A stretch of 43,142 bases of DNA, taken from Candidatus Heimdallarchaeota archaeon (lineage in GTDB: Archaea; Asgardarchaeota; Heimdallarchaeia; Heimdallarchaeales; Heimdallarchaeaceae). Positions 1-43,142 of the stretch are shown here, piece after piece. Position numbers and translations under genes: made by a program. The DNA is taken from assembly GCA_019057815.1 (NCBI GenBank), contig JAHLWR010000029.1:1-43142 (forward strand). Reading direction: 5' to 3'. Every line of letters starts with the position of its first letter. Position 1 is the first letter of the stretch. The notes beneath the pieces are model-generated. The model was not told the DNA's origin and did not search any database. It saw only the letters and a program-made list of their open reading frames with translations.

Positions 1-51
1 TTTTTTAACTACAACTTTTCTAAGTTTCACCAGGTTACGTTTGGGTTTCAT
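1..51 (-). CDS. 5' end of a gene running off the window (MKPKRNLVKLRKVVVKK...), divergent from the ABC permease
   Basis: Minus-strand ATG at 51 (in-frame GTG at 60) with GGAGG at 65-69; open to the window edge. Confidence 0.45.
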   Translation of the reverse strand, partial: MKPKRNLVKLRKVVVKK

Positions 52-174
52 GTTAATCACATACCCTCCGTAACCCACTCTTTTAAACTGTTACCAAGGT
101 GGGTTTAGTTAACAAAACAGAAACAGAAATAAAGGCAACATCTTTCAACAGATATAAACGCTTAAAGTGATGAT

Positions 175-1182
175 TTGTCTCTCAAAGGTTACATAACACG
201 TAGAGTTCTATATATAATCCCTTTAATGGTAGGTATAACTCTAATGAATTTCACTTTAATCAATGTCGCACCTGGTGATCCTATTCTTATTCGAATTGGT
301 CTACTCAAATGTGAGAACGCAGATTGCTACAACAGTGCTTACAATAGAGCTGCCATTGAGATGGGTCTCTTAGATCATGATTATTATTCAATCCCTTGGT
401 TTACTCGTTACGTTGAATTTTTGACTAAATTAACACACTTAGATTTTGGCAAAAGCTGGTATTATACAGTCGCAGGAGATGGGATACCTATATCAAAGAT
501 AATAAGAGATCATGCACCATATACAGTTATTTTGAATATCCTTTCGTTTGTTCTTTCATTAGTGCTTTCGGTCGCCATAGGAGTGATTTCAGCAACTCGA
601 GCAAGAAGTTTCTGGGACAGATCTCTTACAGTAGCGATGCTTCTAGGGTACTCCATGCCTCTTTTCTGGCTGGCAAAACTCCTGATGTATTCCTCATTCA
701 CGCTTTTTAACTTCACGGGAGTAGCAAATAAAGATGCTTTTATTAAGCCATTGTTGTTAAATCCCGTTTTTTATAAGTACTTGATACTACCGACCTTGGC
801 ATTAACACTTGGCCATTTAGTTTTCATGGCAAGATTAATACGTTCGCAACTGCTGGAAATCTTAAGGCAAGATTACATAACAACTGCTAGAGCCAAAGGT
901 GTCAATGATAGAGGTATAATCTATAAACACGCTTTTCGTAATGGGTTGCTACCTATAGTAACAATAATTGGAAGTTCACTTCCAGGATTATTAGGTGGAA
1001 GTGTAATGGTTGAATCTGTTTTTGGTTGGCCAGGTTTAGGAACATATTTCCTTGAAGCTGCGTTGTTCCGGGATTTCCCTTTTCTTATGGCAATCAACAC
1101 AATATTCCCGTTCTTATTCCTTGTATCGCGGTTACTAACAGATATAACGTATGTGTTTATAGACCCGAGAATCAAATACTAG
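175..1182 (+). CDS. dppB: Peptide/nickel ABC transporter permease (DppB/OppB family)
   Basis: YITRR...APGDP N-terminus, LDFGKS, EAA loop QDYITTARAKG, HAFRN, ESVFGWPGLG, C-terminal DPRIKY. Confidence 0.92.
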   Translation: MSLKGYITRRVLYIIPLMVGITLMNFTLINVAPGDPILIRIGLLKCENADCYNSAYNRAAIEMGLLDHDYYSIPWFTRYVEFLTKLTHLDFGKSWYYTVAGDGIPISKIIRDHAPYTVILNILSFVLSLVLSVAIGVISATRARSFWDRSLTVAMLLGYSMPLFWLAKLLMYSSFTLFNFTGVANKDAFIKPLLLNPVFYKYLILPTLALTLGHLVFMARLIRSQLLEILRQDYITTARAKGVNDRGIIYKHAFRNGLLPIVTIIGSSLPGLLGGSVMVESVFGWPGLGTYFLEAALFRDFPFLMAINTIFPFLFLVSRLLTDITYVFIDPRIKY

Positions 1183-1285
1183 GCATATTCACATCTTTTT
1201 TCACTTCTTTTTCTTAATTATATCAATTGCATTTTGACATTTACACAAAATCTATCATTTACACAAATTTAAAAGCAAGACAGTA

Positions 1286-2992
1286 ATGCTATATAATATA
1301 AGAATGACAACGTTTCTAAATAAAATCTACAAATCAGTTTTATCATCTGTTTTATGGTTAGTAGGTTTAATACTCTTTACAGTTGTTTTATTCGCTAAAA
1401 CACTTTTCATTATTAATGAAATGTTGATTCCTCGGGGTTTAAGAGAATTAGTACCGCATCTCAATTTATGGAGAAAATACTTTGTTTATACATCGAATCT
1501 TTTTTCTACTCCTCAGCAATTTGAAATAATTAAATTAGAGGAAGAGATTGATGAAGTTATCATAAAAGAAGAAAGGATAAATAAGGCTTACCCAATACAA
1601 AGGGGAGTAGGAGAAACATATGATCACCTGTTAATTGTTATCGTTATTATTTGGATTTCTATAGAAGTAATTCAAAGTAAAGCAACAAGTTTTGATGGGG
1701 TTATAGTAGGCTTTTTAGATAAATATGGATTAGAGGATGTTAATCCGATAGTTATTGCAATTTTTGCAATAATATTTTCAACAGTTATGGGAATTCTTTC
1801 ATCTGTTGCTATGATTTTTGGTCCTGTTTACGCAATATTCCATCGTTCAAGCTTAAGAATGGTTAAATTGGGTTCTTATCGGTGGAGTTCATTCTATCAG
1901 AAATTGGAAGATTTATTTGCTCTGCCATATATAGCTTCTAAGGCATCGTTTAGTTTTTTTGATTCTCCGCCTATCTCTCAAGAAACTTTTGAAGATTTCT
2001 CGATTGATTTATATGGAGATTTAGATAATATTAGAAAGCGAATAACGAATATACTCAATTTAGCTCCAACAGCGTTATCAGAGAGAATTAAGACGCTCTA
2101 CCTTCAATTTGTTTCCTCAGATTTTAAAGATCGAATAGACATGTCTTTAATCGAAGATCCTCTAGCTAGAGCTTTTTCCTTAGAAATTTGGCAAAAAGAG
2201 AATTCCATTTTCCCTTGGTTGAACAATCCTGGTTTGAAGCTTTTTGCTAATCGTAAAGACATGACTAAACAAGAAGCTAAACAAACGCTCCAATTTGTGA
2301 CTAATAAATTACAAGATAAATTTGTTTCCAGACATTTCTATAGCTCAATATTAATCACAGGAGCTCTCAAAGGCATTATGCAAGCAGAACAAACATCTGG
2401 TCACGAATTGAGTGATTTGGATTACAATCAGATCGCATATTCACTTGCTTTGGGAGCTCAAAGATATATTCTAGATCACTTCTCTAAACGCTCTTTCTTC
2501 AAAAGATGGATTTTAAGGATAAGAAACTTCGGTATCGGATTATTCGTTCCATTCTACGAATTGATTACAATTCTCATTTCTTACGTTAAGCATGTATCTA
2601 CCCATAATAAATCAATATTCAGTAAAAATTGGACACAAAGAGTAAAATATTTCTTCAACACTCGCTTTAAAGAAATCCAGCAAAGACTGAGAGATCGTTA
2701 TGTCCATGCAGAAAGAGAAATTGATGATGAAAGCAAACAAATTGCAAGAGAAACTTTCAAGATGGTTGGGAAAAGTTTTTTGTTTATAGCCAAAGTAGTT
2801 CTTGCTCTTCCTCTCAGTTTATATTATATCACGAAAACATTTTACACTCTAATCGCACTGATCTGGAGAAAAAGAAAACCTGAAGAAAGAAAGAAAAAAG
2901 CATTTGAAAAAGAAGTAGCAAAAGAGTCTTTATATTGCATGTATGATGAGATCTATTCCAAATTCATTTTAAAGACCTATTATTATAGCTAA
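1286..2992 (+). CDS. Hypothetical multi-pass membrane protein (568 aa)
   Basis: Long ORF; about 3 N-terminal hydrophobic segments, a soluble middle domain, further hydrophobic segments near the C-terminus; no recognised motif. Confidence 0.75.
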   Translation: MLYNIRMTTFLNKIYKSVLSSVLWLVGLILFTVVLFAKTLFIINEMLIPRGLRELVPHLNLWRKYFVYTSNLFSTPQQFEIIKLEEEIDEVIIKEERINKAYPIQRGVGETYDHLLIVIVIIWISIEVIQSKATSFDGVIVGFLDKYGLEDVNPIVIAIFAIIFSTVMGILSSVAMIFGPVYAIFHRSSLRMVKLGSYRWSSFYQKLEDLFALPYIASKASFSFFDSPPISQETFEDFSIDLYGDLDNIRKRITNILNLAPTALSERIKTLYLQFVSSDFKDRIDMSLIEDPLARAFSLEIWQKENSIFPWLNNPGLKLFANRKDMTKQEAKQTLQFVTNKLQDKFVSRHFYSSILITGALKGIMQAEQTSGHELSDLDYNQIAYSLALGAQRYILDHFSKRSFFKRWILRIRNFGIGLFVPFYELITILISYVKHVSTHNKSIFSKNWTQRVKYFFNTRFKEIQQRLRDRYVHAEREIDDESKQIARETFKMVGKSFLFIAKVVLALPLSLYYITKTFYTLIALIWRKRKPEERKKKAFEKEVAKESLYCMYDEIYSKFILKTYYYS

Positions 2993-3046
2993 ACATGTTT
3001 TGAACTATTAAAGCACGAAATTGTAAATTGTTTTCTATTTGATAAC

Positions 3047-3064
3047 TATAGTTCTAGAACTATA
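3047..3064. promoter_or_regulatory. Perfect 18-bp palindrome TATAGTTCTAGAACTATA, putative transcription-factor site
   Basis: Self-reverse-complementary; lies just upstream of a TTTAAT box (~3072-3077) about 25 nt before ATG 3101. Confidence 0.55.
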
Positions 3065-3100
3065 ATAAACCTTTAATGGCAAATTGTATGCTAATAACTA

Positions 3101-5101
3101 ATGAAAAAAATCTATGATTTCTTTTTAACAAAATTTTCTGATGGAATTAAAAAGCGATTAGAGAGAGAAATAAAGGTATTGACTGATGCTAACCCTAATG
3201 AACGTCTAAGAAAGAGTACAATTAAAGTTCTGAAGGAGTCACTAGAAGAAAAAGATTCCTCTGATATACTTCCTCTTGCCGAATTAAGTTGTTATATCAC
3301 ATTTAAAATGCAAGCAAATGAAGAATTTATTAAGGTATTAAAACAAGTAAAACACCCTTATATTGACATTTTTGTTGCCTATTTTGAGGAAAATCCTTCT
3401 AATTACCAAGAAACAATTCTAAAAATCGAGAAGTTAGCAAGCAAATTTAAGAAACATAGAGATTTTAATGAAGAGAAGTATTCGTCGATTATCACCATAC
3501 AATCATGGATTTACGGTCAACAGGGGGATATTGCTAAACTTAAAGAATTAAACAAGTACATAACAAAAAGAATTCAAGAAACAGAGAATAAGATTGAGCA
3601 ATTTGGACTACAAGATGCTTACTTGAATGTTATTTGGTGGTTCTTGCACTCAGGTTTAGAAACAAATATCGAAGAAATGATAGAATTTATTGATCCATAC
3701 ATCGAGAAATACAATTTCTATAAAATCAAAACTACATATCTAAACGTAAGGGGAGCTATTTCTAGCTTTATAGGAAATAATACAGAAGCTATGAAGAGCT
3801 TTCACGATCTTATTACAGTACATGAAGAATATAACGACAATTACAGATTATCCATTGCACGTGGTAATTTAGCAGAAACATATTTTGATATTGGTCAGCT
3901 TAATAAAGCTAAAGAAATGATGGAACAGGCAATAAGACTTTACAAAGAGTCTACAGGGAAGTGGCCTTTTCTATATCTCACAGAAATTGGTAATATCTAT
4001 TACGTTTTAGACGACCCAAGGGCAGAAGAATCATTCCTACATGCTTATGATATTCAAAAGAAAGAAAAATCTTTGCATAAGGCTTACATTCTCTATGAAG
4101 TAGTTCATTTTTATCTAAGAAAAGAAGATTTGAATAATGCTAAGAAATACTTGGGTGAACTAAGAACATTAGCTACAGAACTTGAAACTCCAATTATAAA
4201 TGCTCGAGTAGATTATCTTCGTGGTTTCTATCAAATGTTAAATCACAACTTATCAAACGCTCTAACATTTTTGAAATCAGCAAATGAACAATTTCAAACA
4301 TTCAAGGATATAGAACTAATTTTAGTTTGTAACATTCAACTTGCGGTTGTTCATCTTTTTTATTACCGTCTTCTTGAAAAGCAAGAATCGCTTAATTTAG
4401 CTCTTAACTATATTGAGAACGTAGTTCAGTTAGCGGTAGAAAACTCCCACAATCAGACATTAACCACAGGTTTAATGATTAAAGCGGTTCTTAACGCTGT
4501 CAATAACCAACAAAAAGAAGCTTTAGAAGCTATTGAAAAAGCAAAAAATATCATGAAAGATATTGATTTTGATAGATTGAAGAGAGATATTGAAGTTATC
4601 AAAACTAATATTGAAAGAGCTAAAGAAACTGGAATTATGGAAATTGAAGGGGAAAATTTCCTCGAATACATTTTACCTCAATTCAAAACTTTACTCTCAT
4701 TGAAAATGATACAAAAGAAAAGAAAGAAAGCAGAAGTTTTAGGTCTTCTCATAATCTCTGAAAGCGGGATTCCTATTTACTCCAAGTTAAAAGAAAGCTT
4801 AAAAGCCAATGATTTACTTCTTTCAGGTTTACTTATGGCTATTACCCATCTAGCTGGGGAAATAACTGAAAGTAAGGAGATGTGGAGACTTCAAGATGTT
4901 GATTATGAACATTTTACTATAACTATTCAAGCTATCAAAAAAGGTCTAATTGCTGTAATAGCAACTGAAATGACATCTGAAATCCGAATGTGGTCATCTT
5001 CTATTGCTGATAGAATCAAAGAAGTTCCTGTTGTTGTTACAAGATTTGTAGACGAAATACCTGAAAAGATTAAGGATCTGCTAGAAAGAATGAACATTTA
5101 A
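3101..5101 (+). CDS. TPR-repeat protein with C-terminal longin/roadblock-like domain
   Basis: TPR-like helices (GNLAETYFDIGQLNKAKEMMEQAI); C-terminal LLIISESGIPIYS...LLSGLLMAI pattern typical of Asgard longin/roadblock-like domains. Confidence 0.78.
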   Translation: MKKIYDFFLTKFSDGIKKRLEREIKVLTDANPNERLRKSTIKVLKESLEEKDSSDILPLAELSCYITFKMQANEEFIKVLKQVKHPYIDIFVAYFEENPSNYQETILKIEKLASKFKKHRDFNEEKYSSIITIQSWIYGQQGDIAKLKELNKYITKRIQETENKIEQFGLQDAYLNVIWWFLHSGLETNIEEMIEFIDPYIEKYNFYKIKTTYLNVRGAISSFIGNNTEAMKSFHDLITVHEEYNDNYRLSIARGNLAETYFDIGQLNKAKEMMEQAIRLYKESTGKWPFLYLTEIGNIYYVLDDPRAEESFLHAYDIQKKEKSLHKAYILYEVVHFYLRKEDLNNAKKYLGELRTLATELETPIINARVDYLRGFYQMLNHNLSNALTFLKSANEQFQTFKDIELILVCNIQLAVVHLFYYRLLEKQESLNLALNYIENVVQLAVENSHNQTLTTGLMIKAVLNAVNNQQKEALEAIEKAKNIMKDIDFDRLKRDIEVIKTNIERAKETGIMEIEGENFLEYILPQFKTLLSLKMIQKKRKKAEVLGLLIISESGIPIYSKLKESLKANDLLLSGLLMAITHLAGEITESKEMWRLQDVDYEHFTITIQAIKKGLIAVIATEMTSEIRMWSSSIADRIKEVPVVVTRFVDEIPEKIKDLLERMNI

Positions 5102-5141
5102 TTTCCTAGTATATTCGTCCAATTGAGTTTTTCGATTTACA

Positions 5142-6707
5142 TTGTGGAGCAACAATTTTAAAAGACTAGTTCCAGTTATACTGACATTGAATAACGTAGA
5201 ACATTATAAAGAATCTATCTCTTTTGTAGAAACCCCTAAGCTTATTGCAAGATTAATGGTTAATTTAATTAGTAGTAAAATAATAATGAAGAGGGAAGCA
5301 TTAATTCTAGATTCTGGATGTGGAAAAGGGGTTTTTTTAGAAGAATTGTTGCAAGCAAGCTATACAAATGTCGAAGGAATAGAAATCGATTCTTCACTTT
5401 GTGAAACGTGTAAAACGAAATTTAGAGAGTTTAAAATTCATAATAAAGATTATTTAGATTGGAATTATGATAAAAAATTCGATGTTATCATTGGAAACCC
5501 TCCCTATTCGCACTACAATTCTTTACCTATCAATATTAGGGAGAAGGTTTTTACTCTCTCAAAAAACCGTGAATCTGACATTTATTACGCTTTCATTATT
5601 AAATCTATCAACCTCTTGAAAGAAGATGGAGAACTAATCTACATAGTTCCCTATAGCTTTTTCTACAATACTTTTGCTAGATGTGTTAGAGAGAAAATTA
5701 TCACTAATGGGTATTTTGAACTAGTTATTGACCTCGATGAAGTGCGCTTATTTGAAGGAGAAAAACCTGAAACGATTATTTTTAAGTTTAGAAAAAGTAA
5801 ATTGAAACCAAGTGATAACACACTCTATTTACAATTAAAGAGGAAGAAAGCTAGTATTAGTCAAATATTCTCACTAGTTAATGTCGCACTTAAAAAGCAA
5901 GAAAGTAATGAGATTTTTCACTATCATAAGAAAAAAATGTTCGCTTCAGCTGACGACGTATGGACAACACACCCAGAAATAAGAATTCCAAAATCAAAAC
6001 CTTTACATGAGTTAGCTTTTGTTGGTGTAGGTTTAGTCTCAGGATATGAAAAAGCCTTTCAAATAAAAGAAGAAGAGATAAAGCAGCTAAATTTTAACGA
6101 AAAATCAATTATCAAATCATTTGTCAAGGCCAAACACTGCAAAGGATATTGGACTGAAGGTGAAACAAAATATTTCATTATAGATGACAAAATCACAGAA
6201 GAAAGTTATGTAGAAGATTCTTTTCCTTATTTTTATGATAAAATAAAAAAATTCAAAGAAGATATGAAGAAGAGATACCTCCCCAAAAGCAAAAGCTGGT
6301 TCCATTGGCAAGCTTTACGCAATATAAAAAAACATGATCTATATTCTGAAAAACCAAAAATCTTTGTACCAACTCTTGATCGTAGTTTAACAAACCGATT
6401 CAGTCTTACTTCTAAACGAGTATATCCCTCTGGAGATGTTTTAACAATTGTTCCTATAGATGTTAATCCTTTCTTTTTATTAGGTTACTTAAACAGCGAT
6501 TTTTTCAGAAAATACTTTTTTTCACACGGTGCGAGAAGAGGTCACAGAATGGCATTTACTCAAAGGGTGATGTCCAATATTAAGATCCCACTATTTGAAA
6601 AAAAAGTGTCCTCTAGAATTGCATCTATTGCTAAAGAAATCTACATCAAAAAGAATCTGAAACATAAAGACGAATTAAATATATTGATTAGTAGAGTTCT
6701 AGAGTAG
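5142..6707 (+). CDS. DNA N6-adenine methyltransferase, gamma class (TaqI/Eco57I-like); start codon uncertain
   Basis: Motif X (ETP), motif I LDSGCGKG, motif IV IGNPPY, YIVP, C-terminal TRD with FLLGYLNS. Confidence 0.88.
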   Translation: MWSNNFKRLVPVILTLNNVEHYKESISFVETPKLIARLMVNLISSKIIMKREALILDSGCGKGVFLEELLQASYTNVEGIEIDSSLCETCKTKFREFKIHNKDYLDWNYDKKFDVIIGNPPYSHYNSLPINIREKVFTLSKNRESDIYYAFIIKSINLLKEDGELIYIVPYSFFYNTFARCVREKIITNGYFELVIDLDEVRLFEGEKPETIIFKFRKSKLKPSDNTLYLQLKRKKASISQIFSLVNVALKKQESNEIFHYHKKKMFASADDVWTTHPEIRIPKSKPLHELAFVGVGLVSGYEKAFQIKEEEIKQLNFNEKSIIKSFVKAKHCKGYWTEGETKYFIIDDKITEESYVEDSFPYFYDKIKKFKEDMKKRYLPKSKSWFHWQALRNIKKHDLYSEKPKIFVPTLDRSLTNRFSLTSKRVYPSGDVLTIVPIDVNPFFLLGYLNSDFFRKYFFSHGARRGHRMAFTQRVMSNIKIPLFEKKVSSRIASIAKEIYIKKNLKHKDELNILISRVLE

Positions 6708-6837
6708 AAAACAATAGTTTTCTTCAATATGGAATATATGATGAGATAATCAACATCATACGAAAATTTAAAGGTAGTTTTTGGTTATTTATAACAAAAC
6801 AATAAACTTTGCTTAGAAGAAACAAGTTGGTGAAAGA

Positions 6838-7428
6838 ATGAGTGATAAATCCTGCCCTTACGAAAATGAAATAACCTTTATTATATACCAACAGTTTTTC
6901 AGAGAACCAAACCACATAATAGATAGAAGTGGAAAAAAGAAAATCAAAGTTAAGAATTGCGATATAGTAATTAAGAAGCTGAAAGAAAAAATCATCGATC
7001 ATTGCTTTCTGTTTGTAGAAAGAAAAGAAAAAGAGTTTATTAAAGCACTTGGAGAGGATTTCGGGATAGAAACAAGCACCATTGTAGAACATTATACAGC
7101 TCAAATTGAAAGTTTAGGAGCAATGGAAGATGAAGATATGAGTATTAAAATGACAATGGCTTTAAGTGGGATTATTTCTGTACTGCAAAAACAAGAAATA
7201 AGTAGGTCTCATTCAATATTACGTGAAAAAATCGGAAAAGCAGTTACAGACAAAAGATTTACAGAGATTCTAAACATGTGTGCACAACATGCAGATAATG
7301 ATTTATCATTATTGCATAATCTATCAATCTTAACAAAATATTCTCAAATAGTAGATGTTCAAGTCTCACCAGTATATTTTGATAAACATTCAAAATTAGT
7401 TATGAAAAAAATACTAAAGCTTGTTTAA
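6838..7428 (+). CDS. Hypothetical soluble protein (196 aa)
   Basis: ATG ORF with protein-like composition; 15-nt convergent overlap with the next gene. Confidence 0.7.
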   Translation: MSDKSCPYENEITFIIYQQFFREPNHIIDRSGKKKIKVKNCDIVIKKLKEKIIDHCFLFVERKEKEFIKALGEDFGIETSTIVEHYTAQIESLGAMEDEDMSIKMTMALSGIISVLQKQEISRSHSILREKIGKAVTDKRFTEILNMCAQHADNDLSLLHNLSILTKYSQIVDVQVSPVYFDKHSKLVMKKILKLV

Positions 7429-8871
7429 GGAATTAAGAGTCAACTTTTTCTTATTTCTAAATATACTTAGCACATGAACCTCTTTATTTTCTCTAATAGA
7501 GCCATTTTGAGGATTTAGTGTACTTCTTGTAACATTCTGTTTGATAAAATCATTTTGTTGCTCTACTATTGTACTTGAAATATTAGATATTGAAATAAAT
7601 ACATCTACAGAATAGTGATCTGAACCTGTGTTAGCGTGAGGTGTATCTCCTGTTGTTGAGTTAATTAAACTCTCTGCAAAAAATTGATTTACAATAATGT
7701 AGTCTATCCTTGAATTGTATCTTGAATCTGTATGACCATAAGTGTGACCAATCTCTGTGGGGTTTAGCGTTCTAAAAACATCAGTAAAAGTATGTATTGT
7801 TGAAGAGTATTGTCCATAGACTGGGTCATCAGGGCAGAGGAGCATAGTTAGAGGACCATAACCCAAATCGCCTATTGGAGCTAAATCTCCAGTATCAAAA
7901 GGTGAGAATGAATTTATATCACCTAGATAGATAATCGGAACGTCTCCTAATTCATCCATGTAATTAATTATCCCTTGCTGTTCTAACACTCTTCGCAAAG
8001 TGTTATTAGAAGATTGCGTATCTCCCATTGCTTTAAGATGCGTACCTATGAAATGTGTAACCGTACCACTTATGTTAACAACACCATCAATAAACGGATG
8101 AGTAACCATATATGTACTATTATCGTCCAAAATCACTGAAGGTATATCTATGAAATCTATTATTGGATATCGACTAAGTATTGCTTCCCCACTGTAAGTG
8201 TCAGTGTAGACTTGTGAAGTATACCCTCTAAATGGTGCTTCTTCATAGAAATGCATGTTGAAATCGTTAACATACCTCCTTAAACGCATGTTATTACTAT
8301 CATCCCAAATACCAGTTTCTATACAAACCATGATATCAGGATTTTCTTCATAGACAACTTCTTTCCAATCTGGATTTTGTCCTCCTCCATCGATATTGTA
8401 TGTCATTAACTTGAAAATATCTGAAGGTGGATCATTGATATAGTTATCAACTATTACAACAATTTCAGTTTCATTAACATAACCACTTGTACTAACAGCT
8501 TTTGCTAATAATGTATGTGGTCCATCTGAGAATTGTGTTGTATTCCAAACAGTTGAGTTCGTCTCTGAAAATAGCGTATTATCGATGTATATCGAGTATT
8601 CAAGCTCCTCAACTTCACAAATAGCATTTTTATCAGAGTAACATTTTTCGATTTCTCCTGAAGGATAAATCACAGTAACCTCTGCTGTAAAGCTAATGTT
8701 AACAACACCAGAAGAAAGTTTTGTAATTGATGGTTCATCAAATTGCATGTTAATAGAGACAACTGTAGAGTGCCTTATACTAAAGTAAGTAATAAGACCT
8801 ATAGAAGATGTAATAATGATAATACCAGTAATTATTGAAAATATTTTGATGTTTAACTTCATTTTTCTCAC
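7414..8871 (-). CDS. Membrane-anchored endonuclease/exonuclease/phosphatase (EEP) family protein with Ig-like domain
   Basis: N-terminal TM helix; Ig-like WNTTQFSDGPHTLLAKA; EEP motifs TYNI, CIE, THLKA, LGDINS, RIDYI, SDH. Confidence 0.87.
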   Translation of the reverse strand: MRKMKLNIKIFSIITGIIIITSSIGLITYFSIRHSTVVSINMQFDEPSITKLSSGVVNISFTAEVTVIYPSGEIEKCYSDKNAICEVEELEYSIYIDNTLFSETNSTVWNTTQFSDGPHTLLAKAVSTSGYVNETEIVVIVDNYINDPPSDIFKLMTYNIDGGGQNPDWKEVVYEENPDIMVCIETGIWDDSNNMRLRRYVNDFNMHFYEEAPFRGYTSQVYTDTYSGEAILSRYPIIDFIDIPSVILDDNSTYMVTHPFIDGVVNISGTVTHFIGTHLKAMGDTQSSNNTLRRVLEQQGIINYMDELGDVPIIYLGDINSFSPFDTGDLAPIGDLGYGPLTMLLCPDDPVYGQYSSTIHTFTDVFRTLNPTEIGHTYGHTDSRYNSRIDYIIVNQFFAESLINSTTGDTPHANTGSDHYSVDVFISISNISSTIVEQQNDFIKQNVTRSTLNPQNGSIRENKEVHVLSIFRNKKKLTLNSLNKL

Positions 8872-9120
8872 AGGAAGGGCTTTTCTTTAAAGCTAAAAGT
8901 ATTGAAATTCACAAATATCTCTAGAAGTAACTTTAGGCTTTAAAACCATCAAATAACGTTTCATGTTAATTCAATTTAAATCTTTAGATTTTCAGATAGA
9001 TTATTTACAGCTGTAAAATTTAGAAAAAACTATTTCTTTTAAAAAATCACTACTCAAGTAGAAATAAAGATTAAGCAAAATAATATAAATTCTCTTTAGA
9101 AACATTATTTAAATAAATAA

Positions 9121-9480
9121 TTGTATTGTTTCTATAAAAGAGGAAAAATAATGCTACTACTATATAAAGATAAGATTTTAAAAGAGTTAATTGAAAAATA
9201 TACTAAGCGCGACAAATCGCTTGAATCAATTGTTCTTTATGGTTCAGTAGCAAGGGATGATTATACAGCTAATAGTGATATAGATATATTACTAATTACA
9301 CTGGATATTCAACATACAAAAGAGATATTTTCGCAATTCAGATCTGAGTTGTATTCAACTACAGGAATAACTATTACAGCTATTTATTCTAACTATCAGA
9401 ACTTTCTTACAAGCATTGAACCTCTGTATAACAATATAAGAAAAGAAGGTAAAACACTATGGAAAAGAAAGAGGATTTAG
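9121..9480 (+). CDS. Minimal nucleotidyltransferase (MNT); more likely start ATG 9151
   Basis: YGSVAR...SDIDI (GS-x10-DxD) motif; overlaps the HEPN gene. Confidence 0.88.
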   Translation: MYCFYKRGKIMLLLYKDKILKELIEKYTKRDKSLESIVLYGSVARDDYTANSDIDILLITLDIQHTKEIFSQFRSELYSTTGITITAIYSNYQNFLTSIEPLYNNIRKEGKTLWKRKRI

Positions 9481-9869
9481 AAAAAATTGTTAAGCAATTA
9501 ATTATCCGAAGCGAAGATAAGCTAGATTCTGCACAAATATTACTAAAAGAAGAAAAATACGATGATTCTATAAGCAGAGCATATTATGCTGCATTTCTAG
9601 CTGTAAGAGGACTATTATTACTACTAGGAGATTCACCTAGATCCCATAGTGGACTGATAACGATGTTTGGTTTAAAAGTAATAAAACAAGGATTACTTTC
9701 CAGAGAGATTGGAAAGGCTTTGAATGAATTATTTGAAGCTAGACAAACAAGTGATTACTCAATATTTGTTTATTACTCAAAGGATGACTGTCTAAAATAT
9801 ATCGAAAATTCAAGAAAAATAACAGACGAAATTAAAACAATTATGGCTGTAAAATTTGGTATTGAATAA
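9459..9869 (+). CDS. HEPN domain protein (UPF0332/COG1895 type)
   Basis: ISRAYYAAF, RSHSG and RQTSDY motifs. Confidence 0.9.
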   Translation: MEKKEDLEKIVKQLIIRSEDKLDSAQILLKEEKYDDSISRAYYAAFLAVRGLLLLLGDSPRSHSGLITMFGLKVIKQGLLSREIGKALNELFEARQTSDYSIFVYYSKDDCLKYIENSRKITDEIKTIMAVKFGIE

Positions 9870-9969
9870 ATTCTTGATAACATTGAAAAATACTTTCTTG
9901 TTATTTTTACTTCCAATATCCTCCGTCATTTAAGTTTATATATTCAAATATTATTTTTTTTAAAGAATA

Positions 9970-11940
9970 GTGATTCTAATGTCCAAAGAAGAAATTAAAA
10001 ATTTGGAAGAATTAATTCTTTACCACAAAAGAAAGTATTATGATGGAGAAACAGAAATCTCTGATGCTGAATTTGATAGTCTAGAAGAGAGATTAAGAAT
10101 ACTTGATGCAAACAATCCCGTACTATTTATTGTTGGTACGAAAGAGGGAGAGGATAAGGGAAAGGTAAAACATGACCCTCCAATGCTTTCCTGTCAAAAA
10201 GCTAAAACCGTTGAAGAAGTTCTCAAGTGGTCAAATGATAAGCCAATAACAATAGGTTACAAAGTCGATGGTTTATCTCTTAAGCTTGTTTATAATAATT
10301 CAAGACTTATTGTTGCTTCTACAAGAGGAAGTGGTTTACAGGGTGATGATGTCACGATCAATATCTTACGAATAGAATCTATTCCTAAAACTATTCCCTT
10401 TGATAATAGAATAGAAGTAAGGGGAGAACTCTATATGGAAATCTCAGAATTTAATAGAATAAATAAAGATTTACTTGAAATTGAAAAATATAGTAATCCG
10501 CGAAATCTAGCAGCTGGAACGATAAAACAAAAAGATTCTAAAATAGTTAACGAGAGAAAATTAAAATTTGAAGCATGGGATCTTTTAGGATACGGGCGTG
10601 ATACTAGTGTTGATGAACAAGCTAAAATTCTATCTTCATGGGGTTTTGATTCTTCTTATTTCCACACAATAGAAGAACCAGATTATGAGTCTATTTCTAA
10701 ACCTTTTAAAAAAGTTGAAGAAGAGCGTGAAAGACTAGATTTCGAAATAGACGGTGTTGTTTTTAAATATAATTTGGCTAATCACAGAGAAGAAGCGGGA
10801 GAAACTGATCATCATCCTCGATGGCAGATAGCCTTGAAATTTGAAAGTAAAGGGAAGACTACAACCTTGAAAGATATTACTTGGCAAGTTGGAAGAACAG
10901 CTGTTTTGACACCTGTAGCTGAATTAGAACCTGTTAAAATCGCTGGAGCTGTTATCAGTAGGGCTACTCTTCACAATGCAGAGTTTCTTCTTTCATTAGA
11001 TGCTAATCAAGGTGATATTGTTTATGTAGAAAGGTCAGGTGAAGTGATACCCAAAATAATCAAAGTTACATCTAAAAATACTGATTTAAAAGTACAACTC
11101 CCAAAGAAATGCCCTTCTTGCGGAGCTGAAACGAGACGAATAGGAGTTAATCTTGTTTGTACGGGAGATAACTGTAGAGAAAAAGAAATACAACAAATAA
11201 AATATTGGATAAAAATAACTAAAATTGACGGTTTGGGAGGTAAAAGCTTAGAGAAATTATATGATTTAGGATTATTGAAACATTACAGTGATCTTTATAG
11301 TCTAACAGAAGAACAACTTGTAGAACATTTAGGTAAGAATGGTTCAAAAATCTACCAATCTATCAATAGTACGCGTGAGTTACCTTTCCACATCTTTCTA
11401 GCTGGTCTAGGAATCGAAACACTTGGAAGAACCATGGGAAAGAAATTAGTCAAGCACTTTACAAGTTTAGAAGAACTGAAAAATGCTTCAATTAATCATT
11501 TAACAGAATTAGAGGGAATATCAGATATTACTGCCAAGCACATCAACAAAGGTATTAATGAAGAAGAAAGGTATGAAAATCTCTTTAAAAGGGGATTGAT
11601 AATTATCCCTCCAAAAACTTTACCTAAGAAGAAAAGACCAGCAACAGGAGCAAAGGATCTTACAAGTTTCTTTGGAAAAGCAGATCAAGAAGAAGATGAA
11701 GAATTTGTCGAAATGCAAAGAATTTACATTACTGGAAAAGTAGAAGGTTATATCAAAAACCAGCTTGAACAATTAGCTGAAGATCACGGATTCGAGTGGG
11801 TATCATCAGTGAGTAAAAGACTTGACATGCTTGTTTATGGCGAGAATGCGGGCAAATTAAAGTTAGAAAAAGCTGAAAAACTTGGAGTTAAAACTATACC
11901 TTGGGAAAAGTTTTACAAAGAATATATTAACAAAAAATAA
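9970..11940 (+). CDS. ligA: NAD-dependent DNA ligase
   Basis: Domain Ia YY..ISDAEFD, adenylation motif KVDG, STRGSG, EVRGE, NPRN, DGVV, QVGRT, ATLHN, Cys4 zinc finger (CPSC..C..C), HhH region, C-terminal BRCT. Confidence 0.96.
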   Translation: MILMSKEEIKNLEELILYHKRKYYDGETEISDAEFDSLEERLRILDANNPVLFIVGTKEGEDKGKVKHDPPMLSCQKAKTVEEVLKWSNDKPITIGYKVDGLSLKLVYNNSRLIVASTRGSGLQGDDVTINILRIESIPKTIPFDNRIEVRGELYMEISEFNRINKDLLEIEKYSNPRNLAAGTIKQKDSKIVNERKLKFEAWDLLGYGRDTSVDEQAKILSSWGFDSSYFHTIEEPDYESISKPFKKVEEERERLDFEIDGVVFKYNLANHREEAGETDHHPRWQIALKFESKGKTTTLKDITWQVGRTAVLTPVAELEPVKIAGAVISRATLHNAEFLLSLDANQGDIVYVERSGEVIPKIIKVTSKNTDLKVQLPKKCPSCGAETRRIGVNLVCTGDNCREKEIQQIKYWIKITKIDGLGGKSLEKLYDLGLLKHYSDLYSLTEEQLVEHLGKNGSKIYQSINSTRELPFHIFLAGLGIETLGRTMGKKLVKHFTSLEELKNASINHLTELEGISDITAKHINKGINEEERYENLFKRGLIIIPPKTLPKKKRPATGAKDLTSFFGKADQEEDEEFVEMQRIYITGKVEGYIKNQLEQLAEDHGFEWVSSVSKRLDMLVYGENAGKLKLEKAEKLGVKTIPWEKFYKEYINKK

Positions 11941-12032
11941 AAAATGCTAAAGAAGATGTTATTTTGTCACTTCTTTTTTATTGAGAGTAAATCAATAAGA
12001 AAACATAAGAGAAGATAGCAAAAATTATATGA

Positions 12033-13151
12033 ATGGGAAAAAATAGTATAACAAGAGAAAAAATGAGAAAAAGATTAATTTTTCCCAAAGAAATAATAAA
12101 AGGAATAAGTGTAGCCACACTCATTCTCTTATTTCTTAATGTAGTAACAGCTGATGTAACACAAACAACTAGCAATTATTCTGAAGGATATCCTTCTTTG
12201 ATTGCTTCTACTCCTCAAGAATCTATTGAAATTACTTCAGATTACAACTTTACAGATTATGGCTTTCCAGGGACAGGAACATCTGAAGATCCTTATCTTA
12301 TTGAGGATTACAATATCACAACAACAGATGAGAATGGTATTTTTATCACTGAAACCACTAAACATTTCATTATTCGAAACTGTTATGTTGATGCTTATCG
12401 AATGGGTATTTTTATCGATGATGTTGCTGAAGGTACAACTACCATTGTTAACAACATTTGTACAAACAACCAATATGGTATCTTTGTACAGTATTCAGGT
12501 TCTTCTATTGTCTTTAACAATACTTGTAAAGAAAACAACTATTATGGTATTAATGTTGATACTTCTGGTTTGTCTCTTATAGATAGCAATACTTGTACAA
12601 ACAATGATGTAGGTATCAGGTTGGACGATTCTCCTTCTTCTACTATCTCTAACAACAACTGTACAACTAATAATTTTGGTATCTGGTTATTGCTTGATGC
12701 TTCATCTTCTTCTATCTCTAACAACAACTGTACAAACAACAATGTAGGTATATATTTGTGGTATTCGAATGATTGTGTTCTTTCTTACAATCATTTGCAA
12801 GAAAATTTTAAGTATGGAGTAAAACTAGAATCAAATGGATTCAATATTATACATAACAACAATTTCACTGATAACATGTATGAAGGATCATCACAAGCCT
12901 ATGATGATGGATTTAGAAACACTTGGTACGACACTGAAACTTTGGAAGGCAATTATTGGTCAGACTATGACGGAACTGGTAATTACTCTATTGATGGTTC
13001 TGCAGGATCATTTGATCTTTACCCTCTTGAGGAACATGAGGAATCGTCTACAAGTGAAATACAATTTAGCTTTTTATTTGCTCTCCCGATATTTATAATT
13101 CCTTCACTTCTCACAAGAATAATATCAAGCAAACATACGAAAAAACAATAA
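12033..13151 (+). CDS. NosD-like right-handed parallel beta-helix surface protein (paralogue 1)
   Basis: Signal peptide, GFPGTGTSEDPYLIE, repeated I.NNxCxNN.xGI units, GNYWSD, C-terminal TM with basic tail. Confidence 0.87.
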   Translation: MGKNSITREKMRKRLIFPKEIIKGISVATLILLFLNVVTADVTQTTSNYSEGYPSLIASTPQESIEITSDYNFTDYGFPGTGTSEDPYLIEDYNITTTDENGIFITETTKHFIIRNCYVDAYRMGIFIDDVAEGTTTIVNNICTNNQYGIFVQYSGSSIVFNNTCKENNYYGINVDTSGLSLIDSNTCTNNDVGIRLDDSPSSTISNNNCTTNNFGIWLLLDASSSSISNNNCTNNNVGIYLWYSNDCVLSYNHLQENFKYGVKLESNGFNIIHNNNFTDNMYEGSSQAYDDGFRNTWYDTETLEGNYWSDYDGTGNYSIDGSAGSFDLYPLEEHEESSTSEIQFSFLFALPIFIIPSLLTRIISSKHTKKQ

Positions 13152-13162
13152 GATGTATTATG

Positions 13163-15172
13163 TTAATAATTTTCCTTGTTTCCTCTTAGTTTAAACTGTC
13201 TCCAACTTTTTTTTATTTGTGGGTAAATCAATAAGAAAACATAAGAGAGGGTAGCAGAAATTAAAATAATTAACGACCAAGGGAATAAATCAGAAATCCA
13301 ATGTCCATTCGCAATAGCGTGAATAAATAGTACTATTATCATCAAATAGCCAAAGTATTTGTGAATTATTTTCGCTTTTTTCCTTTTACTAGTTTTGGTT
13401 TTTTTCACTAATAACCATACACTTAACCCTAAATAAATAGGGCTTAACCACAAAACAATTCTCGCAACATTCATTGCAATATTGTATAAGTTAACGTCTC
13501 CTCCCATTGAGAAATTAAGTAATGTTGAACTAAAGAAAGCCCAAAAACTTATTCTTGATGGATTTTCAACAATGGTCCACCCTCCATGATCTAAAAAGAT
13601 GTGAACAAATATAGAACAAATAGAAAGAGAGATGAATCCAACATGTAGACTGATTCTTCTTTTTCTTCTGATTTTTTTCTTAAGAGATGGAACTGTGAAA
13701 ATATGAGCTGTATATAGTGCAGCTATAGCTAACCAAGCGAATATATCACCCAAATTTTGAATTATTATTCCAGAAACTCCATCGCTAACTTCTATTTTTC
13801 CTACTGAAATAACATATACTGGTCGTTCTTCAGCTGTAGCTGAGACAATATAACGTATATTTGAATCATCAAAAGCTCCAATAACAACCATTCCCAAATT
13901 TAAAGCATAACAGCTCAAATACAAGTTTTGAGCAATTGCACCAACATCAAATAGCGCTCTTTGCTTATTAACGGTATAAGTATTATCGCCTTCAGTAAAC
14001 ATTGTTTCATTTATTGTAAGAACTATCACCATTGAAGCATCTAGAACCCATGGTTGTTGTAAGCTTGAATCCCATAAATCTTCTTTTCTAGAATCATTAC
14101 TAATTTGATTAAAAGACTGTTCTACTACATCATAGTGATACATTCCCTCTTCCATTTCAGAAACATTATTGAGAGAAGTATAAGCATTAATTGACCATTT
14201 ATCAAAAAAAGTATCAAAAACTAAATCATCTACTAAAGGGTCGATTCTGCCAATACAATAATTATGTAGATAACTTACTTCTAATTCATCTATAGATTCA
14301 GGAAGGTAATCTCTTATAGATTTACGTCCTTGAATAGCCTCTTCAACTGATGTAGTAGGAGGGATTATAGAATATTTAATGTTCATTGAAACATCTTTTA
14401 ATCCCAATTTTAGATGTTTGGGAAGAAAATTATCTGTTGTTAGATTAGTCTCCCATGCAAAAACAATTGCTAGAGGTTCATACTCAATATCATAGATTGT
14501 CTGCAACTCTATTGAATCAAAATCAAGAACTATTTCTAGTTTTACACTTATAGCTTTTGCTTGTATTCGCATATTTTGCAATAAATGACCAACCTCTAAA
14601 TGAACATACTTGATTCCTCTATTTCCATATTTAGTAGTGGTTCTTTCATATTCTGCAGTAATTAGGTAAAGTACAGGAGCATTTTCTACAGAATTCTTTT
14701 TTTCCTCTGAATCCGAACCTGAAATGGATTCAACAATTGTGTTGAAAGTGGGTTGAACAGCCTGCATGTCTAAAGAATGATCTGAAGGTTCATAATGGTA
14801 AGTACCTCTTTCGATGTCATCATTACTAACATTTGAAGAGAAAAAAACATCTAAAGGGTAGGTTCCTCCAGCACTAGGAACGGAGCGGAAAGGATAGTGA
14901 GTTATACCTTGAGCTGCCCAGAGCAGCTGAGAAATGGTGTTTCTGCTGAAACTATCATTAATGAGCTCAATTTCTTGATCAAAACCTTTGAAACTTAGAA
15001 TCTCATCCAAGAGAACATCACTGCTTGTTATTGGATCATTTAACGGAGTGGAAGCAGCATAACAGTTTGAGAATTCATAGTTTCTGATATTTATAATCAA
15101 TAATGTTAAGGTTATGAAGAACACCTTATTTACGAGTTTATTAGAGCGTACTCCTCTTAACATTCCCGTCAC
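13163..15172 (-). CDS. Tandem SagB/ThcOx-type nitroreductase domains fused to a His-rich ferric-reductase-like transmembrane domain
   Basis: QLLWAAQG, PSAGGTYPL, KYGNRG..LEVGH (domain 1); RKSIR, GAIAQNLYL, IGAFDD (domain 2); about 5 C-terminal TM helices with two H-x13-H pairs. Confidence 0.85.
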   Translation of the reverse strand: MTGMLRGVRSNKLVNKVFFITLTLLIINIRNYEFSNCYAASTPLNDPITSSDVLLDEILSFKGFDQEIELINDSFSRNTISQLLWAAQGITHYPFRSVPSAGGTYPLDVFFSSNVSNDDIERGTYHYEPSDHSLDMQAVQPTFNTIVESISGSDSEEKKNSVENAPVLYLITAEYERTTTKYGNRGIKYVHLEVGHLLQNMRIQAKAISVKLEIVLDFDSIELQTIYDIEYEPLAIVFAWETNLTTDNFLPKHLKLGLKDVSMNIKYSIIPPTTSVEEAIQGRKSIRDYLPESIDELEVSYLHNYCIGRIDPLVDDLVFDTFFDKWSINAYTSLNNVSEMEEGMYHYDVVEQSFNQISNDSRKEDLWDSSLQQPWVLDASMVIVLTINETMFTEGDNTYTVNKQRALFDVGAIAQNLYLSCYALNLGMVVIGAFDDSNIRYIVSATAEERPVYVISVGKIEVSDGVSGIIIQNLGDIFAWLAIAALYTAHIFTVPSLKKKIRRKRRISLHVGFISLSICSIFVHIFLDHGGWTIVENPSRISFWAFFSSTLLNFSMGGDVNLYNIAMNVARIVLWLSPIYLGLSVWLLVKKTKTSKRKKAKIIHKYFGYLMIIVLFIHAIANGHWISDLFPWSLIILISATLSYVFLLIYPQIKKSWRQFKLRGNKENY

Positions 15173-15366
15173 ATCGTTTAATATTTATAATTTGAATTTA
15201 TTATGCTGGCATATTAATTTTTTATGAGTTTATAAACCAATTTGAGAATAGTTAAGTAAACTCATCCGTTCTGATATCTTCCTATCTTTAAAAAATCTAA
15301 AAAAAGAAGGGTTGAAGGGTTTGTTCCTGTTATTACTACGTTTTTATGCTGTTTCTGACTGCTTAT

Positions 15367-16344
15367 CTATTTTTTCTTTGTCCTTTTTGAAATTGTTCTT
15401 GTGAGTATTAAGGGAACTATAGAAAGTAGTAGAGTTAGTAAAACGATTTGTGGATATTCAACTATTACAGGTTCCTCAAGAGGATATAAGTCAACTGAAT
15501 TCGCAGAACCATCAATAGAATAAGAACCTGTTCCTGACCAATCTGACCAATAGTTACCCTCTTGTGTTACAGAGTTATACCAGAAGTTGTTAGTAGAATC
15601 ATCATATGCTTGTGAAGTGCCTCCAAGATTATTGTCTACGAAAGTATTATGGTGAATAAGATTAATGTCAGAACCAGATCTTAAGTATACTCCATATCTT
15701 TCATTTTCTTGTAGAAGGTTGTAAGTAACGACACAAAAAATAGATGACCAAAGACAGATGCCGTCCCTGACATTATTATTGCATGTGTTGTTTGCAACAG
15801 TCGCACTACCAGAAGACCCAAGATGGATGCCAAAGTCGTTGTTGTTGCACGTGTTGTTGGCAACAGTAGCACTACCAGAAATGTGAAGATAGATACCATC
15901 ACCGATATTGTTACAGCACGTGTTGTTAGCAATAGTAGAACTATCAGAAGCCACAAGCTCGATACCTATCAAGTTGTTGCTGCACGTGTTGCTAATGACA
16001 GTTGCTGTTCCATCAGCTACATATTCGATAGAAATTCCATTTTCTTCTGCGTCAACATAGCAGTTACTAACAATGAAATATTTCGTTGTTCCAGTGATAG
16101 AAATGCCTTCATAACTTGTTGTTGTAATATTATATCCCTCAATAACATAAGGATCTACTTCCGTTCCTGTTCCTGGAAAAACTTCGAAATCGCTATCACT
16201 AGTTATTTCAATAGGACCGTGAGGTGACAACTCTAACGAAGTAGGTCTATAATCATTCTCTTCAGCAGTTATTTGTACATTGATATTCGATGCATAGATT
16301 GCGAGTGTTAGTATTAGTAGAATTATTATTGTTTTCTTCTTCAT
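15367..16344 (-). CDS. NosD-like parallel beta-helix surface protein (paralogue 2)
   Basis: MKKK signal peptide, FPGTGTEVDPYVIE, ANNTCNNN repeats, GNYWSDW, C-terminal TM and KRTKKK. Confidence 0.87.
   Translation of the reverse strand: MKKKTIIILLILTLAIYASNINVQITAEENDYRPTSLELSPHGPIEITSDSDFEVFPGTGTEVDPYVIEGYNITTTSYEGISITGTTKYFIVSNCYVDAEENGISIEYVADGTATVISNTCSNNLIGIELVASDSSTIANNTCCNNIGDGIYLHISGSATVANNTCNNNDFGIHLGSSGSATVANNTCNNNVRDGICLWSSIFCVVTYNLLQENERYGVYLRSGSDINLIHHNTFVDNNLGGTSQAYDDSTNNFWYNSVTQEGNYWSDWSGTGSYSIDGSANSVDLYPLEEPVIVEYPQIVLLTLLLSIVPLILTRTISKRTKKK
15781..15880. repeat. Intragenic 66-bp-period repeat (duplicated beta-helix coil)
   Basis: 15781-15814 and 15847-15880 match at 31/34 nt (both encode SGSATVANNTC). 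Confidence 0.75.
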
Positions 16345-16530
16345 TAAATCACACTTACTTAAACTCTTTATCTAATATATATTTTGCGCAATAGATTCTT
16401 CCATTTGAGTGAAAAAAAACACTAAAATTTCGTTTTGTATAACTTACTTATTTTTCCTTTATTGCTAAGTGTGTATTACAGCTAGAACTAGTAAAGGTGT
16501 AATAATCACAATAGATGCATGGTAGTGTTA

Positions 16531-16663
16531 ATGAACAAAGACGCAGGAATTAGAAAACTCCCCCATATTTATTATATTGGTTATCCTTGTGTTGCTAGCT
16601 CTAGCGATTCTTTTCATCCTAAAGTTATTGCTCATTTCAAGCTCTGAAGAAAAAATAAATTAA
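16531..16663 (+). pseudogene. Possible frameshifted small membrane protein or signal-anchor remnant
   Basis: Removing one C from the C5 run at 16560-16564 gives MNKDAGIRKLPIFIILVILVLLALAILFILKLLLISSSEEKIN*. Confidence 0.35.
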
Positions 16664-16749
16664 TTTTTAGAATTATTAAAAAAATCAAGGTATCTCTTAG
16701 TTAATTATTTCTCAACACACTTTTTATATAAGTGTAGATTTTCCTTTTT

Positions 16750-17349
16750 ATGAAAATTTTTCTGATAAGGCATGGAGAGACTGAATATAACAAAAAAGGA
16801 TTGTTGATGGGGGCAATTGATATACCTTTAAATGATGAAGGTAAAAGACAAGCTATCAAGATAGCTGAAAGACTAACATCCATCAAATTTTCACATATTT
16901 ACAGTTCTGATAGATCTAGAGCTTTACAAACTGCTGAGATAATTAGTGATAAGCTGAAAATACCTGTAATTGAGTCTAAAGATCTGCAAGAACACCTTCT
17001 TGGAAAATTAGAAGGCAAGAAATGGAATCCTGAATGGTTAAGTGATGGTTTTGAAGGATTTGAAAGAGTACTTCGAAAAGAAGGTGGAGAAAGTGTTATT
17101 GCTTTTGAGGAAAGAGTTTGGAAATGCTTTAATGAAATTATTGCTCAAAATGATGGCAACAACAATATCGCGATTATTTCTCATGGAGCAGCAATTAAAA
17201 TCATTTTCAAGAATATTTTACAATCATCGCTTAAGGCGCTCTTAAGAATCAGACAGGACAATGGATGTATCAATATTATCAATGTTAAAAAGATAGGAAA
17301 AAAACCAGAATTTGAGATTCAAGTTATTAATGATTGCAATCATTTGTAA
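16750..17349 (+). CDS. Histidine phosphatase (phosphoglycerate mutase-like) family protein
   Basis: LIRHGET, SSDRSRALQTA, GES, ISHG. Confidence 0.93.
   Translation: MKIFLIRHGETEYNKKGLLMGAIDIPLNDEGKRQAIKIAERLTSIKFSHIYSSDRSRALQTAEIISDKLKIPVIESKDLQEHLLGKLEGKKWNPEWLSDGFEGFERVLRKEGGESVIAFEERVWKCFNEIIAQNDGNNNIAIISHGAAIKIIFKNILQSSLKALLRIRQDNGCINIINVKKIGKKPEFEIQVINDCNHL
17306..17345 (+). repeat. 40-bp direct repeat, copy 1 (3' end of the phosphatase gene)
   Basis: CAGAATTTGAGATTCAAGTTATTAATGATTGCAATCATTT; 36/40 identical to 17641-17680. Confidence 0.85.
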
Positions 17350-17370
17350 TTTAATATGATAAAATACAAA

Positions 17371-17393
17371 TACTATAGATACTACTATAGTAG
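17371..17393. promoter_or_regulatory. Nested inverted repeats, putative autoregulatory operator of the antitoxin gene
   Basis: TACTATAG-N6-CTATAGTA (17371-17392) overlapping the perfect palindrome CTACTATAGTAG (17382-17393), directly before the start codon. Confidence 0.55.
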
Positions 17394-17398
17394 GTATA

Positions 17399-17650
17399 GT
17401 GAACACGATGACAACCACGATACAAATTAAAGAAGAAACAAAAAAAGCACTTTTATTAGAGAAAAATCGTTTAGAAAGAAAATTAGGCCATCTATTAACT
17501 TATGATGATGTGATAGAGTATCTATTGTCTCAAAGTTCTACTCCTACTCCTAGGAAAACAATACAAGAGCTGCAAGGAACACTTGAAAAAGAAGCTTTAA
17601 GCATTTACAAGCAATTAAGAGAGGAATATAGAAAAAATGACAGAATTTGA
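17399..17650 (+). CDS. Orphan archaeal VapB-like antitoxin
   Basis: MTTTIQIKEETKK.L...TYDDVIEYLL N-terminal DNA-binding pattern and IQELQGTL..LREE C-terminus, typical of archaeal VapB antitoxins. Confidence 0.65.
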   Translation: MNTMTTTIQIKEETKKALLLEKNRLERKLGHLLTYDDVIEYLLSQSSTPTPRKTIQELQGTLEKEALSIYKQLREEYRKNDRI

Positions 17651-17680
17651 GATTCAATCTATTAACGATTGTAATCATTT
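17641..17680 (+). repeat. 40-bp direct repeat, copy 2
   Basis: CAGAATTTGAGATTCAATCTATTAACGATTGTAATCATTT; encodes EFEIQSINDCNH versus EFEIQVINDCNH in copy 1. Confidence 0.85.
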
Positions 17681-17794
17681 AGAAGAAAACATTAAAAGCA
17701 AAACATGAGTTTCCAATTTCAACTTATTTTGTGCTTTATTAAACTTAGATATGCAATTCTTTTGCAAATATTAAAATAACCGTATTATCAATTT

Positions 17795-19480
17795 ATGATT
17801 ATTATGGTTTACAAGATAATTTTTAGAGGATGCCGAAATATTAGAAGAAAAATCAAATCTAAAAAACTACGTTGGATATATCTAGATTTAGATACATCTC
17901 TAAATGAACGTCCTGAACCCCCCAAGAACTTCATTACTAAAAGACTTTTTCCTGCAAAGTTACTTGACCTTGCTTTTCTTGATGATTACTTCAATCGCTT
18001 ATCAAAAGTTAAGTCTCTAGAAGGAGTAGTTCTTCATTTACGCACTGTTCCTGATGGAAATGCTAGATTACAATCTCTCAGAGATCTTATCCTAAGATTT
18101 AGAGAAAAAGGAAAAAAAGTAGTCATTTACGCAACTTCTTACAATACCCTAAGCTATTATGTAGCAACAGCTGCAGACACGATTTTCCTTCAATATTGTG
18201 GTGAAATCTCAATTATAGGTTTTCAATTATCCAGATTACTCATGAGAGATGTTTTGAAGAAGTATGGTTATTATGTAGACGGGATCCCAATTTCTCCCTA
18301 TAAATCTGCTATGGACATGTTTACTAGAACTGATATCTCTGAAGAAGATAGAGAACAATATCAGCGAATAATCGATTCTTCATTCGAATCTTCCGTTTCT
18401 GATATGAGTCTTTCACTCAACAAATCTCAAGAAGAAATCATTGATATTATTAACAATGGTCCATATTCATCTGAAAGAGCACTTGAAAAGGGTCTAATTG
18501 CAGAACTGACAAATGAAGAAAAATTGACTGATATAATCACTAGAAAGTATTCAAGATACAGCAAAATTAAACTTGTAAATTTGAAAGAATCACTTAAAGT
18601 GCTCACAATTCCTAGACCTCCCTCATCACGAAAACAAATAGCAATAATTAGCGTAGAAGGTTCAATAGTTGATGGTAAAAGTAAGAAACCTCCTGTAAAG
18701 CTACCTATCCCTATTTTTGGTGACGCTCAAGCAGGAGATCAAACTGTTGTTGAACAAATAAGGAAGGTTACCAGAGATAAAAAAGTTAAAGCTGTTGTTT
18801 TACATGTTAATTCAGGAGGAGGATCACCATTTTCATCAGAAGCTATGCGTTCTGCTTCGATCGAACTAGTAAAAAATAAACCCTTAGTTGTTTACTTCAG
18901 CGATGTAGCTGCTTCTGGAGGATACTTCATTGCTACTGGAGCTAACTGGGTTGTTGCTCAACCCATGACTTTAACTGGATCTATAGGTGTTCTGGGTGGA
19001 AAAATGGTAACTCAAGAAGCATTAAAAAAACAAGGAATTAATAGAGTATTTCTTAGAAAAGGAGAAAGAGCAGGAATGTTCAGCTCAGAAAATGTTTTTA
19101 CAGAAGAAGAGCGAAAAATTGTTTTTGGGCAAATTACCAGCATCTATAATTTATTTCTAGACCATGTTGCTGAATTTAGAAAGATGGAAATAAATGATTT
19201 AAAACAACATTGTGGAGGAAGAGTTTGGACAGGAAAAGATGCTAAAGAGCTAGGGTTAGTAGACGAACTAGGAAGTATTAAGAAAGCGGTAGAAAAAGCA
19301 GCTGAATTGGCTAATCTAAAGCCAGAAAAATGTCGTATAGTAGACATTTACCAAGCTAAACCTGAAGTTCCTATATGGTATAAAGACGGAAAAATTGATC
19401 TAACCTTAGATAAGTGGCTTAAACCATTTAAGAATACGAATGTTTGGATGATTTTACCTGAGGTAATAAAAATAGAATAA
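17795..19480 (+). CDS. sppA: Signal peptide peptidase SppA, long two-domain type (peptidase S49)
   Basis: YYVATAAD, PYKSA (catalytic Lys), VNSGGGS, DVAASGGY (catalytic Ser), TGSIGV, GRVWTG. Confidence 0.92.
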   Translation: MIIMVYKIIFRGCRNIRRKIKSKKLRWIYLDLDTSLNERPEPPKNFITKRLFPAKLLDLAFLDDYFNRLSKVKSLEGVVLHLRTVPDGNARLQSLRDLILRFREKGKKVVIYATSYNTLSYYVATAADTIFLQYCGEISIIGFQLSRLLMRDVLKKYGYYVDGIPISPYKSAMDMFTRTDISEEDREQYQRIIDSSFESSVSDMSLSLNKSQEEIIDIINNGPYSSERALEKGLIAELTNEEKLTDIITRKYSRYSKIKLVNLKESLKVLTIPRPPSSRKQIAIISVEGSIVDGKSKKPPVKLPIPIFGDAQAGDQTVVEQIRKVTRDKKVKAVVLHVNSGGGSPFSSEAMRSASIELVKNKPLVVYFSDVAASGGYFIATGANWVVAQPMTLTGSIGVLGGKMVTQEALKKQGINRVFLRKGERAGMFSSENVFTEEERKIVFGQITSIYNLFLDHVAEFRKMEINDLKQHCGGRVWTGKDAKELGLVDELGSIKKAVEKAAELANLKPEKCRIVDIYQAKPEVPIWYKDGKIDLTLDKWLKPFKNTNVWMILPEVIKIE

Positions 19481-19557
19481 GCATCTCTATTCTTTTCTTA
19501 AATACGAAAAAGAGATTTCAACGTTCAATTACTGCGGATTTTTTGTTTTAATCTCAT

Positions 19558-21687
19558 TCATAACATTTTTTTATCCAATTGTACTTTCGCATCTCTATCT
19601 TTTTCTTTCATTCGTTTGTCCATAGATGAAGGTTTGGAATCAATTTCTTGTTTTAGAGTTCTATTTTTTCTTCTGAAATGTTGTTTTTTCATATTTCGTT
19701 TTATTCGATTATAAACTACCCATGTAACAAAGGAGATTATCACACTTCCTACAATTATTTCCATAATTAACCAAGAATAGTTTATTTTTACTGGAAATAA
19801 CGTACTGTTGAGAGGGAATTTGTCATATACTTTTTCTCCATCGATTTTGTATCTCTCTCTACCATTCCAAACACTCCAATAATTCCCCTCCTCTGCTAAA
19901 GAATCAAACCATAAGTTATCAATTTCATTATCATAAGCTTGAGAACTTCCTCCAAGGTTATTGTTTATAAAACGATTGTGATGAATTGAATTATTATGAG
20001 AATATTCTAAACTAACTCCATAATAGCTATTATTTTCAAACAAATTGTATATTATGCTAATATTATAACTACGATAGGCTTCTATCCCATTTTTGCAATA
20101 AATAATTTCATTATTTGAAATATTGACTGAAACAGCACTACGAAGAAAAAAACCACTATCCTCATTATTACTGATTGAGTTACCAAAAATACTAACATTA
20201 TTGATATGTGATAAATACAATCCCGCTCTTTCGCAATTTGATATGTTATTATCAGATATCACTGAAAATGAACAAAGATACAAAGAAATACCAGTATCAC
20301 TGCTAATATTAACTAAATTATTAGCGATTTGAGTATGTTCAGTATTCATTAGAGAAATGCCACTGAAATAACTGATATCAATGGAATTTTGTAACATTTT
20401 ACTAGAATTACAGTCACAAACACGTAAACCATAATTGTTTTCCTCGAAAGAGTTACATATAATGGAACTTTCATCTGAATAATAAATATATAAACCATAA
20501 CTATTTCTCTCAAAAGAGTTGTTTGTAATTAAACATTCATCAGAGCTGCCAACGAATAGACCATATCTGTTTTCCTCAAAAGAGTTGTTTGTAATAGAGC
20601 ATGTAGAAGATTCTATTACAGCTATTCCATAAATAGAGTTCTTAAAACAGTTGTTTTTCTCTACAATAGTCATAGGAGAATATAAAAGCTCTATTGCAGT
20701 ATCTCGAATGTAGCTACACGTGTTATTAATTACTGCACATTGAGAACAATTTACTACTGAAATTGCTTTCGATATCCCACTCATTTCTTGATTACTAATT
20801 GTTATATTGAAGCAGTTGACAAGTATTATTTCACCGCTTGCATCTGAGATATTTGTGTTATTAAGATCAATTTCAAATCTAAATGGTTTATTATTCACAG
20901 TGTTATTTGAAATGAACAAAGATCTATAATCGTCTAGAGAATCTAGAGTTATATCAATCCCACAGGAGCTACATGCGTTATTTTCTAGTGTAATATTTGT
21001 AGCTTTATTGGCTATCCTAATTCCTTCTCGGTAATCTCCTACACAGCTGTTATTGGCAATAATACCATCAGATGTTTCAGAAAAATATAATCCTGTTAAA
21101 TCATTACTCGTGCAAGTATTATTTATGACACTAAATGAAACAGAATTGCTAATAGATACGCCTATGTCATTTCCTTTAAAAGTATTATTTGAAATTGTTA
21201 CCTGATCTGAGTTTTTAATTATTATTCCATAAGAAGTCCAAATCGGATTGTTATTGTAATTGCAGAAATTATCTCTGATTATTGCTGTTCCTTCAGCTAT
21301 ATCACGAATATGAATTCCATATATTGATGCGTCAACATATACATTCTGAATAACAAAAAAAGAAGTTGTATCTGTTATAAAGATACCATAATCGTTTGAA
21401 GTTTCAATATTTAAATATTCAATCTTATAGGGATTTTCTTTTGTACCATTTCCCTCAAAACCCAGAGTAATGAAATCGAGATTAGAATTAATTCTTATGG
21501 ATTCCAAAGGTTCTTCAGCAAATGTATTACGTTGTTGATTATTTGAATTACTAATTATGACTGGTATTGTAGTAATAGAGCTTAGAAACAAGAGAATAAC
21601 GATAATGCATCCAAGTTGGAAGCTTATAATTCCGTTACAACTCTTTCTCCTAATAAACACTTTCTTGTTTGTAAGCATCCTACTCAA
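19558..21687 (-). CDS. NosD-like parallel beta-helix surface protein, long form (paralogue 3)
   Basis: GFEGNGTKENPYKIE, many I.NN...GI coils, SQAYD...EGNYWS, C-terminal TM and basic tail. Confidence 0.85.
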   Translation of the reverse strand: MSRMLTNKKVFIRRKSCNGIISFQLGCIIVILLFLSSITTIPVIISNSNNQQRNTFAEEPLESIRINSNLDFITLGFEGNGTKENPYKIEYLNIETSNDYGIFITDTTSFFVIQNVYVDASIYGIHIRDIAEGTAIIRDNFCNYNNNPIWTSYGIIIKNSDQVTISNNTFKGNDIGVSISNSVSFSVINNTCTSNDLTGLYFSETSDGIIANNSCVGDYREGIRIANKATNITLENNACSSCGIDITLDSLDDYRSLFISNNTVNNKPFRFEIDLNNTNISDASGEIILVNCFNITISNQEMSGISKAISVVNCSQCAVINNTCSYIRDTAIELLYSPMTIVEKNNCFKNSIYGIAVIESSTCSITNNSFEENRYGLFVGSSDECLITNNSFERNSYGLYIYYSDESSIICNSFEENNYGLRVCDCNSSKMLQNSIDISYFSGISLMNTEHTQIANNLVNISSDTGISLYLCSFSVISDNNISNCERAGLYLSHINNVSIFGNSISNNEDSGFFLRSAVSVNISNNEIIYCKNGIEAYRSYNISIIYNLFENNSYYGVSLEYSHNNSIHHNRFINNNLGGSSQAYDNEIDNLWFDSLAEEGNYWSVWNGRERYKIDGEKVYDKFPLNSTLFPVKINYSWLIMEIIVGSVIISFVTWVVYNRIKRNMKKQHFRRKNRTLKQEIDSKPSSMDKRMKEKDRDAKVQLDKKML

Positions 21688-21712
21688 TTATTGTCTTTAA
21701 AGTATAAAAAAA

Positions 21713-22285
21713 TTGCTTTCACTTTTTCTTTTAAAATATTTTGAGAAATATTTATTAATACAAAGATTGTTAGCTCTAGGTGATTATCTTATGGATAGGA
21801 CAAAAGTTGCTTTTTTAATTCCAGGATTAAAAATCACTGAAAATGAAATCATTTTTGATGTAAAAGAACATACACGTAGAATAAGACGAAATTCAAAAAT
21901 CCAGATAGTAGTTGGGATTTTCTTCTTATGGCTTCTGGGAATGGGTATATTAATAGTCATTCTTGCTTTACGCAATTTAAAATTAGAACCTATTGCTCAT
22001 CTGAAAAGAACTAGAAAATATCTATTAGCTATATCAAAACAGACTGGTAAACCTATAGTTTATGTCAATTTACCTCCAGAACTACAAAATTATGGTAAAC
22101 AAGGTGAAGATCCACAATTACAGAAAGGTTATGATAAGCAAGTCGAAGATCCACAATTACAGAAAGGTTATGATAAGCAAGTCGAAGATCCACAATTACA
22201 GAAAAGTAAAAAATTTTGTCCTCAATGTGGAAAACAAATCAAGCAAAAAGGAGATTTCTGTACGGGATGTGGAATTAAAATCTAG
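21713..22285 (+). CDS. Membrane protein with C-terminal zinc ribbon; likely start ATG 21791
   Basis: Hydrophobic hairpin; FCPQCG...FCTGCG zinc ribbon. Confidence 0.8.
   Translation: MLSLFLLKYFEKYLLIQRLLALGDYLMDRTKVAFLIPGLKITENEIIFDVKEHTRRIRRNSKIQIVVGIFFLWLLGMGILIVILALRNLKLEPIAHLKRTRKYLLAISKQTGKPIVYVNLPPELQNYGKQGEDPQLQKGYDKQVEDPQLQKGYDKQVEDPQLQKSKKFCPQCGKQIKQKGDFCTGCGIKI
22106..22204 (+). repeat. Perfect coding tandem repeat, 39-bp unit x about 2.5
   Basis: Unit GAAGATCCACAATTACAGAAAGGTTATGATAAGCAAGTC at 22106 and 22145, partial at 22184; encodes EDPQLQKGYDKQV. Confidence 0.95.
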
Positions 22286-22341
22286 TTTCTATCTGTTATT
22301 AATTTTTTATTGTTTTTGACAAGTCTTTGTGATTAAAAGTT

Positions 22342-24681
22342 TCATTTATTTTTCAAATAAACTCCTTTGATTAATCTTAGTCTTCGTTTGTAAATAAAAC
22401 CTATAACAACCAGAATAGTAGGGAACATATACCATGGAGAAGTTGAACTATAAGTGTAAGGTTCGTAATAATATAGTGTATATTCTTCAGTTATATCCCA
22501 GTTTCCAGTAATATCTTTAGCATATATTTTTATTAAAACGTAATTTTCTGCAGTTCCGGGAATAGTTGCAGCATAATCTCCATCTGAATCAAGAGACATT
22601 GTAACATTAGTATACGGACCACCATCAATGGCATATGAAAGTACAACTGTTTCTATACTGTTTAATCCTTCAACTGTACAAGTTATCGTAACTTCCTCAC
22701 CAATATCAGGGTAGTAAGGGTCAGAATCAAAATCTGTTATAAATGGCCCCTCTAAAGCTTCAATTGTTAAACTGTAAGCAACACCAATATCACCACTGTA
22801 GAGATAAACTAGTATATAATAAGAACCTGTATATGGTGCAAAAAAGCTAATTTCCTCATCACTTAAATACTCTTCACTATGGTCAAGTACACTTCCAGTA
22901 TCATCATAAATAGCAAAATCTAGGTCAAAATTATTGTAATCAAATGCTAAATATACATCCAAAAATTGTCCTTCTATTAATTCAATTTCGAAGAAATCAT
23001 CATCATAAAGATACAAATCATATTCATTGTTCACATCTAGGTAAGCTGCATCCAAAATATTATCATTATCTTCATAGATATCGTCAAAATACTCTATTTC
23101 TGATATTGTTAAAGAGAATGTTCCATAACCGTCGTAACTATAAATAAAGAAGAATACAGTAGTTTCAACAGAAATTGGTAATAGGGCAGTTTCAGTATCT
23201 CCACTAGATCCATAATAACAATCTACAGAAACATCACTAAGTAAATCAAGGTAGCTCTCTTCATTCCAAACTAGCATATCTAAATCAACTGTATAATCCA
23301 TTGTAAGCACAGCTTGATATGCATGATCAGGAGTATTAGCTGGAAGATCTGCTTGAACAAACATATAGCTATATGAAGATAAATAGTCTGTATAAACACC
23401 TGGTGAAGGGTAGTTTAACGATGCAATATATGATTCCAATTCAACACGCCAATCAGATATGAAATTTTCCCAATCTGTATCATCAACAAAGTCTAAACCA
23501 TAGTACAAATTATTATAAAAACTGATTATTTGATTTGAAGGATTGGTATAGAAATCAAAAGCATAGTTATAGGGTAGTAGAGGAAGGAATATCCACAGAC
23601 CATAAGGATCTGAAACTAGACTTGATTCAGAAGCAATAAGAGCGTTATCTAGCACCGTTTTAACATTATAAGCTGCAGTACCAAGTGAACCTCCTATTTG
23701 TGTTTGAAGTTCAGTTAGAAATTCATAAAATTCTATTACAAAATTCGGCATGTATGAGTCAGCAGTCATCAAAACATCATAAATAGCAGCCATATTTGAT
23801 GGAAGTGCTGCACTCAATTCACTTGATAATGAATTGATTTCTGGAACAATGCTTCCTATAATAGAGGTGTTGTATGCCGACATAGTAACATCAAGACCAT
23901 GATACATATACGAGTCTACATATTCAGTACAAATAGTCTGAGCTAATTCAACTACTGTCATTGATGGATTAGCAATCAGTTGGGAGATTATTTCATTATA
24001 TGGCCAACCATCACCAGGTTCTGAATAAAGACTCGATAGATAAACATCACAATAATCCTTCAACTCATAGACAATTTCTATTTGTCCCATAACACAAGCA
24101 TCAAATCCTATAAGGTCAAAATGAAAGCCATCTAGTGCTGTCTGTATTTCCTGAATTGTTAAGAAATCATAATCGCCGTCATCCCAGCAGGTTCCATCTA
24201 AACCTCTTCCATGATCCCAGAATATAAGAGCTGTTCGATTAGCTGGAAAAGCTGAAATACCCCAAGTCACAAAATTACGAAGATTTTGAGGATCCCCCAT
24301 ATTTAGTTCTCCAAGAGATGTATTAACAGGAGTGTTTATTGTTTCAATGTCAGAATCTGGTTGAATTACATAGTACCTTGTTTCTGACCAATCTTCTGGG
24401 TAATCAGGAACTTCGTAATTTTCATCACTTCTATCAACCATAACAACGATATTAATATCATCGTTTGTTCCTCCTCCAAGCTCCATCTCATTTATATCTT
24501 CAATTACACAAGGTTCCAAGTTGTTGTCTCCAGACATATAAATGAGAAATGTCCAATTTTTATTTATAGCGGAAATAGAAAGGTTATTGATTATCTCGCT
24601 AGTCTGAGCTTCAGATTGTATAAAAGGTGAAGCAAGTAATAGAAACATAAGCAATGAAAGAGTAGATGCAATGTTTTTCAT
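22342..24681 (-). CDS. Secreted, membrane-anchored clostripain-family (C11) cysteine peptidase with PPC-like domains
   Basis: WTFLIYMSGDNNLE, ELNMGDP, WDHG (catalytic His), FDACVMG (catalytic Cys), EPGDGW; DLDFAIYD..YTGSYYI PPC-like domain; C-terminal TM. Confidence 0.9.
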   Translation of the reverse strand: MKNIASTLSLLMFLLLASPFIQSEAQTSEIINNLSISAINKNWTFLIYMSGDNNLEPCVIEDINEMELGGGTNDDINIVVMVDRSDENYEVPDYPEDWSETRYYVIQPDSDIETINTPVNTSLGELNMGDPQNLRNFVTWGISAFPANRTALIFWDHGRGLDGTCWDDGDYDFLTIQEIQTALDGFHFDLIGFDACVMGQIEIVYELKDYCDVYLSSLYSEPGDGWPYNEIISQLIANPSMTVVELAQTICTEYVDSYMYHGLDVTMSAYNTSIIGSIVPEINSLSSELSAALPSNMAAIYDVLMTADSYMPNFVIEFYEFLTELQTQIGGSLGTAAYNVKTVLDNALIASESSLVSDPYGLWIFLPLLPYNYAFDFYTNPSNQIISFYNNLYYGLDFVDDTDWENFISDWRVELESYIASLNYPSPGVYTDYLSSYSYMFVQADLPANTPDHAYQAVLTMDYTVDLDMLVWNEESYLDLLSDVSVDCYYGSSGDTETALLPISVETTVFFFIYSYDGYGTFSLTISEIEYFDDIYEDNDNILDAAYLDVNNEYDLYLYDDDFFEIELIEGQFLDVYLAFDYNNFDLDFAIYDDTGSVLDHSEEYLSDEEISFFAPYTGSYYILVYLYSGDIGVAYSLTIEALEGPFITDFDSDPYYPDIGEEVTITCTVEGLNSIETVVLSYAIDGGPYTNVTMSLDSDGDYAATIPGTAENYVLIKIYAKDITGNWDITEEYTLYYYEPYTYSSTSPWYMFPTILVVIGFIYKRRLRLIKGVYLKNK

Positions 24682-24792
24682 ACAATAATAGAAGAATAGA
24701 GAATATTTATAGTTTTGCTAAAGTTTTGTAAAATTCTTCTTTTAGAAGGGGTTTATCTCTAGTATATATGGTAATTACTTCTGTCGAAAGTT

Positions 24793-27273
24793 CTAGTCGA
24801 CTTCAGTTGTCTTAGTAACGACCAGTAATTTTTCAATGACCCATTGAATAGCCCAAATAGATAGAGGTCTCATATATGCTAATGATCTATTTCCACCTCT
24901 TGAATCCCAAGCTTCTGGAGTTTGAAACCAGTATCCAAGTTTTTTCCATCCAGTTTCATATATGCCTTTAGCTGTTTTGAAAGCTTCTTCTTCGAGGTTT
25001 AATTGTAACATTGCAGCTGCTAGAGCATATGTTGTTCCTGTCCAAACTTCTGAAGATTGTAAGCACGATTTATCGACAGCTCCATTGGGTCTCATACCAT
25101 TTACTGCTCCCATTTTACCCTCTTTGAATCGCATCACATTAAAATCATAAACAGTTTTTAGAGCTTTTCGTGCATTTTCTTTAGGGACGATTGAAGGTAG
25201 ACTGCATGTTTGTGCATACCATTGGCCTGCTAACTGATCCGCCATAATGCTATTGTGTTGTCTACTTTTACTGCTGTCATAATTGTAATAAGAACCATTC
25301 CACAATTTTTCTTCATAAGCTTGCTTTCCTTTAATCAATATCTGTCTGTAATAATCTGCTTTTTTCTTTTCTTTTAATATATCAGCTATAGCAGCTGCTG
25401 CAGTTAAACATGCTAACCATAATCCTCCTGTATATGCACTTGGACCAAAAACTGACCACAGATCATAGGTTTGGTCTGGAAAACCTGCATTCTCTATCAA
25501 CCCATCACCATCAGAATCACATACTTGAATGAATTCTATTGCAAGTTTTACTGCTTCCCATGTTTCTTCTAGAAACTTCTTATTTCCTGTTGCTATGTAA
25601 TCTCTATAGATTTGTAAAACAAATTTCGGATTCAAGTCTTTCCATTTATTGTGATCCGACAATGCATAAACATTGACAAGATACCATGGATCTTCAAAAG
25701 GAGCACCTAAATCATGAGGGACAACTCCTTTGATATTACGCTTTACCATTGAACCACTACCAAAGATCAAATGAGTCTCAGGCTTTTCTGTTAAGACAGC
25801 TTCTGCAAAATCTCTCTGTAGGCTAAGCTCAAGCTCTGGCCAAAGCATAGCTAAAGCAAAGGAAGCATAGAAGTGTACATCATAAGTATTATACATAGTA
25901 TACTGATGACCTTCCAAATAAGAAAAATGACCAGTGCATTTTTCTGGAAAAGGTTCTTCTCCTTCCTCTCCATCAGTCCATATAGTTCCTCCATCTGCTA
26001 TATAATATAATTCGTTGAATAACGCAACTTTGTACCATGCTGGAAGAGTTTCATCCTCTAAAATTGGTTTCTGCCACTTTTCTATCTGTTTCTCCCATTC
26101 AGGATATTCTAGAAGAGCATCTGCTGCGATACGATGAGCATTATTACCCTTTCGACCATAAAAACGTGTATAACGACGATAATGAGCTCTTCCACCGCCA
26201 AACCTTGCTAAAGGCATATCCCAAGCTAAAGTAAAGGATAGTTCTTTTAATTCTTTTGCTGGAATAGTTACTTTTGATGCAATAGCAGCACCTATACATT
26301 CATTCTTTTTTGAAACATAAGAACTATCAGAAGTGTTTACTTCCCCACTTTTCTCAAAAGTTTCCCACACTTCTCCACCATTACTGTTTGTGAAAAACAA
26401 AGGATTACATGTAACAGTTGTTTCGTCATTGTCTCTTGTAGCTATAGCAAATTGTAAAGAATCCTCAAAAAATTCTTGATCTTTTAATTTCTGCCCTTCT
26501 TTTAGGGGTTTCTTCTGACGATGGACATGATTTAAACGAACTCCTATGAATTTTTCTTTTTTCAATTCATATTCGAAATGTTCATTTTTATGTCCTCCCG
26601 CAAAATCATTCTCCGTACCTGTCCCATTCTGAAAACTAAACATAATACTTACTTCAACAGGTTCATCTGTACTATTTTCTATATACCAAACAAAAACTCC
26701 TACAGGATAGCTACTTTCTTCATAGTTATGAGGTATCACAGGTGATATTTGTTTACAAATCAGATTTATACCAGGTTGGATGTTGTTATATTCCGTCCAA
26801 GCTCTAGGATAAAGAGCATGATATACAGCGTTCTTACCATAAAAATCCCAATTCCAACCATTAAGTTTACTATTTCTTGGATGGTTTGGATTTAATACCG
26901 TTGAATATGTTGACCCATCTTTACTTTTAATGAAAACAGAAAATTGGTTTGTTTCTACAGAATTATGATGGTAAACTCCTGGTTTCAGTTGCCATCGATA
27001 GAACTCTCCTCTCCATCCTCTTCCAATTGTACCTCCTCCTAACCCACCTATTGGAACACCATGACAAGCAGATGCTTTAGGAAAGCTGAATAAATTCATA
27101 CTCTCTTTCCCCTGTTTTTTGTCTAATCGCATTTTTTTATACATTCGAATTATGGCTGGAAAAAGGTGAAAAATATCTTTTAGTCTAATTTTAACACCTT
27201 TAATCTTTGTTGTAAAAGGATTATCCAGTTCACGATTCCAAGAATATTTAGGAATAATAATATCCGAAGTCAC
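24793..27273 (-). CDS. GH116 beta-glucosidase, non-lysosomal glucosylceramidase (GBA2)-like
   Basis: GVPIGGLGGGTIGRGWRGEF, YHALYPRAW, LFNELY, YLEG..Y.MYNTYDVHFYAS, WKDLN.KFVLQ, DQTYD, EVWTG, FQTPEA, YMRPL. Confidence 0.93.
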   Translation of the reverse strand: MTSDIIIPKYSWNRELDNPFTTKIKGVKIRLKDIFHLFPAIIRMYKKMRLDKKQGKESMNLFSFPKASACHGVPIGGLGGGTIGRGWRGEFYRWQLKPGVYHHNSVETNQFSVFIKSKDGSTYSTVLNPNHPRNSKLNGWNWDFYGKNAVYHALYPRAWTEYNNIQPGINLICKQISPVIPHNYEESSYPVGVFVWYIENSTDEPVEVSIMFSFQNGTGTENDFAGGHKNEHFEYELKKEKFIGVRLNHVHRQKKPLKEGQKLKDQEFFEDSLQFAIATRDNDETTVTCNPLFFTNSNGGEVWETFEKSGEVNTSDSSYVSKKNECIGAAIASKVTIPAKELKELSFTLAWDMPLARFGGGRAHYRRYTRFYGRKGNNAHRIAADALLEYPEWEKQIEKWQKPILEDETLPAWYKVALFNELYYIADGGTIWTDGEEGEEPFPEKCTGHFSYLEGHQYTMYNTYDVHFYASFALAMLWPELELSLQRDFAEAVLTEKPETHLIFGSGSMVKRNIKGVVPHDLGAPFEDPWYLVNVYALSDHNKWKDLNPKFVLQIYRDYIATGNKKFLEETWEAVKLAIEFIQVCDSDGDGLIENAGFPDQTYDLWSVFGPSAYTGGLWLACLTAAAAIADILKEKKKADYYRQILIKGKQAYEEKLWNGSYYNYDSSKSRQHNSIMADQLAGQWYAQTCSLPSIVPKENARKALKTVYDFNVMRFKEGKMGAVNGMRPNGAVDKSCLQSSEVWTGTTYALAAAMLQLNLEEEAFKTAKGIYETGWKKLGYWFQTPEAWDSRGGNRSLAYMRPLSIWAIQWVIEKLLVVTKTTEVD

Positions 27274-27344
27274 ACTACAAAGATTAGGTTACATAAAATA
27301 AAGATTATGGAAAAAAATGAAAATGAAAATATAAATTCTACTGG

Positions 27345-27716
27345 ATGTATAGGAATTCTTGTCGCAAGTATAATTTTATAATTCATGATTTGATTATATA
27401 TCCTATGAAGTTTGAAGATGTAAGAATTCCAGGCAATATTGTAATTGTTAATGGAGAAAAAGATGATCATGATATCTTTGCGTTAACTTTAAGCACATGT
27501 CAATGGTGCAAGAAAGGCAAGCAATGGTTAATAGATAACGGATATAAATATAAATTTCTGGATGTCGATTTACTACCTTTTGATGATAAACAAGAATTTA
27601 AGAGAAGCATACGAAACTTATTTGAAATAATGATACGCTACCCTTTCTTAATTATTGATGGAAAAGAATTTTTTGCTGGATATAACCCTGAAAAATGGGA
27701 AGAAATGCTGAAATGA
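27345..27716 (+). CDS. Glutaredoxin/NrdH-like redoxin; likely start ATG 27405
   Basis: LSTCQWCKK (CxxC), cis-Pro motif YPFLIIDG, GY. Confidence 0.85.
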   Translation: MYRNSCRKYNFIIHDLIIYPMKFEDVRIPGNIVIVNGEKDDHDIFALTLSTCQWCKKGKQWLIDNGYKYKFLDVDLLPFDDKQEFKRSIRNLFEIMIRYPFLIIDGKEFFAGYNPEKWEEMLK

Positions 27717-28069
27717 GAGTTGACAATAAAATGGTTAAAGAGAAAACAATTGCTGATGTAAAAAACTATGTTGAACGTGTTGCTAATATAAGAAAATGGA
27801 AACTTCATTCAAACCAAGACGGAACGCTAGATATGCTTTTAGAGGGTTTAAGAGACAATTTCAATAGATTAGGTTATTTCAATTGTCCTTGTAGAGAATC
27901 TCAAGAAAACATGAAATTGGATAAAGACATTTGTTGTCCTTGTGATTATGCTCAGCCCGATATAGATGAATATGGACATTGTTATTGCGCTCTTTACTTT
28001 GACACTAATTTCGTTGAATCTAAATCAATAGCAATGATTCCTGAAAGAAGACCTGATCCTGAAATATAA
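27695..28069 (+). CDS. Ferredoxin:thioredoxin reductase catalytic-subunit family protein
   Basis: CPC (FNCPCR), CPC (ICCPCDY) and CxC (GHCYCALY) signature for the 4Fe-4S cluster plus disulfide. Confidence 0.92.
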   Translation: MGRNAEMRVDNKMVKEKTIADVKNYVERVANIRKWKLHSNQDGTLDMLLEGLRDNFNRLGYFNCPCRESQENMKLDKDICCPCDYAQPDIDEYGHCYCALYFDTNFVESKSIAMIPERRPDPEI

Positions 28070-28280
28070 TTAAAACTCTTCTTAGAATATAAGTTAGAAG
28101 TACTTCTGGTTTTGCTTTTGACAAGAACATCATTGGAATGTTATTTTCTCATCTTTGAATCCATATGTATTCTCAAGAATGTGTTATTCCTTCTTCTTCT
28201 AGTTTTAAAAAAACATTGCTTTTATCATTGAAAATTTAATTAGTTATTTTTATATACAACAAACAACATAGTTTGATAAT

Positions 28281-29297
28281 ATGTCTGAAGGTATTGTTAA
28301 AGAAGAAAATGAGTTAAATATTAAAACTAAAAAGGAAATAGTGTTGGAAACCAAGGATTTAGAAAAAATCTATGATGGTAAAGTACACGCTGTTCGTGGA
28401 GTTAGTTTTGAATTATTTGAAGGAGAAGTTCTAGGATTACTTGGTCCTAATGGTGCTGGCAAGACTACAACAATTTCCATTTTACTTGGGATAATTAAGA
28501 AAACCAAAGGGGAGTTTTCTATTTTAGGCAAGCAAATTGATGATTTCAAAACTATTAGAGATCTAATTGGTTATACCCCTCAAGATTTAGTCTTTTATGA
28601 TTATCTAACGGTTCAAGAGAATGCAGAACTTTTTGCGGATTGTTATGATATAGAGAATAAGAAAGACAGAATAAAAGAACTCTTTGAGCTTTTTCAGCTA
28701 ACAGAACTTAAGAAAAGAAGAGCTGGAAAATTGAGCGGTGGTCAGAAAAGAAGATTAAATTTAGTACTTGGTATGCTGCATTCTCCAAAAATTTTATTCC
28801 TTGATGAACCTAGTGCAGGAATGGACCCTCAAAGCCGCAATATTCTTTGGGAGAATGTTGAAAGGTTATCAAAAGAGGAAGGAATAACAATCATTCTAAC
28901 CACTCATCTAATGGAAGTAGCTGATAAACTCTGCGATCGTATTTTAATTATTGACTATGGAAAAATAATAGCGAGTGGAACTCCTGATGAACTGAAATCT
29001 ACATTTGGAGCTGAAGAAGTGATAGAATTGATGATAGCTGAGAATCTTGAATCTAAAACTAGTGAATCATTTATAGAGAAGTTAAGAAAAAGATTTTCTA
29101 AAGTTACATTCCTTGATAATACTGTTAAGATATTTACAAAAAAAGGAGCCACACTTATTACTGAAGTCGTAGAGATTGCGGTTAAACTAGACATGACTGA
29201 TTTCATTGAAAGCCTTCAACTTCGGGGAAGCACATTAGAAGATGTATTCATAGGTCTTACTGGGAAGTCTCTAAGAGAAGGAGGAGAAGGTGATTAA
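28281..29297 (+). CDS. ABC-2 type exporter ATP-binding protein
   Basis: Walker A GPNGAGKT, LSGGQ, Walker B LFLDEP, TTH, TLEDVF. Confidence 0.95.
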   Translation: MSEGIVKEENELNIKTKKEIVLETKDLEKIYDGKVHAVRGVSFELFEGEVLGLLGPNGAGKTTTISILLGIIKKTKGEFSILGKQIDDFKTIRDLIGYTPQDLVFYDYLTVQENAELFADCYDIENKKDRIKELFELFQLTELKKRRAGKLSGGQKRRLNLVLGMLHSPKILFLDEPSAGMDPQSRNILWENVERLSKEEGITIILTTHLMEVADKLCDRILIIDYGKIIASGTPDELKSTFGAEEVIELMIAENLESKTSESFIEKLRKRFSKVTFLDNTVKIFTKKGATLITEVVEIAVKLDMTDFIESLQLRGSTLEDVFIGLTGKSLREGGEGD

Positions 29298-30584
29298 ATG
29301 TCAAAAATCAGAGCTTTTTACTCTCTACTAAAAACAAATCTTCTTTCTATTACGAGAGATAGAACAACATTTTTCTTTATAATCCTCTTCCCATTATGTT
29401 TTGTTGGAGTTTTTGGACTTGCCTTCCAATGGAGTGATCCTCTTACCTCCTCAAAAATCATCGGAATAATAAACTATGATACAGGCATTGATGGTGGTGT
29501 TATAGCTTTCTGGAATGGTACTACAACTGTAAATGACACTTTTTACTCTGAAGAGTATATCCGAGTTCTTAAAACAGTTTTATATCCTGAAAGCAATGTC
29601 ACAATCTTTGAAATCCAGATTTTCAATATAACTGAATTAGATGTTGCTCAAGAATCATTAGAAACTAGGAACATTAAGGCTTTGATAACATTACCAGAGA
29701 ATTTTAGTTCTGGTGTTCTTGCTGCATTTCAAAATAAATTTGGTGATGATCCAATTCTAACAGCAGCAACAGGAAATTGGACTGGATATCCAAGTTTAGA
29801 CTTTAAAACCATTGTCAAAGTTGATGGAGATAGTACTCTTCAAGATTTCACTATATCTGGTACTATTATCGAAAAAATAACACAATATTTCTTTAATTTT
29901 GGTGATGATCCAGTTGAAGGTGTTATCCTCGATGTGTATGGTAGTCTGTCAACGACAGGTTTTACTGTCTTTGACTTTGTTTTACCTGGTTTAATTGTAT
30001 ATGCAATTTTAAACAATCTTGCTTCTATTACAGATATTGCTTTTAGAGATATTGAAGGAGGAACTCTTCGACGTCTTAGGATTAGCAAAGTTACTCCACC
30101 TATGTATGTTTTGTCGATTTTAGCTAGTCAGATGGTTATTGCATTCATACAGATTCCATTAGTTTTTGCTGCTGGATTAATATTTGGTTTCCCAGCTTCA
30201 ATTCAAGTTCTGTATGCCTTTATTCCTGCTATTTTCCTATCGTTAGCTACAAGTGGGATAGGTTTCATCATTGCAGGACTTGTAAAAGGTGCAGCAGCTG
30301 GTAGAGGTTTAGCTGGAATCATAGCTACGCCCATTGCTATGATATCAGGTGCGTTCTTTGATATACCTAATCCAACCATAATCTCTAATGTATTTGGGAA
30401 TTCTTTTGGTTTATATGATGTATTACCAGCAGCACCAGCAATAAGGATATTTAGAAGTGTTCTACTTCACAATAATTCTCTTGCTAGTAATGCTTTTGAT
30501 CTTATACTGCTATTTATTCTTGCTGTAGTATTCCTACTAATAGGGATTTACTTATACTCAAGAAAGCACTTTAAACCTGAATAA
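29298..30584 (+). CDS. ABC-2 type exporter permease
   Basis: Abuts the ATPase gene; 1+5 TM layout with a large external loop; GTLRRLRIS. Confidence 0.9.
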   Translation: MSKIRAFYSLLKTNLLSITRDRTTFFFIILFPLCFVGVFGLAFQWSDPLTSSKIIGIINYDTGIDGGVIAFWNGTTTVNDTFYSEEYIRVLKTVLYPESNVTIFEIQIFNITELDVAQESLETRNIKALITLPENFSSGVLAAFQNKFGDDPILTAATGNWTGYPSLDFKTIVKVDGDSTLQDFTISGTIIEKITQYFFNFGDDPVEGVILDVYGSLSTTGFTVFDFVLPGLIVYAILNNLASITDIAFRDIEGGTLRRLRISKVTPPMYVLSILASQMVIAFIQIPLVFAAGLIFGFPASIQVLYAFIPAIFLSLATSGIGFIIAGLVKGAAAGRGLAGIIATPIAMISGAFFDIPNPTIISNVFGNSFGLYDVLPAAPAIRIFRSVLLHNNSLASNAFDLILLFILAVVFLLIGIYLYSRKHFKPE

Positions 30585-30783
30585 TTAGAGATTCTTTTCT
30601 CTTTTTTCTCTTTCAAAATAAATGTTTTTTAAATCAACAAGCGATTTTTGTTTGGAAAACTATTTAATCATTATTCTGTTTACTAACAAGGCTTGAATGT
30701 CATTAAAAAGGATGATTCGGGGAATTTTTCTCTGAAGACTTTTTTAGTCATTGAGATTTTTGGTCACACAATGGTCACTTTAG

Positions 30784-30810
30784 CTCAATATCTTCTTATT
30801 GAGTGCTCAA
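30784..30810. promoter_or_regulatory. Three CTCAA/TTGAG half-sites, putative operator
   Basis: CTCAATA-N6-TATTGAG overlapping TTGAG-TG-CTCAA, upstream of gene 30838. Confidence 0.4.
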
Positions 30811-30837
30811 ATAAAGTCTATCTTAGAAAGAATTTAG

Positions 30838-31254
30838 GTGACAAACATGAGCGAGTTCAATAACGAGAAAGAAATCATTGATGAAGATTTTGTAGAAGAT
30901 GAAGAAGAGAAGATGAAAGATGCTGATGAAGTAAGGGAAATTCTACAAGCAGTTTCAACAGAAATCCCAGATTTAATTAAAGGTATTTTTACTGCTCTAT
31001 ATAGTTCAGAAACTGCAATGGAATATGGAAAAGGGATTGGGTCTCTTTACAAAGAACTAAAAGAGCAAGGTTTACCGGAAGAGATGGTCCGAAAAATAAT
31101 TTCAGATTTTGCAAGCAATGTAAACATTCTTGGAAATATCAAAGTAAATAAGGAAGGATCTAGTGATAAAATCGATTCATCAAAATTATCTAACTTAAAA
31201 AGCAAACATTCAATTTTCAAATCTTTTAGATTTAAGAAAGAAATAGAAGATTAA
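30838..31254 (+). CDS. Hypothetical acidic helical protein
   Basis: Clean ORF; AGGTGA Shine-Dalgarno-like sequence before ATG 30847. Confidence 0.75.
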   Translation: MTNMSEFNNEKEIIDEDFVEDEEEKMKDADEVREILQAVSTEIPDLIKGIFTALYSSETAMEYGKGIGSLYKELKEQGLPEEMVRKIISDFASNVNILGNIKVNKEGSSDKIDSSKLSNLKSKHSIFKSFRFKKEIED

Positions 31255-31287
31255 AAGTAATGATAAAAAAAAAGAAATATGAAAAAA

Positions 31288-32907
31288 TCATAATTTTCTC
31301 TTTCTAGTTGAAAAAACAACAGTAGTTACTGTAATTGATATAATTAAAGCTATCAGTGGGTAAAAATTGTTCATCTCTTCTACTGCTTCAATAACATTTA
31401 CATCTATAGTATCCGTAGAGGAATGTCCAACTTTATCTTGTACAACAATTACATATACGTAAGTTCCTACTGAGTGGTCATCCACTGAGATTTCGATTGC
31501 AATTCCAGATTCCCACGTATCTGAAATTAACTCAATACCATCCAAATAAATAGTGTATGTATCAGCATTAGCATCTGCAGCTGCCCATTGAATTATATTA
31601 CCAGTTTCTCCTTCTTTGTAGGTTATATCTTCTGGTGAGTCCACTACTGGGTCAGTTGTATCAATAGTTAGAACCCTTACTTCACTCCAATCGCTCCAAT
31701 TCTCTACCTCATCTCTAGCTCTTACTCTCCAATAATATTCAGCATCTAACATTCCATTAAAAACATAGTTGTTATCAACTACTATCTCTTGTAATACAAG
31801 TTCAGTAAAAGTGCCTTCATTATCTATTTGTAACTCATATTCAACATAATCAGAATCAGATGACCATTCAAATTCTATACTATCCGATGAGGATATTTCA
31901 TTATCTACAGGTGATAGGAGATCTGGTGGGCTAGGTGGTGTTGTATCAACAGTAAAATGCCAGACAGAACTATATGGACCAATGTTAAAAGCTTCGTCTG
32001 TAGCTTTGATTCTCCAATAGAAAGTACCATCTGATAAGTCAAAAAGAACTCGATGGTATGAAGGATGAAATCCAACAACTTCTATTTTATTTACAAAATC
32101 TTCATCAGTAGCAAGATGACTAATATAACCTGTAGCATCAGGGACATCGTTAAAATCAAGGAGGGGCCTTGTTACATTAATTATTGCACCATTTGAAGGA
32201 GAAAGCAGCGTAGGTATTCCTGGAGCAGTTATATCCACAGTAAAAGATTGAGTAGAAGACCAGCTACTATAAGCACCTAAATCTCCTCTAACTCTTACTT
32301 TCCAATAATATGTTATCTCACTTAAAGGAGTTGGAATTGTAAATTCAGTGGCTGTTCCAGTGTTTTCATTATAATTTGGACTAGCAAATGTGGCTTGATC
32401 ATCCAACAGTACTTCATAGTACCCAACTGTTTGACTCATATCATATGAAGGATTCCACTCTAATCTTGGTGTTGAATCTTTAATATAGTCTTCATTTTCA
32501 GGAGAAATAGGAACAGGAACAGTTGGTGGAGTTAACGCTATTTCAAATTTAAATGCTTCACTATAAGAACCCCAGCCTGCCTTACCTCTAGCATTTACTC
32601 TCCACCAGTAAACATCTTCTGGTAAAGGGGGTGAATCTAGAGTAGTTCCAGCAACATCTTCTTCCCCAACAATATTAGTGAATGAACTATCAATTGCAAG
32701 CTGAATATGATAAAGATTAGCTAGGAAAACAGAACCCCATTCAAAAGTAGGATTATTATAGCCTAATCTAGCACTATTAGAAGGTGAAATCAAAACTGGG
32801 ATGCCTATAGCTTGTGCAGGAAAAATGGGTATAATAAAAATGACTGAAATAAAGAACATTAAAGAAATTATTGCTTTAGTTTTATTGTCCAATATATTTT
32901 TTTTCAT
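31288..32907 (-). CDS. Cell-surface protein with four FN3/Ig-like repeats and a C-terminal membrane anchor
   Basis: Four repeats of P.L.SP.N...P.xEW...Y(Y/W)WRV.A; signal peptide; TM followed by RKRKL. Confidence 0.85.
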   Translation of the reverse strand: MKKNILDNKTKAIISLMFFISVIFIIPIFPAQAIGIPVLISPSNSARLGYNNPTFEWGSVFLANLYHIQLAIDSSFTNIVGEEDVAGTTLDSPPLPEDVYWWRVNARGKAGWGSYSEAFKFEIALTPPTVPVPISPENEDYIKDSTPRLEWNPSYDMSQTVGYYEVLLDDQATFASPNYNENTGTATEFTIPTPLSEITYYWKVRVRGDLGAYSSWSSTQSFTVDITAPGIPTLLSPSNGAIINVTRPLLDFNDVPDATGYISHLATDEDFVNKIEVVGFHPSYHRVLFDLSDGTFYWRIKATDEAFNIGPYSSVWHFTVDTTPPSPPDLLSPVDNEISSSDSIEFEWSSDSDYVEYELQIDNEGTFTELVLQEIVVDNNYVFNGMLDAEYYWRVRARDEVENWSDWSEVRVLTIDTTDPVVDSPEDITYKEGETGNIIQWAAADANADTYTIYLDGIELISDTWESGIAIEISVDDHSVGTYVYVIVVQDKVGHSSTDTIDVNVIEAVEEMNNFYPLIALIISITVTTVVFSTRKRKL

Positions 32908-33229
32908 AAATAATTACCTCTTTAAAACTGTTAATGATTATTATTAAACATTTTAAACTTTTTGTGAAACTATATATATGAACTTCAGAAAAATAAAAAA
33001 ATTACTGAATCAAAAATATAAATATATACAAAAGCTCAATAAATATTTATGTCAAGTTATTCACAGAACGGCAATAATTCAATATTACAGCCTTAGGTAG
33101 TTTTTTCTTTAAATCAACAATGAAAATTTATTTGAAAATACAATTATCGTAAATTTTCTGACGTAAAAAATAAAAAACTCAAATTCAAATCTTAAAATTC
33201 GAAGAAAGAAATATAAAATTAAAAGAAAA

Positions 33230-34375
33230 TCACTTATTTACTTCTTCTATTTTTTCTTTGACTATAACATTTCTTTTTCTTAACTCATTCATAAGATAAT
33301 TATATACAACTTCGTTTTTACCAATATATTCAGGTGGACAAATACCTTTCTTCTCAAATTTACCTTTAACAACTAATCTAGCCATAATAGATGCTGTATA
33401 TCCTGTTGTTCTAGCCATTGAAATTATGTTATTTTCTTTGTCATAATGGTCTAAAAGTTCGTATGAATATTTGAAGAGTTTATTTTCTTTTGTTCCATCA
33501 ATGATAATTTTCATTATCGTATAATCTTCTTCATTTTCTCCTAGCTGCCATTTTTCAGAAAGTAATTTTGTAGCTAGATCTAAAGGTCTCATACTTATCC
33601 CATTCACATCAATGAATCTTTTACTGAAAAAGCCTGTATCTTTTAGTATTTTTATAAGTTTAATATGTCCAGGATACCTAAGCGTCTTCTCTTTCATATT
33701 CGGAATATCCATGGTTTTTAGTAAGGTTCTTAATCCATCAGTGTTAAAAGCTTCAAGTTCACCTATTTCAGGAAATTCAATCAATTCAGAGTCAGACAAA
33801 GCAGGTTTGGTTATTATCTTTCTATTTTCAACATATCTTGCATCACGAATATATTCTTCTATTACATCAACTGGTGAAAAAGGTGCTTTGTACTCGTAGG
33901 GCCACTGTCTCTCGACAGGAAGACCTCCTACGTAACATTCAAAACTATGCGTATGGTCGAGTAAGCTGTGAACATAACCCAAGATTATGTTACTTAAACC
34001 TGGAGCAACGCCACAATCAATAATCGCAGTCACTCCTTTCTTCTTAGCTACTTTATCCAAAGTAAAAGGATCTTCCCTAAAAAATGAGATGTCAACAATA
34101 TTTTTACCTGCTTCTATTACACTTTGAAGAGCTTGATAACCTAAAAAACCTGGTAAAGCACCAATAACTAAATCGAAATCCTCAACAAGTTCCTGTATTA
34201 TAAATCGTTCTGAAAGGTCTCGATAAATGCTGTTTATTTCAAAATCTTCTGATAATTGCTTCAGAGCTGAATCATTTATATCCGCTATTGATACTTCTAA
34301 TTCACTATCTAGTGCAAGATCCCTTGCAATAACACTTCCAACTAAACCTGCGCCCAATACAACTACTTTATGCAA
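33230..34375 (-). CDS. Saccharopine dehydrogenase / lysine 6-dehydrogenase family protein
   Basis: GAGLVG Rossmann motif, DCGVAPGLSN, YVGGLP, LEAFNTDGL, EKTLRYPGH, MARTTGY. Confidence 0.9.
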   Translation of the reverse strand: MHKVVVLGAGLVGSVIARDLALDSELEVSIADINDSALKQLSEDFEINSIYRDLSERFIIQELVEDFDLVIGALPGFLGYQALQSVIEAGKNIVDISFFREDPFTLDKVAKKKGVTAIIDCGVAPGLSNIILGYVHSLLDHTHSFECYVGGLPVERQWPYEYKAPFSPVDVIEEYIRDARYVENRKIITKPALSDSELIEFPEIGELEAFNTDGLRTLLKTMDIPNMKEKTLRYPGHIKLIKILKDTGFFSKRFIDVNGISMRPLDLATKLLSEKWQLGENEEDYTIMKIIIDGTKENKLFKYSYELLDHYDKENNIISMARTTGYTASIMARLVVKGKFEKKGICPPEYIGKNEVVYNYLMNELRKRNVIVKEKIEEVNK

Positions 34376-34497
34376 AGCTACCTAATTTATTCTTGAATGG
34401 GAATTTTAAAACTTTCTTGTTGTCACACATATTAGCAAGTTTTCAAGACTTCGATATAAAATTGATGCAATTATAACAGAGAAAAGTAGGTTGAACA

Positions 34498-35472
34498 TTA
34501 AACATCATATTTCTCTTCTAATGAATTATACCAGTCAAACATTTGTTCTAGACCTTTTTTCAGTGGAATCTTTGGATTATAATCAAGTAACCTTCTAGCT
34601 TTACTTATATCAGCACAAGTAATAGAAACATCCCCTTCCTTAGGATCTTCTACGATAATTTCTGCTTCTTTTCCTACAACAGATTCAATTTCTTTGATAA
34701 AATCCCTCAATCTAACAGGGTAGGAATTACCTAAATTGATAATCTCATATTGCCAATTGGAGGTCCGTTTAAGTGCTTCAAATATTCCATCAACTATGTC
34801 TGAAATAAAGGTATAATCTCTAGCTGTATCTCCATCACCATATTGGATTATAGGTTTTGATCCTACAATGCAATTCATGAAAATGTAAGGTGCCATATCA
34901 GGTCGACCTCTTGGACCATAAACAGTGAAAAAACGCAAAATTGTCATTTTAATATCGTATAATTTATGATAAGTATAAGTAATAGATTCAGCCATGATTT
35001 TACTGGCAGCATAAGGTGATATTGGCTTATCAATCAATTCTCCCTCTTTGAAGGGTATATCCAGTCTATTTCCATAGACTGACGATGAAGATGCAAAAAT
35101 GAACTCCTGAATTTTGTGTTTTTTACACTGTTCTAGAAGATTTGTAGTACCGATTAAATTAGCTTTAATATACTCTATAGGGTTAGAAATACTTTTCCTC
35201 ACACCAGTTTTTGCGCCTAAGTGAATAATATTAGTAATTCTGTACTTATCGAATAAAGATTCAATAAAACATTCATCTGCAAAATCACCTTCAACAAATC
35301 TGAAATTATCATATTCACTGAGAATAGCTAAATTCGACTCTTTTATTTGTTGAGGGTAATTTTGTTCAAAATTGTCTATTCCAATCATAGTATACTTTTC
35401 TTTCAAAAACCTTTCTGCTGCACTGCTACCTATAAATCCTGCAACTCCAGTAACCAAAAGAGTTAAAGCCAT
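34498..35472 (-). CDS. NAD-dependent nucleotide-sugar epimerase (UDP-glucuronate 4-epimerase-like)
   Basis: TGVAGFIG, ASSSSVYG, YAASK, LRFFTVYGPRGRPDMA, RDYT. Confidence 0.92.
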   Translation of the reverse strand: MALTLLVTGVAGFIGSSAAERFLKEKYTMIGIDNFEQNYPQQIKESNLAILSEYDNFRFVEGDFADECFIESLFDKYRITNIIHLGAKTGVRKSISNPIEYIKANLIGTTNLLEQCKKHKIQEFIFASSSSVYGNRLDIPFKEGELIDKPISPYAASKIMAESITYTYHKLYDIKMTILRFFTVYGPRGRPDMAPYIFMNCIVGSKPIIQYGDGDTARDYTFISDIVDGIFEALKRTSNWQYEIINLGNSYPVRLRDFIKEIESVVGKEAEIIVEDPKEGDVSITCADISKARRLLDYNPKIPLKKGLEQMFDWYNSLEEKYDV

Positions 35473-35587
35473 TAATTATCATTCATCAATCTAGATATTT
35501 TAATGTTATCGATTCTAAGTTCGTTACAATAATCTGAAAAAAATTAAAAAATAACTTAAGTTAATTATTACATTTGTGTCAAAAAAT

Positions 35588-35618
35588 TTTAAATAGTACT
35601 GTGTGTTTTTCAACACAC
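35588..35618 (+). promoter_or_regulatory. TATA box followed by inverted repeat GTGTGTT-N4-AACACAC
   Basis: TTTAAATA at 35588-35595, about 25 nt before ATG 35620 (leaderless spacing); 7-bp arms at 35601-35607 and 35612-35618. Confidence 0.5.
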
Positions 35619-35619
35619 T

Positions 35620-35901
35620 ATGTCCCTACCAGGATTCGTTGAAACGGCAAGTAGATTAAACTTTTGCATTATTAGACCCATACTACAGATGTTCTATGGA
35701 ATCATAATTGGTCTTGTAATGATGATATTTAATATGATCATCGGCATTACAGCATTTATTAACTGTTTTACAGTTGTTATTGCAGGTAAACGATTCAAAG
35801 CACATTATGATTTTGTTACAAGAGTAGCAAAATGGATTGGACATCTATATATGTACTTCTTAGCTGCAACTGATGATATACCTGATCTATTTCCAAAATA
35901 G
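35620..35901 (+). CDS. Small membrane protein, DUF4389-like
   Basis: E.ASRL..IIR, long hydrophobic stretch, GKR, Y...TDDxP.xP C-terminus. Confidence 0.72.
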   Translation: MSLPGFVETASRLNFCIIRPILQMFYGIIIGLVMMIFNMIIGITAFINCFTVVIAGKRFKAHYDFVTRVAKWIGHLYMYFLAATDDIPDLFPK

Positions 35902-35904
35902 TAC

Positions 35905-35941
35905 ATTTTTTTTCTTTTTCTTTATTTTTTCTTTATTTTTT
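35905..35941 (+). terminator. Oligo-T archaeal-type terminator region
   Basis: Several T runs directly after the stop codon at 35901. Confidence 0.5.
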
Positions 35942-36003
35942 CTAAGAAACATTTAAAAACATCTTAAAAATGAAAATCATTAATACTTGTATAAACCGTT
36001 TTA

Positions 36004-36711
36004 GTGATATTTATGGAAGATGAGAAAATAGAATCCCCATATCTTGATGAAGAAGTGCACCTATCCAAGTATACACCACTCCATGTAGTCTGGGCTATGG
36101 CTAAAATTACAGCTTGGCAAAATTTCGCACATCATCCAACATGTAGCAAATATAAGAATCATTACTTTGATATTTGGGGTTTAAAATTATGTGTTGGTTG
36201 TACAAGCCTTTACTCTGCACTTATTATTTTTCTGATTGCTTTCTTCAATGCTAAAGCATTCTTTACTACTAATGTAATCATACTCCCAATAGTATATCTA
36301 TTTGGCTTAGTAGCATTAGTGCTACATTCATTAATACACCCATCAAATAAATGGTTTAAATCTTTATTCAGGAGCTCGTTAGGGCTAGGAATGGGTGCTT
36401 ATATCTCTATTATAGTCTTAGGACCAACATGGTGGATAAGGTTAATTCTCATCAGTTTCATACCATTTGAAATCGCACTATTCTTTGCAATAAGAGGGAA
36501 AAGAGCGAACTTAGAACTATGTGAAGAATGTCCACTACATCTTGCTGATCCACCTTGTGATCCAATGAAAAACACTGAAATCAAAACTAAGAAAATTAAT
36601 CAGTTGATAGATTCGCAAATAGAAGGTTTGAAAAGAAGTAGAATGGCGAAAAAGCAAGAAACCTCATATGATAATGTAACTAATTCTGGTCAACAAGAAA
36701 ATGATGAGTAA
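36004..36711 (+). CDS. Cys/His-rich 4-TM membrane protein (DUF2085-like)
   Basis: HHPTC...H...LCVGC before TM1; CEEC..H..C after TM4. Confidence 0.65.
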   Translation: MIFMEDEKIESPYLDEEVHLSKYTPLHVVWAMAKITAWQNFAHHPTCSKYKNHYFDIWGLKLCVGCTSLYSALIIFLIAFFNAKAFFTTNVIILPIVYLFGLVALVLHSLIHPSNKWFKSLFRSSLGLGMGAYISIIVLGPTWWIRLILISFIPFEIALFFAIRGKRANLELCEECPLHLADPPCDPMKNTEIKTKKINQLIDSQIEGLKRSRMAKKQETSYDNVTNSGQQENDE

Positions 36712-36810
36712 AATAAAGTTACTAAATCCCTTTTGTGTTATTTTTATTTTAAAGAAAGTGTAAATAGAAAGGATAAAAACGTAAAGAAAGCACAATTAAT
36801 TTTCATTGGT

Positions 36811-37308
36811 TCATAATTGAATGATTCCTAACTTTTTCATTGGCCATTCCCAATGATTATTCTCTCGTATTATTTTACCATCATTTAACATTCGCTGGAG
36901 TTCTTCTTTATGTTGCAAAATAATCCCACTCTTATCGATTAACACCCAACCTTCATATAATGAATCAAGTAAATAACCTGCTCTTCCTTCAAAGTTTTCT
37001 TTGAATTCTTTCTTTGTAAACCATGTTGCTTGGATTCCTGAAGGTATTTCTTTTAAGTGATTCCGTTTGAAGACAATTCTTTCATGGTAGGTAGAGGGAA
37101 GTTCGTCAAAAACCACGATTAAATCGACATCACTGTATAAGGTTTTATATGTTCCTTTTACTAGCGACCCATAAAGTATAACTGCATTGATTGAGATATT
37201 AAGATCACATAATTTATCAAAGTAAGCAAACAAATCCGAAATATAGTGTTTTGGAGGTAAAGGAGAGAATTTTGAAAGATTCTTCTTTATATTTTCTAAA
37301 CAATTCAA
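36811..37308 (-). CDS. Nucleotidyltransferase (MNT) partner of the upstream HEPN gene
   Basis: ILYGSLVKG...SDVDLIVV; 4-nt TTGA start/stop overlap. Confidence 0.87.
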   Translation of the reverse strand: MNCLENIKKNLSKFSPLPPKHYISDLFAYFDKLCDLNISINAVILYGSLVKGTYKTLYSDVDLIVVFDELPSTYHERIVFKRNHLKEIPSGIQATWFTKKEFKENFEGRAGYLLDSLYEGWVLIDKSGIILQHKEELQRMLNDGKIIRENNHWEWPMKKLGIIQL

Positions 37309-37811
37309 AGATAACCCTCCAACAATTTTATTTGGTCTTCAAGTTTGTCAGAGAATGGAAGAAACATAAAGAATTCAATAGTTAATTTAACAATGGCTTT
37401 CATATCCTCTAAAAAAAGTTTTATTGTATCCATTGAATATAGAGTTTCAGGGCTTACTATTCCACTAACATGTCTAACACCGTATCTAGGACGTGTTCTC
37501 TCATCTTCTATAGTTCTTGCTAATATTGCTATTTCTTTGATTAACTTTGCCCATTTTTTCCTTTCGATATTTTCAATTTCAATTGTAGTTTTATCAACAA
37601 TATGATCTAACTGTTTGGATGGGAAATGTGAAGGTTCAGCTTCTTTTCCAAAAAGAATAATCAAGCTTTTTAGTATTTTCTCTACTAAAAATTGAATATG
37701 GAACATAGTTGAAGCTTTGTTCGTTTCTTTAATAGCACTCTGGATACTTTGCCAATCTGAGAATGTAAGAGATAACCAATCTTTACATATTTGCAAATTA
37801 GAAATAACCAT
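37305..37811 (-). CDS. Divergent HEPN domain protein (COG2250-like)
   Basis: FHIQFLVEKILKS, PSHFP, RPRYG, P..LYS. Confidence 0.82.
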   Translation of the reverse strand: MVISNLQICKDWLSLTFSDWQSIQSAIKETNKASTMFHIQFLVEKILKSLIILFGKEAEPSHFPSKQLDHIVDKTTIEIENIERKKWAKLIKEIAILARTIEDERTRPRYGVRHVSGIVSPETLYSMDTIKLFLEDMKAIVKLTIEFFMFLPFSDKLEDQIKLLEGYL

Positions 37812-37993
37812 TACAATTACAATATCTAACTACTATAAAGTATTTTTGGATTTAAGACATGCATCATGAAAAGCATTTTATTGAAGTCTTGGTATCGTTT
37901 AGAAATAGTTAAAGATTTTCTTATTCAACTTTGATGGATAAATATTTCCTGTGTAGTCTTTTAGGTGACAATATCTAAAATAATACTACTTCT

Positions 37994-39091
37994 TCAGAAA
38001 TTGTTGTCCAGTTTAATTGTACCATCAAAATACTTGTGAAACTCAGATGGTAGTTTTCTGAAGTTATAATTGTTGTAAATATCAGATAAATCTACTGAGC
38101 TTTTAGTATTCCAGAATAATAGTACTTCTTCTTTAGCTTTAGGATTATTTCTACAATAGTCAACTAAAGCACTCAAAGTTTTTCCAGTATAAACATATTC
38201 AAGTTTATATCCATCCTGTTCTGCAATAACAATAGCTTCTAAAGCTTCCTTCGTAGCTTTTCCATATTTTCCACCTGAATAACCATACTTGATTGTTAAC
38301 CTACTGTCAATTCTAGAAGAAATATTCGGGATATCAGGATCATATTTTCGCATGATTTCTAAAGCATTTCTTGCAAGATTCAATGTCCTTTCTTTTATGT
38401 ACTCATTTGAACTAGTAATATTTATACCAATAATTCTTGTTTTCAAACGGGCTAATTCCAAACCTAAAATAAGACCAGCACATGTAGCAAGTGAACCAGC
38501 TGCTATGAATATCTTATCAGGTTCTGGTATCTTTCCTTGTTCAACTTGTTCTGCTAGTTCTAAACCTGCATTTACAAATCCAAGTGTACCTAAAGGAGAA
38601 CTAGCTCCTGTAATAATGAAATACGATTTTCGATCAATAAAATTCTTGAATCGCATTTTCCTGTTTCTTTCATTTTCATTCTTCACTAGATGTAGTTTTG
38701 CTCCAAAATAGTGATGACATAGTAAATTTTCTCTGACATGTTGAGACAGAGGTTGGTCATTTAAATATAAGTGAGTTTCAAACCCAAGATCTTTAGAGTG
38801 AATAGTAGTAGCTAAACCATGATTAGTTCCTATTCCTCCCATTGTTAGTAACCTTGTTTTCTTCTTTTTCAATGCATCAGCAAAAACGAATTCATACTTA
38901 CGTGGCTTGTTTCCTCCATATTGCTCATGCGTCAAATCGTCTCTCTTAATCCAAACATTGGAATCACCTAGAATTTTACCTGTTCTAATCATCTGTTCTA
39001 CAGGAGTAGGAATATTAATTATTGAAATTCTCGGAATTTTCTTTAGTTTGGGAAATATCTTGAATAAAGGAAATTCGTCTTTCTTGTCCAT
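37994..39091 (-). CDS. PLP-dependent D-cysteine desulfhydrase / ACC deaminase family protein
   Basis: PTPVE, WIKRDD, YGGNKPRK (PLP lysine), GGIGTNH, LEYVYTGK. Confidence 0.92.
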   Translation of the reverse strand: MDKKDEFPLFKIFPKLKKIPRISIINIPTPVEQMIRTGKILGDSNVWIKRDDLTHEQYGGNKPRKYEFVFADALKKKKTRLLTMGGIGTNHGLATTIHSKDLGFETHLYLNDQPLSQHVRENLLCHHYFGAKLHLVKNENERNRKMRFKNFIDRKSYFIITGASSPLGTLGFVNAGLELAEQVEQGKIPEPDKIFIAAGSLATCAGLILGLELARLKTRIIGINITSSNEYIKERTLNLARNALEIMRKYDPDIPNISSRIDSRLTIKYGYSGGKYGKATKEALEAIVIAEQDGYKLEYVYTGKTLSALVDYCRNNPKAKEEVLLFWNTKSSVDLSDIYNNYNFRKLPSEFHKYFDGTIKLDNNF

Positions 39092-39370
39092 TTTCAGTGT
39101 AGTTTAGTTAAAAGAGATAAAACCATTTCGTTTAATGATTTGATTTTGTAATATTGGAATATACCACGATCTTCCTTAGAGCGTCATTGCTGGATAGTTT
39201 ACGACCGAATTAACAATATGATTTAATTGTGGAGTTATCTAATAAGGTCTCCCTTATTGTAAACTACGTTATTAAAACGAATACAAGACCTTCCTAGAAG
39301 ATAGGTTTTTTCAAGTAATCTCCTTTATCTTTCTATGTATCATATTTTTCTAATAAAATAATTAAAAAGA

Positions 39371-39709
39371 TTATATTGTGTTCAATAATTCGATTAACAG
39401 GGTTTTTATTTTTCTATTATCTTCTTTTATTACTTGCCAAGTTAATTGTAAATCTACTCCAAAATATTGATGAATCAGAATATCTCTCATACCAGCTATT
39501 TCTTTCCAAGGAATGTCAGATTTCATATTTTTTATCTCATCAGGAAGGTTTTTTACGGCTTCTCCAATTATTTCAAGCCTTCTGAAAACCGAATCTTGCA
39601 ATTGTATAGATTCCTTGAATTCTTTAAAATTTTTTCCTTGGATATAATCTTCAATGAGCTCTATTGACTCAATTATATGCTGCAAAAAAACTGTTGGGTC
39701 CTTAACCAT
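39371..39709 (-). CDS. HepT-like HEPN ribonuclease toxin (DUF86)
   Basis: LEIIGEA, IPWKEIAGM, RDILIHQY (Rx4HxY). Confidence 0.93.
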   Translation of the reverse strand: MVKDPTVFLQHIIESIELIEDYIQGKNFKEFKESIQLQDSVFRRLEIIGEAVKNLPDEIKNMKSDIPWKEIAGMRDILIHQYFGVDLQLTWQVIKEDNRKIKTLLIELLNTI

Positions 39710-40013
39710 AAATTACCACTTGTTCCGCCAATATTGACTGTTTAATGAGCGGGTTCAAAGAATCATATGTTAAAACATCTACTGATCGCGCTAATTGTTC
39801 TTCTAAATCAAATTTTAGTCTGACTAAGTCAAACAAGCTTTTAGTACCATTGAATTCGATTATAATATCTATATCGCTCTCCCTAGCTTCATCTCCTCTA
39901 GCAAATGAACCAAATAGTGAAGCTCTTTTAACATCATGTGCTTTAAGAATAGGATGAATTTTATTGATTAGCTCATTCGATTGTGTTTCCATTCTCTTCA
40001 ATAAATGAATCAA
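39702..40013 (-). CDS. MntA-like nucleotidyltransferase antitoxin
   Basis: LFGSFARGD...SDIDI, SLFDL, VDVLT; 8-nt overlap with the toxin gene. Confidence 0.93.
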   Translation of the reverse strand: MIHLLKRMETQSNELINKIHPILKAHDVKRASLFGSFARGDEARESDIDIIIEFNGTKSLFDLVRLKFDLEEQLARSVDVLTYDSLNPLIKQSILAEQVVIYG

Positions 40014-40087
40014 CTAAAAAGGATTATTAATTTATCTGTTGAATTAAAACACAATTCAATAGGTTCACAAAAGAGAAAAAATAGGTA

Positions 40088-40546
40088 TCAGTGTCTAGCA
40101 GATAGATAGAGACCCAGTTGGATACCTTCCGCTTTATACTTCTTTCTATCTTCTTTGAACTTCGTAAGATCTTTTTTACCTATCTTTCTAATCATAATTT
40201 CTTCTAGTTTTGAGTTTGGAATGCCTTGAATGAATTGATGATTGAGTAACATATCTATAGTCATTTGAAGAAATTTATAGCCTATTTTTGATAGTTCATA
40301 CTGGTTTTTCTTATTAAGCTTAATAATACCAAAATCGCGTAAATTAGCAATATAGCTATATAATAGATCTTGATCTAAATGTGAATATTCTATTTTCAAC
40401 GTTTTTATATTAGCAGGTTCAAACATTAGAAAAGATAGTAGTTCTATTGCTTCTTTATCATCTAATATCTCAAATAAATTCGATATTTCATCTTTTAAAT
40501 TAGCCAAAAAAAATTTGAAATCATCTCTAGAGAGTTTTCCGAACAT
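40088..40546 (-). CDS. Winged helix-turn-helix protein (ArsR/HxlR-like)
   Basis: L...I..L.DFGII....YELSKIG wing pattern. Confidence 0.6.
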   Translation of the reverse strand: MFGKLSRDDFKFFLANLKDEISNLFEILDDKEAIELLSFLMFEPANIKTLKIEYSHLDQDLLYSYIANLRDFGIIKLNKKNQYELSKIGYKFLQMTIDMLLNHQFIQGIPNSKLEEIMIRKIGKKDLTKFKEDRKKYKAEGIQLGLYLSARH

Positions 40547-40761
40547 GGTTTATCAAGCTAAAATATGAAAATCTCACTATATAAACTTAAGTAAATAGAA
40601 TTGAAAAACAAAGGAGAAATCCTTTAGCATGACTTCAGACACCATCTGATTTGATGTATTTTCTTTGTATATTGAATATTCTTAAAGATTCTTGGATATT
40701 TTCTGTTATTCTTTACGTTTTTCAAGTTAGGTTTTTATTCCTAAGTTTAGAATTATAATTA

Positions 40762-41766
40762 ATGAAGGTTTATCCAATAGCTTGTGAGTCTTTAGGAACG
40801 AGATCTTTCGCTCACATTGTTGTAACTGATGATGTTGTAATAATGATTGATCCTTCAGTTTCATTAGCACCCACTCGATTTGGATTATCTCCCCATCCTT
40901 TAGAAATTGCTGCTTCATGGAAATCAAGAAGAACGATTCTTGATTTAATCGATAAAGTTGATGTCATTGTTCAGACTCACTATCATGCTGATCATTTTAC
41001 TATGGGAGTTGAAAGAAATTATGAGTTTACTAATAGAAAGACATTTGAGGTTATTTATTCTCAGGATAAAATCATACTTGCTAAAGATTATAAACATCAT
41101 TTGAATTTCAATCAGCAGAAACGTGCAAAATGGCTTTGGAAAAAGAAAAATCTGGATATAAAAATAGCTGATTCGTCTGAATATGAGTTTGGGGAAACAA
41201 AAATTACTTTCTCCGATCCTGTGTTCCATGGAATAGATTCGAAGAGAGGATGTGTAGTTGAGACATTTATTGAAGATGACAAAAGTAGTTATCTTTATAG
41301 TTCTGATGTTTGTGGTCCTGCAACAAAGGAAGCAACAGATTTCGTTTTAGAAAAATCTCCTGATATAGTTACTCTAGATGGCCCAACTGTTTACCATCCT
41401 AATGTTACTCAAGAAGAAAAGGAAATTGCTTTCTCGAATCTTAAACTGATTGTTGATAATATTCCCAATGTTTACATAGATCATCATTTCCTTCGAATTA
41501 AAAATTGGTCTGAAATTTTGATAGATGAAATAGGTAAAGTTCTTCCTTCATTTAGTCAGTTAAACAATCAGAAACCCTTCCTATTGGAAGCAATGAGGAA
41601 AGAATTACATAAACAACATCCAGTGAATGAGGGATTTTATACAAATTTTAACAATGGAATCTACTCTAGAGAAAAATTCAATCAGTTATTGAGGGATTTT
41701 AAGTACTACAAATATTGGCTAAAACTGCGATCTGACGTTGAACTTGAGATTAAAAGAAGAATATAA
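40762..41766 (+). CDS. Metallo-beta-lactamase fold hydrolase, UPF0282 family
   Basis: ESLGTRS, IDPSVSLAPTRFGLSPHP, THYHADH, FHG, DGP, DHHFLR. Confidence 0.88.
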   Translation: MKVYPIACESLGTRSFAHIVVTDDVVIMIDPSVSLAPTRFGLSPHPLEIAASWKSRRTILDLIDKVDVIVQTHYHADHFTMGVERNYEFTNRKTFEVIYSQDKIILAKDYKHHLNFNQQKRAKWLWKKKNLDIKIADSSEYEFGETKITFSDPVFHGIDSKRGCVVETFIEDDKSSYLYSSDVCGPATKEATDFVLEKSPDIVTLDGPTVYHPNVTQEEKEIAFSNLKLIVDNIPNVYIDHHFLRIKNWSEILIDEIGKVLPSFSQLNNQKPFLLEAMRKELHKQHPVNEGFYTNFNNGIYSREKFNQLLRDFKYYKYWLKLRSDVELEIKRRI

Positions 41767-41911
41767 TAATAATATATTATTTACTTGCTAACTTAATGTC
41801 AACTTTAGTATGACAATTAGATTCAGAAACCATTTCTAAAAAAGGTCTAATTCAAATAAGAAAATCTACGAAATCTTTTTGTTTAATGAAAATAAAAAGA
41901 GTATGAGATAA

Positions 41912-42301
41912 ATGAAAAGATGGAAGGATTGGCTTCGTCAAGCAGAAAGAAAAATAGCATCTGCAGAGTGGTTAATAAAAGGCGAATTTTATGAGGATGT
42001 GTGTTTTTTCTCTCAACAAGCCGCAGAATTTGCGATTAAAGCCTTAGAGGACTTTAAAGGAGAAAGACATAGAGGTCATTCAGTTTATCTTCACATATCT
42101 AGATATTTTACTGATCAAAATCTTCTTGATATTTCAAGGAAACTTGATCAATATTATATTCCAACCAGATATCCAAATGGTTTCGATATTGGAGCACCAA
42201 TGGATTATTTTACAAAAGACCAAGCAGAGGAGGCAATTGAATTTGGAAAGGTTATCATTACTAGAATTAAGAAAGAAATTGAAGAACTACAAGCACATTA
42301 A
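41912..42301 (+). CDS. HEPN domain protein (COG2250 type)
   Basis: DWLRQAE, CFFSQQAAEFAIKA, GHS, LDQYYIPTRYPN. Confidence 0.92.
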   Translation: MKRWKDWLRQAERKIASAEWLIKGEFYEDVCFFSQQAAEFAIKALEDFKGERHRGHSVYLHISRYFTDQNLLDISRKLDQYYIPTRYPNGFDIGAPMDYFTKDQAEEAIEFGKVIITRIKKEIEELQAH

Positions 42302-42692
42302 TGAACTTGTATCTTTCATAGAAAAAGTAATCTACGAGTATAAACCATTAGCGGTTATCCTCTTTGGTTCACTTTCATCTGGCGAGTATTATATTGATTC
42401 AGATGCTGATATAATCGTAATCTCTCTAAAAAAGAGAGTTGACTTGCTAGAAGAAGGAATGAAAATAAAATGTTATGATGAATTGGGATTAGTTGATGTT
42501 TTAGTTTATGGTCACATACAATTTTCTAATATGATTGAAAATCATAATTTAGTTGCGATTGATTCTATAATGAAAGGTATCCTTGTTTTTAATCAAGAGC
42601 TACAAGAGTGGTTTAATATCAAAGAGAAAGCAGCATTAATGGAAAAATCAATTGTACCATTTGATGGTGGTTGGAAAATTATCACTGTATGA
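42279..42692 (+). CDS. MNT nucleotidyltransferase (the ORF-track start at 42126 is probably too far upstream)
   Basis: ILFGSLSSG...SDADIIVI; in-frame TTG at 42279 gives the usual short overlap with the HEPN gene. Confidence 0.82.
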   Translation: MKNYKHINELVSFIEKVIYEYKPLAVILFGSLSSGEYYIDSDADIIVISLKKRVDLLEEGMKIKCYDELGLVDVLVYGHIQFSNMIENHNLVAIDSIMKGILVFNQELQEWFNIKEKAALMEKSIVPFDGGWKIITV

Positions 42693-42770
42693 GCTGTTTC
42701 AATAGTATTTTAGAAATTGAAAAAAAATTTGAATTAGTTTATTAGATCCTAATACAGATAATTAATTATT

Positions 42771-42875
42771 AATCAGAAAAATGATAACTGTGCAAGTGCT
42801 GAACTTAGGGATCCAGATGATAATCTTATATTTTTTGACATACATGTTTCAGAGAAAGGGATTCTTGACACTTGA
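42771..42875 (+). pseudogene. C-terminal remnant of a VOC/glyoxalase-family gene
   Basis: Translates to NQKNDNCASAELRDPDDNLIFFDIHVSEKGILDT*, resembling the VOC DPDGN motif; no intact 5' part. Confidence 0.5.
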
Positions 42876-42928
42876 ATGTTGAGTGTTAAATCGTCGTGTT
42901 TAAATAGCAATTATATGGGTTGAGCTTT

Positions 42929-43142
42929 GTGCAATATAATAATAATCAGTCTAGAAATGGAGCGAAGGATTATGCAAAGAAACAACCTCCAAGTCGTTCT
43001 AGAAATAAACTAGGTTCCCCGTCTTATAACCAGTCATCCAACAGATATGATTCTAGGGACAGAAGACCGTCAGATAGAGGTTCCAAGGAACTTCATACTG
43101 TAATCTGCAGCAAGTGTAAGAAAGAAACACAAGTTCCTTTTA
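42929..43142 (+). CDS. CxxC-x17-CxxC zinc-binding domain protein, 5' part (runs off the window; absent from the ORF track)
   Basis: GTG 42929 (or TTG 42920) opens a frame MQYNNNQSRNG...RDRRPSDRGSKELHTVICSKCKKETQVPF; C..C....VPF matches the start of this domain. Confidence 0.78.
   Translation, partial: MQYNNNQSRNGAKDYAKKQPPSRSRNKLGSPSYNQSSNRYDSRDRRPSDRGSKELHTVICSKCKKETQVPF

Follow-up and report, generated by a model that had tools for sequence, protein, structure and literature searches.

The window analysed here, a stretch of 43,142 nucleotides from a Heimdallarchaeota MAG, encodes a DNA ligase of the bacterial, NAD+-dependent type (LigA), and the linker between its helix-hairpin-helix (HhH) region and its BRCT domain contains a peptide that resembles a PCNA-interacting (PIP) box. 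The question that this locus raises is whether the peptide could dock a bacterial-type ligase on the sliding clamp of an archaeal host, or whether its resemblance to a PIP box has some other explanation.

The ligase and its linker

The coordinates of the gene and of the features of its product are shown in Table 1. The plus-strand frame at 9970-11940 opens with GTG at 9970, and the ATG at 9979 is the likely start, giving a protein of 653 aa that matches P0154. The protein scores 518.7 bits against the LigA equivalog TIGR00575 (cut-off 444.45) and 493.9 against NF005932 (cut-off 369), and Pfam matches all of its adenylation, OB, HhH and BRCT domains. The AF2 model is folded, with a mean pLDDT of 85.6; in the HhH region, helices span 403-540 and a short strand follows at 544-546, and the C-terminal part from 583 to 653 is folded as well. 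Domain Ia, which in LigA confers NAD+ specificity, has Y18-H19, D32 and D36, which, together with position 35, are assigned as the NAD+ contacts by comparison with E. coli LigA. Position 35 is F in this LigA but Y in most orthologues. In the adenylation domain K98, D100 and G101 are invariant in an alignment of 33 Asgard LigAs.

Table 1. Coordinates in the window of the ligase gene, its domains and the elements of its linker
Feature	Residues (aa)	Coordinates	Strand	Basis
LigA gene (NAD+-dependent DNA ligase)		9970..11940	+	intact; TIGR00575, Pfam domains, AF2 model
N-terminal domain Ia				PF22745 Nlig-Ia, precomputed for identical protein P0154
Adenylation (nucleotidyltransferase) domain, KxDG lysine K98-V-D-G	65-293	10162..10848	+	PF01653 8.8e-57
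OB-fold domain	297-370	10858..11079	+	PF03120 2.1e-28
Cys4 zinc finger	381-402	11110..11175	+	C381, C384, C397, C402 invariant in Asgard LigA alignment
Helix-hairpin-helix DNA-binding region	~403-546	11176..11607	+	PF12826 + PF14520 at 476-527
Linker insert between HhH and BRCT	549-583	11614..11718	+	low pLDDT; gaps in bacterial LigAs
Basic patch KTLPKKKR, upstream of motif	549-556	11614..11637	+	sequence; K/R-rich orthologue flanks
PIP-like motif AKDLTSFF (nt 11650-11673, residues 561-568) plus G	561-569	11650..11676	+	
Acidic run DQEEDEEF, downstream of motif	572-579	11683..11706	+	direct reading of sequence
BRCT domain	584-643	11719..11898	+	PF00533 5.6e-05, above cut-off

The frame includes IIIPPKTLPKKKRPATGAKDLTSFFGKADQEEDEEFVEMQRIYITGK, the stretch in which AKDLTSFF lies. 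An earlier note on this DNA had placed the motif at 11650-11673 between the HhH region and BRCT, and had read it as a match to Qxx[LIM]xxFF, the Q apart, and as coming after a basic patch. Both statements are borne out, with Pfam matches for HhH at 476-527 and for BRCT at 584-643 on either side of it and KTLPKKKR ahead of it. When the motif is set against the canonical PIP box, Q-x-x-[LIMV]-x-x-[FYW]-[FYW], L564 occupies the aliphatic position 4 and F567 and F568 the aromatic positions 7 and 8, but position 1 is Ala561 rather than Gln; for this reason we refer to the motif as PIP-like, or non-canonical, and not as a canonical PIP box. The broad context described for short linear motifs that bind PCNA (PMC6881253) is present, in that residues 551-580 are the sole segment of LigA with a pLDDT below 50 and the basic patch stands upstream. 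On the AF2 model the linker of about 35 residues is probably disordered. The APIM pattern [KR]-[FYW]-[LIVA]-[LIVA]-[KR] is matched by no pentapeptide in residues 549-583, and we rejected that reading.

Conservation and loss of the motif among Asgard ligases

Alignment of Asgard LigAs in search of a conserved (Q)xxLxxFF within an otherwise variable linker, which the earlier note had proposed as a check, gave a positive result. All 22 insert-bearing LigAs of our tree set, which span the Heimdall, Hod, Kari and Hermod groups, combine a basic patch with L-x-x-[FYW]-[FLI], and of the 50 long-linker proteins in a set made non-redundant at 90%, 49 carry the motif. Column by column, L, [FYW] and [LIF] are each found in 22/22 orthologues and G at +5 in 12/22, and the flanking columns have an entropy of about 3 bits as against the invariant L. 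Positions -13 to -2 upstream are rich in K/R (at most 17/22 at one position) with almost no D/E, and the downstream flanks are enriched in D/E. Gln occupies position 1 in only two of the 22 linker motifs and is missing from the other 20, although the non-redundant set does include a canonical QKTLLDYI in one Odinarchaeota LigA. The LigA of a relative in the same genus retains AKDLVSFFG.

A low-complexity linker that resembles a PIP box by chance is already disfavoured by these counts. The loose pattern [LIM]xx[FYW][FLIYW] does turn up when each linker is shuffled, albeit in only about 7% of the shuffled linkers, and this is what a chance origin has in its favour. Against it, in addition to the conservation, stands a PSSM derived from the Fen1 PIP boxes of relatives, on which AKDLTSFF ranks first of the 649 LigA octamers with 7.5 bits, the runner-up having 1.6. 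As this PSSM is built around FF at positions 7 and 8, the Hod-type F-[LI] variants score low on it, and it cannot be used as a general detector. A basic flank followed by L-x-x-[FYW]-F is also rare across the ORFs of this genome, with 12 sites in 1.08 million residues; these include LigA as well as C-terminal or near-C-terminal sites in Fen1, RNase HII, RFC-L and PolD DP2, but six of the 12 are internal sites in unrelated proteins and the pattern by itself is thus no proof. Altogether we consider a chance origin very improbable.

Several Asgard LigAs without the linker insert have PIP-like motifs on their C-terminal tails, which end in KKKGLNEFFS, ARLTDYFEK, KKKKSSTLDNFFT and SFEDYFYE. N-terminal PIP-like extensions were sought on the motif-less LigAs, and none was found. 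The motif has been lost at least five times in the Asgard LigA tree, from which it follows that it is dispensable for LigA as such; the insert seems to go back to the base of the entire Asgard LigA clade and to have been lost repeatedly, rather than being special to this genome. Two further proteins, which cluster names and contig context did not assign to any group, are P0033, with a tail ending in AQATLDRFG, and P0010, with a 66-residue linker containing QGTLDVLVG.

Linkers of very different lengths occur among the LigA homologues, and this tolerance would suit an auxiliary DNA-binding element or flexible spacer, as would a strong basic patch immediately after the HhH DNA-binding region. The Lys/Arg patch would then lie on DNA, with the hydrophobic residues incidental or aiding in nick sensing, and no protein partner would be involved. 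This is, however, an improbable account, as it leaves unexplained the invariant Leu and, spaced as in a PIP box, the two positions that are hydrophobic or aromatic within a variable, charged linker, the equivalent motif on the C-terminal tails of linker-less LigAs, and the acidic run that follows the motif.

The presence of the motif can be compared with that of an ATP-dependent ligase in the same genomes. Motif-less LigAs are almost confined to genomes that also encode a canonical ATP-dependent ligase; fourteen of them, ten from genus g3 and four from the Thor clade, come from such genomes. Of 11 LigA-bearing genomes without a detected ATP-ligase domain, an absence scored in MAGs that are 68-93% complete and among related genomes that are non-independent observations, 10 keep the PIP-like motif; the exception, G034 (84% complete), has no recognisable motif. 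Incompleteness is expected to cause any given gene to be missed in about six of 47 genomes, which weakens the simple count of LigA-only genomes, and we therefore rely on clade-coherent absences such as that in five of the five members of one LigA subclade.

The host clamp and candidate partners

The host has one PCNA, encoded on the minus strand at L001:1054-1860, and a search of its 95%-complete genome for DnaN (PF00712) gave no match, while 10 of 14 control genomes were positive. The recognised PIP boxes of the host genome are C-terminal whereas the LigA motif is internal. Fen1 ends in QKRLDAFFG, which is similar to AKDLTSFF-G of LigA; RNase HII ends in AKKLDGYFH, likewise without Gln at position 1, and PolB in KALDKWFK. 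Among 38 relatives the Fen1 C-termini conform to Q-x-x-L-[DES]-x-[FYW]-F, often with G thereafter.

In the 35 nearest bacterial LigAs the linker is 14-22 residues long and has neither insert nor motif, and in the alignment E. coli LigA (2owo) has gaps opposite the Asgard insert. It had been claimed that bacterial LigA lacks PIP boxes; this stands for PIP boxes as such, but some bacterial LigAs carry beta-clamp-type QxxLF tails. Such tails, together with the binding of bacterial LigA to the beta clamp, for which H. pylori LigA has a site near BRCT (554-QEFIRSLF-561; PMC4976356), are the grounds on which the motif could be a relic of beta-clamp binding from the donor. We rejected this explanation, to which we attach next to no probability: neither QL[SD]LF nor QxxL(x)F, the beta-clamp pattern, was found in the linker, L-x-x-F-F is spaced as in a PIP box and not as in QL[SD]LF, the nearest bacterial LigAs are without the insert, and DnaN was not found in the host genome. 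The proposal that a bacterial-type ligase was retrofitted to the host clamp is supported at the level of sequence by the presence of PCNA without a detected DnaN, by the insert-free bacterial relatives and by the similarity to host PIP boxes.

The explanation that we favour, and regard as probable, is that the linker insert is a disordered tether whose short linear motif, a candidate PCNA binder, is an internal PIP box of the Gln-less, non-canonical kind; we infer that LigA binds PCNA and that this has a functional effect. Counting against it are the missing Gln, the internal position of the motif and its repeated loss, together with the motif-less LigA of G034. Conservation indicates that a short hydrophobic motif is under selection, whichever partner it may bind, promiscuous binding is known for PIP-like motifs (PMC6881253), and most copies here are without the canonical Gln. 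These points speak for a peptide that docks on something other than PCNA, either another replication or repair hub or LigA's own adenylation or BRCT domain, with a role in regulating opening and closing. We think this unlikely, because in spacing, trailing Gly and basic flank the motif copies the PIP boxes of Fen1, RFC-L and RNase HII of the lineage, it is kept where an ATP-dependent ligase was not found, and several lineages have it at the extreme C-terminus, the usual position of archaeal PIP boxes. As for intramolecular docking, the AF2 monomer leaves the low-pLDDT linker undocked on the enzyme's own domains.

If the insert is an internal PIP box, L564, F567 and F568 would enter the hydrophobic pocket that lies beneath the interdomain connecting loop in the host's PCNA, and the upstream Lys/Arg patch could add electrostatic affinity, for example to the very acidic C-terminal tail of PCNA or to DNA. 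The bacterial-type NAD+-dependent LigA would be held on the archaeal clamp at nicks remaining after Okazaki-fragment processing or repair synthesis, in parallel with the use of C-terminal PIP boxes by Fen1, RNase HII, RFC-L, PolB and PolD of the host. A simple history would be a single early origin of the motif in the Asgard LigA clade, following acquisition of the bacterial-type ligase; the motif may then have been retained where LigA seems to be the sole or main ligase, decayed or deleted where a lineage has a canonical ATP-dependent ligase as well, and placed on the C-terminal tail instead in a few lineages. More tentatively, and with somewhat more doubt than belief, we suggest that in several Heimdallarchaeia lineages the role of the replicative ligase that works with PCNA on Okazaki fragments passed to LigA from Lig1, which is eukaryote-like and ATP-dependent, that the PIP-like peptide enabled this, and that the tether decays where Lig1 is retained. 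The Heimdallarchaeia are generally placed closest to eukaryotes among the archaea.

Since core replication proteins operate as parts of complexes, they are thought to resist being replaced by lateral transfer. In this instance the gain of about eight residues in a linker appears to have brought a ligase of bacterial origin into a replisome that is eukaryote-like and centred on PCNA, and LigA may now be the sole ligase in some Asgard lineages. PCNA binding would add the LigA family to the known clients of PCNA and would make this a clean, testable case of a short linear motif that integrates a foreign enzyme into a host machine, with a natural series for experiments in which the motif is kept, moved to the C-terminus, decayed or deleted. 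Furthermore, NAD+-dependent ligation at Asgard replication forks would couple DNA joining to the supply of NAD+.

Comparison with known clamp-binding proteins

Gln-less PIP boxes are known from human Pol kappa (KHTLDIFF) and RNase H2B (MKSIDTFF). The Asgard LigA motif is like these in having a hydrophobic residue at position 4, aromatic residues at 7 and 8, a first residue other than Gln, a disordered setting and positive flanks, although theirs are experimentally verified whereas that of LigA is predicted from sequence conservation alone. Among 77 verified PCNA binders 34% are without Gln and most motifs lie in disordered regions, and the positive charge of the flanks tunes affinity over four orders of magnitude (PMC6881253).

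ATP-dependent ligases are recruited to PCNA by a PIP box, as in human LIG1 and yeast Cdc9 (both N-terminal), Saccharolobus solfataricus Lig1 and Pyrococcus furiosus Lig, with QKSFF (PMC1865074, PMC6881253). Like them, Asgard LigA has a flexible region in which a short peptide of hydrophobic or aromatic residues, with basic flanks, is predicted to tether it to PCNA, and it too presumably seals nicks once Okazaki fragments have been processed. It differs in being an unrelated, bacterial-type NAD+-dependent enzyme without the canonical Gln, and in having its motif in the HhH-BRCT linker or, in some lineages, on the C-terminal tail, where the ATP-dependent ligases have theirs at the N-terminus or within the DNA-binding domain. 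The LigAs of E. coli and H. pylori (site given above), which bind the beta clamp, are of the same family and have a clamp peptide near BRCT, as is predicted for Asgard LigA, but there the clamp is DnaN instead of PCNA and the motif is of another class, and the Asgard motif lies within an insert that bacterial LigAs lack.

Searches of the literature on archaeal NAD-dependent ligases and PCNA, and on Asgard NAD-dependent ligases, recovered no paper on the LigA motif. Haloferax volcanii LigN is a bacterial-type NAD+ ligase redundant with the ATP-dependent LigA of that organism (PMC7776575, PMC1684257). It is, like Asgard LigA, a laterally acquired NAD+ ligase that provides the essential ligase activity of an archaeon alongside, or in place of, the native ATP-dependent ligase; it appears to be a separate acquisition. 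The paper on LigN biochemistry nowhere mentions PCNA, PIP or a sliding clamp, and PCNA is absent from the LigN passages of the H. volcanii review.

A further parallel is EndoMS/NucS: the archaeal enzymes have a PIP motif at the C-terminus, and those of Actinobacteria have a motif for the beta clamp (PMC8228993). It provides a precedent for a single family whose clamp-docking peptide suits the resident domain of life after inter-domain transfer, although, unlike in Asgard LigA, the transfer took an archaeal enzyme into bacteria, the opposite direction, and its motif lies at the C-terminus and not in a linker.

Domain layout and linker of the ligase

Judged by its sequence, the product of the ligA ORF is a full NAD+-dependent DNA ligase: it scores 518.7 bits against TIGR00575 (cut-off 444), and neither the KxDG lysine nor any of the four cysteines of the zinc finger varies among 33 Asgard LigA homologues. 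The copy of this protein in our comparison collection starts at the ATG at 9979 and is 653 aa long. Directly 5′ of ligA, an MNT nucleotidyltransferase gene overlaps at its end with a HEPN gene (9121–9869, + strand), the two forming a toxin-antitoxin-like pair, and an Eco57I/TaqI-type N6-adenine methyltransferase is encoded at 5142–6707.

Features of the window LigA, PIP-like tails of other Asgard LigAs, and C-terminal sites of the host proteome scan
Feature	Location or protein	Strand	Detail
ligA ORF	9970–11940	+	656 codons, single open frame
LigA adenylation domain	aa 65–293	+	Pfam
LigA OB domain	aa 297–370	+	Pfam
LigA HhH	aa 476–527	+	Pfam
PIP-like motif AKDLTSFF	aa 561–568, nt 11650–11673	+	translated frame
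LigA BRCT	aa 584–643	+	Pfam
PIP-like LigA tail	L072/P0002		ends AKKKGLNEFFS
PIP-like LigA tail	L074		ends PQSARLTDYFEK
PIP-like LigA tail	P0016 (cluster mate named Promethearchaeota)		ends KKKKSSTLDNFFT
PIP-like LigA tail	P0217		ends HASFEDYFYE
C-terminal scan sites	Fen1; RNase HII		proteome scan
C-terminal scan site	RFC large subunit		ends KKKKPSQASLEKFFN
Near-C-terminal scan site	PolD DP2 large subunit		SVKLSDFF + 10 residues; Gln-less PIP-like
C-terminal scan site	338-aa protein L206, no Pfam family		ends QTLLESFF

The stretch between the HhH and BRCT domains reads KTLPKKKRPATG-AKDLTSFF-GKADQEEDEEF, and the coordinates that the earlier note had assigned to AKDLTSFF match the translated frame exactly. 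In an AlphaFold2 model computed from a 33-sequence alignment, mean pLDDT is 85.6; because residues 551–580 are the only segment below 50, the motif lies midway along a probably disordered tether that joins two folded domains. The alignment of E. coli LigA (2owo) with the window protein runs over the full length and has gaps facing residues 549–575. The 35 closest bacterial LigAs, from contigs sampled at one genome per species (Gemmatimonadota, Bacteroidota, Spirochaetota and CPR), are only 29–33% identical; their linkers are 14–22 residues long and the motif is absent from all 35.

Distribution and history of the motif

The 39 full-length Asgard LigAs form a single clade (SH-aLRT 100), separated by a long branch from the closest bacterial LigAs. 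Twenty-two have a long linker (33–46 residues), and every one of these has L-x-x-[FYW]-[FLI] downstream of a basic patch, as in GQKDLASYLG, GLDAWFG, GLDQFLP, NLLDFIG and QLEAFFS. When the 22 linkers are anchored on the Leu, which is invariant, the following two key columns have entropies of 1.0 and 1.5 bits and the flanking columns about 3 bits, the conserved motif in a variable linker that had been anticipated for Asgard homologues. Gly follows the motif in 12 of 22; upstream, Lys or Arg reaches 17 of 22 at one position with nearly no Asp or Glu, and downstream residues are mostly acidic. Shuffled linkers gave the loose pattern in only 7% of trials.

A same-genus relative retains AKDLVSFFG. 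In the 90% non-redundant collection, the motif is present in 49 of 50 proteins with linkers of at least 30 residues, including a fully canonical QKTLLDYI in an Odinarchaeota LigA. The sole exception, metagenome protein P0010 (41% identical), has QGTLDVLVG, which is PIP-spaced and without aromatics; its linker is 66 residues long and Pro/Lys-rich, with the clamp-like peptide RQGTLDVLVG.

Several homologues have unusual structures. P0155 (783 aa, JGI metagenome) is an Asgard-type LigA that keeps the linker motif (PLTQFL) and whose C-terminal BRCT module is duplicated, with a spacer of ∼70 residues before the second unit (IYVTGK...BRCT). In the same-genus assembly G001, ligA is split between contigs C110 and C229 (L004, L026) exactly at the linker, and an inverted partial BRCT copy at the contig end is probably an assembly artefact. 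At the Thorarchaeota locus L062, tblastn matches 644 query residues over 2118 nt, but the extracted continuous ORF begins 230 nt further on; a frameshift or N-terminal insertion in this LigA could account for the difference.

Every major subclade of the LigA tree has motif carriers with motif-less proteins nested among them, and well-supported branches force at least five motif changes. The tree by itself gives no polarity for gain versus loss; the inserts are homologous in position and composition, one genus-g3 LigA holds a decayed remnant (KKQDLSRFQ), and the economical reading of these sequences is a single early gain with repeated loss.

Several Asgard LigAs with a short motif-less linker have a C-terminal tail past the BRCT domain that ends in a PIP-like motif (see table). 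Archaeal PIP boxes usually lie at the extreme C-terminus. A peptide functional at either place would be expected of a docking motif for a partner in trans, and we consider it unlikely that the linker motif serves an intramolecular role or binds a partner other than PCNA. Some bacterial LigAs (L097, L107, P0061, P0074, P0084 and P0017; Spirochaetota included) have tails with beta-clamp-type motifs, ending in NNQLLLF, EEQPSLF, GQKTLF, TQSSLF, TQLDLFKYK or QTKLFQ, by sequence the mirror image of the Asgard tails. The P0033 LigA (L187:6001–8004) has a clamp-like tail ending in GGRAQATLDRFG.

Putative clamp clients and ligases in the host genomes

The window assembly (3.74 Mb, 48 contigs, 95% complete), from an Asgard archaeon of the Heimdallarchaeaceae, encodes one PCNA, Fen1, RNase HII, family B polymerases, and a 597-aa ATP-dependent ligase beside LigA; no beta-clamp gene was found in this 95%-complete genome. 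Host Fen1 ends in LRQKRLDAFFG, RNase HII in SQAKKLDGYFH, where position 1 is likewise without Gln, and two PolBs in IKALDKWFK and SQKTLDFILRK. The Fen1 ends of 38 relatives follow Q-x-x-L-[DES]-x-[FYW]-F, often with Gly next. A PSSM built from Fen1 C-terminal octamers of relatives places AKDLTSFF first among 649 LigA windows, at 7.5 bits versus 1.6 for the runner-up.

We scanned 3125 host ORFs of at least 100 aa (1.08 million residues) for 15 residues through PIP positions 1–3 with at least five Lys/Arg and at most three hydrophobic residues, then L-x-x-[FYW]-F. Of 12 sites, five are C-terminal (within 10 residues of the end), LigA is the sixth, and six are internal in unrelated proteins. The pattern is rare in this proteome and appears mostly to mark PCNA clients. 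L206 (contig C42:6582–7595, +) has a canonical PIP box behind a basic patch (RKRGFKATPLSKQTLLESFF at its end) and is a candidate uncharacterised PCNA client. The DP2 gene (L205, contig C23:29458–33942, −; 1495 aa) is interrupted by an intein that has a LAGLIDADG domain.

The 83 genomes of the class were searched for LigA and for PF01068, the adenylation domain of ATP-ligases, and 47 of them have LigA. PF01068 was not found in 11 LigA-bearing genomes (68–93% complete), and five more have only a divergent form (120–130 bits); since ∼14% of any gene is expected to be missing from such MAGs, raw LigA-only counts are weak. Absence of the canonical ATP-ligase is clade-coherent, extending to all five members of a LigA subclade (L052, L053, L056, L063, L064; support 100) and to four genera of family f3. 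The divergent type occurs in G032, G038, G052, G060, G061 and G067 as ORFs of 641–666 aa, and several genomes with it are without canonical 570–620-aa Lig1.

Ten of the 11 LigA-only genomes have the PIP-like motif (nine linker, one tail); the LigA of LigA-only genome G034 has none. All 14 motif-less LigAs in checked genomes (10 genus g3, four Thor clade) occur alongside a canonical ATP-dependent ligase. The co-occurrence fits relaxed selection on the tether where a PCNA-coupled Lig1 exists, and is a pattern rather than a test because related genomes are not independent. The window genome itself encodes both ligases, and its LigA has kept the motif intact.

A proposed tether to PCNA

We propose that the insert acts as an internal PIP box that lacks the Gln. 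L564, F567 and F568 would dock into the hydrophobic pocket of PCNA, and the upstream Lys/Arg patch may raise affinity for PCNA, whose C-terminal tail in this host is very acidic (EESEVIDDYDDYESN). The flexible linker would allow the ligase ring to close on the nick with the tether maintained. The literature searched gave no account of an NAD+-dependent ligase with a PIP-like motif, and PCNA goes unmentioned in the biochemistry paper on H. volcanii LigN; the type of docking motif is familiar, and it is the predicted client family, LigA, that is new.

Each element of this proposal is plausible in the light of published work. Among 77 verified PCNA motifs, 34% are without Gln and the majority lie in disordered regions, and positive flank charge shifts affinity across four orders of magnitude (PMC6881253). 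NucS/EndoMS provides a precedent for clamp-motif exchange upon inter-domain transfer (PMC8228993), and H. pylori LigA binds its own clamp via a site near the BRCT domain (PMC4976356).

Follow-up and report, generated by a model that had tools for sequence, protein, structure and literature searches.

A putative surface flavocytochrome b in a Heimdallarchaeal genome that joins two SagB-type nitroreductase domains to a five-helix membrane domain

We analyzed an open reading frame on contig JAHLWR010000029.1 of a Candidatus Heimdallarchaeota archaeon (assembly GCA_019057815.1). The window, meaning the whole stretch of DNA considered, covers positions 1 to 43,142 of this contig. The frame (13163-15172, reverse strand) is uninterrupted and encodes 669 amino acids when read from a GTG; the database form has 666 amino acids and begins at the ATG at 15163, which is likely the translation start. 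Residues are numbered here on the 669-aa form unless stated otherwise. From N- to C-terminus, the product has a signal peptide or anchor, a pair of SagB-type nitroreductase domains, and a set of five transmembrane (TM) helices, an architecture that an earlier note on this DNA had read correctly (with about five helices). The features, all on the reverse strand, are as follows, with the basis for each in brackets.

13163..15172 (-), whole open reading frame, 669 aa from GTG, stop codon included
15050..15163 (-), Sec-type signal peptide or signal anchor, residues 4-41 (direct sequence reading)
14477..14941 (-), SagB-type nitroreductase domain 1, residues 78-232 (TIGR03605 match; 3eo7 domain 1)
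13796..14347 (-), nitroreductase domain 2, residues 276-459 (Pfam PF00881; 3eo7 domain 2)
13166..13780 (-), five-helix membrane domain, residues 465-669 (AlphaFold2 model, fold matches, hydropathy)
13688..13744 (-), TM1, residues 477-495, out to in (hydropathy, K/R counts)
13592..13648 (-), TM2, residues 509-527, in to out (alignment, sequence reading)
13406..13489 (-), TM3, residues 562-589, out to in (AlphaFold2 model, K/R counts)
13307..13369 (-), TM4, residues 602-622, in to out (alignment, sequence reading)
13223..13279 (-), TM5, residues 632-650, out to in (hydropathy, K/R counts)

Both halves of the enzyme portion are recognized by profile searches. NCBIfam TIGR03605 (SagB) matches in two stretches at 160.5 bits against a cut-off of 78.4, and Pfam Nitroreductase (PF00881) also matches in two stretches, at 91.6 bits against a cut-off of 23.5 (E 8e-26). 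A profile match to the tandem nitroreductase 3eo7 (Anabaena Ava_2154) aligns both domains at E 4e-48, and a full-length structure model (pLDDT 80.5) matches the same protein in Foldseek at E 1e-20. Taken singly, nitroreductase domains match 8cqs, 3hoi, and BmdC with rmsd 2.4-2.8 Å, and hhalign aligns domain 2 with bacterial single-domain SagB relatives at a probability of 99.9. In the model, the two SagB-type halves are predicted to form a pseudo-dimer with the nitroreductase alpha/beta fold. The fold and the two-domain layout are shared with 3eo7, McbC, ThcOx/CyaGox, and BmdC; unlike the present protein, 3eo7, McbC, ThcOx, and BmdC are soluble and cytoplasmic and carry neither a signal peptide nor a membrane domain.

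The conserved motifs are divided between the two domains. Domain 1 retains AAQGIT and PSAGG (14864-14878) plus K-Y (14627-14632) and lacks RxSxR, and domain 2 retains RxSxR (RKSIR, 14312-14326) together with the C-terminal GLG..GAF block; RxSxR is confined to domain 2, and PSAGG and K-Y are confined to domain 1. In an alignment of 22 sequences, R283/S285/R287, P99-G102, and Y182 are invariant, and the GH..QN and GLG..GAF blocks are also among the conserved motifs of the SagB module. We take RxSxR to be the FMN phosphate-binding element of the nitroreductase fold and PSAGG, K-Y, GH..QN, and GLG..GAF to be further flavin-site elements. One of the two symmetric sites of the pseudo-dimer is clearly degenerate. 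The pseudo-dimer would keep one complete FMN site, for which domain 2 would supply the RxSxR phosphate clamp and domain 1 would supply PSAGG and K-Y.

The database name of the protein, SagB family peptide dehydrogenase, suggests an azoline dehydrogenase that matures TOMM/RiPP peptides, and the TIGR03605 match, the conserved K-Y motif, and the presence of McbC, ThcOx, and BmdC among the structural relatives of the module fit that name. However, TOMM enzymes work with YcaO cyclodehydratases, and YcaO (PF02624) was not found in this genome, which is 95% complete. At seven diverse loci, no cyclodehydratase or precursor-like gene is a conserved neighbor, the TIGR04511 match (74.5 bits) stays below that model's cut-off of 240, and the predicted location of the enzyme is outside the cell. 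Given the missing YcaO, we rejected a TOMM role and attach almost no probability to it.

At the N-terminus, a basic n-region is followed by a 13-residue hydrophobic core, and a twin arginine is absent. The n-region, the core, and a downstream LPxP motif are kept in all complete relatives, and the signal is also encoded 5' of two truncated gene calls among the relatives. The polypeptide is predicted to be exported by the Sec route. We rejected Tat export in this archaeon because TatC was not found in its genome and the signal peptide lacks the RR motif.

We assigned the topology from lysine and arginine counts over 14 family sequences. Summed over these sequences, K and R account for 218 of the 635 residues in inside loops versus 35 of the 737 in outside segments. 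By segment, the inside fractions are 0.45 (loop 1-2), 0.36 (loop 3-4), and 0.24 (tail), and the outside fractions are 0.02 (before TM1), 0.06 (loop 2-3), and 0.04 (loop 4-5). This bias puts the flavoenzyme domain at a predicted position outside the membrane, where the earlier note had placed its FMN module. The protein also contains seven N-x-S/T sites. With the reversed topology, the SagB domains would be cytoplasmic and the protein an ordinary membrane-tethered NAD(P)H nitroreductase, in line with the cytoplasmic location of characterised SagB and nitroreductase enzymes. We consider that arrangement very improbable, as all 14 sequences show the same strong K/R bias, the N-terminal signal persists even in relatives whose gene calls leave it out, and bacterial relatives have a SagB domain that follows a twin-arginine TM helix.

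Those relatives are the bacterial and cyanobacterial proteins P0021 and P0023-P0027, which combine a DUF4405-like hairpin with one SagB domain in the reverse domain order. An invariant RR..LL motif lies ahead of their third TM helix, and the SagB domain comes after this twin-arginine helix. The family is present in Leptolyngbya, and a CHASE3 histidine kinase is encoded next to it. On sequence grounds, this reverse-order fusion is independent support for the pairing of SagB with a two-haem-type domain. P0017, a tandem-SagB relative from archaea, carries a twin-arginine signal, and this marks the clade as one of exported, cofactor-bearing proteins. The view that SagB-like nitroreductases are normally cytoplasmic holds for the characterised enzymes, but the bacterial relatives and P0017 are exported SagB-type proteins outside this gene.

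A further question is whether the SagB module is an enzyme. It might instead be a cofactor-less or sensory pseudo-enzyme for an external ligand or peptide, with the membrane domain as a relay or anchor; no route for loading FMN outside the cell is visible (TatC and ApbE are missing), one of the two symmetric sites is degenerate, and the motif loop (residues 89-100, 666-aa form) is modeled with low confidence. Yet the invariant residues belong to the motifs that we read as flavin-site elements, and relatives bear Tat signals, as proteins exported with a loaded cofactor typically do. In addition, a cytoplasmic output domain is absent, since the inside loops are only 13-19 residues long. We regard a pseudo-enzyme as distinctly improbable.

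The AlphaFold2 model of the membrane domain has pLDDT 85 and pTM 0.76. The loop after TM1 is inside and rich in K and R (8 per 14 residues). TM2 carries H510 (13643-13645) at the inner level and H524 (13601-13603) at the outer level, and H529 (13586-13588), at the outer end of TM2, is nearly invariant. The outside loop before TM3 has about 35 residues, few of them K or R, and includes two short helices. TM4 bears H604 at the inner level, H618 at the outer level, and the invariant N622; a basic cytoplasmic tail follows TM5. Both histidine strings that the earlier note had quoted occur exactly, as H510-x13-H524 and H604-x13-H618. TM2 and TM4 are parallel, and by sequence geometry the His pairs lie at matching depths.

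We aligned the membrane domains of 14 sequences that share 17-85% identity, with a mean column identity of 39%. The sole invariant columns are H510, H524, H604, H618, and N622, and these columns, including the four histidines whose conservation the earlier note had made a test of its reading, are invariant in the 22-sequence full-length alignment as well. Judged from these alignments, the His arrangement is beyond chance.

We searched the membrane-domain model against 48,161 PDB chains. Two fold matches stood out, one to cytochrome b561 (4o6y, Z 15.5, with 161 residues aligned at rmsd 3.1) and one to Dcytb (5zlg, Z 14.9), followed by STEAP4/1, SpNOX, CybB, NOX5, FdnI, and a designed two-haem bundle; the NOX and STEAP matches have Z 10.6-11.9, a range common to helical bundles. 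Foldseek with the membrane domain gave no match below E 0.001 (STEAP4 was best at E 0.067), and we discarded GPCR matches from the same search as noise given their rmsd of 16-17 Å. The membrane-domain sequence had no match in the PDB even at E 10, and an ESM Atlas look-up gave no usable match. As modeled, the domain is nearest in fold to the two-haem cytochromes b.

The closest structures differ from the present protein in several respects. In b561, the four haem-ligating histidines come from four consecutive helices. Although b561 and Dcytb (4o6y, 5zlg) are the best structural match, with about 160 residues at rmsd of about 3 Å, the histidines here lie on two helices, there is no sequence match, and neither b561 nor Dcytb has a fused enzyme domain. 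NOX, FRE, and STEAP proteins share with the predicted protein the presence of a flavin and two haems in one chain, theirs in a stacked bis-His arrangement, and His pairs on two parallel helices at a spacing of 13 (also 12 in NOX); they carry electrons through the membrane, as is proposed here. Their flavin domain, however, is cytoplasmic (FAD, NADPH) and has the ferredoxin-reductase fold, whereas the flavin domain here adopts the nitroreductase fold at a predicted outside position. Their six TM helices bear the His pairs on TM3 and TM5, in contrast to five helices with pairs on TM2 and TM4 here.

Per-domain searches, for which the earlier note had expected two nitroreductase domains plus a Ferric_reduct or cytochrome b match, bore out the enzyme part (Nitroreductase/SagB twice) and gave only sub-threshold matches for the membrane part. 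No Pfam two-haem family reaches its cut-off in this protein or in 13 family members. The sub-threshold matches fell mainly on two-haem families: of these 13 members, 8 matched DUF4405, 2 matched Ferric_reduct, and 1 matched Ni_hydr_CYTB. The Ferric_reduct (PF01794) matches are weak (E about 0.03), and the remaining weak matches are scattered over one or two members each. The Pfam gathering score for DUF4405 (PF14358) is 26.7 bits, compared with 15.7-18 bits for this protein and 21-25.7 bits for the best family members. In hhalign comparisons with genuine Asgard DUF4405 proteins, 35 columns aligned with the His helix in register at P 4.5e-4 and a probability of 33%; against a tandem DUF4405 protein, P was 5e-3.

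The H-x13-H-x3-N pattern of TM4 (H604/H618/N622) is common to DUF4405, and TM2 has H-x13-H without the Asn. Most genuine Asgard DUF4405 proteins that we examined have H-x13-H-x3-N, with Glu sometimes at the Asn position, and tandem DUF4405 forms have His at that position in one repeat. Judging from the charge distribution, the His hairpins appear to be inverted in the membrane relative to canonical DUF4405. Binding of haem b has been demonstrated for DUF4405 and FezC (PMC11334425), and DUF4405, FezC, MsrQ-like, and PepSY-like proteins are two-haem membrane cytochromes that serve extracytosolic flavoproteins (PMC8238504; PMC11334425). The present protein resembles the DUF4405/FezC type in its helix signature and near-threshold Pfam matches. 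In contrast to those systems, whose partners are ApbE-flavinylated FMN_bind-type proteins from gene clusters, the flavoenzyme here is fused, ApbE and FMN_bind are missing, the scores are below cut-off, and the hairpin is apparently inverted.

A second set of known systems also tempers the claim of novelty. Sco3746, a fused haem-Moco protein of the dual Sec/Tat family (Tooke et al. 2017), is one polypeptide with five TM helices (PMC5449189). Like MsrPQ and Sco3746, the present protein has a polytopic membrane module that serves an extracytoplasmic redox domain and whose conserved His are predicted to bind two haem b (PMC5449189). The catalytic domain here is a SagB-type nitroreductase-fold flavin module rather than a molybdopterin domain, it is N-terminal and Sec-targeted rather than C-terminal and Tat-targeted, and the membrane part fails the cut-off of the Ferric_reduct model. 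The earlier note's phrase "new system" is thus overstated, because there are precedents for two-haem modules that are wired or fused to redox enzymes outside the cytoplasm (MsrPQ, Sco3746, DUF4405-type systems). Our literature search turned up no study that connects SagB or nitroreductase domains to Asgard archaea, to ferric-reductase domains, or to transmembrane cytochromes.

We then weighed the cofactor supply in the host. HemB and HemC were not found in the window's genome, nor was any Ni_hydr_CYTB, NarI-type cytochrome, or cytochrome bd, so this protein would be the only recognisable membrane b-type cytochrome of the genome. HemB is absent from 18 of the 20 genomes that carry the fusion, and haem would therefore have to be acquired. 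Six carrier genomes without HemB and HemC encode a full-length cytochrome bd, which makes haem use without synthesis plausible in Asgard archaea. Neither ApbE (PF02424) in the genome nor FMN_bind in the protein gave a match, and we rejected covalent flavinylation because ApbE is missing. Since TatC, ApbE, and the twin arginine are all lacking, FMN would be neither carried across in a folded protein nor covalently attached; flavin would probably have to be acquired at the outer face.

These data bear on an alternative in which an exported flavoenzyme sits on a haem-free polytopic anchor, acts on external substrates only, and moves no electrons across the membrane; the four His and the Asn would then be ligands of a metal ion, part of a path for protons or ions, or structural residues. 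Tetrapyrrole synthesis is missing in this genome and in 18/20 carriers, no other membrane b-type cytochrome was found in this genome, and all Pfam haem families stay below cut-off, as such an anchor would allow. Against it, two parallel helices that each bear H-x13-H are a classic mark of two-haem proteins, b561, Dcytb, STEAP, and NOX are nearest in fold, and the H-x13-H-x3-N signature matches haem-binding DUF4405. A plain anchor needs neither five helices nor invariant residues that are almost exclusively His, and the cytochrome bd of genomes without HemB/HemC indicates that haem is obtainable. We consider the haem-free anchor unlikely, though less so than the other alternatives.

Our preferred reading, of moderate confidence and in agreement with the earlier note's interpretation, is that this one chain forms a flavocytochrome b that is anchored at the cell surface and acts as an electron wire across the membrane, its cofactors being predicted. 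The SagB halves would fold outside the cell; an inner haem b would be ligated by H510 and H604, and an outer haem b by H524 and H618. The two haems would form the wire, allowing the outside flavin to cycle independently of NAD(P)H and O2. The haem would be scavenged, and the flavin would be loaded on the outer side of the membrane. A difficulty is that the semiquinone is usually destabilised in nitroreductase-fold flavins, which makes them awkward partners for haems that transfer one electron at a time.

The favoured direction of electron flow would be outward, from a cytoplasmic donor through the haems to FMN and on to an external two-electron acceptor; candidates are quinones or humic compounds, metal chelates, nitro or azo compounds, and O2. 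The outward direction is favoured by analogy with MsrQ, NOX/FRE, b561, and DUF4405-type systems, and we judge inward flow from an external substrate, by a SagB-style dehydrogenation, to be about half as probable. With quinol in mind as the inner donor, we looked for the quinone-pathway markers MqnA/D and found neither in the 20 carrier genomes, a search confined to the MqnA/D route rather than the classical menaquinone pathway.

Among 400 Asgard genomes, 20 carry the SagB-membrane fusion, full-length in every case. An exhaustive phmmer search of 1.84 billion representatives found no stand-alone or otherwise fused membrane domain, and profile searches at near and longer lengths, in which only word-sharing candidates were scored, found no membrane domain outside SagB fusions. 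The survey that the earlier note had called for thus returned an Asgard-restricted architecture that is always fused. Around seven loci of diverse family members, no neighbors are conserved. In the window, NosD-like beta-helix surface proteins flank the gene, an arrangement kept only as far as the closest relative; we dropped a Nos-like system or a surface-protein substrate for this reason.

Asgard archaea are thought to ferment and to hand reducing power to partners, and the route by which electrons leave their cells matters for syntrophy models of how eukaryotes arose. If a wire through the membrane is indeed joined to a flavoenzyme that faces outward, it would offer a concrete candidate for that exit, and one open to testing. 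As a tentative extension that we find doubtful, the Heimdall group and related Asgard archaea without haem synthesis, Tat, and ApbE may build a surface flavocytochrome from scavenged haem and external flavin and use it as an outward conduit to external acceptors or syntrophic partners. In that case, these archaeal relatives of eukaryotes would have a form of extracellular electron transfer that has not been described before, and the protein would resemble NOX turned inside out, with a parallel bacterial version exported by combined Sec and Tat. A host that lacks haem synthesis, Tat, and ApbE raises a clear question of cofactor acquisition. The nitroreductase/SagB superfamily would be extended to the extracytoplasmic space, with haems replacing NAD(P)H or O2 as the redox partner. 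The bacterial reverse-order family offers genetically tractable relatives and may represent a new class of dual Sec/Tat substrates.

We consider it reasonably probable that the protein encoded by the following reading frame is a surface flavocytochrome b, in which electrons would cross the membrane between an inner partner and an outside FMN:
13163-15172, minus strand, SagB-membrane fusion, 669 open codons from a GTG
In the public protein collection, the entry is a 666-aa form starting from the ATG at 15163; here, we number residues by the 669-aa form. Pfam Nitroreductase (E 8e-26) and the NCBIfam SagB-type dehydrogenase domain TIGR03605 (160.5 bits, cut-off 78.4) each gave two stretches, in agreement with the two SagB-type nitroreductase domains proposed in an earlier note from the sequence alone. 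The two H-x13-H strings reported there are present, H510-x13-H524 on the second membrane helix (TM2) and H604-x13-H618 on the fourth (TM4), and a model of the membrane domain (pLDDT 85, pTM 0.76) has five long helices, matching the expected count of about five, plus two short ones in an outer loop.

A word-indexed search recovered about 15 full-length relatives (28 to 90% identity); wherever a source is named, it is a Heimdallarchaeota, Hodarchaeota, or Promethearchaeota bin. An exhaustive phmmer search of 1.84 billion representatives with the membrane domain alone matched seven proteins, six fusions of 597 to 673 aa and one fragment; in profile searches aimed at partners of shorter or greater length, only fragments or the same fusions appeared. 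The proposed survey of the architecture across Asgard genomes located the membrane domain in 20 of 400 genomes and 9 of 85 genera of the phylum, with a single copy in the window's genome. It lies inside an open frame of 638 to 674 aa in 18 of these 20 carrier genomes, and the two remaining frames, of 218 and 395 aa, probably run off the ends of their contigs. Because the surroundings differ at all seven diverse family loci inspected, with no conserved gene neighbors, the fusion gene appears to act alone, and the two NosD-like beta-helix surface proteins adjoining it are local context only. The predicted surface-protein cluster around it in the window consists of:
7414-8871, minus strand, surface-cluster gene
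12033-13151, plus strand, surface-cluster gene
15367-16344, minus strand, surface-cluster gene
19558-21687, minus strand, surface-cluster gene
22342-24681, minus strand, surface-cluster gene
Three of these encode NosD-like beta-helix proteins that carry a C-terminal anchor and a basic tail; the others encode an anchored clostripain-type (C11) peptidase that also has a PPC domain, and a likewise anchored endonuclease/exonuclease/phosphatase-family protein.

K/R fraction of topology segments, summed over 14 family sequences
Segment before TM1: 0.02
Loop TM1-TM2: 0.45
Loop TM2-TM3: 0.06
Loop TM3-TM4: 0.36
Loop TM4-TM5: 0.04
C-terminal tail: 0.24

Read by the positive-inside rule, this distribution places the SagB module, which ends about 10 residues ahead of TM1, outside the membrane. 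At the N terminus of all complete members, a basic stretch precedes 13 to 22 hydrophobic residues, after which comes an LPxP motif; this predicted signal is evidence for the outside location separate from the K/R counts. Both agree with the external flavin module claimed earlier, and we regard a reversed topology as highly improbable. In two relatives whose genes were called too short, a signal of this kind is encoded upstream in the same frame, with a stop codon immediately ahead of it:
L001, 258-402, locus of the first relative
L003, 1105-1250, locus of the second relative
In the DNA of L001, the first in-frame ATG, GTG, or TTG is a GTG at codon 47, past the signal peptide; gene callers truncated these proteins because no usual start codon precedes the signal. 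These relatives have either a non-canonical start (ATT) or a local sequence error.

By this topology, TM2 and TM4 each cross the membrane in the inside-to-outside direction, which would put one pair of His (H510 and H604) at an inner level and the other (H524 and H618) at an outer level, as in two bis-His hemes stacked across a membrane. When 14 membrane-domain sequences were aligned (39% mean column identity, the most distant pairs at 17%), no columns other than the four His and N622 were invariant, and H529 was nearly so; the four His stay invariant when 22 full-length sequences are aligned. In an all-against-all structural search covering 48,161 PDB chains, the model matched plant cytochrome b561 best (Z 15.5, rmsd 3.1 Å, 161 residues aligned), followed by human Dcytb (Z 14.9), both above the level flagged by the search tool as common for helical bundles, and then by STEAP4, STEAP1, SpNOX, E. 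coli CybB, NOX5, FdnI, DUOX1, and a designed two-heme bundle. STEAP4 was also the top Foldseek match, a weak one (E 0.067). Cytochrome b561 takes one His from each of four helices and in this differs from the fusion, whereas ferric-reductase-type and cytochrome b(bc1)-type bundles have the same layout of two helices with two His each.

Weak Pfam matches of the family were mainly to two-heme families, namely DUF4405 (8 of 13 members), Ferric_reduct (2 of 13), and Ni_hydr_CYTB (1 of 13), with others scattered over one or two members each; of the composition anticipated in the earlier note, the Nitroreductase pair was recovered, but Ferric_reduct only to this weak extent. Family members scored 21 to 25.7 bits in the phylum survey against a DUF4405 cut-off of 26.7. 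The TM4 signature H-x13-H-x3-N is common to most genuine Asgard DUF4405 proteins examined (the Asn is Glu or His in a few), and hhalign placed the TM4 helix in register with Asgard DUF4405, albeit weakly (P 4.5e-4, probability 33%). Judged by charge distribution, the His hairpins of DUF4405 and the fusion are apparently inserted opposite ways round, and with the cut-off also missed, we did not file the membrane domain as a DUF4405 member. Purified DUF4405 and FezC bind heme b (PMC11334425) and have been proposed to carry electrons in the membrane for flavoproteins outside the cytosol (PMC11334425; see also PMC8238504). Two genuine DUF4405 repeats occur in Asgard proteins of about 475 aa (family f20):
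L028, 598-2010, minus strand, f20 protein
L030, 270-1583, minus strand, f20 protein
L034 and L036, f20 proteins
Beyond the repeats, these proteins contain a fifth TM helix and end in a conserved domain (about 270 aa) that has no Pfam match and is probably outside the cell; they are another fusion of a cytochrome and a surface domain. Genomes G031, G033, G034, and G035, close relatives within the archaeal family of the window's genome, contain ORFs of 452 to 465 aa with near-threshold DUF4405 matches (e.g., G034:C86:3876-4031), which have no counterpart in the window's genome.

The invariant residues of the soluble part form motifs that, going by what is generally known of nitroreductase folds, we take to be flavin-site elements, and these are split over the two domains. 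AAQGIT, PSAGG, the K-Y motif, and GH..QN are retained in domain 1, from which RxSxR has been lost; RxSxR is present in domain 2, together with the GLG..GAF block at the C terminus, and the PS-motif of domain 2 is degenerate. Since single-domain bacterial relatives unite all these motifs, the SagB halves fit a pseudo-dimer with one complete predicted FMN site. They are also consistent with 3eo7, a tandem crystal structure that gave the best PDB match, with both domains aligned (profile E 4e-48). Degenerate or lost motifs might also be read as a cofactor-less binding or sensor module, which, beside the invariant flavin-site motifs, seems to us quite improbable.

The window's genome (3.74 Mb, 95% complete) yielded no HemB, HemC, Ni_hydr_CYTB, NarI-type cytochrome, cytochrome bd, ApbE, TatC, MqnA/D, or YcaO, and we give next to no credence to a RiPP dehydrogenase. 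With TatC and ApbE not found, FMN would be neither co-exported nor covalently attached. HemB and HemC occur in only 2 of the 20 carriers, so heme would need scavenging here and in most of them. Heme salvage is plausible because HemB and HemC are missing from six carriers, all in one genus, that nevertheless encode cytochrome bd subunit I at full length, and known heme auxotrophs likewise encode cytochrome bd (e.g., PMC4668044):
G060, G062, G064, G072, G073, and G076 (e.g., G072:C27:15433-16728), cytochrome bd subunit I without HemB/HemC
This suggests that heme-dependent enzymes in that genus run on scavenged heme. Heme supply in the window's genome is a standing, open objection to the two-heme reading and the main reason that our confidence in a flavocytochrome is not higher. 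A heme-free anchor whose His serve another role would escape it; set beside the invariant His and the cytochrome-like fold, we judge such an anchor unlikely. For the flavocytochrome, we favor outward electron flow by analogy with all related conduits.

We found no published account, for Asgard archaea or any other organism, of a transmembrane cytochrome combined with a SagB or nitroreductase domain. This agrees with the novelty suggested earlier for the architecture, but a two-heme membrane module serving an extracytoplasmic redox enzyme is a well-known principle, so the fusion is not a categorically new system. Weaker matches of the word-indexed search (P0021 and P0023-P0027; 367 to 409 aa, from Leptolyngbyaceae and metagenomes) are bacterial fusions annotated only as 'SagB/ThcOx family dehydrogenase'. 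They begin with a DUF4405-like hairpin with H-x13-H-x3-N/T-W (21.3 bits on Pfam DUF4405 for P0026; hhalign against Asgard DUF4405, 64 columns, P 1.9e-4), followed by a basic linker, an invariant RR..LL, a third, Gly/Ala-rich helix, more arginines, and a single SagB domain homologous to Asgard domain 2 (probability 99.9). Because the domain order is opposite, the Asgard and bacterial fusions arose separately, which argues for functional coupling of the SagB and membrane modules. Nitroreductases are homodimers, so two bacterial chains would rebuild the single-chain Asgard arrangement. Membrane proteins that depend on both Sec and Tat for their integration have been described as marked by an RR helix plus charges; Sco3746, in which five helices with two hemes are fused to a Moco domain, is one of them (PMC5449189). 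The bacterial SagB fusions share this pattern with the Sco3746 group and may be a so far unreported class of flavocytochromes with dual Sec/Tat insertion.

The closest unfused relative, P0017 (L039:7001-8278), is a tandem SagB-type protein (34% identity) on an archaeal contig; it lacks a membrane domain and starts with a twin-arginine signal. No cytochrome gene adjoins it at this locus; its contig neighbors are TFIIB, AFOR, and MTTB. Two of the bacterial fusion loci are from Leptolyngbya:
L041, 7001-8224, fusion gene
L042, 7001-8176, fusion gene
Upstream of the fusion at both loci, and divergent from it, are genes for a CHASE3 histidine kinase and a GerE-type response regulator.
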